Source of the DNA: Escherichia coli
Lineage (GTDB): Bacteria; Pseudomonadota; Gammaproteobacteria; Enterobacterales; Enterobacteriaceae
Direction: 5' to 3' (one strand)
Length of the DNA: 64,000 bases
NCBI RefSeq assembly: GCF_001677475.2
Contig: NZ_CP015229.1
The position numbers and the translations under genes were made by a program. Numbering within the stretch: position 1 is the stretch's first letter; every line of letters starts with the position of its first letter. The notes under the pieces were generated by a model that saw only the letters and a list, made by a program, of their open reading frames with translations, searched no databases and was not told the DNA's origin. This document shows, in pieces, positions 1 to 64,000 of this stretch.

Positions 1-2693
<2,693 letters not shown>

Positions 2694-2704
2694 GCGAAGA
2701 AATA

Positions 2705-3391
<687 letters not shown>

Positions 3392-4549
3392 TCAGGATGC
3401 GGGGATAACCAACGGTTTATTCCCGCTTAGCTCGGTCACCAGGTCATTGATGCCATCGCTCATATTTTTAAAGCGAGTCAACGGCGAGCGAGTGACGACC
3501 ACAAAAGCACCAATATTTTTTTGCGGGATCATCGCCATATAGGTAATGAATCCGCCGCCGCCACCAGTTTTCTGAATAATTCCCGGACGCCCATCTTTCG
3601 GCTCCATATATACCCAGCCTAAACCGAGCGCATCCGCTCTGCCAGGTACATCCATGCCGATCACTTTCGTAAACTGCGCGCGTTGATAAATCAGCGTCTG
3701 CATACGATCCGCCTGGTTACTGCGCTGATAAAAATCAGACGACAAATACTGCTGCATCCAGCGCATCATATCGCCAGGCGTGGAATAGACTCCGCCGCTG
3801 CCAATTGCCGCCAGCGTGTTATTGCACGGACTGGCACCACGCTCAGCAACCATTAAACGGCGGCACTGATCCGGCGAGGGGGTGTAGGTGGTGTCTTTCA
3901 TCCCCAATGGACGAGTAATCTGCTCTTCAAACAGCTGGGTATAAGGCTTGCCGGACGCATTCGCCAGTGCATCTGCCAGCAGGTCGAACGCAAGGTTAGA
4001 GTACGCCGCCTGACTGCCTGGCGCGGCTTTCAGCTTCGCCGTAGAAAGGTATTTCCAGCGTTGTTCGCGTGTCGGCCAGACAAACACCGGACGATTTGCT
4101 GCACCGCCAGGCTGTTCACGCGGCAGGGCGCTGGTATGGGTTGCCAGATTCACCAGCGTAATGGGCTTTCCATTGTAGGTCGGCACGCGTGTGCCTGGTG
4201 GAGCATATTTACTTAACGGGTCGTTTAACTTCACCGTGCCTTGATCGAGCAGCTTAACCAGCATTTCACTGGTCATCAGTTTAGTGAGGGACGCAATTCG
4301 GACTACAGAGTCTAATTGTGGGCGAACGTTATTACCGGGACGCGTTTCCCCATAACTGCGAAAGACGCGCTGATTACCGTCAATAACGACCAGTGCCATC
4401 CCCGTGGCACCGCTGCCGTAAAAAATATGATCGGCATAGCGATCGACAATATCAGAGGCGAACTCCGGTTCGGTGATCGGCTGTGCCGCATGGACGGAGG
4501 TCAATGACGCCGCACACAGCACGGCAGAAAAAAGCAGACTACGTTTCAA
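3392..4549 (-). CDS. ampH: Penicillin-binding protein AmpH (class C beta-lactamase fold, DD-peptidase)
   Basis: 385 aa; N-terminal signal peptide; SxxK active-site motif (SLTK); conserved position. Confidence 0.9.
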   Translation of the reverse strand: MKRSLLFSAVLCAASLTSVHAAQPITEPEFASDIVDRYADHIFYGSGATGMALVVIDGNQRVFRSYGETRPGNNVRPQLDSVVRIASLTKLMTSEMLVKLLDQGTVKLNDPLSKYAPPGTRVPTYNGKPITLVNLATHTSALPREQPGGAANRPVFVWPTREQRWKYLSTAKLKAAPGSQAAYSNLAFDLLADALANASGKPYTQLFEEQITRPLGMKDTTYTPSPDQCRRLMVAERGASPCNNTLAAIGSGGVYSTPGDMMRWMQQYLSSDFYQRSNQADRMQTLIYQRAQFTKVIGMDVPGRADALGLGWVYMEPKDGRPGIIQKTGGGGGFITYMAMIPQKNIGAFVVVTRSPLTRFKNMSDGINDLVTELSGNKPLVIPAS

Positions 4550-4900
4550 CGGTGGTGTCCATAGATTGAATGAAGGTAACTGAGCGTATTTATACTACTC
4601 ATTGATAGATTGCAAAGGGCGAATTAGTGCAATAATAGTGTTAAAAACGTAACGGCGCGTAAACACGATCTTTTTCCTGCTCACCAATGCCTGCATTTGT
4701 GATCCTGCGCGTGTTAATCCGCTTATGTAAACAATCTTTGGTTTGTGAAATCCGTCGAAACAATTCTTATGGTCAGGCTGGCGAACTAAGCGCCTTGCTA
4801 TGGGTCACAATGGGCGGTTTCATTTGGCTGACGCTTTGTAGCGGTCATGCGGTTAATACACAGCAGTTGTTAAAACGATAAGAAGTTAGCAGGAGTGCAT

Positions 4901-6121
4901 ATGTTTAAGTCTTTTTTCCCAAAGCCGGGAACGTTTTTTCTCTCGGCCTTTGTTTGGGCATTGATTGCCGTTATCTTCTGGCAAGCCGGTGGGGGGGACT
5001 GGGTGGCGCGTATCACCGGCGCTTCCGGGCAGATCCCGATTAGCGCCGCGCGTTTCTGGTCGTTGGATTTCCTGATTTTTTACGCTTACTACATTGTTTG
5101 CGTAGGACTTTTTGCATTGTTCTGGTTTATCTACAGCCCGCATCGTTGGCAATACTGGTCAATACTCGGTACTGCGCTGATTATCTTCGTCACTTGGTTT
5201 TTGGTGGAAGTCGGGGTTGCCGTCAACGCCTGGTATGCGCCGTTCTATGATCTGATTCAAACCGCGCTAAGTTCGCCGCATAAAGTCACCATCGAACAAT
5301 TTTACCGCGAAGTGGGCGTCTTTCTGGGGATTGCGCTGATCGCGGTGGTGATCAGTGTGCTGAACAACTTCTTTGTCAGTCACTACGTGTTCCGCTGGCG
5401 TACGGCGATGAACGAATATTACATGGCGAACTGGCAACAACTGCGTCATATCGAAGGTGCCGCACAGCGTGTGCAGGAAGACACTATGCGTTTTGCTTCA
5501 ACGCTGGAGAATATGGGCGTCAGTTTTATCAACGCCATCATGACGTTGATCGCCTTCCTGCCGGTGCTGGTCACGCTCTCCGCGCATGTGCCGGAGCTGC
5601 CGATTGTTGGGCACATTCCGTATGGTCTGGTGATTGCCGCTATCGTCTGGTCGATGATGGGGACCGGGTTACTGGCAGTGGTAGGGATCAAACTGCCGGG
5701 GCTGGAGTTTAAAAACCAGCGTGTAGAGGCTGCCTATCGTAAAGAGCTGGTTTATGGTGAAGACGATGCCACGCGCGCGACGCCGCCTACGGTACGTGAG
5801 TTGTTCAGCGCCGTACGGAAAAACTATTTCCGCCTCTATTTTCACTATATGTATTTCAACATCGCCCGCATTCTCTATTTGCAGGTCGATAACGTTTTCG
5901 GTTTGTTCTTGCTGTTTCCGTCAATTGTTGCCGGTACGATTACGCTCGGCCTGATGACGCAAATTACCAACGTTTTCGGTCAGGTTCGTGGTGCTTTCCA
6001 GTACCTGATTAACTCATGGACCACACTGGTTGAGTTGATGTCTATCTACAAACGTCTGCGCAGCTTTGAACATGAGCTGGATGGTGACAAAATTCAGGAA
6101 GTAACCCATACCTTGAGCTAA
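4901..6121 (+). CDS. sbmA: Peptide antibiotic transporter SbmA
   Basis: 406 aa from ATG at 4901 (AGGAG RBS upstream); polytopic membrane protein starting [10 protein letters not shown]; synteny. Confidence 0.9.
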
Positions 6122-6133
6122 AAAGGAGAAGTA

Positions 6134-7228
6134 ATGTCGCGCGTCAATCATCTATCTTCGCTGTCATTGTTGGCGGTTCTGGTTTTAGCGGGGTGTAGTA
6201 GTCAGGCTCCGCAACCGTTGAAAAAGGGCGAAAAAGCGATAGATGTGGCGAGCGTCGTGCGGCAGAAGATGCCTGCGAGCGTGAAAGACCGCGATGCCTG
6301 GGCGAAAGATCTCGCCACCACGTTTGAAAGTCAGGGGCTGGCACCGACGCTGGAAAACGTCTGCTCGGTGCTGGCGGTGGCGCAGCAGGAGTCAAATTAT
6401 CAGGCAGATCCGGCCGTTCCGGGCTTAAGCAAGATCGCCTGGCAAGAGATTGACCGTCGTGCTGAACGGATGCACATTCCTGCTTTTCTGGTGCATACCG
6501 CGCTAAAAATCAAATCGCCAAACGGCAAAAGTTATAGCGAACGGTTAGATTCGGTGCGTACTGAAAAGCAATTGAGCGCGATTTTTGACGATCTGATCAG
6601 CATGGTGCCAATGGGGCAGACGCTGTTTGGTTCGCTTAATCCGGTGCGCACCGGTGGGCCGATGCAGGTCAGCATTGCTTTTGCCGAACAGCATACCAAA
6701 GGGTATCCGTGGAAAATGGACGGTACAGTCCGTCAGGAAGTCTTCAGTCGTCGCGGCGGGTTGTGGTTTGGTACTTACCATTTACTGAATTATCCCGCCA
6801 GCTATAGCGCGCCGATATACCGTTTTGCTGATTTTAACGCTGGCTGGTACGCCAGCCGTAATGCCGCGTTTCAGAACGCGGTCAGTAAGGCCAGCGGCGT
6901 GAAGCTGGCACTGGACGGTGATTTAATTCGTTACGACAGTAAAGAGCCCGGGAAAACCGAACTGGCAACGCGCAAACTGGCGGGAAAACTGGGGATGAGC
7001 GACAGTGAAATTCGCCGCCAGTTAGAGAAAGGGGACAGCTTCTCTTTTGAGGAGACGGCGCTGTACAAGAAAGTTTATCAACTTGCCGAAGCGAAAACGG
7101 GTAAATCACTACCCCGCGAAATGTTGCCTGGCATTCAACTGGAAAGCCCGAAAATCACCCGCAACCTGACTACGGCCTGGTTTGCGAAGCGCGTAGACGA
7201 ACGGCGGGCGCGTTGTATGAAACAGTGA
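6134..7228 (+). CDS. yaiW: Lipoprotein YaiW
   Basis: 364 aa; lipobox LAGC after signal peptide; immediately downstream of sbmA. Confidence 0.85.
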   Translation: MSRVNHLSSLSLLAVLVLAGCSSQAPQPLKKGEKAIDVASVVRQKMPASVKDRDAWAKDLATTFESQGLAPTLENVCSVLAVAQQESNYQADPAVPGLSKIAWQEIDRRAERMHIPAFLVHTALKIKSPNGKSYSERLDSVRTEKQLSAIFDDLISMVPMGQTLFGSLNPVRTGGPMQVSIAFAEQHTKGYPWKMDGTVRQEVFSRRGGLWFGTYHLLNYPASYSAPIYRFADFNAGWYASRNAAFQNAVSKASGVKLALDGDLIRYDSKEPGKTELATRKLAGKLGMSDSEIRRQLEKGDSFSFEETALYKKVYQLAEAKTGKSLPREMLPGIQLESPKITRNLTTAWFAKRVDERRARCMKQ

Positions 7229-7286
7229 TCAAACAGGAATGTCAGGCCAGATAAGGCGTTTCAGGCCGCATCTGGCAACGTTAATC

Positions 7287-7595
7287 TTACTGGTGGCGAT
7301 GTCGCCAGCGCAGCCATAGCGCCACCACTGCAAAAATGAGGCAGCCTACTAAAAACGGGATCAGCCCGAAAATGGTGCCGACACCTAAACCAATTTCCAC
7401 CCGTGGGCGACCTGTTTCCTGGACCTGCATTAAACGCTCATAGACGCCGGGCGCATGCACTAACAGGTTCAGCAATTGCGCCCCAGCCCAAAAGCAAAAC
7501 AGCACAAACAACGCATAGGCAATGTTGCCTGGCGTTGAAGAGGCATTGCGATATTTTCCGCTAAACAGCGATTTTGACAGGGTGAAATCAGCCAT
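7287..7595 (-). CDS. yaiY: Small inner membrane protein YaiY
   Basis: 102 aa, two hydrophobic helices; synteny. Confidence 0.8.
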
Positions 7596-7854
7596 AAAAA
7601 CCTCCGGAAGTCATCTGCTTCTCTTCTGGTGTGATACCAGCGGCTTATGGCAAGTCTGACAGGTCATTTAGATTGTCAATATCAGAATCATGGTAAATTG
7701 ATGTTGGGAATATTCCCGAAGCGTGAATCTTCGTTGTGAGTCACAAAATGGCAACCTTAAGTTAAATTTATTAACAATTACGAAAATGTTGTCTACACCA
7801 CAGACGGTTGTTACAGAATATGCAAGGATGTTGTTTTTCGTTAACGGAGCTGCC

Positions 7855-8067
7855 ATGAATCTGCCTGTAAAAATCCGTCGTGACTGGCACTACTATGCGT
7901 TCGCCATTGGCCTTATATTCATTCTTAATGGCGTGGTGGGTTTACTGGGATTTGAAGCAAAAGGTTGGCAGACCTATGCCGTCGGTCTGGTGACGTGGGT
8001 GATTAGTTTCTGGCTGGCGGGGCTGATTATTCGTCGTCGCGATGAAGAAACTGAAAACGCCCAATAA
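7855..8067 (+). CDS. yaiZ: Small membrane protein YaiZ
   Basis: 70 aa from ATG at 7855 with GGAG RBS; hydrophobic; divergent from yaiY. Confidence 0.7.
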   Translation: MNLPVKIRRDWHYYAFAIGLIFILNGVVGLLGFEAKGWQTYAVGLVTWVISFWLAGLIIRRRDEETENAQ

Positions 8068-8090
8068 GAATATTATCGGGCGTTAAAATA

Positions 8091-9185
8091 TTACATTGTG
8101 GTTTTCAATGCGTTATCCGCAGCGTGACGCTCCAGCGCCAGCTCAATCAAACGTGTGATCAGATCGGTGTAACCCAAACCGCTGGCTTGCCACAGCTTCG
8201 GATACATACTGATGTTGGTGAAGCCAGGCAGGGTGTTGATCTCGTTGATCACCACTTCGTTCTCTGGGGTTAAAAACACGTCTACACGCGCCATGCCTGC
8301 GCATCCCAACGTCTGATAAGCCTGAACGGCAATCGCCCGGATCTTATCGTTGATTTCTGGCCCAATGGCTGCCGGAACTACCACTTTCGCGCCATCTTCG
8401 TCAATGTACTTGGTGTCGTAGGCATAGAAATCGCTGGTGAGTACGATCTCGCCACAGGTGCTGGCTTGCGGATTGTCGTTGCCCAGAACTGCGCATTCGA
8501 TCTCACGACCTTTGATCCCTTGCTCAACGATCACTTTATGATCGAACTCGAACGCCAGATCGACGGCAATTGCGTACTGTTCTTCACTGGTTACTTTGCT
8601 GACACCAACAGAAGAGCCCTGATTAGCCGGTTTTACAAACAGCGGTAACCCCAGTTTAGACTCCACTTCGGCAAAACTGATGTTGTGACGATTAGCGCGC
8701 GTCAGGGTAATAAATGGCGCAATGTTCAGCCCGGCATCGCGCAGCAGACGTTTGGTGACATCTTTATCCATACAGGCCGCTGAAGCCAGAACATCAGAAC
8801 CTACAAACGGTAAATTGGCGACCCGCAGCATTCCCTGCAAGGAACCATCTTCGCCCAGCGTACCGTGGACAATCGGGAAAATGACATCCACCGTCGGCAA
8901 CGGCTGACCGTTTTGCGCGTCGATAAGCTGATGTTCATGTTTACCAGGCACCTGCGCAAGGCTGGTCGCCGAAGGGCGCAACGCAATATGGGCAGGATCG
9001 TCTGCATTTAGCAGATAATTGCTGGCATCGCTGACGTGCCATTGCCCTTGTTTATCAATGCCCAGCAGCACAACGTCGAAGCGACTTTTATCAATGGCAT
9101 CGACAATGTTTTTTGCCGATTGCAGAGACACTTCATGTTCCGCTGATTTACCACCAAAAACGATTCCTACCCGCAGTTTTTCCAT
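8091..9185 (-). CDS. ddlA: D-alanine--D-alanine ligase A
   Basis: 364 aa; ATP-grasp ligase sequence; synteny. Confidence 0.92.
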
Positions 9186-9646
9186 CTTAAAAACCTATCC
9201 CGTCTAACACAAAGTGCATACATTACCACGACAAAACGGGGGATTCGCGGCCTTCTGACAGAATGTTGCAATCTTCTGCTGACAAAGCGTGCAACGTACT
9301 GGTGAAGAAAGTGCGTTATCTCAATGATGTGCGCAAGATCACAAAAATGATGAACGGGAAGCTAATTTATTCCTGGCTTGTATGGCCATGCAATGAGTTT
9401 TTTCTCTTAATTATAAGTTAACGAAGAGAATATATTTCATAACTTTTATTTATAATAAAGGTTGATAATTAAAAGCCTATATTTTGTGTGGGTAATTATT
9501 AAAATAAGAGAAACGTTTCGCTGGTAATCAAACAAAAAATATTTGCGCAAAGTATTTCCTTTGTCATAAAAATAATACTTCCAGACACTATGAAGTTGTG
9601 AAACATAATGTTAACTTCTCCATACTTTGGATAAGGAAATACAGAC

Positions 9647-9907
9647 ATGAAAAATCTCATTGCTGAGTTGTTATTTAAGCTTGCCCAAAAAGAAGAAGAG
9701 TCGAAAGAACTGTGCGCGCAGGTAGAAGCTTTGGAGATTATCGTCACTGCAATGCTTCGCAATATGGCGCAAAATGACCAACAAAGGTTGATTGATCAGG
9801 TAGAGGGGGCGCTGTACGAGGTAAAGCCCGATGCCAGCATTCCTGACGACGATACGGAGCTGCTGCGCAATTATGTAAAGAAGTTATTGAAGCATCCTCG
9901 TCAGTAA
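9647..9907 (+). CDS. iraP: Anti-adaptor protein IraP (RpoS stabilisation under phosphate starvation)
   Basis: 86 aa coiled-coil protein immediately upstream of phoA. Confidence 0.85.
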
Positions 9908-9927
9908 AAAGTTAATCTTTTCAACAG

Positions 9928-9945
9928 CTGTCATAAAGCTGTCAC
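9928..9945 (+). promoter_or_regulatory. Pho box (PhoB binding site) of the phoA promoter, followed by a -10 TATAGT at 9956-9961
   Basis: CTGTCATAAAGCTGTCAC matches the Pho box consensus, at the expected distance upstream of phoA. Confidence 0.7.
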
Positions 9946-10007
9946 GGCCGAGACTTATAGTCGCTTTGTTTTTATTTTTTAATGTATTTGTACATGGAGA
10001 AAATAAA

Positions 10008-11423
10008 GTGAAACAAAGCACTATTGCACTGGCACTCTTACCGTTACTGTTTACCCCTGTGACAAAAGCCCGGACACCAGAAATGCCTGTTCTGGAAAAC
10101 CGGGCTGCTCAGGGAGATATTACTGCACCCGGCGGTGCTCGCCGCTTAACGGGTGATCAGACCGCTGCTCTGCGTGATTCTCTTAGCGATAAACCTGCCA
10201 AAAATATTATTTTGCTGATTGGCGATGGGATGGGGGACTCGGAAATTACTGCTGCACGCAATTATGCCGAAGGTGCGGGCGGCTTTTTTAAAGGTATCGA
10301 TGCCTTACCGCTTACCGGACAATACACACACTATGCGCTGAATAAAAAAACCGGCAAACCGGACTACGTTACCGACTCGGCTGCATCAGCAACCGCCTGG
10401 TCAACTGGTGTCAAAACCTATAACGGTGCGCTGGGCGTCGATATTCACGAAAAAGATCACCCAACGATTCTGGAAATGGCAAAAGCCGCAGGTCTGGCGA
10501 CCGGTAACGTTTCTACCGCAGAGTTGCAGGATGCCACGCCCGCCGCGCTGGTGGCGCATGTGACCTCGCGCAAATGCTACGGTCCGAGCGCGACCAGTGA
10601 AAAATGTCCGGGTAACGCTCTGGAAAAAGGCGGAAAAGGATCGATTACCGAACAGCTGCTTAATGCTCGTGCCGATGTTACGCTTGGCGGCGGCGCAAAA
10701 ACCTTTGCTGAAACGGCAACCGCCGGTGAATGGCAGGGAAAAACGCTGCGTGAACAGGCACAGGCGCGTGGTTATCAGTTGGTGAACGATGCCGCCTCAC
10801 TGAATTCGGTGACGGAAGCGAATCAGCAAAAACCCCTGCTTGGCCTGTTTGCTGACGGCAATATGCCAGTGCGCTGGCAAGGACCGAAAGCAACGTACCA
10901 TGGCAATATCGATAAGCCCGCAGTCACCTGTACGCCTAATCCGCAACGTAATGACAGCGTACCGACCCTGGCGCAGATGACAGATAAAGCCATTGAATTG
11001 TTGAGTAAAAATGAGAAAGGCTTTTTCCTGCAAGTTGAAGGTGCATCAATCGATAAACAGGATCACGCTGCGAATCCTTGTGGGCAAATTGGCGAGACGG
11101 TCGATCTCGACGAAGCCGTACAACGGGCGCTGGAATTCGCTAAAAAGGATGGCAACACGCTGGTCATAGTCACCGCTGATCACGCCCACGCCAGCCAGAT
11201 TGTCGCGCCGGACACCAAAGCGCCGGGCCTCACCCAGGCGCTAAATACCAAAGATGGCGCAGTGATGGTGATGAGTTACGGGAACTCCGAAGAGGATTCA
11301 CAAGAACATACCGGCAGTCAGTTGCGTATTGCGGCGTATGGCCCACATGCCGCCAATGTCGTTGGACTGACCGACCAGACCGATCTCTTCTACACCATGA
11401 AAGCAGCCCTGGGGCTGAAATAA
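10008..11423 (+). CDS. phoA: Alkaline phosphatase
   Basis: 471 aa from GTG at 10008; signal peptide [21 protein letters not shown]; active-site DSAASATAW motif. Confidence 0.95.
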
Positions 11424-11541
11424 AACCGCGCCCGGCCGTGAATTTTCGCTGTCGGGTGGTTTTTTTGCTGTTAGCAACCAGACTTAATGGCAGATCACGG
11501 GCGCAAACGCTCATGGTTAAAACATGAAGAGGGATGGTGCT

Positions 11542-11862
11542 ATGAAAATAACATTACTGGTTACCTTGCTTTTCGGACTGGTTTTTTTAACCACCGTCGG
11601 CGCTGCCGAGAGAACCTTAACCCCGCAACAACAGCGTATGACCTCCTGTAATCAGCAGGCGACGGCGCAGGCGTTGAAAGGGGATGCTCGTAAGACCTAC
11701 ATGAGTGATTGCCTGAAGAACAGCAAGTCTGCGCCTGGTGAAAAAAGTTTGACGCCACAGCAGCAAAAGATGCGCGAATGTAATAATCAAGCAACGCAAC
11801 AATCTCTGAAAGGTGATGATCGTAATAAGTTTATGAGCGCCTGCCTCAAGAAAGCCGCCTGA
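11542..11862 (+). CDS. psiF: Phosphate starvation-inducible protein PsiF
   Basis: 106 aa with signal peptide and two internal repeats (TPQQQ...C..QA); downstream of phoA. Confidence 0.85.
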   Translation: MKITLLVTLLFGLVFLTTVGAAERTLTPQQQRMTSCNQQATAQALKGDARKTYMSDCLKNSKSAPGEKSLTPQQQKMRECNNQATQQSLKGDDRNKFMSACLKKAA

Positions 11863-11963
11863 TACCTGATAGTGCTAACGGGTGAGCTACGAAAATGGCT
11901 CACCCGAAATTTCATACTTCTGCCTTTAGCCCCGTCTCTATAATTTGGGAAAATTGTTTCTGA

Positions 11964-13079
11964 ATGTTCCCAAAAATAATGAATGATGAAAACTTTTTCA
12001 AAAAAGCGGCGGCGCATGGGGAGGAACCTCCTTTAACTCCTCAAAACGAACATCAGCGATCCGGGCTGCGCTTCGCCCGTCGCGTCAGACTACCCCGCGC
12101 GGTTGGCCTGGCTGGCATGTTCTTACCGATTGCTTCAACACTGGTTTCGCACCCGCCGCCGGGCTGGTGGTGGCTGGTGTTGGTCGGCTGGGCGTTCGTC
12201 TGGCCGCATTTAGCCTGGCAGATAGCGAGCAGGGCCGTCGATCCGCTTAGCCGGGAAATTTACAACTTAAAAACCGATGCAGTATTAGCGGGAATGTGGG
12301 TAGGCGTAATGGGCGTAAACGTACTGCCTTCCACCGCGATGTTGATGATTATGTGTCTGAATTTGATGGGGGCTGGCGGCCCCCGTCTGTTTGTCGCGGG
12401 TCTGGTGTTGATGGTGGTTTCCTGCCTTGTCACCCTCGAGCTGACGGGCATTACCGTGTCGTTCAATAGTGCGCCGCTGGAATGGTGGCTCTCCCTTCCC
12501 ATTATTGTCATTTATCCTCTGCTGTTTGGCTGGGTCAGCTACCAGACGGCAACCAAACTGGCGGAACATAAACGCAGGTTGCAGGTCATGAGTACCCGCG
12601 ACGGTATGACGGGCGTGTATAACCGACGTCATTGGGAAACTATGTTACGCAATGAATTTGATAACTGTCGGCGGCATAATCGCGATGCGACATTACTGAT
12701 TATCGATATCGACCATTTCAAGAGCATCAACGATACCTGGGGCCATGATGTAGGCGATGAAGCGATTGTGGCGCTTACCCGACAGTTACAAATAACCCTG
12801 CGCGGTAGCGATGTGATTGGTCGGTTTGGCGGCGATGAGTTTGCGGTAATCATGTCCGGTACACCAGCTGAGAGCGCCATTACCGCCATGTTACGGGTGC
12901 ATGAAGGGCTAAACACGTTACGTTTGCCGAATACGCCACAGGTAACATTACGGATTAGTGTGGGGGTTGCGCCGCTGAACCCACAAATGAGTCACTATCG
13001 TGAGTGGTTGAAATCGGCAGATTTGGCGCTTTACAAAGCAAAGAAAGCCGGACGTAACCGCACCGAAGTGGCGGCCTGA
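11964..13079 (+). CDS. dgcC: Diguanylate cyclase (membrane-anchored GGDEF protein)
   Basis: 371 aa; N-terminal TM helices; GGDEF motif (RFGGDEFAVI); K-12 yaiC/adrA position. Confidence 0.88.
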   Translation: MFPKIMNDENFFKKAAAHGEEPPLTPQNEHQRSGLRFARRVRLPRAVGLAGMFLPIASTLVSHPPPGWWWLVLVGWAFVWPHLAWQIASRAVDPLSREIYNLKTDAVLAGMWVGVMGVNVLPSTAMLMIMCLNLMGAGGPRLFVAGLVLMVVSCLVTLELTGITVSFNSAPLEWWLSLPIIVIYPLLFGWVSYQTATKLAEHKRRLQVMSTRDGMTGVYNRRHWETMLRNEFDNCRRHNRDATLLIIDIDHFKSINDTWGHDVGDEAIVALTRQLQITLRGSDVIGRFGGDEFAVIMSGTPAESAITAMLRVHEGLNTLRLPNTPQVTLRISVGVAPLNPQMSHYREWLKSADLALYKAKKAGRNRTEVAA

Positions 13080-13095
13080 CGTCCGGCAAAAGTCA

Positions 13096-13905
13096 TCAGG
13101 ATTTACTGAGTTTTTCTGATTTTTCCATACACTTCGTCATCGCTTCGATCACTGCGGCACGGAAGCCTTTCTCTTCCAGTACGCGTACCGCCTCAATGGT
13201 GGTGCCTCCCGGTGAGCAGACCATATCTTTCAGTGCCCCCGGATGTTCTCCCGTTTCCAGCACCATTTTTGCGGAACCCATTACCGCCTGAGCGGCAAAT
13301 TTATACGCCTGGGCGCGTGGCATCCCGCCCAGCACGGCAGCGTCGGCCATCGCTTCGATAAACATAAAGACGTAGGCTGGGGAAGAACCGCTCACACCGA
13401 CCACCGGGTGGATCATCGGCTCAGCAATTACTTCCGCTTCGCCAAAGCAGCGGAAAATATTCAGCACATCAGCGGTATCTTCTGGGGTTACCAGCGCGTT
13501 TGGCGTTACGGAGGTCATCCCGGCATTAACCAGCGCGGGAGTGTTCGGCATGGCGCGGATAATTTTCCGGTCATGGCCCAGCGCACGGGCAAGCTGGTCG
13601 AGCGTGACACCTGCTGCAATAGAAACGACCAGAGAGTCTTTATTCAGGCTGGAGGTGATTTCGCTAAGCACTTTAATCATGATGCCTGGTTTAACGGCGG
13701 CAAAAATGATGTCGGCGATTTGCGCCACTTCTTGCGCCGATTCTGCGGCGTTGATGCCGAACTGGTCATGCAGGGCGGCGACTTTATCCGGGGAGGGGGT
13801 ATATACCCAGATTTGCCCTGGAAGCACCTGACCGCTGGCAATCAGACCGCCGAGAATGGCTTTTCCCATATTGCCGCAGCCAATAAAACCGATTTTCTTT
13901 TCCAT
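13096..13905 (-). CDS. proC: Pyrroline-5-carboxylate reductase
   Basis: 269 aa from [14 protein letters not shown] (Rossmann motif); longer track ORF trimmed. Confidence 0.92.
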
Positions 13906-14024
13906 TGCCTCACTCCTGCCGTGAAATTCATTGTTTTGATAATCGCTGGCAGAAGCATAAACAGAACTATGCCGGAAGGCAAAAGCGCGACACAATAGAG
14001 AATTACCCAACAAAGGATGACTTT

Positions 14025-14483
14025 ATGACAATTTGGGTGGATGCCGACGCGTGTCCCAATGTAATTAAAGAGATTTTGTATCGCGCGGCTGAACGTATGC
14101 AGATGCCGCTGGTACTGGTAGCAAACCAGAGTTTACGCGTACCGCCTTCGCGATTTATTCGAACGCTGCGCGTCGCGGCAGGTTTCGACGTTGCCGATAA
14201 CGAAATTGTCCGGCAGTGTGAAGCTGGCGATTTGGTGATCACCGCAGATATTCCTTTGGCTGCTGAAGCCATCGAGAAAGGCGCGGCGGCGCTTAATCCT
14301 CGTGGCGAACGTTACACGCCAGCGACCATTCGTGAGCGCCTGACGATGCGCGATTTTATGGATACCTTACGTGCCAGTGGGATCCAGACCGGAGGACCAG
14401 ATAGTCTTTCACAACGTGACCGCCAGGCCTTTGCTGCGGAGCTGGATAAGTGGTGGCTGGAAGTGCAACGTAGTCTTGGCTAA
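14025..14483 (+). CDS. yaiI: UPF0178 family protein YaiI
   Basis: 152 aa from ATG at 14025 ([11 protein letters not shown]); divergent from proC. Confidence 0.8.
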
Positions 14484-14484
14484 A

Positions 14485-14600
14485 TGTAATTTATTATTTA
14501 CACTTCATTCTTGAATATTTATTGGTATAGTAAGGGATGTATTGAGATTTTCACTTTAAGTGGAATTTTTTCTTTACAATCGAAATTGTACTAGTTTGAT
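14485..14600 (+). promoter_or_regulatory. aroL promoter/operator region: two TyrR boxes (14485-14502, 14561-14578) and a TrpR-like GTACTAGTT operator (about 14588-14596)
   Basis: TGTAAT-N6-TTTACA and TGGAAT-N6-TTTACA match the TyrR box consensus TGTAAA-N6-TTTACA; aroL is known to be TyrR/TrpR regulated. Confidence 0.55.
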
Positions 14601-14665
14601 GGTATGATCGCTATTCTCATGATACCGGCTTTCGCCGCATTGCGACCTATTGGGGAAAACCCACG

Positions 14666-15190
14666 ATGACACAACCTCTTTTTCTGATCGGGCCTCGGGG
14701 CTGTGGTAAAACAACGGTCGGAATGGCCCTTGCCGATTCGCTTAACCGTCGATTTGTCGATACCGACCAGTGGTTGCAATCACAGCTCAATATGACGGTC
14801 GCGGAGATCGTCGAAAGGGAAGAGTGGGCGGGATTCCGCGCCAGAGAAACGGCGGCGTTGGAAGCGGTAACTGCGCCATCCACCGTTATCGCCACGGGCG
14901 GCGGCATTATCCTGACGGAATTTAATCGTCACTTTATGCAAAATAACGGGATCGTGGTTTATTTGTGTGCGCCAGTATCAGTCCTGGTTAACCGACTGCA
15001 AGCTGCACCGGAAGAAGATTTACGGCCAACCTTAACGGGAAAACCGCTGAGCGAAGAAGTTAAGGAAGTGCTGGAAGAACGCGATGCGCTATATCGCGAA
15101 GTTGCGCATATTATCATCGACGCAACAAACGAACCCAGCCAGGTGATTTCTGAAATTCGCAGCGCCCTGGCACAGACGATCAATTGTTGA
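14666..15190 (+). CDS. aroL: Shikimate kinase II
   Basis: 174 aa; P-loop GPRGCGKTT; synteny. Confidence 0.92.
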
Positions 15191-15230
15191 TTTTCGAGCG
15201 CCTATACTTAACGTTCATCCCGTGAAATAA

Positions 15231-15431
<201 letters not shown>

Positions 15432-15688
15432 CCGCATCAGACTGCTCGGAAGGGATTCTGAGTGCCACCACAAGGGATCTGCGTCACATTTTTCACAATT
15501 CATGTTTTTCAAATAATTAGAATATTAAACAATAACAATCCATTACTGGAATCATTTGGAATCTTTACATTATGCCGTGCAGGTCTGCTGCTACGCTTTT
15601 TGTCATTTGTAGCACAGGTAAGTGTCAGCAGTGGTGCTTAGCGCTTGCCCGGTAATTAACGACGAAATAAAAGTAAGGTGGAAGAACA

Positions 15689-16366
15689 ATGAGTGCGTCG
15701 TTGGCGATCCTGACCATCGGCATTGTACCTATGCAGGAAGTTTTGCCGCTCCTGACAGAATACATTGACGAAGATAATATTTCCCATCATAGCCTGCTGG
15801 GGAAGTTAAGCCGCGAAGAAGTGATGACGGAGTACGCGCCAGAAGCAGGCGAAGACACAATTCTCACATTATTAAATGACAACCAGCTGGCCCATGTTTC
15901 GCGTCGTAAAGTGGAACGAGACCTGCAAGGTGTGGTTGAAGTGCTCGATAATCAGGGTTATGACGTCATTTTATTAATGAGTACAGCAAACATTAGTAGT
16001 ATGACTGCGCGTAATACGATCTTTCTTGAACCGTCGCGAATATTGCCTCCGCTGGTTTCTTCTATTGTTGAAGATCATCAGGTGGGGGTTATCGTTCCGG
16101 TTGAGGAGATGCTGCCCGTTCAGGCGCAAAAATGGCAAATTTTGCAGAAATCGCCGGTATTTTCATTGGGTAACCCCATTCATGATTCAGAACAAAAAAT
16201 CATTGATGCCGGGAAAGAATTACTGGCAAAAGGGGCTGATGTCATCATGCTGGATTGTTTAGGATTTCACCAACGTCATCGCGATTTACTGCAAAAACAG
16301 CTCGATGTTCCTGTCTTGCTCTCTAACGTATTGATTGCACGGCTGGCTGCGGAATTACTGGTGTAA
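15689..16366 (+). CDS. aroM: Protein AroM
   Basis: 225 aa; synteny. Confidence 0.85.
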
Positions 16367-16437
16367 TTTTGCGTGACAGCCAGCGCCTCTGGCCCCTATA
16401 GTGAAGTAGATGTTCAACTACCAGACAGGGCCAGTTT

Positions 16438-16722
16438 ATGCTTCAAAGTAATGAGTACTTTTCAGGCAAAGTGAAATCGATCGGCTTTTCCAGCAGCAGC
16501 ACTGGTCGCGCCAGCGTGGGTGTTATGGTTGAAGGTGAATACACCTTCAGCACCGCTGAGCCTGAAGAGATGACGGTAATCAGTGGCGCGCTGAATGTGT
16601 TACTGCCTGACGCGACCGACTGGCAAGTGTATGAAGCCGGTTCGGTGTTTAATGTTCCCGGTCACAGCGAGTTTCATCTGCAAGTTGCCGAACCCACCTC
16701 TTATCTGTGCCGCTATCTGTAA
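16438..16722 (+). CDS. ppnP: Pyrimidine/purine nucleoside phosphorylase PpnP (YaiE), cupin fold
   Basis: 94 aa; synteny. Confidence 0.85.
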
Positions 16723-16929
16723 TTCCTCGCCTTCCCCTTGAACGGGAGGGCATTTTTCTGAAATGTCCTCTCTTTAACCCATAATAATATTTCCTTTGCT
16801 GGGATTTTTTCGATTTCCGATATATTCATAATTCATCAAGGTTGATATAAATATCAGCGAAGATCTCCAGATATTGTTGCGGAACTGGCTACGATAAAAG
16901 ATAAATCAGATGATGAATGGTGGCGTGCA

Positions 16930-17208
16930 TTGCTGCAAAGTCGCAATGATCATTTGCGCCAAACGGCATTGCGCAACGCACATACCCCGGTGTTGTTAAC
17001 GGCATTGACTGAGTCTCAGGATCGGTCGCTGGCTATTAATAATCCACAGCTGGCTGCCGATGTGAAAACGGTGTGGCTAAAAGAGGAGCCATCATTACTT
17101 TTATTTGTCGATCAACCCGCTCTTCCGCAGTTACGGGATTTAGTGAAAAACGGGGCAACGCGGAAAATTCGCAGTGAAGCGCGTCACCGGCTTGAGGAAA
17201 AACAATGA
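16930..17208 (+). CDS. ykiA: Hypothetical small protein in the ykiA position; no ATG start (TTG), possibly a gene remnant
   Basis: 92-aa ORF; the frame stays open upstream to a stop at 16843 without any ATG. Confidence 0.35.
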   Translation: MLQSRNDHLRQTALRNAHTPVLLTALTESQDRSLAINNPQLAADVKTVWLKEEPSLLLFVDQPALPQLRDLVKNGATRKIRSEARHRLEEKQ

Positions 17209-17310
17209 CACAACGCCCCTGGAGCAAGTTACAGCGTAAAACGCATAATATTGCTGCGCTAAAAATTATTGCCCGCCGTAGCGAATAATTATATTCCTGG
17301 TGTGGCTTCG

Positions 17311-17340
17311 TACGCCGGATAAGACGCGGCAGGCGTCGCA
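17311..17340. repeat. REP (repetitive extragenic palindrome) element
   Basis: GCCGGATAAGACGCGGCAGGCGTCGCATCCGGCA resembles the E. coli REP consensus. Confidence 0.6.
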
Positions 17341-17365
17341 TCCGGCATTAAAGGAAAATCAGCAA

Positions 17366-18277
17366 TTAACGTTGTGCTTCGCCACCTAATCCTTCGATCA
17401 GGTTTTGAATTAACGCTGCCAGTTCACCAGTCATCAGGATGAAATCGGCATCAAAACGCTGGGCGAAATCTTCACGGTCGATATCTTCGTTTTGATCGCG
17501 CAGCTCGTCGCAGAACTTCAGACGCTTGAGCGAACCATCGTCGCACATCACAAACTGAATGCGCTGCTGCCAGTCGAGCGCCAGTTTAGTCACCACTTTT
17601 CCGGCTTCAATGTGATTAGTGATCTCTTCGCTGGTCAGATCTTGTTTCTTCGCGCGGATCACGCCGCCATCTTCCAGCAACGATTTCAGCTCGGCTTCAT
17701 CAAGCAGCTGGAAGCCCTGTGCCGCACTACCGGAACGTACCCATTCGGTCAGCGTCAGTTCAATCGGGTTTTCCATGCTCAATGGTACAACCGGTAACGA
17801 CCCCAGGCTTTTACGCAGCAGTGCCAGCGTATCTTCCGCTTTTTTGGCACTGGCGCAGTCCACCATAATCAAACCATTAACCGTGTCGATCCACATCATT
17901 GTCTGGCTAAAACGGCTGAAAGCACGCGGCAGCAGAGAGTGCAGCACTTCGTCTTTCAGCGAATCTTTTTCGGTTTTCTTCAGCTTACGCGCCTGTTCCG
18001 CTTCCAGTTTGGCGATTTTCGCTTCCAGCGCCTGTTTAATCACCGGAGACGGGAGGATTTTTTCTTCTTTGCGTGCGCAGATAACAATTTGACCATTGGC
18101 AACGTGCGTTAACGCATCGCTGTGCGATCCCATCGGAGGAACCCAGCCCATCTTCGCCATGTCCTGGCTGCCGCATGGGGTAAATGCCATCGAGGCTAGC
18201 TGTTTTTCCATCTCTTCTGCACGCAGCGAAATCTCGCGGCTAAGACGGTAAACCATTAAATTTTTGAACCACAGCAT
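17366..18277 (-). CDS. rdgC: Recombination-associated protein RdgC
   Basis: 303 aa from [12 protein letters not shown]; synteny. Confidence 0.9.
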
Positions 18278-18401
18278 GATAATTTCCACGGCCTTGTCGT
18301 TAAATTTAGCGGGCATGATAACGAATTGTCGGCGGCCTTGCATTGCCAATCCGGTTGTCCGTCTCTACGCTATTGATATTGAAAAAAATAAGGAGAGTAC
18401 C

Positions 18402-19310
18402 GTGCGTATAGGTATCGATTTAGGCGGCACCAAAACTGAAGTGATTGCACTGGGCGATGCAGGGGAGCAGTTGTACCGCTATCGTCTGCCCACGCCGCGT
18501 GATGATTACCAGCAGACTATTGAAACGATCGCCACGTTGGTTGATATGGCGGAGCAGGCGACAGGGCAGCGCGGAACGGTAGGTATGGGCATTCCAGGTT
18601 CGATTTCGCCCTACACCGGTGTGGTGAAGAATGCCAATTCAACCTGGCTCAACGGTCAGCCATTCGATAAAGACTTAAGCGCGAGGTTGCAGCGGGAAGT
18701 GCGGCTGGCAAATGACGCCAACTGTCTGGCGGTTTCAGAAGCAGTAGATGGCGCGGCAGCAGGAGCGCAGACGGTATTTGCCGTGATTATCGGCACGGGA
18801 TGCGGCGCGGGCGTGGCATTCAATGGGCGGGCGCATATCGGCGGCAATGGTACGGCAGGCGAGTGGGGACACAATCCGCTACCGTGGATGGACGAAGACG
18901 AACTGCGTTATCGCGAGGAAGTCCCTTGTTATTGCGGTAAACAAGGTTGTATTGAAACCTTTATTTCGGGCACGGGATTTGCGACGGATTATCGTCGTTT
19001 GAGCGGACATGCGCTGAAAGGCAGTGAAATTATCAGCCTGGTTGAAGAAAGCGATCCGGTAGCGGAACTGGCATTGCGTCGCTACGAGCTGCGGCTGGCA
19101 AAATCGCTGGCACATGTCGTGAATATTCTCGATCCGGATGTGATTGTCCTGGGGGGCGGGATGAGCAATGTAGACCGTTTATATCAAACGGTTCCGCAGT
19201 TGATTAAACAATTTGTCTTCGGCGGCGAATGTGAAACGCCGGTGCGTAAGGCGAAGCACGGTGATTCCAGCGGCGTACGCGGCGCTGCGTGGTTATGGCC
19301 ACAAGAGTAA
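18402..19310 (+). CDS. mak: Fructokinase / manno(fructo)kinase, ROK family
   Basis: 302 aa from GTG at 18402 with AAGGAG RBS; ROK glycine-rich motif GIDLGGTK. Confidence 0.88.
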
Positions 19311-19334
19311 AAAACCCAGGCAATTGGCGCATCA

Positions 19335-19426
19335 TGCCTGATGCGACGCTTGCCGCGTCTTATCAGGCCTACAAAATGTGCCAGAACCGCGTAGGGCGGA
19401 TAAGGCGTTCACGCCGCATCCGGCAA
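19335..19426. repeat. REP cluster (BIME-like, two inverted REP units) between mak and araJ
   Basis: GCCTGATGCGACGCTTGCCGCGTCTTATCAGGCCTAC and GGATAAGGCGTTCACGCCGCATCCGGCA. Confidence 0.7.
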
Positions 19427-19452
19427 TAAGTAATTAGCACCGAGACTATAAC

Positions 19453-20637
19453 CTACCCCAGTGGTTTCGCCAGCACCGGAGTATCCGCCGCTTGCTGGCG
19501 CTTATAGCGACCATACAGCAGCAATGACGACATAGCAGCAAACGAAAGCAGGGCGGCAGGCAGCGCCACGTAATTATATGTCAGCCCCAGCGTCAGCATC
19601 ATACCACCGCAATATGCGCCGACGGCGCTACCGAGGTTAAACGCTATTTGCCCACCTGCGGCACCTAATAACTCTCCGCCTTTGGCGTTTTGCAGTAACA
19701 ATATTTGTAGAGGTGCTGAAAGGGCAAATAATCCCGCGCAACAAATAAATGCAAAAATAAGCGACGTTGTTTTCATGCCGCCGAAGAAAAAGAGCATCAG
19801 CAGTGCCAGGACAATGATAAAGTCAGTCACTGCTGCAATGCGCAGTGGTGAATAACGTCCTGAAATCCTGCCACTTAGCATATTTCCCAGCACCATCCCT
19901 AGCCCAACTAACATCATAATAAAGGTCATCGCCGTTTCCGAAAAACCGGAAATAAACATCATGTATGGCTTTACGTAGCTGAACCAGGCAAACACACCTG
20001 CGTTGCCAAACATGGTGGCGGCGAAAATTAACCACGGGGCCGGGCTGCGTAAAAAGTGAAATTGTTCGCGCAGCTTTCCTTTCGTCTCGTCGCGAATATC
20101 CGGCACCCAAAAATAGACCGATGCCATCACCGCAATATTAAAAACAGCGATCAATAAAAAGGTGTAACGCCAGCTAAATTCCTGACTTAAATACGTTCCC
20201 AGCGGAATGCCCAGCAAATTGGCGACTGTCATCCCGGAAACCATCCCCGCCACGGCGGCGGTGACTTTTCCGGGTTTGATAATTTTCGATAACACGATCG
20301 CGCCGACGCCAAAAAATGCGCCATGCGGAAAGCCGGAAACCAGGCGACCAATGGCAAGCATCAGGTAAGACGAAGAGAGCGTGAACATGGCGTTACCAAT
20401 GACGCACAACGCCACCAGAAACAACAAGATATGTTTGAGTGAGTAGCGGCTGGAAAAGAGAGCGATGATTGGCGCACCGACCACCACCCCCAGCGCATAA
20501 TACGAGATCATATGCCCGGCGGCAGGAATCGAAATTCCTACGTTATGCGCCAGCTCCGTGAGCACGCCCATAATGCCAAATTCGGCCATCCCCAAACCAA
20601 ACGTGCCCAGAGCCAAAGATAAAATGACTTTTTTCAT
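19453..20637 (-). CDS. araJ: MFS transporter AraJ
   Basis: 394 aa from MKKVILSLALG; 12-TM MFS-like profile; synteny. Confidence 0.88.
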   Translation of the reverse strand: MKKVILSLALGTFGLGMAEFGIMGVLTELAHNVGISIPAAGHMISYYALGVVVGAPIIALFSSRYSLKHILLFLVALCVIGNAMFTLSSSYLMLAIGRLVSGFPHGAFFGVGAIVLSKIIKPGKVTAAVAGMVSGMTVANLLGIPLGTYLSQEFSWRYTFLLIAVFNIAVMASVYFWVPDIRDETKGKLREQFHFLRSPAPWLIFAATMFGNAGVFAWFSYVKPYMMFISGFSETAMTFIMMLVGLGMVLGNMLSGRISGRYSPLRIAAVTDFIIVLALLMLFFFGGMKTTSLIFAFICCAGLFALSAPLQILLLQNAKGGELLGAAGGQIAFNLGSAVGAYCGGMMLTLGLTYNYVALPAALLSFAAMSSLLLYGRYKRQQAADTPVLAKPLG

Positions 20638-20762
20638 ACCACCATCACAACCACCAGAACGGCTACCAATCACCGTAGCCAATAAAGTGATAGCTTGCAG
20701 GATAACGACCAGCAAGGCCAAGAGATAATTCGCCCCTCTGTATTCATTATCCTGCTGAATAG

Positions 20763-23700
20763 TTATTTCACTGCAAACGTACTTTCCAGTTTGCTGTAGC
20801 CCAGGCCGTTGATCTTTTTCACTTTGATCTGCACCGGAATACGCTCTTTCATCGCTTCTACGTGGCTAATCACACCGATGGTTTTGCCACTGGCGTTCAG
20901 GGCATCCAGCGCATCAAGGGCGGTATCCAGCGTTTCGCTATCCAGCGTGCCAAAACCTTCATCAAGGAACAGCGAGTCAATACGTGTTTTATGGCTGACC
21001 AGATCCGAAAGCGCCAGCGCCAGCGCCAGACTGACGAGGAAACTTTCGCCTCCGGAAAGGGTACGGGTATCGCGTACCGCATCTGCCTGCCAGGTATCAA
21101 CAACCTCGACTTCCAGCGCCTCGCTGGCTTTGCGCTGTAACAGATAGCGCCCGTGCAGCCGGGTAAGTTGCTGATTAGCGAGATGGACTAAATTATCCAG
21201 CGTCAGCCCCTGGGCAAACTTGCGGAATTTATCGCCCTCTTTGGAACCTATTAGCGAATTCAGATATCCCCAGTCCTCAACCTGCTGCGTCATTTGAGCA
21301 ATTTGCTGCATTAAGGTTTGTTGTTGCTGACGGTTATCTGCATCCTGCTTCAGCTGCTGGCGAATCTCGCCTTGACTCGTGGTGTTTTCACGCAACTTTT
21401 GGTGAGTTTGCGCTAACTCTTGCTGAATCTGCTCCACCGTCACAGTGAGAGCCAACCCGCCAGGTCGGTGTTGCTGATGCTGTGCCAGCGTTTCTGCTGT
21501 CTGAGTGACCAGCGTTTGCGCCTGACGGCGCTGGTTTTCCAGATTCTGCTTGAGCTGTTCCAGCTGCGTTAGTGTTTGTTCATCCATTAGCGCCGCAAGG
21601 AACGCCTGCTGATCGTCAAAGACGCTGGCCTGTAGCGCGGTGTCAAACTGCGCCTGGGCTTTTTGCAGACTTTGCGCCGCCAGAACGTCCTGTTGCTGTA
21701 ACGTCTGCTGCTGGCTGTGTAATGCGAGACATTGTTCATGTACCTGCCGCCAGTTTTCCAGTACCACAGTTTCTTCGCAGTGCGGGAGTTCATCACTTTG
21801 CGGCAACGTTTCCAGAATCGGCGTCAGCTGCTGAATACGGTTTTGCAGCGCGGTTAATTCGTTCTGGCGATGTTGCCAGCTCTGCGCTTCTTGCTGACGT
21901 GTCGCCAACCAGCTCTCTTCTTCATCTTCCTGTGGCAATGTCAGTGCATAACCCGCCAATGCCGTTAAGAGCTGCTGCTGGCGTTGTTCAATTTGCTGTT
22001 GATACTGGATAATTTGCTGATTATGTGCGGCAATCTGCCCTTGTAATTCATGTCGTTGGCTGAGTAACCGCAGCTGGCGTTCGTGCTCATCTTGTGCATC
22101 TAGCCACGGTTGAATATCGTCCTGTGGCTGCAAGGTGATATTGAGGCTGGCCGTGACGGCTTGCCATTGTTGAGTAAGTGCTTGCTCATCTTGTCGGAGG
22201 CTTTGCGCTTCGTTTTCATCACGCTGAAGCTGCTTTGTTAAGGCGTCCAGTTGCCCACGTAGCGTCGCACCTTCTTCACCGAGCTTTTTAACTTCGTTTT
22301 CCAGCGCCAGTAATCGAGACTGATTAACACCAGGCTCCAGCGCCTGATACGCCTCGACCGCCGGGTGGCTGGTGGAACCACAAAGTGGGCAAGGCTGACC
22401 CGCCTGTAACTGCGCGCGCTGGGCTTCCAGCGTTTTAATGCGCGCTTCCTGCTCGCAAATGGTTTTCACATCGGCAAGTTGCTGCGTCTTTTCTTTATAA
22501 CGCTGGCGCATTTCGTTAAGTGCGGCATTACGTTGCGTCTGTTCCAGAGTGACATTCTGGATAGTGACCATTAACTGCGCCAGACGTTTTTGTTGGGGAA
22601 CAATCTGCCCATGCAGCGCGACCAGGTGCTGACGCAGTGGGCGTTGCTCAGCATGTTGCGCCAGGGCGGTAGCAACTTCATCGGCGGTTAACGTCAACGT
22701 AATAGCCGCAAGCGCATTAAGTTTTTGCTCAGCATGGGTTAACTGTTGCTGCCATTGCCGCAGATGCTCGCGATCGCTGGTTTGTTGGGAGAACTGCGCA
22801 CGCCAACCCGCCAGTTCGTTGTTCCACTGACGGAAGCGGTCGTGTTCCTGTAACCAGGTATTCAGGCTTTGTTGCTGCTGCTGTAATTCTGCTGACTGCT
22901 TCGCCGCGTGGTGGCGAATGCTCGCGCGAAGCGCCATTGTGCTCTGTAAGCGAGTATTTACTTCTTCAATCTGCTGGCGAGTATGCGCCAGCGCCGCGCT
23001 GTGTTCTGCGATGCGTTCCCAGTGCGGACGAAGATTTCGTGCCGGTTGTGCCAGACTGAGCGCCGCCAGTTGAGGTTGCGCTTTTTCTTCTTCGGCTAAC
23101 GCCTGTTGCAAGGCCTGCTGACGGCGGCTGGCTTCTTGCTGCAATTCGTCCAGACGCGTTAACCAGTTTAGCGATTGTTGTTCTTGCTGCTGCGCGGTAA
23201 GTAACTGTTTTTCTTCGTCAGTAAGTACCTGCAAACTCGCTGTCAGCGATTGCACTTGTTCCGGCGTGAGCAACGCGACGCCGCTGGCCTGCGCTTGCAG
23301 CTTCTCCAGCTCAGTGCGGGCCGATTTGTGCTGCTCAAAAACCATCGCCGAGATTTGCCCGTAGATTTCAGTGCCGGTTAACTCCTCAAGCAATTCCGCG
23401 CGTTCTTTGGGTTTGGCATTCAGGAAGGCAGCAAATTGCCCCTGCGAAAGCAGCATCGAACGGGTGAAGCGCCCGTAATCCAGCCCGGTTAACGTCGCTG
23501 TCAGTTCCAGCTTATCTTTCACTTTGTCGGCGAGAATTTTGCCGTCGGCGCAACGCGCCAGCTCTACGCGTGGCACCTGCAAATTACCGTCGGGTTGGTT
23601 ACGCGCCCGATTCTGGCTCCAGAACGCGCGATACGCTTCACCTTTCACTTCAAACTCCACCTCCGCCAGACATTCGGCGGTATCGCGGGTCATGAGATCA

Positions 23701-23906
23701 TTTTGCGATTGTGAAACGTTAGAGAGGCGCGGAGTTTCGTGATACAGCGCCAGACAAATGGCGTCCAGCAGGGTGGTTTTCCCCGCACCGGTCGGGCCGG
23801 TAATTGCAAACAGCCCGTTGCTGGCGAACGGCTCGCGGGTGAAATCAATCTTCCATTCGCCTTTTAATGAGTTCAGGTTTTTCAGGCGCAGGCTGAGAAT
23901 TTTCAT
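20763..23906 (-). CDS. sbcC: Exonuclease SbcCD, ATPase subunit SbcC (SMC-like)
   Basis: 1047 aa; N-terminal Walker A (GPTGAGKTT); long Gln-rich coiled coil with a central CxxC zinc hook (CPLCGS); C-terminal signature/Walker B. Confidence 0.93.
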
Positions 23907-25105
23907 GCTTCGTGTTCTCCGGCGAGGGTATGCAACGTCGTGGCGAAAAGATGCTGCAGACGTTGCTGCTGCGATTCATCCAGTTCTTCCAGTGCCAGAC
24001 GGCGATTGAACACCTCTTCGACGCTGAGTTCGCTGAGGGTTTCACGCTGTTGGCTGGCTAACACTCGCTCGCGCTGTTCACGACTCCGGCGTACCAGCAA
24101 TACTTCGACAGGTAATGATTCGGTTAATGCCTGGATTTTGCGCTGAATATCATGCAGATACTCATCAGTAGTGATTTCGATATCCAGCCAGACAGGTGGC
24201 TCCTGTGATACATCGCGCCACTGTTCCAGCTGTGCGGTAATCGACGCCAGATCGCCTTTCAGCACCGCCATGGGTTGCGTTACCGGTACGTTCAGGTTTT
24301 CCACGCTCTCTAATTTGCCGTTTGAAAATGTCACCAGATGGACATATTTACTCTTACCGCATTCATCAAAACTCAGTGGAATGGGGGAACCGCAATAGCG
24401 AACATGTTCCATGCCGCCAATAATCTGTGCGCGGTGAATATGCCCGAGCGCGATGTAGTCGGCTGGTGGAAAGTTTTGTGCCGGAAACGCGTCCAGCGTG
24501 CCAATATAGATGTCACGCACGGCATCACTTTTACTGGCACCCACAGTTGTTAAATGTCCCGTGGCGATGATGGGCAGAGGCTGATCGCCGCGCAGTTTGC
24601 AGGCATCGGCATAGTGTTGTTGATAATAATCAGTAATAGCCGCCAGCAAATGCTGCTGTTTTTCAATACCGTTAAGCCCCGCCTGGCTGGTAATAATGTC
24701 ACGCGGGCGTAAAAAAGGTATGGGACACAGTACTGCGCCTGGCGTCCCGTCGCGACGAGGCAAGATTTGCGGCGCATGTCCGGCGCTGGCGACCACGGTA
24801 GTATTGAGGAACGCCATGATATCGCGCGATTCATTCAGCGTGGCGACCGAGTCATGGTTTCCTGCCAGTACCACCAGATGACAGCCAGTTTGCTGTAAAT
24901 TGACAACAAAACGGTTGTATAACGTGCGGGCGTAACTGGGCGGCGAGCCGGTATCGAAAACATCACCGGCAACAATAATCGCATCCACCTGATGGGTTTG
25001 TGCTGTCTCCAGCAGCCAGTCAAGAAAAGCCTGATGTTCAGCTTCGCGGCTTTTACTGTAGAAGTTCTGGCCGAGATGCCAGTCTGAGGTGTGAAGGATG
25101 CGCAT
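23903..25105 (-). CDS. sbcD: Exonuclease SbcCD, nuclease subunit SbcD (Mre11-like)
   Basis: 400 aa from [12 protein letters not shown] (phosphoesterase motif I); stop overlaps the sbcC start by 4 nt. Confidence 0.93.
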
Positions 25106-25213
25106 AACGGTTCCCTGGCGAAAAAGCATGGGCGCGATTATACCCAAACAGATGTGCCATTTGCTTTTTTCTGCGCCACGGAAATCAATAACCTGAAGAT
25201 ATGTGCGACGAGC

Positions 25214-25243
25214 TTTTCATAAATCTGTCATAAATCTGACGCA
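25214..25243 (+). promoter_or_regulatory. Tandem Pho boxes of the autoregulated phoBR promoter
   Basis: TTTTCATAAATCTGTCATAAATCTGACGCA followed by a -10-like CATAAT. Confidence 0.7.
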
Positions 25244-25294
25244 TAATGACGTCGCATTAATGATCGCAACCTATTTATTACAACAGGGCAAATC

Positions 25295-25984
25295 ATGGCG
25301 AGACGTATTCTGGTCGTAGAAGATGAAGCACCAATTCGCGAAATGGTCTGCTTCGTGCTCGAACAAAATGGCTTTCAGCCGGTCGAAGCGGAAGATTATG
25401 ACAGTGCTGTGAATCAACTGAATGAACCCTGGCCGGATTTAATTCTCCTTGACTGGATGTTACCTGGCGGCTCCGGTATCCAGTTCATCAAACACCTCAA
25501 GCGCGAGTCGATGACCCGGGATATTCCAGTGGTGATGTTGACCGCCAGAGGGGAAGAAGAAGATCGCGTGCGCGGCCTTGAAACCGGCGCGGATGACTAT
25601 ATCACCAAGCCGTTTTCGCCGAAGGAGCTGGTGGCGCGAATCAAAGCGGTAATGCGTCGTATTTCGCCAATGGCGGTGGAAGAGGTGATTGAGATGCAGG
25701 GGCTAAGTCTGGACCCGACATCTCACCGGGTGATGGCGGGCGAAGAACCGCTGGAGATGGGGCCGACAGAATTTAAACTGCTGCACTTTTTTATGACCCA
25801 TCCTGAGCGCGTGTACAGCCGCGAGCAGCTGTTAAACCACGTCTGGGGAACCAACGTGTATGTGGAAGATCGTACGGTCGATGTCCACATTCGTCGCCTG
25901 CGTAAAGCACTGGAGCCCGGCGGGCATGACCGCATGGTGCAGACTGTGCGCGGTACAGGATATCGTTTTTCAACCCGCTTTTAA
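25295..25984 (+). CDS. phoB: Phosphate regulon response regulator PhoB
   Basis: 229 aa; receiver domain plus winged-helix output domain; synteny. Confidence 0.95.
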
Positions 25985-26041
25985 CGCCTTGCTCATCGGA
26001 CGCAGAGCAGGGCTTATGATTTCTTAACTGGAGTATCTTAC

Positions 26042-27337
26042 GTGCTGGAACGGCTGTCGTGGAAAAGGCTGGTGCTGGAGCTGCTACTTTGCTGCCTCCC
26101 GGCTTTCATCCTGGGTGCATTTTTTGGTTACCTGCCCTGGTTTTTGCTGGCATCGGTAACGGGACTGCTTATCTGGCATTTCTGGAATTTATTGCGCCTT
26201 TCATGGTGGCTGTGGGTGGATCGTAGTATGACCCCGCCACCGGGGCGTGGTAGCTGGGAACCGCTGCTATACGGCTTACACCAGATGCAGCTGCGAAATA
26301 AAAAACGCCGCCGTGAACTGGGCAATCTGATTAAACGCTTTCGTAGCGGCGCGGAGTCGCTACCCGACGCGGTGGTGCTGACCACGGAAGAGGGCGGTAT
26401 TTTCTGGTGTAACGGTCTGGCGCAACAGATTCTTGGTTTGCGCTGGCCGGAAGATAACGGGCAGAACATCCTTAACCTGCTGCGTTACCCGGAGTTTACG
26501 CAATATCTGAAAACGCGTGATTTTTCTCGCCCGCTCAATCTGGTGCTCAACACCGGGCGGCATCTGGAAATTCGCGTCATGCCTTATACCCACAAACAGT
26601 TGCTGATGGTGGCGCGTGATGTCACACAAATGCATCAACTGGAAGGGGCGCGGCGTAACTTTTTTGCCAACGTGAGCCATGAGTTACGTACGCCATTGAC
26701 CGTGTTACAGGGTTACCTGGAGATGATGGATGAGCAACCGCTGGAAGGCGCGGTACGTGAAAAAGCGTTGCACACCATGCGCGAGCAGACCCAGCGGATG
26801 GAAGGGCTGGTGAAGCAATTGCTGACGCTGTCGAAAATAGAAGCCGCACCGACGCATTTGCTCAATGAAAAGGTTGATGTGCCGATGATGCTGCGCGTTG
26901 TTGAGCGCGAGGCTCAGACTCTGAGTCAGAAAAAACAGACATTTACCTTTGAGATAGATAACGGCCTCAAGGTGTCTGGCAACGAAGATCAGCTACGCAG
27001 TGCGATTTCGAACCTGGTCTATAACGCCGTGAATCATACACCAGAAGGCACGCATATCACCGTACGCTGGCAGCGAGTGCCGCACGGTGCCGAATTTAGC
27101 GTTGAAGATAACGGACCGGGCATTGCACCGGAGCATATTCCGCGCCTGACCGAACGTTTTTATCGCGTTGATAAAGCGCGTTCCCGGCAAACCGGCGGTA
27201 GCGGATTAGGATTAGCGATCGTGAAACATGCGGTGAATCATCACGAAAGTCGCCTGAATATTGAGAGTACAGTAGGAAAAGGAACACGTTTCAGTTTTGT
27301 TATCCCGGAACGTTTAATTGCCAAAAACAGCGATTAA
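26042..27337 (+). CDS. phoR: Phosphate regulon sensor histidine kinase PhoR
   Basis: 431 aa; H-box HELRTPL; HATPase G-boxes; synteny. Confidence 0.95.
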
Positions 27338-27743
27338 TCCGCCTTTGTCATCTTTTATTGCCATAAGCCAGCCGATGCTGGCTTATTTTCTTTGCAGTCA
27401 AAATACGGGCGTTAGATTTTACAACGGTTGGTGATTTTTTGTTCGCATGATTAGCCATGTCTTTTTCACGGAAATAGTGTTTTATACTGGTTGGTGATTT
27501 CTTATCGCTATATACCTCTGGTTTTTAGATCCCTCCTTGCTTTAAAACGTTATAAGCGTTTAAATTGCGCTTCAGGTGCTGTCATACTGACTGCATTAAC
27601 GCGGTAAATCGAAAAACTATTCTTCGCCGCGCCTGGTTGGGAGTATTTCCCGCTAATATTGTTTAAATATACCGCTGTATCATCCCCAGGGATTGGCACA
27701 AAAATTTAACGTTACAACACCACATCCACAGGCAGTATGATTT

Positions 27744-40542: not shown

Positions 40543-40890
40543 ATGGCTATCATCCCAAAAAACTATGCGCGGTTAGAAAGCGGCTATCGCGAAAAAGCAT
40601 TAAAAATCTATCCGTGGGTCTGCGGTCGCTGTTCCCGCGAGTTTGTTTATTCCAACCTGCGTGAACTTACCGTTCACCACATTGATCACGACCATACTAA
40701 TAACCCGGAAGATGGCAGTAACTGGGAATTGCTTTGTCTCTATTGCCACGATCATGAGCATTCGAAATATACCGAAGCGGATCAGTATGGTACGACCGTT
40801 ATCGCAGGGGAAGATGCGCAGAAAGATGTCGGTGAAGCGAAGTACAACCCATTCGCTGATTTAAAAGCGATGATGAATAAGAAGAAGTGA
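40543..40890 (+). CDS. yajD: HNH nuclease-family protein YajD
   Basis: 115 aa; Cys/His-rich HNH-like motif (CGRCSREF ... HHIDHDHTNN ... CLYCHDHEH). Confidence 0.85.
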   Translation: MAIIPKNYARLESGYREKALKIYPWVCGRCSREFVYSNLRELTVHHIDHDHTNNPEDGSNWELLCLYCHDHEHSKYTEADQYGTTVIAGEDAQKDVGEAKYNPFADLKAMMNKKK

Positions 40891-40904
40891 TTAAAACGCA
40901 AAAT

Positions 40905-41004
40905 TGCCTGATGCGCTACGCTTATCAGGCCTACGTAATCTCAGCAATGTATTGAATTTACGTGCTTTTGTAGGCCGGATAAGGCGTTTACGCCGCATCC
41001 GACA
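40905..41004. repeat. REP cluster between yajD and tsx
   Basis: GCCTGATGCGCTACGCTTATCAGGCCTAC and GTAGGCCGGATAAGGCGTTTACGCCGCATCCGACA. Confidence 0.65.
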
Positions 41005-41032
41005 TGAACAAAGCGCACGTTGCTAACAATCT

Positions 41033-41061
41033 GAAATGCCGGATACAAGATCCGGCATTTC
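41033..41061 (-). terminator. Palindromic hairpin immediately downstream of tsx (candidate terminator)
   Basis: AAATGCCGGAT-(7 nt)-ATCCGGCATTT, an 11-bp stem a few nt after the tsx stop. Confidence 0.45.
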
Positions 41062-41066
41062 ATTCA

Positions 41067-41951
41067 TCAGAAGTTGTAACCTACCACCAGGTAACCACCC
41101 CAGCCGGTAGAGCGAACGTTGAAGTTGCCGTTGCCGAAGTTCAGTTCTGCATCGTCGTTCCACTGACCACCGTCGTGCCAGTAACGAGCTACGACAGAGT
41201 AGTGCCAGTGATCGTAGTTCAGAGCCAGAATATGGCTGGAAGCGATAGAGTTATTGGTACGCGTCTTAATACCGTTGATTGCGTTACCGCTGTCATCACC
41301 CAGATCGGAACCCCAGTCAAAGTTGGTGAAACCGATGTAGCTTAACTGACCGCCCCACAGATCGGTAATCGGCACAAAGTATTTAACTTTGAAACGGTAA
41401 CCGTCCCACTCGTTTTCGTTCGCTGCACCGTAGTTCTGCCACTGGTATTTCGCATACACGTTCAAGGACAGGCTCATCGGCAGGCCAGTGTCGATGTCCG
41501 TACCCAGACCCATGTACCAGGTGCTCTGGCGACCATCTTTATTACGACCCATGTCGTAAATGTAGTTGTTCGCGAAGTACCACTCTTTGAACGGACCGAA
41601 GCTAAGGTCAGTATTGGTCAGCTTGTCGATGGAGAAACGCGGTTCGATTTCCATAAACAGCGGAGAACCGTGGTTCCAGATACCTTTTGCATCGGAGTTA
41701 CCGCCGAAGAATACCGGCGCATCCGCATAACCATAAAAGTCGAACCAGTCTTTTTTAGCGAATGCTTCGTACTCCAGGTAGGTATCGTTGCGGATCTGCG
41801 GTCCGAAACGGGTGTGATAACTTCCTACGACGTTAACGCTCTGGTGCCACCAGTCGGAGAGATACTGCGGTTTGTCGTTTTCAGCTGCGTTGACAGTAAA
41901 AGACGAAGAGAGCGCCAGTACCGCGCCGGCTGCCAGTAATGTTTTTTTCAT
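41067..41951 (-). CDS. tsx: Nucleoside-specific outer membrane channel Tsx
   Basis: 294 aa from [22 protein letters not shown] (signal peptide); beta-barrel ending in F. Confidence 0.92.
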
Positions 41952-42249
41952 ATGTATGCCACTGTTTGAAAATCCCTTGCGGGAGTGAAAAAGGCGCAAA
42001 TTGCGTTTCTAAATATTTCGTATACAGAGGAGCCTATTATAAAAATCATTGCTCACAAAAATATGTTTCGTTTCACAGTTCTATCATTTACGTAATCGAT
42101 TGCGTTCACGTTTACACACATTCGGGCGGGGATTGTACTGACTTTCACCCTTGTTGCAAACTTTTACTATCAATCCAGGTGATGTAAGCGGAGTAACAAA
42201 ATGACGGGAAAAGATGTTGCGGGACGCACAAAATCGCCCCGCAATACGT

Positions 42250-42789
42250 TTACTGCATAACAGGTTGAATGTCGTGGATACGTACAAAGCCTAACTGATC
42301 CACAGAAATGCCCTTTAACTGTAACGGAATATCAACATCGCTGGGGGCGAGGACGCTGGCAGGGGCGTTAATCAATTGATTCTGCACATTGATTTCCTGA
42401 AAGTTGTCTATTGTTCCCTGAATTTGCCCATATTCAACAGTTCCGCTGAATGCGGGCAAGGGATCATTCGACTCGCCCTCAATACGTAGCGTCAGGGTGG
42501 TGCCATCTGTATCAGGCGTAATATTCACCAGCGACATACGTAAAGTACCGATCTGGCTTTCCAGTCTTGCTGGTGTTTTCGCTCCAGGCAGAAGGTAAAC
42601 CCCACTGCTGGATTTTGCATTCAGCCTGTTTTGCTGAGTGATTTTGACCGTTTCTTTATTGAGTTGCGTCATCTCCTGGTTCAGTGTGCTGACGCTGTGT
42701 TTCATCTGTCGCACTTCGCTTTGCTGCACACAGGCGCTAAGGCTGAACAAGCTTCCCAGCAGGAGCAGTCGAAAAACGTTAGTATTCAT
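42250..42789 (-). CDS. yajI: Lipoprotein YajI
   Basis: 179 aa from MNTNVF...; lipobox LSAC; synteny. Confidence 0.8.
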   Translation of the reverse strand: MNTNVFRLLLLGSLFSLSACVQQSEVRQMKHSVSTLNQEMTQLNKETVKITQQNRLNAKSSSGVYLLPGAKTPARLESQIGTLRMSLVNITPDTDGTTLTLRIEGESNDPLPAFSGTVEYGQIQGTIDNFQEINVQNQLINAPASVLAPSDVDIPLQLKGISVDQLGFVRIHDIQPVMQ

Positions 42790-42903
42790 AGGTCGTCCCT
42801 TTCTCGTCGCAATTAGCCTAATGGTAGAGGGTAAAAGCAGCGAAAGCATCGATCCTTTATCTCAAAAGCGTTGCGCCTTTGTTGTATCGTCAGTTCAGGG
42901 TAA

Positions 42904-43389
<486 letters not shown>

Positions 43390-43392
43390 GCC

Positions 43393-44496
43393 GTGCAGGA
43401 CGAGTATTACATGGCGCGGGCGCTAAAGCTGGCGCAACGAGGACGTTTTACCACGCATCCCAACCCGAATGTCGGGTGCGTCATTGTCAAAGATGGCGAA
43501 ATTGTCGGTGAAGGTTACCATCACCGTGCTGGTGAACCACACGCCGAAGTACATGCGTTGCGTATGGCTGGAGAAAAAGCCAAAGGTGCGACTGCGTATG
43601 TGACACTCGAACCTTGCAGCCATCACGGCCGTACGCCGCCTTGCTGTGATGCATTAATTGCCGCAGGTGTGGCGCGCGTGGTTGCCTCGATGCAAGATCC
43701 TAACCCGCAGGTCGCTGGACGTGGACTTTACCGTCTGCAACAGGCTGGCATTGACGTCAGCCACGGGCTGATGATGAGTGAAGCCGAGCAATTGAATAAA
43801 GGCTTTCTCAAGCGGATGCGCACTGGCTTTCCTTATATCCAGTTAAAACTTGGCGCATCGCTTGATGGTCGCACGGCGATGGCGAGCGGTGAGAGCCAGT
43901 GGATCACTTCGCCTCAGGCGCGGCGCGATGTACAACGTCTGCGTGCGCAAAGTCATGCCATTTTAACCAGTAGCGCCACGGTGCTGGCGGACGATCCGGC
44001 CTTAACGGTGCGTTGGTCTGAACTGGATGAACAAACTCAGGCGCTCTATCCGCAACAAAATCTCCGCCAGCCGGTACGCATCGTCATTGACAGTCAGAAT
44101 CGCGTGACGCCGGAACACCGCATCGTGCAGCAGCCAGGCGAGACCTGGTTTGCCCGAACGCAGGATGACACCCGCGAGTGGCCGGAAACAGTGCGCACTT
44201 TGCTGATCCCGGAACATAATGGGCATCTGGATTTGGTTGTGCTGATGATGCAACTGGGCAAGCAACAAATTAATAGTGTGTGGGTAGAGGCGGGGCCAAC
44301 GCTCGCTGGCGCACTGCTACAGGCTGGTTTAGTCGATGAGCTGATTGTCTATATCGCACCTAAACTTTTAGGTAGCGACGCCCGTGGATTATGTACGCTG
44401 CCAGGGCTTGAGAAATTAGCTGACGCCCCCCAATTTAAATTCAAAGAGATACGTCATGTAGGCCCGGATGTTTGCCTGCATTTAGTGGGTGCATGA
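43393..44496 (+). CDS. ribD: Bifunctional riboflavin biosynthesis protein RibD (deaminase/reductase)
   Basis: 367 aa from GTG; deaminase Zn motifs HAEVHAL and [12 protein letters not shown]. Confidence 0.93.
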
Positions 44497-44584
44497 TCTC
44501 CCGGCTCGAAAGGGAAGCAGCGCACGAAATATTATGCTAAAATCCGCCCCCCTGCGGGGCCATACTCGAACCCGAAGGAAAAAA

Positions 44585-45055
44585 ATGAACATTATTGAAG
44601 CTAACGTTGCTACCCCGGACGCTCGCGTCGCCATCACCATTGCGCGTTTCAACAACTTTATCAATGACAGCCTGCTGGAAGGTGCGATTGACGCACTGAA
44701 ACGTATTGGTCAGGTAAAAGATGAAAACATTACCGTTGTTTGGGTGCCAGGTGCCTATGAGCTGCCGCTGGCGGCGGGTGCACTGGCTAAAACCGGTAAA
44801 TACGATGCGGTGATCGCGCTGGGTACGGTTATTCGTGGTGGCACTGCCCACTTTGAATACGTCGCTGGAGGTGCAAGCAACGGCCTGGCGCATGTTGCCC
44901 AGGACAGCGAAATTCCGGTTGCTTTTGGGGTTCTGACCACTGAAAGCATTGAACAAGCGATCGAACGTGCTGGCACCAAAGCTGGCAACAAAGGTGCAGA
45001 AGCTGCACTGACCGCGCTTGAAATGATTAATGTATTGAAAGCCATCAAGGCCTGA
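44585..45055 (+). CDS. ribE: 6,7-dimethyl-8-ribityllumazine synthase
   Basis: 156 aa from [26 protein letters not shown]. Confidence 0.93.
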
Positions 45056-45074
45056 AATTAGTAAGGGGAAATCC

Positions 45075-45494
45075 GTGAAACCTGCTGCTCGTCGCCGCGC
45101 TCGTGAGTGTGCCGTCCAGGCGCTCTACTCCTGGCAGTTGTCCCAGAACGACATCGCTGATGTTGAATACCAGTTCCTGGCTGAACAGGATGTAAAAGAC
45201 GTTGACGTCCTGTACTTCCGTGAGCTGCTGGCCGGGGTGGCGACTAATACCGCATACCTCGACGGACTGATGAAGCCATACCTGTCCCGCCTGCTGGAAG
45301 AACTGGGACAGGTAGAAAAAGCAGTACTGCGCATTGCGCTGTACGAGCTGTCTAAACGTAGCGATGTGCCGTACAAAGTGGCCATTAACGAAGCGATCGA
45401 ACTGGCGAAATCGTTCGGCGCAGAAGACAGCCATAAGTTCGTCAATGGCGTACTGGATAAAGCAGCACCTGTGATTCGCCCTAACAAAAAGTGA
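45075..45494 (+). CDS. nusB: Transcription antitermination factor NusB
   Basis: 139 aa from GTG; synteny. Confidence 0.93.
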
Positions 45495-45500
45495 TATCCA

Positions 45501-45553
45501 GGCCGGCAGAGTAACGGAAAAACAGTTCCGCACTCGCCGGCCTTTTCTTTTTT
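45501..45553 (+). terminator. Candidate intrinsic terminator or attenuator after nusB (GC stem followed by TTTTCTTTTTT)
   Basis: GGCCGGC ... GCCGGCC stem with a long loop, followed by a T-rich run. Confidence 0.4.
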
Positions 45554-45572
45554 ACCTGCTGAGGCATAACGT

Positions 45573-46550
45573 ATGGCATGTGGCGAGTTCTCCCTGATTG
45601 CCCGTTATTTTGACCGTGTAAGAAGCTCTCGTCTTGATGTCGAACTTGGCATTGGCGACGATTGCGCACTTCTCAATATCCCCGAGAAACAGACCCTGGC
45701 GATCAGCACTGATACGCTGGTGGCGGGCAACCATTTCCTCCCTGATATCGATCCTGCGGATCTGGCATATAAAGCACTGGCGGTAAACCTAAGCGATCTG
45801 GCAGCGATGGGCGCCGATCCGGCCTGGCTGACGCTGGCATTAACCTTACCGGACGTAGACGAATCGTGGCTTGAGTCCTTCAGCGACAGTTTGTTTGATC
45901 TTCTCAATTATTACGATATGCAACTCATTGGCGGCGATACCACGCGTGGGCCATTATCAATGACGTTGGGTATCCACGGCTTTGTTCCGATGGGACGAGC
46001 CTTAACGCGCTCTGGGGCGAAACCGGGTGACTGGATCTATGTGACCGGTACACCGGGCGATAGCTCCGCCGGGCTGGCGATTTTGCAAAACCGTTTGCAG
46101 GTTGCCGATGTTAAAGATGCGGACTACTTGATCAAACGTCATCTCCGTCCATCGCCGCGTATTTTACAGGGGCAGGCACTGCGCGATCTGGCAAATTCAG
46201 CTATCGATCTCTCTGACGGTCTGATTTCCGATCTCGGGCATATCGTGAAAGCCAGCGACTGCGGCGCACGTATTGACCTGGCATTGCTGCCGTTTTCTGA
46301 TGCGCTTTCTCGCCATGTTGAACCGGAACAGGCGCTGCGCTGGGCGCTCTCTGGCGGTGAAGATTACGAGTTGTGTTTCACGGTGCCGGAACTGAACCGT
46401 GGCGCGCTGGATGTGGCTCTCGGACATCTGGGCGTACCGTTTACCTGTATCGGGCAAATGACCGCCGATATCGAAGGGCTTTGTTTTATTCGTGACGGCG
46501 AACCTGTCACGTTAGACTGGAAAGGATATGACCATTTTGCCACGCCATAA
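45573..46550 (+). CDS. thiL: Thiamine-monophosphate kinase
   Basis: 325 aa; synteny. Confidence 0.9.
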
Positions 46551-47046
46551 AGATGTCGCGAAAAGTCGCCTGAAGATGAGTAATCCGTGGCATCTGCTTG
46601 CTGTCGGATTCGGAAGTGGATTAAGCCCAATCATTCCTGGCACGATGGGATCGCTGGCGGCGATTCCGTTCTGGTATCTGATGACCTTTTTGCCCTGGCA
46701 GCTCTATTCGCTGGTGGTGATGCTGGGGATCTGTATCGGTGTGTATCTTTGTCATCAAACGGCGAAAGACATGGGCGTGCACGATCACGGCAGCATTGTC
46801 TGGGACGAATTTATTGGTATGTGGATCACGCTCATGGCGCTGCCGACCAATGACTGGCCGTGGGTCGCCGCCGGGTTTGTGATTTTCCGTATCCTGGATA
46901 TGTGGAAACCGTGGCCGATCCGCTGGTTTGATCGCAATGTACATGGCGGCATGGGGATCATGATCGATGATATTGTCGCTGGGGTGATTTCTGCTGGAAT
47001 ACTCTATTTTATCGGCCATCACTGGCCGATGGGTATTCTGTCGTAG
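46528..47046 (+). CDS. pgpA: Phosphatidylglycerophosphatase A
   Basis: 172 aa; start overlaps the thiL 3' end by 23 nt; membrane protein. Confidence 0.9.
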
Positions 47047-47123
47047 GCCGAATAAGGCGTTCACGCCGCATCCGGCGGTTGCGCACTGATGCCTGATACG
47101 ACGTGAACGCCTTATCAGGCCTG
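47047..47123. repeat. REP cluster between pgpA and yajO
   Basis: GTAGGCCGAATAAGGCGTTCACGCCGCATCCGGCG and TGATGCCTGATACGACGTGAACGCCTTATCAGGCC. Confidence 0.65.
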
Positions 47124-47128
47124 GATAT

Positions 47129-48103
47129 CTATTTAAATCCTACTATCGGATGGGATTTATACGGCGTTTCCAGTTCGGCAATCTGCTCTGGTTTTAGCGT
47201 GATATCCACCGCGTTCAGCAACTCATCAAGCTGTTCTTCCCGCGAAGTTCCGATAATCGGCGCGGCAATGCCCGGTTTGCTCAATAGCCACGCCAGCGCC
47301 ACTTGTGCTCGCGTAGCCCCCAATTCTTCACTCACGCCCGTTAATCGTTCTGCAATCTGCGCGTCATTTTCGTCGCTTTCGTTGTAGAGATTTTTTCCTA
47401 CTTCATCGGAAACTAATCGTGCGGTGGTTTCTCCCCACGGACGAGTCAGACGGCCCCGCGCCAGCGGGCTCCACGGAATCACCGCTACGCCTTCCTGATA
47501 ACACAGCGGCAGCATCTCGCGCTCTTCTTCACGATAAATCAGATTGTAGTGATCCTGCATACTGACAAACTGCGCCCAGCCGTGCTGTTTTTGTAGTTCC
47601 AGTGCTTGAGCAAACTGCGAAGCGTGCATGGATGACGCGCCGATATAACGCGCTTTCCCGGCTTTTACCACATCGTTCAGGGCTTCAAGCGTCTCTTCGA
47701 TCGGCGTGTTGTAATCCCAGCGATGGATTTGCAGGATATCGACATAATCCATACCGAGACGACGCAGGCTGTCGTCAATAGAGCGCAAAATTTGTGCGCG
47801 GGATAATCCTTCCGGCAAATCACCGACACGATGGAATACTTTGGTGGCAACGACCACGTCTTCACGACGGGCGAAATCCCGTAGTGCGCGACCGACGATC
47901 TCTTCGCTGCTGCCGTCAGAATAACTGTTGGCGGTATCAAAGAAATTTATGCCGCCTTCCAGCGCACGTTTGATGATTGGACGGCTGCTCTCTTCCGGCA
48001 GTGTCCATGCGTGATTACCGCGATCTGGCTCGCCAAAGGTCATACAGCCAAGGCAAAGTCGGGAAACGCGAAGGTCGGTTTTTCCTAAGGGGTTGTATTG
48101 CAT
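47129..48103 (-). CDS. yajO: Aldo-keto reductase YajO
   Basis: 324 aa; AKR family sequence; downstream of dxs. Confidence 0.88.
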   Translation of the reverse strand: MQYNPLGKTDLRVSRLCLGCMTFGEPDRGNHAWTLPEESSRPIIKRALEGGINFFDTANSYSDGSSEEIVGRALRDFARREDVVVATKVFHRVGDLPEGLSRAQILRSIDDSLRRLGMDYVDILQIHRWDYNTPIEETLEALNDVVKAGKARYIGASSMHASQFAQALELQKQHGWAQFVSMQDHYNLIYREEEREMLPLCYQEGVAVIPWSPLARGRLTRPWGETTARLVSDEVGKNLYNESDENDAQIAERLTGVSEELGATRAQVALAWLLSKPGIAAPIIGTSREEQLDELLNAVDITLKPEQIAELETPYKSHPIVGFK

Positions 48104-48157
48104 GCTGCCACTCCTGCCATGAATAATTTCTTAAGCATAGCAGGAGTGGAGTAGGGA

Positions 48158-50020
48158 TTATGCCAGCCAGGCCTTGATTTTGGCTTCCATACCGGCGGCA
48201 TCGAGGCCGAGTTCGGCGCGCATTTCTTCCTGCGTTCCTTGTGGAATAAAGAAGTCAGGCAGGCCAATGTTCAGCACGGGTACTGGTTTACGATGGGCCA
48301 TCAGCACTTCGTTCACGCCACTGCCCGCGCCGCCCATAATGGCGTTTTCTTCAACGGTGACCAGCGCCTCATGGCTGGCGGCCATTTCCAGAACTAACGC
48401 TTCATCAAGCGGTTTCACAAAACGCATATCGACCAGCGTAGCGTTCAGCGATTCAGCGACTTTCGCCGCTTCTGGCATCAGCGTACCAAAGTTAAGGATC
48501 GCCAGTTTCTCGCCACGACGCTGCACGATGCCTTTGCCAATCGGCAGTTTTTCCAGCGGCGTCAGCTCCACGCCGACGGCATTGCCGCGCGGATAGCGCA
48601 CCGCTGACGGCCCCTCGTTATAGTGATAGCCGGTATGGAGCATTTGGCGACATTCGTTTTCATCGCTCGGGGTCATAATGACCATTTCCGGAATGCAGCG
48701 CAGGTAAGAGAGATCAAACGCGCCCTGATGGGTTTGACCGTCAGCACCAACAATGCCCGCGCGGTCGATGGCGAACAGAACCGGTAGCTTTTGAATCGCC
48801 ATGTCATGCAGTACCTGATCATAGGCGCGTTGCAGGAAGGTGGAGTAGATCGCCACGATTGGTTTGTACCCCCCAATCGCCAGACCCGCAGCAAAGGTCA
48901 CTGCGTGTTGCTCGGCAATTGCCACGTCGAAGTAGCGATCCGGGAATTTACGAGAAAACTCAACCATACCGGAACCTTCACGCATCGCCGGAGTAATCGC
49001 CATCAGCTTGTTATCTTTCGCTGCCGTTTCGCACAACCAGTCGCCAAAGATTTTTGAATAGCTTGGTAAACCGCCGCTACTTTTCGGCAGACAACCGCTG
49101 GAGGGATCAAATTTAGGCACGGCGTGGAAGGTGATTGGGTCTTTTTCTGCCGGTTCATAACCACGACCTTTTTTGGTCATGATATGCAGAAACTGCGGGC
49201 CTTTCAGGTCGCGCATGTTCTTAAGCGTAGTGATTAGCCCCAGCACATCGTGACCGTCAACCGGGCCGATGTAGTTAAAGCCCAGCTCTTCAAACAACGT
49301 GCCAGGCACTACCATGCCTTTAATATGTTCTTCGGTACGTTTGAGCAGCTCTTTAATGGGTGGCACGCCAGAGAAAACTTTTTTCCCGCCTTCGCGCAGT
49401 GAAGAGTAAAGCTTACCGGAAAGCAGCTGCGCCAGATGGTTGTTGAGCGCGCCGACATTTTCGGAAATCGACATTTCATTGTCGTTAAGGACAACCAGCA
49501 TATCAGGACGGATATCACCCGCATGGTTCATTGCTTCAAACGCCATGCCAGCGGTAATCGCGCCATCGCCAATGACACAGACGGTGCGGCGATTTTTGCC
49601 TTCTTTCTCGGCAGCAACCGCAATACCAATTCCGGCACTGATGGAGGTTGATGAATGCCCGACGCTTAATACGTCATATTCGCTTTCGCCGCGCCACGGG
49701 AACGGATGCAGGCCGCCTTTCTGACGGATGGTGCCGATTTTGTCGCGGCGTCCGGTCAAAATTTTATGCGGATAAGCCTGATGCCCTACATCCCAAATCA
49801 ATTGGTCAAACGGGGTGTTGTAGACATAGTGCAGCGCCACGGTCAGTTCGACCGTGCCCAGCCCGGAGGCGAAGTGCCCGCTGGAACGGCTCACGCTGTC
49901 GAGTAAATAGCGGCGCAGTTCGTCGCAGAGTTTCGGTAAACTCTCTTTCGGCAACAGTCGTAACTCCTGGGTGGAGTCGACCAGTGCCAGGGTCGGGTAT
50001 TTGGCAATATCAAAACTCAT
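48158..50020 (-). CDS. dxs: 1-deoxy-D-xylulose-5-phosphate synthase
   Basis: 620 aa; TPP-binding motif [18 protein letters not shown]. Confidence 0.95.
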
Positions 50021-50044
50021 CAGGGGCCTATTAATACTTATTGT

Positions 50045-50944
50045 TTATTTATTACGCTGGATGATGTAGTCCGCTAGCGCTTCCAGTGCCGAGGTATCGA
50101 GTGACTGTTCAGCCAGTTGTTTCAGCGACTGACGGGCATCGTCGATCAGATCCCGGGCTTTCTTCCGGGCTTGCTCAAGACCCAGAAGTGCAGGGTAGGT
50201 ACTTTTACCAAGTTGCTGATCGGCACCCTGGCGTTTTCCTAACGTTGCAGTATCTCCTACCACATCCAGGATGTCATCCTGAACCTGGAAGGCAAGGCCG
50301 ATGCTCTCTGCGTACTTGTCGAGTACTGGCAGAGCACGACGTCCTTTATCTCCGGCGCTTAATGCACCAAGGCGAACGGCGGCGCGAATCAATGCGCCGG
50401 TTTTATGACGATGAATACGCTCGAGTGCGTCCAGAGGTACGTGTTTGCCTTCCGCATCTAAATCTAATGCCTGACCACCGCACATTCCGGCAATACCGCT
50501 GGCGCTCGCCAGTTCAGAAATCATCGAAATTCTGTCGCGGTCCGACACTTCCGGCATATCGGCATCGCTTAAAATCGAGAACGCCAGCGTTTGTAAAGCG
50601 TCGCCAGCGAGAATCGCGTTTGCTTCGCCAAACTTCACATGGCAGGTTGGCAAACCGCGACGCAGATCGTCATCATCCATTGCCGGTAAATCATCATGAA
50701 TTAATGAGTAAGCGTGGATACACTCTACGGCGGCAGCGGGTGCGTCCAGCGTGTTTGTGCTAACGCCGAACATATGACCGGTGGCATAAACCAGGAAAGG
50801 TCGCAGGCGCTTACCACCTAATAATGCGCCATACTGCATGGTTTCGACCACGGGAGTGTTCTGAAAGGGCAGTGGGGCGATAAAACGGCTCAGCGCCTGG
50901 TTGGCCTGCTTAACGCAGGCTTCGAGTTGCTGCGGAAAGTCCAT
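50045..50944 (-). CDS. ispA: Farnesyl diphosphate synthase
   Basis: 299 aa; first aspartate-rich motif DDLPAMDDDDLRRG and second DD motif. Confidence 0.95.
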   Translation of the reverse strand: MDFPQQLEACVKQANQALSRFIAPLPFQNTPVVETMQYGALLGGKRLRPFLVYATGHMFGVSTNTLDAPAAAVECIHAYSLIHDDLPAMDDDDLRRGLPTCHVKFGEANAILAGDALQTLAFSILSDADMPEVSDRDRISMISELASASGIAGMCGGQALDLDAEGKHVPLDALERIHRHKTGALIRAAVRLGALSAGDKGRRALPVLDKYAESIGLAFQVQDDILDVVGDTATLGKRQGADQQLGKSTYPALLGLEQARKKARDLIDDARQSLKQLAEQSLDTSALEALADYIIQRNK

Positions 50945-51186
50945 TACTCATTGTCCGGTGTAAAAGGGGTTAGAGAGGCGTCTTCATTGTCAGACAGCAG
51001 AATTTGTACGCGCTGTTCGGCTTGTTGTAATTTGGCCTGCCCCTGACGTGCCAGCTGCACGCCGCGTTCGAACTCGTTCAGCGCCTCTTCCAGCGGCAGG
51101 TCGCCACTTTCCAGACGGGTTACAATCTGTTCCAGCTCGCTCAGCGCCTTTTCAAAGCTGGCGGGCGCCTCATTTTTCTTCGGCAT
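50944..51186 (-). CDS. xseB: Exodeoxyribonuclease VII small subunit
   Basis: 80 aa; 1-nt overlap with ispA. Confidence 0.92.
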
Positions 51187-51391
51187 AATGAATGTCTGAC
51201 TCTCAATATTTTTCGCCCCGTCATGGTAACGGACTCAGGGCAAATAGCAAATAACGCGCAATGGTAAGGTGATGTGCGCAGCAAAGCGATGTTAGTGGTA
51301 TACTTCCGCGCCTGGATGCAGCCGCAGGTGTGGGCTGCTGTATTTTTCCCTATACAAGTCGCTTAAGGCTTGCCAACGAACCATTGCCGCC

Positions 51392-52840
51392 ATGAAGTTT
51401 ATCATTAAATTGTTCCCGGAAATCACCATCAAAAGCCAATCTGTGCGCTTGCGCTTTATAAAAATCCTTACCGGGAACATTCGTAACGTTTTAAAGCACT
51501 ATGATGAGACGCTCGCTGTCGTCCGCCACTGGGATAACATCGAAGTTCGCGCAAAAGATGAAAACCAGCGTCTGGCTATTCGCGACGCCCTGACCCGTAT
51601 TCCGGGTATCCACCATATTCTCGAAGTTGAAGACGTGCCGTTTACCGACATGCACGATATTTTCGAAAAAGCGTTGGTTCAGTATCGCGATCAGCTGGAA
51701 GGGAAAACCTTCTGCGTACGCGTGAAGCGCCGTGGCAAACATGATTTTAGCTCGATTGATGTGGAACGTTACGTCGGCGGCGGTTTAAATCAGCATATTG
51801 AATCCGCGCGCGTGAAGCTGACCAATCCGGAAGTGACTGTCCATCTGGAAGTGGAAGACGATCGTCTTCTGCTGATTAAAGGCCGTTACGAAGGTATTGG
51901 CGGTTTCCCGATTGGCACCCAGGAAGATGTGCTGTCGCTCATTTCTGGTGGTTTCGACTCCGGCGTTTCCAGTTATATGTTGATGCGTCGCGGCTGCCGC
52001 GTGCATTACTGCTTCTTTAACCTTGGCGGCGCGGCGCATGAAATTGGCGTGCGTCAGGTAGCGCATTATCTGTGGAACCGCTTTGGCAGCTCCCACCGCG
52101 TGCGTTTTGTCGCTATTAATTTCGAACCGGTCGTCGGGGAAATTCTCGAGAAAATCGACGACGGTCAGATGGGCGTAATCCTCAAACGTATGATGGTGCG
52201 TGCCGCGTCTAAAGTGGCTGAACGTTACGGCGTACAGGCGCTGGTCACTGGCGAAGCACTGGGCCAGGTGTCCAGCCAGACGCTGACCAACCTGCGCCTG
52301 ATTGATAACGTCTCCGACACGCTGATCCTGCGTCCGCTGATTTCTTACGACAAAGAGCACATCATCAACCTGGCTCGCCAGATTGGCACCGAAGACTTTG
52401 CTCGCACGATGCCGGAATATTGTGGCGTGATCTCCAAAAGCCCGACGGTGAAAGCGGTTAAATCGAAGATTGAAGCGGAAGAAGAGAAGTTCGACTTCAG
52501 CATTCTCGATAAAGTGGTTGAGGAAGCGAATAACGTTGATATCCGCGAAATCGCCCAGCAGACCGAGCAGGAAGTGGTGGAAGTGGAAACCGTCAATGGC
52601 TTCGGCCCGAACGACGTGATTCTCGATATCCGTTCTGTCGATGAACAGGAAGATAAGCCACTGAAAGTCGAAGGGATTGATGTGGTTTCTCTGCCGTTCT
52701 ATAAACTGAGCACCAAATTTGGCGATCTCGACCAGAACAAAACCTGGCTGCTGTGGTGTGAGCGCGGGGTGATGAGCCGTCTGCAGGCGCTCTATCTGCG
52801 CGAGCAGGGCTTTAACAATGTGAAGGTATATCGCCCGTAA
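51392..52840 (+). CDS. thiI: tRNA 4-thiouridine synthase / thiamine biosynthesis protein ThiI
   Basis: 482 aa; PP-loop SGGFDS; C-terminal rhodanese-like domain. Confidence 0.93.
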
Positions 52841-52851
52841 TTTGTAGTTTT

Positions 52852-52890
52852 TACGTCGCATCTGGTCAGATGCGACGTTTGCCGCATCCG
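52852..52890. repeat. REP-like palindromic element between convergent thiI and yajL
   Basis: ACGTCGCATCTG-GT-CAGATGCGACGT perfect palindrome followed by TTGCCGCATCCGACA. Confidence 0.45.
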
Positions 52891-52893
52891 ACA

Positions 52894-54358
<1,465 letters not shown>

Positions 54359-54400
54359 TGTTCCTCCTCACCCGCAACCACTCCGGGTGTTCAATAAGGC

Positions 54401-54448
54401 TATCCCTTAATTGTGCATGCTGTTGCGACTATGCACAATTAAGGGATA
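54401..54448. promoter_or_regulatory. Perfect 18-bp inverted repeat with 12-bp spacer in the panE-yajQ intergenic region; candidate operator or RNA structure
   Basis: TATCCCTTAATTGTGCAT-(12 nt)-ATGCACAATTAAGGGATA. Confidence 0.4.

Positions 54449-64000: not shown

Follow-up and report, generated by a model that had tools for sequence, protein, structure and literature searches.

A start-less reading frame between ppnP and rdgC of Escherichia coli is very probably ykiA, the 3' remnant of a DUF2773 gene truncated by deletion

The open reading frame (ORF) between ppnP and rdgC in the stretch of Escherichia coli DNA analysed here (the window, 64,000 nucleotides) is, with little doubt, the 5'-truncated pseudogene ykiA, the tail of a gene whose remainder was lost to deletion. 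That the ORF is a pseudogene is already embodied in the reference annotation. Our analysis adds the course of the decay, through two deletions whose junctions and order are given together with an intermediate allele, and evidence that the adjoining small gene ykiD is a relic as well.

The gene order in the window, aroL, yaiA, aroM, ppnP, the ORF, rdgC, mak and araJ, is that of the E. coli ykiA neighbourhood. An earlier note on this DNA had described a frame without a regular start, and the sequence and its conceptual translation agree: the frame follows a TGA at 16843-16845, stays open to the TGA at 17206-17208, and from 16846 contains 120 sense codons and no methionine codon. As the note had it, the earliest ATG, GTG or TTG in frame in the ORF list is the TTG of a 92-codon ORF (16930..17208, + strand). 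Its remark that this TTG has no obvious ribosome-binding site is right only approximately, as a GGTGG sits 6 nt upstream, with a predicted anti-Shine-Dalgarno duplex of -4.9 kcal/mol; this is nevertheless of ordinary strength, since about 17.5% of the sampled window positions score -4.0 kcal/mol or better. Judging from the alignment with intact genes, the TTG is the former internal codon Leu667 and a "start" in appearance only; its context is identical in the full-length genes of O157 and LHM10-1, and the codon is TTA in E4930. From 16870 on, the open frame is explained by descent from coding sequence and not by chance, and the eight codons at 16846-16869 are non-coding DNA that is stop-free by accident.

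The product had been read in the earlier note as the C-terminal part of a larger protein, possibly a decayed fragment of a longer gene, and comparison with other genomes bears this out. Over their whole length, positions 16870-17205 align with residues 647-759 of a DUF2773-containing protein of 759 amino acids, so that the ykiA remnant (16870..17208, + strand) comprises 112 codons and the stop. O157:H7, LHM10-1, GCA_018578905.1 and Escherichia sp. E4930 all carry the full-length gene at this place between ppnP and rdgC, and the curated annotation of the stretch is already that of a pseudogene. The conceptual translation passes the Pfam family DUF2773 (PF10971) with 127.3 bits against a gathering score of 25, its residues 41-120 matching positions 1-81 of the 81-position profile.

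The ppnP-rdgC locus of E. coli O157:H7 strain H6437 (L003) was used as full-length reference. The remnant is 96% identical to L003 3001-3342 (blastn), and over the 120-residue conceptual translation there is 86% amino acid identity with the O157:H7 protein WP_120795310.1 (759 aa), whose residues 647-759 are the counterpart of the remnant. Both loci have the same promoter region and the same downstream gene overlap, but the window lacks the ATG, the signal/anchor helix, the beta-solenoid (about residues 65-176) and about 400 alpha-solenoid residues of the full-length protein. There is no ATG, GTG or TTG in frame 5' of 16930 and no N-terminal hydrophobic helix, and of a C-terminal alpha-solenoid of about 520 residues only the last 113 are represented.

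In the K-12 reference, the pseudogene ykiA (b0392), at 408609..408950, corresponds to window positions 16870..17208, and the NCBI pipeline names the equivalent stretch "DUF2773 domain-containing protein", incomplete and missing its N-terminus. The window has the two features by which we recognise ykiA (b0392), namely the ppnP-ykiA-ykiD-rdgC slot and an identical deletion junction; it also has the same flanking genes and the same ATGA overlap with ykiD, at about 97% nucleotide identity over the locus. The two remnants differ at 14 nucleotide positions, 10 of them amino-acid-changing, and K-12 reads HTPALLLTT where the window reads HTPV-LLTA; this absent codon leaves the window with 112 codons against 113 in K-12 and O157. 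Over the 22 kb at 8000-30000, none of 5,426 complete E. coli genomes exceeds 98.4% identity to the window, which would come from a lineage missing from that set, possibly a Shigella or an unusual Escherichia.

The ppnP-rdgC spacer of O157:H7 H6437 contains an intact 2,280-bp gene (759 aa) followed by a 450-bp SF0329-family gene (149 aa), whose ATG overlaps the TGA of the 759-aa gene. The same two-gene unit is found across carriers, with an overlapping SF0329-family gene of 149-151 aa. Window and reference are related through co-linear blastn blocks. Window 16401-16864 corresponds to L003 598-1061 and stops 1 nt short of the ancestral ATG (L003 1063); window 16870-17236 corresponds to L003 3001-3370, that is, to the final 342 nt of the large gene and the initial 32 nt of the small one; and window 17227-17500 corresponds to L003 3733-4007, with the end of the small gene, the spacer and the 3' end of rdgC. 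A deletion of about 1.94 kb took out the start codon and 646 codons, and the old 5' leader is now fused to codon 647.

The junction of this deletion reads GAAGAT/CTCCA/GATATTGTT, with the 5' leader on the left and the sequence from codon 647 on the right. The five bases CTCCA (16865..16869, + strand) occur in all remnant alleles and in the SF0329-only allele and are missing from full-length alleles; no source for these five bases was identifiable. GAAGAT/CTCCA/GATATT is identical in six of six remnant alleles (the window, 2014C-3338, K-12, clone D i2, ST648 and Escherichia sp. MOD1-EC7003), and the SF0329-only allele carries the same junction. Because of this identity we count one deletion event of about 1.94 kb, and the shared junction indicates that it probably had a single origin. 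The polarity is that of loss and not of gain, since a diverged Escherichia, E4930, has the full-length gene in the same slot, at 76% nucleotide identity (flanking genes, 87-96%). In GCA_018578905.1 the full-length gene in this slot is 92% identical in nucleotides to the O157 gene, and LHM10-1 is also full-length there.

The ORF ykiD (b4732; 17205-17288, + strand; 27 aa) follows, its ATG overlapping the ykiA TGA as ATGA. In the DNA alignment, YkiD consists of residues 1-11 and the final 16 residues of the 151-aa SF0329-family protein, the part between them having been lost in an in-frame deletion of 372 bp bounded by two GTTAC(A/G)GCG stretches of the gene. The junction lies in this microhomology, at 17227..17236 (+ strand), where the blastn segments 16870-17236 and 17227-17500 overlap. 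Escherichia sp. MOD1-EC7003 (L014 5487-6280), the sole exact match to the first junction pattern in a DNA pattern scan of species-representative genomes, provides an intermediate allele: it has the first junction with an intact 151-aa SF0329 gene, and the 372-bp deletion therefore came second. The 27-aa YkiD does not match the SF0329 profiles PF25753 and NF049912, which give 81.4 and 93.7 bits with the intact O157 protein of 149 aa, and in NCBIfam the SF0329_fam match is likewise to the intact downstream protein only.

YkiD, the only product of the locus with protein evidence, has been detected in K-12 by a chromosomal SPA tag (VanOrsdel et al. 2018, PMC6001520), and the published sequence is identical to the window product (MTQRPWSKLQRKTHNIAALKIIARRSE). 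Its Shine-Dalgarno sequence GAGGA (17194..17198, + strand; -6.2 kcal/mol) lies 6 nt 5' of the ATG, within the 3' end of the remnant, and is identical in L003, that is, inherited from the ancestral gene pair. Because ykiD has its own Shine-Dalgarno sequence in the last codons of the remnant, inherited unchanged, YkiD synthesis needs no translation of the remnant. By alignment, YkiD is thus shown to be a still-translated gene relic and not a purpose-built small gene, an origin for which no statement was found in the searchable literature. It stands as a caution for small-protein catalogues, in which YkiD counts as validated: detected translation is not the same as evolved function. Independently, Escherichia sp. 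E4930 (L012 6268-6430) has lost most of its SF0329 gene while keeping the full-length 759-aa gene; the leftover is the 3' end only and begins at nearly the same GTTACGGCG motif as the K-12-type deletion.

Among the 5,426 complete E. coli genomes, 4,541 have the arrangement of remnant and ykiD and 444 have at least 80% of the two-gene unit; the remaining genomes include SF0329-only alleles and an IS1 replacement. A total of 54 protein clusters (90% identity) match the remnant, all of them short calls. Those with a source name are all from E. coli except for one Staphylococcus-labelled 241-bp contig, which looks like contamination. Many of the remnant protein entries are frameshifted, near either end, or fused, one of the fusions joining the remnant with the tail of YkiD. 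A 92-aa product conserved across species, which the earlier note had set against the idea of decay, did not turn up: short forms were found only in E. coli and one close Escherichia species. A third allele, the SF0329-only one (E. coli AHM8C160RI, L004 2666-2722; NADC1036, L010), has the junction and 18 nt of the remnant, followed by the SF0329 ATG; the remainder of the remnant was deleted later than the first event, exactly as far as this ATG. In both annotated examples of it (AHM8C160RI and NADC1036), the SF0329 gene is flagged as frameshifted.

None of the six remnant alleles examined has a disrupted frame (112-113 codons). Amino-acid-changing and silent differences stand at 19:8 among the six remnants and at 54:44 in the corresponding segment of four full-length genes, where neutral change would give about 3.4:1; the excess in the remnants is not significant (Fisher p=0.19) and amounts to a trend only. 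The dN/dS ratio is 0.23-0.33 in deep full-length comparisons and ranges from 0.3 to 1.4 in remnant pairs, which differ by a handful of changes; pairwise ratios on 339-342 nt have too little power, and recombination confounds them. Only 2 nt separate the K-12 remnant from the LHM10-1 full-length tail, so that the age of the remnant in each allele is blurred by recombination. Neither the cross-species conservation nor the purifying selection expected of a functional gene was found, given this p value and the occurrence of frameshifted and fused variants, and we infer that the remnant itself gives no functional protein. In annotation, the ORF should remain a pseudogene and the TTG should not be raised to a start codon.

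The ppnP-ykiA intergenic region opens, right after the ppnP stop, with a terminator-like hairpin and T-run (16729..16751, + strand; 8-bp stem, 6 G-C pairs, ATTTTT tail) that is kept in all alleles. Farther downstream, the putative promoter element TGaTATAAA (16843..16851, + strand) resembles an extended -10 element and belongs to a block identical in full-length and remnant alleles; the upstream stop of the frame, TGA 16843-16845, is its TG-a part. A sigma-70 scan did not report this element, as there is no -35 to match. In the alignment with L003, 16846..16864 (+ strand) is the former promoter and 5' leader of the ancestral gene and makes up most of the eight extra open codons. Using 5'-RACE and lacZ fusions, Salscheider et al. 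(PMC3950696) mapped a ykiA promoter to this intergenic region, and BglJ-RcsB activation was 4- to 73-fold across their ten target promoters, ykiA among them. Since the ancestral promoter survives, the relic is still transcribed. The large gene has a G+C content of 42% against 51% for the window, and low G+C with BglJ-RcsB control would be as expected of acquired, normally silenced DNA. In O157:H7 (L003 1043-1065), the ancestral ATG shows no Shine-Dalgarno pairing (+0.2 kcal/mol) and follows the -10-like element by only about 12 nt; the leader from which the intact gene is translated may thus be very short or missing altogether.

Full-length relatives of the 759-aa protein were sought by a profile search of 1.84 billion cluster representatives with the full-length family profile, which returned 273 representatives at E<=1e-3, 50 of them at E<=1e-30. 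Most relatives have 750-800 aa and match along the whole profile, and those of the short, C-terminal-only entries that were inspected are fragments from E. coli. The named distant members are Gammaproteobacteria, such as Tahibacter and Pseudomonas, and one homologue bears the name "polymer-forming cytoskeletal protein". Positions of about 60-180, the beta-solenoid, are covered by many profile matches and are the part most widely conserved in distant homologues. The PF10971 profile covers only the final 81 residues of the 759-aa proteins; DUF2773 coincides closely with the piece left in the K-12 pseudogene, and the natural unit is a secreted or anchored protein of 750-800 aa with beta- and alpha-solenoid. 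A 746-aa homologue (48-49% identity) on an enterobacterial contig (Logan SRR28530750, L011 6001-8241) has no SF0329 partner and is flanked by sprT and a galP-like transporter; its location elsewhere without this partner implies that the large gene moves independently of its E. coli neighbour.

An AlphaFold2 model of the 759-aa protein, based on a shallow alignment of six sequences (mean pLDDT 73.5, pTM 0.39), predicts an N-terminal hydrophobic helix, a beta-solenoid at about 65-176 and an alpha-solenoid from about 240 to the end, and within it the remnant segment is confidently predicted as helical (pLDDT 86-90). The best PDB matches to the model are HEAT/armadillo folds (PP2A A subunit, importins and designed armadillo proteins), with low TM-scores of 0.15-0.29. 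Distant homologues give mostly near-threshold matches to the LRV/HEAT families (PF01816, PF25591, PF02985), a few of them above cut-off; the E. coli protein stays below the Pfam cut-offs (HEAT 15.5 bits against 23.5), and its N-terminal beta-solenoid and secretion signal are foreign to these families. Neither the SF0329 protein (best E=0.13) nor the full-length profile had a significant match by sequence among solved structures, the PADLOC defence-system profiles matched neither ancestral protein, and a literature search on SF0329 and DUF2773 returned nothing relevant.

The history of the locus thus begins with two overlapping genes in the ppnP-rdgC spacer, one for a 759-aa protein predicted to combine an N-terminal signal/anchor helix with a beta-solenoid and an extended HEAT/LRV-like alpha-solenoid, the other for an SF0329-family protein of 149-151 aa. 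The deletion of about 1.94 kb fused the 5' leader to codon 647 and left an open frame without a start, whose upstream stop would fall in the old promoter and whose apparent TTG start is an internal leucine codon. The 372-bp in-frame deletion later shrank the SF0329 gene to the 27-aa YkiD ORF. The surviving promoter keeps the relic transcribed, and YkiD is made from the inherited Shine-Dalgarno sequence. Of this history, the homology, the two junctions, the order of the deletions and the frequencies of the alleles are shown directly.

Other explanations for the persistence of the frame were weighed. We consider it unlikely that the remnant is kept for a non-coding role, as a 5' leader that provides promoter-proximal spacing and a Shine-Dalgarno sequence for the SF0329-family gene and later for ykiD. 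About 15 nt would suffice for this and not 340, retention is equally explained by a lack of further deletion, and both YkiD and the SF0329 family are without known function. This role is nevertheless consistent with the position of the ykiD GAGGA inside the final codons of the remnant, with the ancestral ATGA overlap, with the remnant 5' of an intact SF0329 gene in the intermediate allele, with the detectable synthesis of YkiD (PMC6001520) and with the frameshifted SF0329 gene in both annotated alleles whose remnant is deleted precisely up to the ATG. There is, in our opinion, only a slim chance that the relic locus is becoming a set of new genes, with a BglJ-RcsB promoter, a YkiD with its own function and maybe an alpha-solenoid fragment made from the TTG or a near-cognate codon. 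If true, it would be a documented case of small proteins arising from pseudogene debris.

A still slimmer chance attaches to the remnant being a new and useful small gene, with a product of 92 aa if translation began at the TTG, or of at most about 111 aa if it began at a near-cognate ATT, CTG or ATA, folding as a stand-alone alpha-solenoid of four to five repeats. The intact frame in six of six alleles, the regulated promoter upstream (PMC3950696), the Shine-Dalgarno-like GGTGG at -4.9 kcal/mol before the TTG and the segment's confident helical prediction in the full-length model (pLDDT about 86-90) would all fit such a gene. They are outweighed by an inherited TTG that is an internal leucine codon, by an architecture not found beyond E. 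coli and one close Escherichia species, by the many frameshifted or fused variants, by E. coli lineages in which the remnant is wholly deleted or IS1-replaced, by the 19:8 ratio against a neutral value of about 3.4:1, and by the curators' classification of ykiA as a pseudogene. That the short form is ancestral and the 2.3-kb O157:H7 gene arose by insertion or extension, as its low G+C (42% against 51% for the window, as in acquired DNA) and its presence in only 8% of complete E. coli genomes could suggest, is effectively refuted by a remnant that has no start codon and begins mid-repeat, by full-length forms in the same slot of diverged Escherichia lineages, by distant Gammaproteobacterial homologues with the same 750-800-aa architecture and by 5 nt of junction filler typical of a deletion scar.

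Some further elements surround the ykiA pseudogene. A REP-type palindromic element (17313..17360, not assigned to a strand) lies between ykiD and rdgC, outside the remnant, with sub-threshold naRNA4 matches on both strands, and a related REP copy is present in the mak-araJ spacer. Over 16300-17800, Rfam gave only these sub-threshold REP-like (naRNA4) matches and no RNA gene beneath the ORF. An antisense ATG ORF of 101 codons (17036-17341, - strand), opposite the 3' end of ykiA, ykiD and the REP element, is probably spurious and is unannotated in all annotated records examined. The earliest ATGs on the presumed transcript (16910 and 16913) open a short ORF, MMNGGVHCCKV..., at 16910-16999 in the +1 frame relative to ykiA, and in the database variant P0064 a frameshift joins this ORF to the frame of ykiA.

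Follow-up and report, generated by a model that had tools for sequence, protein, structure and literature searches.

The 12-bp direct repeat upstream of Escherichia coli brnQ is lineage-specific and variable, and is most likely incidental linker sequence

The 12-bp direct repeat located between phoR and brnQ in Escherichia coli is real but ordinary, being lineage-specific, variable and not the recognition sequence of a regulator in its own right. The two 12-mers are most likely incidental linker sequence. The joint explanation that we favor, with moderate confidence, is that they act as recognition-free linkers in a region of fixed geometry to which Lrp binds. Lrp binding to this spacer and the control of brnQ by GcvB are both already published; what is gained here is a sharper map for brnQ regulation, with its promoter and transcription start site (TSS), three phased Lrp-like blocks and a conserved block, named B below. 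All positions refer to the window, i.e., the whole 64-kb stretch of DNA that was analysed (64,000 nucleotides).

Results

Position of the repeat with respect to phoR and the brnQ promoter

The gene order in the window is phoB-phoR-brnQ-proY. The phoR stop lies at 27337 and the brnQ ATG at 27744, which leaves a spacer of 406 bp, within which the MG1655 annotation places nothing. The features of this spacer on which the argument depends are the following.

27363-27386, plus strand: phoR intrinsic terminator hairpin, then a T run
27426-27437, plus strand: copy 1 of the 12-mer GGTTGGTGATTT (extended, 27417-27440), at -148 to -137 relative to the TSS
27489-27500, plus strand: copy 2 of the 12-mer GGTTGGTGATTT (extended, 27480-27503), at -85 to -74 relative to the TSS
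27537-27565, plus strand: sigma-70 core promoter of brnQ-proY, as deduced from the mapped TSS
27573-27574, plus strand: TSS of brnQ-proY, from two independent datasets
27574-27743, plus strand: brnQ 5' UTR of 170 nt, with a CA-rich GcvB R1 target region at ~27695-27735

A first-pass annotation of this DNA had described two occurrences of GGTTGGTGATTT, each followed by T-rich sequence, in an intergenic region of about 400 bp. This description is accurate in every respect: both copies are exact on the plus strand, and the sequences on their 3' side are TTTTTTG and TCTTATC. The similarity also extends beyond the 12-mers, with 20 of 24 nucleotides identical between 27417-27440 and 27480-27503 and a start-to-start spacing of 63 bp. 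The only further site in the window with at most one mismatch to GGTTGGTGATTT is found at 46874.

The TSS was taken from two published datasets. SMRT-Cappable-seq places the start of the operon of b0401 and b0402 at NC_000913.3:419420, corresponding to position 27573, and Kim et al. 2012 report a brnQ TSS, supported by 54 reads, that precedes the ATG by 170 nt (upstream sequence ending in TTAAATTGCGCTTCA), corresponding to position 27574. No other TSS is listed by the two datasets in the queried stretches of the spacer, which began ~90-115 nt after the phoR stop. The mapped start points to a core promoter made of a -35 element TTGCTT (27537-42), a 17-bp spacer and a -10 element TTAAAT (27560-65). 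This promoter is non-consensus and was missed by a strict sigma-70 consensus scan of the spacer, which returned no match. It lies in a region that is 86-100% conserved in an alignment of 78 upstream regions (see below).

Both repeat copies are found downstream of the phoR terminator and, given a TSS at 27573/27574, far upstream of the brnQ start, so that they are not transcribed from the brnQ promoter. They end at least 73 bp upstream of the TSS, which discards them as a core sigma-70 promoter element. The possibility that copy 2 serves as the -35 element of a TATATA sequence at 27509-14 was also discarded, as no TSS is reported there.

Two observations concern the promoter itself. The segment 27524-27572, which comprises the core promoter and a GATC at 27528-31, is nearly invariant across the family. 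In addition, a palindrome, TTTAAA-N3-TTATAA-N3-TTTAAA (27541-27564), covers the promoter spacer and the -10 element and may be a candidate operator.

The repeat exceeds shuffled sequence and is not unique in real sequence

An exact 12-mer repeat occurs in 0.9% of dinucleotide shuffles of the spacer. None of 1000 such shuffles reached 20/24, the maximum being 19; chance alone is therefore not a comfortable origin for the 20/24 repeat, since all 1000 shuffles were beaten. Real DNA sets another scale: exact direct repeats of at least 12 bp that lie within 400 bp number 14 in the 64-kb window, as against 1.3 in shuffles, and 6 of 314 real 406-nt tiles reach at least 20/24. The repeat thus lies beyond the shuffle model, yet it ranks no higher than about the top 2% of real sequence and is not the only case.

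With the dispersed REP/BIME and ERIC repeats, the 12-mers have in common that they are short repeated sequences, intergenic and downstream of a terminator. However, those families have many copies per genome and palindromic units, whereas the brnQ 12-mers occur at one place per genome and are non-palindromic. The 40-nt context of each repeat maps to a single place per genome, no inverted-repeat arms were found at the two copies, and an Rfam scan of the phoR-brnQ spacer yielded no match; membership of a dispersed repeat family was rejected on these three grounds. A genuine REP-like array in the spacer was seen solely in Escherichia sp. MOD1-EC7003, as an insertion of ~740 bp between the phoR stop and the terminator region (locus L004, 1354-2100). 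It contains about six tandem REP/BIME-like units and a spurious ORF repeating ...VGLISVAHQAI.

Coding and structural readings of the same segment were tried and rejected as well. A small plus-strand ORF of 16 aa (27447-27497) and a minus-strand ORF of 36 aa with its start near 27459 both come without a Shine-Dalgarno sequence, and their length and frame are not kept in the alignment. Phasing of T-tracts for intrinsic curvature was discarded by inspection, the tracts being out of 10-11-bp phase.

The 12-mers are the least conserved part of a rigidly spaced region

We retrieved 80 Enterobacteriaceae loci in which phoR-brnQ synteny is kept, and aligned 78 of the upstream regions. The first-pass annotation had named a lack of conservation in orthologous brnQ upstream regions as evidence against a regulatory role for the repeats, and this lack is what we find. 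The 24-nt similarity at an offset of 63 amounts to 17-20/24 in five Escherichia species only; it drops to 13-14 in some Citrobacter and to background (8-13) in other genera, and an offset of 63 ranks first in just 11 of the 78 species. Outside Escherichia, the core of copy 2 is 0.43 identical to the window, which makes it the least conserved segment of the region, and that of copy 1 is 0.67 identical. The core promoter, by comparison, reaches 0.86, and a further segment stands out at a similar level:

27438-27460, no strand assigned: conserved block B, TTTGTTCGCATGATTAGCCATG, with 84% identity in 73 non-Escherichia species, at -136 to -114

Copy 1 reaches into the edge of this block with its 3' half (TG.TG.TTT). 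The same picture holds within the genus Escherichia, in which the cores are the lowest segments (0.81 for copy 1 and 0.85 for copy 2) while the flanking blocks are 0.99-1.00 identical. The 12-mers were thus rejected as a conserved operator of any factor, being Escherichia-only, the segments of lowest identity, and polymorphic in E. coli. Block B also holds an imperfect palindrome, CATG-N6-CATG.

In contrast to its sequence, the length of this region is fixed. Between 27438 and 27560, 78 of 78 species have exactly 122 bp, with no net indel, and the segments on either side vary in length. Parts of this 122-bp interval are only 43-60% identical (aligned loci L002-L081, ~2195-2317). A length kept at 122 bp despite divergent sequence indicates a strict constraint on spacing or phasing in the brnQ upstream region, and argues for a nucleoprotein complex that would be constrained in its geometry. 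The lack of net length change between block B and the -10 element in 78 species predicts a strict dependence on helical phase.

Predicted Lrp sites flank the repeats

The 15-bp Lrp SELEX consensus is YAGHAWATTWTDCTR, and candidate sites were scored by counting matches out of 15 against this sequence; the published consensus takes the form CAG-N9(A+T)-CTG. The first-pass annotation had read the repeats as phased binding sites for a regulator such as Lrp. The cores of the 12-mers fit the consensus poorly, with at best 9-10/15, a score within the top 2-6% of positions. The Lrp-like sequences are instead found in flanking blocks, one of them at 27443-57 within block B and two others as follows.

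27475-27489, no strand assigned: best match to the Lrp consensus in the spacer, TAGTGTTTTATACTG, 13/15, of the type YAG-N9(AT-rich)-CTR
27506-27520, no strand assigned: second phased Lrp-like site, 31 bp downstream of the 27475 site

The 27475-89 site, which abuts copy 2, ranks within the top 0.01-0.02% of window positions by score; YAG-W9-CTR sites number 7 in the 64 kb, this one included. Its arms are kept across species (Y in 99%, G in 86%, C in 95%, T in 83% and R in 97%), and it scores at least 11/15 in 72% of them. The 27506-20 site is weak in E. coli (10/15) and strong in most genera, with the top cross-species mean consensus score (11.96/15) and at least 11 in 88% of species. Lastly, block B contains a weak Lrp-like site (27443-27457; 11/15) that also forms a peak in the cross-species profile of the Lrp consensus. 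The three peaks of this profile, at 27443, 27475 and 27506, are 32 and 31 bp apart, with conserved arms (Y-R-G ... C-T-R) and variable centres across species. Phasing by about three helical turns is therefore a property of the flanking blocks, of which the 63 bp between the repeats makes two periods. The assignment of these phased Lrp sites is a prediction from consensus counting and conservation, in a spacer that is 60% AT (versus 49%) and with a consensus that is degenerate.

Peaks of Lrp genomic SELEX-chip are reportedly resolved to ~100-200 bp, which is too coarse for an assignment to the 12-mers. Shimada et al. 2015 describe such a peak in the phoR>brnQ spacer at 418534, which, with brnQ starting at 418815 and assuming U00096.2-type numbering, falls at about 27463, midway between the copies. 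A secondary source counts brnQ-proY among the operons that Cho et al. assigned to the Lrp regulon by ChIP-chip. The proposal that Lrp acts on this spacer is thus supported, and Lrp control of the phoR-brnQ region was already known; the assignment of Lrp to the 12-bp repeats as its binding sites is not supported. In the literature consulted, neither a nucleotide-level footprint nor reporter data for brnQ were found.

It is useful to compare brnQ with the Lrp-regulated promoters of ilvIH, pap and artP, in which a sigma-70 promoter is preceded by multiple degenerate Lrp sites in phase. The brnQ operon shares with them an AT-rich upstream region, a role in amino-acid transport, YAG-N9-CTR-like sites ~31-32 bp apart, a strictly kept distance to the promoter and, from published in vitro work, binding of Lrp to the spacer. 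It differs in that its 12-mer repeats are neither consensus-like nor conserved, and in that its Lrp sites are predicted from sequence. Cooperative binding of multiple Lrp dimers, with wrapping of DNA by the oligomer, is documented for other transport operons.

Variation within E. coli and a mirrored T-to-C change

The phoR-brnQ spacer is present in 5424 of 5426 complete E. coli genomes. The context of copy 1 is exact in 3846 of the 5426, with 27425T in 918, 27427A in 362 and 27432C in 155 genomes; that of copy 2 is exact in 5112. The 27427A variant, GATTGGTGATTT, is the K-12 allele of copy 1, so that the two copies are mismatched in K-12. In a comparison of six strains, the two copies, 48 nt in total, account for 7 of the 16 variable sites of the spacer (binomial p=0.0014).

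One of these changes is mirrored. S1-CHI-01-A, 042 and ~140 other genomes carry a T-to-C change both at 27432 in copy 1 and at 27495 in copy 2, which is the homologous position. In strain N3 and five further genomes, both changes are present but the additional G-to-A at 27489 is not, and strain 1EC213 has the T-to-C in copy 1 alone; the genome counts are nested (155 > 148 > 142). In the four remaining Escherichia species, both positions are T. The remaining variants, 27427A, 27425T, 27489A, 27490T and 27484G, have no mirror in the opposite copy.

Misalignment-templated mutation between imperfect direct repeats is among the classes of mutational mechanism known in E. coli. The nested T-to-C counts, together with the restriction of the copy 2 likeness to Escherichia, suggest a flow of information from copy 1 to copy 2, as in templated mutation between quasi-repeats. 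The brnQ case resembles this mechanism in having two quasi-identical 24-nt copies 63 bp apart, in which a derived T-to-C in copy 1 would be followed by the same change in copy 2 in nested sets of genomes. It differs in that a single concerted event is seen at brnQ, deduced by comparison of genomes, and in that the other variants are unmirrored. The mirrored change could also reflect selection for identical copies, or coincidence. As a parallel change in both copies, it may serve as a minor illustration, taken from nature, of templated mutation between short quasi-repeats.

Two peculiar records were noted in this survey. In NZ_CP136025.1 (hit H30), which is a record with two places, the spacer match begins at query base 59 (~27388); this suggests an insertion or a rearrangement just past the phoR terminator. 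The spacer also occurs on one plasmid record.

Discussion

Proposed organization of the brnQ upstream region

We propose that the 12-mers constitute an Escherichia-specific, polymorphic quasi-direct repeat that would have no recognition role of its own. They would fill two linkers, fixed in length and free in sequence, in a rigidly spaced region extending from about -165 to -50 upstream of the sigma-70 brnQ-proY promoter; this is the region to which Lrp binding was assigned by the published in vitro work, at low resolution. Lrp most likely binds it cooperatively at the AT-rich sites of the YAG-N9-CTR type that are phased by 31-32 bp (27443-57, 27475-89 and 27506-20), and would wrap the DNA over the phased array. 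The 63-bp spacing of the repeat would then simply correspond to two periods of the Lrp array. The likeness of copy 2 to copy 1 presumably dates from the Escherichia lineage, where it would be due either to chance, in a T-rich linker free of constraint, or to templated (misalignment) mutation with copy 1 as the donor. The nucleotides contacted by Lrp, the wrapping of the array, the direction of regulation and the origin by templated mutation are all inferred. Some contact between Lrp and the 12-mers themselves is possible: GGTGATTT occurs in each copy and agrees with the very loose Lrp motif G-N2-3-TTT of the pap/artP type.

Alternative explanations

The 12-mers might instead be paired recognition sites of one regulator, either Lrp or another looping or wrapping factor, placed on the same face of the DNA six helical turns apart. 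Identical cores at a distance of 63 bp, in a spacer that binds Lrp in vitro, are what such a pair would look like; the repeat exceeds the shuffle expectation, the loose Lrp motif G-N3-TTT is found in both cores, and the parallel T-to-C in the 042 clade would fit selection for matched sites. Against this, the cores are the least conserved segments in Escherichia and beyond, are hypervariable in E. coli and mismatched in K-12, and copy 2 has no counterpart outside Escherichia, even though the brnQ gene, the brnQ promoter and the fixed spacing are conserved throughout. The cores also remain at 9-10/15 for Lrp, and no other consensus matches both copies in register in a panel of 24 textbook regulator consensus sequences (48 tests). 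PhoB box, CRP and sigma-54 readings made by eye were likewise rejected for misfitting spacing or bases. We thus regard paired sites as unlikely.

A slightly less probable alternative is that the 5' part of block B (TG.TG.TTTTTT) was gained a second time in Escherichia, which would provide the factor that binds block B with an extra, lineage-specific site; Fis-like and ARG-box-like matches are candidates. This would account for the fact that the 3' half of copy 1 belongs to a family-wide conserved block and that copy 2 resembles copy 1 in Escherichia only. The consensus panel did return matches for Fis (10/11) and ArgR (12/16) at 27430, overlapping the 5' edge of block B, each in the top 0.1% of the window; with 48 tests, however, the p-values are borderline. 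Both matches involve copy 1 and block B only and depend on non-conserved bases, for example the A of GGTGA, which they require and which is not conserved in other genera. The corresponding matches at copy 2 are weak (8/11 for Fis and 10/16 for ArgR), and copy 2 lacks a repeat of GTTCGCATGATTAGCCATG, in which the conservation of block B is highest.

We find it improbable that the copies are a functionally coupled pair required to be identical. Such a pair could, for example, consist of two contact points of one Lrp oligomer or of a looping factor, or of slipped-strand DNA partners. Were this true, the T-to-C of the 042 clade would represent co-evolution, and Escherichia would have gained a lineage-specific layer of brnQ control.

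Lastly, the repeat could be what is left of an ancient tandem duplication, 63 bp in length, of a regulatory module with two sites. This would explain why the spacing equals two Lrp periods and why a 1-nt gap extends the similarity slightly past 24 nt, by TAG..TTTTA to its left and TCGC to its right, but it is very improbable, given that the 63-bp units are unrelated outside 24-28 nt and that species with the same indel-free 122-bp architecture show no unit similarity, which makes the similarity younger than the architecture, not older.

The brnQ 5' UTR and GcvB

Downstream of the Lrp-bound region with its linkers, the map extends into the brnQ 5' UTR. In a scan with GcvB region R1, the strongest predicted pairing falls on 27695-27731, at -23 kcal/mol and thereby in the top 0.15% of the window. 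The CA-rich stretch (27695-27735) is fully conserved from ~27715 to the ATG. This pairing prediction agrees with the published GcvB control of brnQ, which is a verified GcvB target in Salmonella with an R1 site conserved in E. coli.

The folding of the 5' UTR as a whole is unexceptional (z=-0.04), and RNAalifold found no consensus structure in it. Local elements are nevertheless present: a hairpin formed by 27600-05 and 27626-31 has a compensatory CG<->UA pair (18 versus 46 sequences), a second hairpin, GGGA/UCCC, lies at 27639-51, and an invariant 8-nt complementarity links 27586-93 to the SD-proximal 27729-36, beside the start codon. A highly conserved UTR loop, GGTAAATCGAAAAACTATTCTTCGCC, also scores as Lrp-like DNA (27610-24).

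Further downstream, internal starts located within brnQ and upstream of proY are listed in two datasets (~28849 and 28900). Kim et al. 2012 place one at 419920 in v2 numbering, with 7 reads, and SMRT-Cappable-seq one at 420747 in v3 numbering, where it is flagged as novel.

Follow-up and report, generated by a model that had tools for sequence, protein, structure and literature searches.

YajD, a 115-residue protein of Escherichia coli, is read here as an active housekeeping nuclease controlled through its C-terminal tail. The reading is tentative, and we give it a probability of about 0.45. The gene is among those of E. coli that are universally conserved without an assigned function. It appears to encode a potentially dangerous free HNH nuclease without an immunity partner, and it is constrained like its essential neighbours, yet a single mutant (in Salmonella) has no phenotype. 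Our analysis leaves the identity of the gene unchanged and removes a misleading lead towards secretion. The new points are modest: the adjacency to secretion genes is incidental, the genomic context is uninformative (about 160 loci), and the tail carries a conserved peptide. Two handles are available for experiments, the putative catalytic residue H46 and the tail peptide (residues 99–115).

Identity of the open reading frame

The gene was analysed in a window of 64,000 nucleotides of E. coli (GCF_001677475.2, NZ_CP015229.1), by which we mean the whole stretch of DNA; coordinates are counted from its first letter.

40543–40890, + strand: yajD coding sequence, 115 codons plus stop (ORF call, profile matches, RefSeq)

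The ORF listing of the window places a 115-residue ORF with an ATG start at exactly these coordinates, with the translation MAIIPKNYARLESGYREKALKIYPWVCGRCSREFVYSNLRELTVHHIDHDHTNNPEDGSNWELLCLYCHDHEHSKYTEADQYGTTVIAGEDAQKDVGEAKYNPFADLKAMMNKKK. A preliminary description made from the sequence alone had named the product YajD and pointed to three Cys/His-rich HNH-like motifs, all of which are found in the translation: CGRCSREF (residues 27–34), HHIDHDHTNN (residues 45–54) and CLYCHDHEH (residues 65–73). The name is borne out by two profile families and by RefSeq. Pfam PF01844 (HNH) is matched across profile positions 1–47 of 47 with an E value of 1.1e-12 (48.4 bits against a gathering cut-off of 21.4). 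The NCBIfam equivalog NF008448, 'YajD family HNH nuclease', is matched with 210.3 bits (curated cut-off, 87) and aligns end to end, residues 2–113 on profile positions 2–113 of 113. Full-length matches of this kind mean that the ORF is not a chance one. At the homologous place in E. coli, RefSeq lists 'yajD: HNH nuclease YajD', followed by tsx.

The product is the same protein as that of the YajD family (NF008448 / PRK11295; E. coli yajD), being 99% identical to the representative of the E. coli cluster, and the window copy differs from most E. coli alleles by about 2–4% in DNA. It also carries the family-specific P-F-A-x-L peptide after a variable linker at its C-terminus, a criterion that we defined from the alignment. 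The ORF is yajD, an already annotated gene of a curated family. The YajD name is also given by PGAP to members outside Gammaproteobacteria (Myxococcota, Nitrospira and Hydrogenedentota).

The window itself looks like a divergent Escherichia lineage or cryptic clade, atypical of E. coli, as judged from sequence divergence. For the yajD coding sequence, 5412 of 5424 matching records are 95–99% identical and only 7 reach at least 99%, the best being SCU-485 (99.1%). Synonymous divergence between the window (36075–44496) and the E. coli reference contig is 0.15–0.29 for tgt, yajC, secD, secF and yajD.

The HNH core and its active site

The ordered part of the protein consists of two elements:

40558–40608, + strand: N-terminal helix, residues 6–22, with nearly invariant R16 and L20 (AlphaFold2 model, conservation)
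40621–40767, + strand: HNH / beta-beta-alpha-metal core, residues 27–75 (Pfam, conserved columns, AlphaFold2, fold matches)

The predicted zinc ligands are C27, C30, C65 and C68, which would form a Cys4 zinc knuckle, and the predicted catalytic residues are H45/H46, N60 and H69/H73. In an alignment of 34 sequences the invariant columns are C27, C30, R32, L42, T43, H46, D57 and G58. Those conserved at 90% or more include R16, L20, P24, F34, H45, D48, H51, N54, P55, S59 and N60, as well as W61, E62, C65, C68, H69, E72, H73, P103, F104 and L107. D48 to S59 make up a conserved loop within the core. A separate alignment of 21 distant members gives the same picture, and conservation of the active site extends from Enterobacterales out to Myxococcota, Nitrospira and Hydrogenedentota.

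The AlphaFold2 model of the monomer (pLDDT 74 and pTM 0.53 overall; pLDDT about 90 in the core) contains strands at residues 42–46 and 61–65 and a helix at residues 66–82. Strand 1 ends in H45/H46, N60 precedes strand 2, and the helix carries H69/H73. The strand-1 His, the structural Asn and the metal-binding His of the helix, by which an HNH domain is recognised, are all retained in YajD. Its fold matches are HNH domains, and all of the solved structural neighbours are DNA nucleases. Run against the PDB, the profile picked up spurious C2H2 zinc fingers, which have the beta-beta-alpha shape in common. As judged from the alignments and the model, YajD is a zinc-stabilised HNH protein with a complete and constrained catalytic set.

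These residues bear on the possibility that YajD is a domesticated, non-cutting His-Me finger, whose role would be that of a zinc- or His-rich adaptor for metal or of a factor that binds nucleic acid, the tail being the part that does the work. In domesticated HNH folds the catalytic residues are usually lost. We looked for loss of the catalytic His and Asn residues in the 34-sequence alignment and found them retained, invariant or nearly so. The strictest conservation lies in the set H45, H46, N60, H69 and H73, beyond the zinc cysteines, and we consider a non-cutting YajD unlikely.

A conserved peptide at the end of a flexible linker

Two further elements follow the core:

40768–40836, + strand: variable, mostly acidic, disordered linker, residues 76–98 (pLDDT, length and charge counts)
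40837–40887, + strand: basic C-terminal peptide, residues 99–115, AKYNPFADLKAMMNKKK (conservation, motif search, charge)

In the AlphaFold2 model residues 83–106 are disordered, with pLDDT below 50 at residues 87–98 of the linker, and residues 107–112 form a short helix. Across the family, 27–43 residues (median 30) separate the end of the core from the tail motif, and the linker has a mean net charge of −1.6. The tails are net positive in 97%.

Residues 102–115 of YajD, NPFADLKAMMNKKK, carry a P-F-A-x-L motif, and the peptide with F104 and L107 reads EAKYNPFADLKAMMNKKK. The family consensus is A-T-[HY]-[NQ]-P-F-A-[DNG]-L-[K]-x-[ML]-[LM]-[KN]-K-K. P103, F104 and L107 are nearly invariant in the 34-sequence alignment. 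Of 207 sequences whose core is intact and whose C-terminus is long enough, 146 carry P-[FL]-[AEG]-x-[LMI] some 13 residues before the end. Most members that lack the motif are frameshifted or fragmentary metagenome calls, or have conservative variants (PFDDL, PFSDL). By the alignments, the tail peptide is nearly as conserved as the active site, and the feature is absent from existing annotation.

The ending ...SMVRPLSQGKMRRKMSVKRSTTHSL, common to many metagenome 'homologues', is what the 3' half of yajD encodes in the +1 frame; a 73-residue ORF at 40643–40864 of the window may be compared with this ending. Such endings are frameshifted assemblies and not protein variants, so the count of tail-less YajD proteins is inflated.

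Peptides conserved in this way and held on a flexible tether usually mark a docking or regulatory motif. The hydrophobic moment of YajD tails (0.30–0.52) overlaps that of the membrane-targeting sequences of MinD and FtsA. That P-F-A-x-L is strictly invariant speaks for contact with a specific protein over a membrane-targeting amphipathic helix. The tail does not match what we take to be the bacterial clamp-binding consensus. An AlphaFold2 model of a tandem fusion of YajD through a Gly-Ser linker, aimed at a dimer or at docking of the tail in trans, showed neither with confidence (pLDDT 48 and pTM 0.33, lower than for the monomer) and counts neither for nor against them.

Gene neighbourhood

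Genomic context was sampled at 80 genome loci, one per species, and at 80 metagenome loci around distant YajD members; neighbouring ORFs were clustered and then tallied against Pfam. Neighbours differ from genus to genus. The 60 upstream neighbours in the genome loci fall into 76 Pfam families, none common to more than 3 loci, and the 63 downstream neighbours into 83 families, none common to more than 2. In the metagenome loci 108 families were found among 132 neighbours, the commonest being Dus, a tRNA dihydrouridine synthase (5 loci). By ORF clusters and Pfam tallies no recurrent partner gene was found in the roughly 160 loci. The neighbourhood was thus rejected as a source of function: there is no enrichment, and the recQ, ruvAB and arfB contexts are isolated. 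Gene-neighbourhood methods cannot solve yajD.

The isolated contexts fall on both the DNA and the RNA side. In Metallibacterium recQ is divergently adjacent to yajD and ligA is nearby. In Hydrogenedentota (locus 2858–5414) the order is ruvA-ruvB-X-yajD on one strand, with gaps of 31–55 bp. A 761-bp contig encodes a predicted protein in which an AlkZ-like fragment and a YajD region are fused. These DNA-repair neighbours count for the main reading, but they amount to about 3 among roughly 200 loci and are anecdotal. Gene X of Hydrogenedentota encodes a 118-residue protein with a C-terminal CxxC...CxxC, and no RuvC-like gene lies between ruvAB and yajD.

On the RNA side, YajD could act on RNA or the translation machinery instead of DNA, for instance as a nuclease that cuts mRNA, tRNA or rRNA in stalled ribosomes. 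In one lineage the yajD stop is overlapped by 4 bp by the start of a gene for a 148-residue RF-1-domain protein, probably of ArfB type, and a gene with an NYN RNase domain comes next. Dus lies upstream on the same strand in the 5 metagenome loci, and by our own comparison the basic tail and flexible linker might be likened to tails that enter the channels of the ribosome. These contexts are no less anecdotal than those of DNA repair, however; the solved structural neighbours speak for DNA, nothing in the YajD sequence is RNA-specific, and we hold an RNA substrate to be improbable. The recQ, ruvAB, AlkZ and RF-1 contexts are anecdotes, a handful among roughly 200 loci.

In the RF-1/NYN locus (4491–7787) yajD is preceded by a gene with a PLD domain, cardiolipin-synthase-like; the resulting PLD-yajD-RF-1-NYN locus is a possible translation-rescue or RNase context in that one lineage. 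Domain fusions were considered as functional hints and rejected, since most of the longer homologues are products of frameshifts or of faulty gene calls. One long homologue has weak BNR-repeat matches, below the Pfam gathering cut-offs.

Conservation and selection

The preliminary description had assigned yajD to the core genome, and the coding sequence alone indeed has exactly one match place in 5424 of 5426 complete E. coli genomes. By the Nei-Gojobori method yajD has a dN/dS of 0.040 in the comparison with E. coli and of 0.023 in that with E. albertii; the corresponding values are 0.006–0.08 for secD/secF and 0.06–0.13 for tsx. Purifying selection on yajD is as strong as on secD and secF.

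YajD homologues are 83–99% identical across Enterobacterales and still 63–80% identical in Vibrionales and Alteromonadales. Identity to the Vibrio and Shewanella proteins is 65–80% although synonymous sites are saturated; identity at third codon positions between genera is only 45–60%. GC3 tracks the host genome from 0.30 to 0.85 (Proteus 0.35, Ferrimonas 0.85). Saturated synonymous sites and host-adapted GC3 thus mark yajD as an old resident of each lineage and not a recent arrival, and on third-position identity and GC3 we rejected recent horizontal transfer as the cause of its variable position. An exhaustive search among 1.84 billion representatives found YajD homologues at E 1e-3 or better in only 640 clusters (50% identity), a count that fits a tight, slowly evolving family.

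Universal single copy, low dN/dS (0.02–0.04) and host-adapted codon usage, with no sign of recent transfer, make a selfish or defence role unlikely, and we rate it very low, whether YajD is pictured as the product of a homing-type gene or mobile cassette or as an orphan restriction or abortive-infection nuclease. What might suggest such a role is that the position of yajD differs between genera, even within Enterobacteriaceae (Citrobacter, Enterobacter), that Pantoea carries yajD on pPag1-type replicons (61 plasmid records), and that the HNH core is 47–51% identical to homing endonucleases of Vequintavirinae and weakly similar to ZorE in PADLOC (E 4e-7). The phage and PADLOC matches are confined to the generic HNH core, however: in PADLOC only the HNH part of ZorE is matched (profile positions 213–269 of 282), in PHROGs only generic HNH families are matched, and no full-length YajD homologue was found in 50,697 phage records. 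No methylase, immunity, ATPase or Zorya genes are associated with yajD in the neighbour tallies, and neither these nor the window placed genes of Zorya or any other defence system near it.

The single yajD copy has been relocated even among Enterobacteriaceae: in Citrobacter and Enterobacter (including E. asburiae) it lies apart from secF and tsx, while Salmonella, Kluyvera and Pseudocitrobacter have it in the Escherichia position. The Pantoea vagans C9-1 plasmid pPag1 carries yajD at 20971–21318, with a product 94% identical to the window protein; the Pantoea plasmid records listed with yajD are about 131–181 kb long, plus two of 0.77–0.93 Mb.

The transcription unit and its flanks

secF ends at 40414, 128 bp upstream of yajD on the same strand, and tsx (41067–41951) lies on the opposite strand, convergent with yajD. 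Five features lie in the flanks:

40434–40473, + strand: intrinsic terminator of the secDF operon (12–13 bp stem, then T-run; terminator scan)
40474–40542, + strand: presumed yajD promoter and 5' UTR (AGGTAAC RBS region at about −12)
40907–40935, + strand: REP element GCCTGATGCGCTACGCTTATCAGGCCTAC, hairpin-forming (sequence, fold, multi-copy in E. coli genomes)
40970–41003, − strand: second REP, in inverted orientation (REP consensus search)
41032–41062, no strand assigned: perfect 13-bp hairpin between yajD and tsx, which converge (inverted repeat)

The terminator-like hairpin of secF, with its inverted repeat at 40435–40446/40451–40462, begins twenty bases past the secF stop codon, and a terminator between secF and yajD means that yajD is insulated from secDF. 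A consensus scan called no consensus sigma-70 site on the + strand upstream of yajD. Genera in which yajD has unrelated neighbours have in common the RBS region ACAGGTAAC and, at about −45, a TATAnT box, which indicates that the promoter region travels with the gene. By visual comparison, the upstream sequence CTTGGGAA-N-CCCTACAT may be read as a sigma-32-like promoter. Nearly all loci leave 39 bp or more between yajD and the gene before it, and in the genome loci examined intergenic DNA separates yajD from both neighbours.

In several genera with unrelated neighbours a partly palindromic motif, (C)CCAT-N2-ATGGGATATATT, is found at about −60 to −40 upstream of yajD; the Dickeya version is CCCATATATGGG. 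The motif could represent a promoter plus operator. The upstream sequence in Escherichia differs (AACCCTACATTTT) and is shared with Enterobacter sp. Ag1.

Downstream, the REP cluster announced in the preliminary description is real: two REPs were found by sequence and consensus search, multi-copy in E. coli genomes, and together they form a BIME-like pair. The REP consensus has 4 matches in the window, the minus-strand element among them, against 0 expected by chance, and a 656-bp stretch with both REPs has a median of 35 match places per E. coli genome. Rfam naRNA4, a REP-derived RNA, gives a partial match in the REP stretch (E 2.8e-4, below the gathering score). Elsewhere in the window three further REPs fit the same consensus, at 19391–19424, 47043–47076 and 47091–47124. 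The region 40888–41080 folds better than shuffled sequence (z-score −4.8), and the hairpin at 41032–41062 is probably a bidirectional terminator.

A Term-seq study (PMC12207403) confirmed in vitro an intrinsic terminator downstream of yajD, which may or may not coincide with this hairpin, and a NusG-suppressed pause inside yajD serves as an example in a NET-seq study (PMC10268239). These reports show that yajD is transcribed and behaves as a monocistronic unit. yajD is a self-contained monocistronic unit with its own terminator and a promoter region assigned by inference.

Adjacency to secDF and tsx

Among the 80 genome loci, secF upstream and/or tsx downstream of yajD is seen only in Escherichia, Kluyvera and Pseudocitrobacter, the last with a 1.4-kb insertion (a gene) between secF and yajD. 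In Salmonella the order is also secF-yajD-tsx, but for the insertion of an Ldr toxin gene. In about 70 other genera, including Citrobacter, Enterobacter, Pluralibacter, Hafnia, Proteus, Yersinia, Vibrio, Shewanella and Colwellia, neither secF nor tsx lies within 6 kb of yajD.

The embedding of yajD in a secDF/tsx neighbourhood, as the preliminary description had it, is true of the sequence but has no functional meaning, given the terminator and the loss of adjacency in about 70 genera. It is a lineage-specific gene order, incidental, and implies no link to secretion. A tie of YajD to SecDF/YajC export or to Tsx nucleoside and phage uptake, to which its place past secF on the same strand, its convergence with tsx and the same order in Salmonella, Kluyvera and Pseudocitrobacter might point, is effectively refuted by the synteny data; against it stand the intrinsic terminator, the Pseudocitrobacter insertion and the separation in the other genera.

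The Ldr-family type I toxin gene lies between yajD and tsx at 5786–5893 of the Salmonella enterica CP082688.1 locus. This record is labelled a plasmid but carries queA-tgt-yajC-secDF-yajD-tsx-nrdR-ribDE-nusB, and probably represents a piece of chromosome under the wrong label. Several 'E. coli plasmids' of 1.2–4.9 Mb in PLSDB look likewise mislabelled.

Published phenotypes

A yajD deletion of Salmonella Typhimurium grew like wild type at 15, 37 and 44 °C, behaved like wild type in 2–4% NaCl, at pH 5–11 and in 15 mM H2O2, and had a competitive index in mice of 1.2 (PMC3878590). Resistance to H2O2 was lower in two double mutants, ychN/yajD and cbpA/yajD (PMC3878590). We count the loss of H2O2 resistance in the double mutants for the main reading and the null result of the single deletion against it. 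The preliminary description held the function to be uncharacterised; no paper assigning a function to YajD, and no biochemistry of any YajD, was found in the searchable literature, whose coverage leaves out most subscription journals.

Proposed mode of action

We propose that YajD is a stand-alone, vertically inherited housekeeping member of the His-Me-finger (HNH) superfamily. It would be a catalytically competent, metal-dependent nuclease, with H46 as general base and H45, H69 and H73 as metal ligands, as in the colicin / Gme-HNH arrangement. Because there is no immunity partner, we read its activity as intrinsically weak or substrate-restricted, for instance the nicking of damaged or branched DNA. 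With a flexible linker of about 30 residues as its tether, the conserved basic tail peptide would dock on a partner and thereby recruit or regulate YajD. Within the reading of YajD as an active nuclease, a DNA-repair-type substrate is the most likely.

By analogy with ZRANB3 on PCNA, the tail might dock YajD on a DNA-transaction hub such as the sliding clamp, SSB, RuvB or RecQ, for which the odds seem low to us. If it is true that the tail recruits YajD to a replication or repair hub, YajD would be a new component of bacterial genome maintenance, and the tethering would represent an unrecognised DNA-processing step common to Gammaproteobacteria and several other phyla.

Comparison with known nucleases

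Several known systems were considered as homes for YajD and rejected. A colicin or bacteriocin HNH DNase toxin was set aside on the lack of an adjacent immunity gene and of a delivery domain, the gene being monocistronic and the product 115 residues long. The anti-phage HNH effectors (among them Zorya ZorE, Cap5 and retron/Septu PtuB) gave no full-length match, and no system genes were found. A free-standing or intron/intein homing endonuclease was rejected on presence in 5424 of 5426 genomes, purifying selection and the lack of an extra domain.

The similarity to the phage HNH homing endonucleases of the Vequintavirinae DNA polymerase gene covers the HNH core (residues 27–86). In those proteins the domain is C-terminal, behind another N-terminal region, and is not followed by a YajD tail; they interrupt a host gene, whereas yajD is a fixed single-copy cellular gene. 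In Escherichia phage Av-05 (77462–82318) the DNA polymerase gene is in at least 3 pieces, split by three HNH endonuclease genes, and one of their HNH cores is 51% identical to YajD residues 27–85.

T4 endonuclease VII (gp49) is matched by the single sequence with an E value of 0.008 over the N-terminal helix, both CxxC pairs and the H-x-D-H-D-H loop, and it is also among the fold matches. Specific kinship was rejected, as this match is gone in a profile search of the PDB. Family membership was rejected as well: there is no PF02945 match, and YajD ends in a disordered tail with no C-terminal dimerisation domain.

Two proteins serve as precedents for the proposed mode of action, human ZRANB3 and Gmet_0936. 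ZRANB3 combines an HNH domain with a terminal PCNA-binding peptide that stimulates cleavage (PMC5481773). It is a eukaryotic multidomain ATPase of about 1079 residues with a C-terminal APIM peptide, and its identity to YajD is 19%. The YajD tail is neither an APIM nor a PIP motif, and the parallel is one of analogy only.

A counterpart in layout is Gmet_0936 of Geobacter (Gme HNH, PDB 4H9D). It has no significant sequence similarity to YajD and is absent from the matches of a PDB sequence search; it has D-H...N where YajD has H-H...H, and its taxonomic range differs. A YajD-type tail is not apparent from the published description or from the fold matches. Gmet_0936 is a stand-alone protein of about 110 residues with the same CxxC...[D/H]H...N...CxxC[N/H] layout, and it shows weak, Mn-dependent nicking with a preference for AP-site DNA (PMC3765158).
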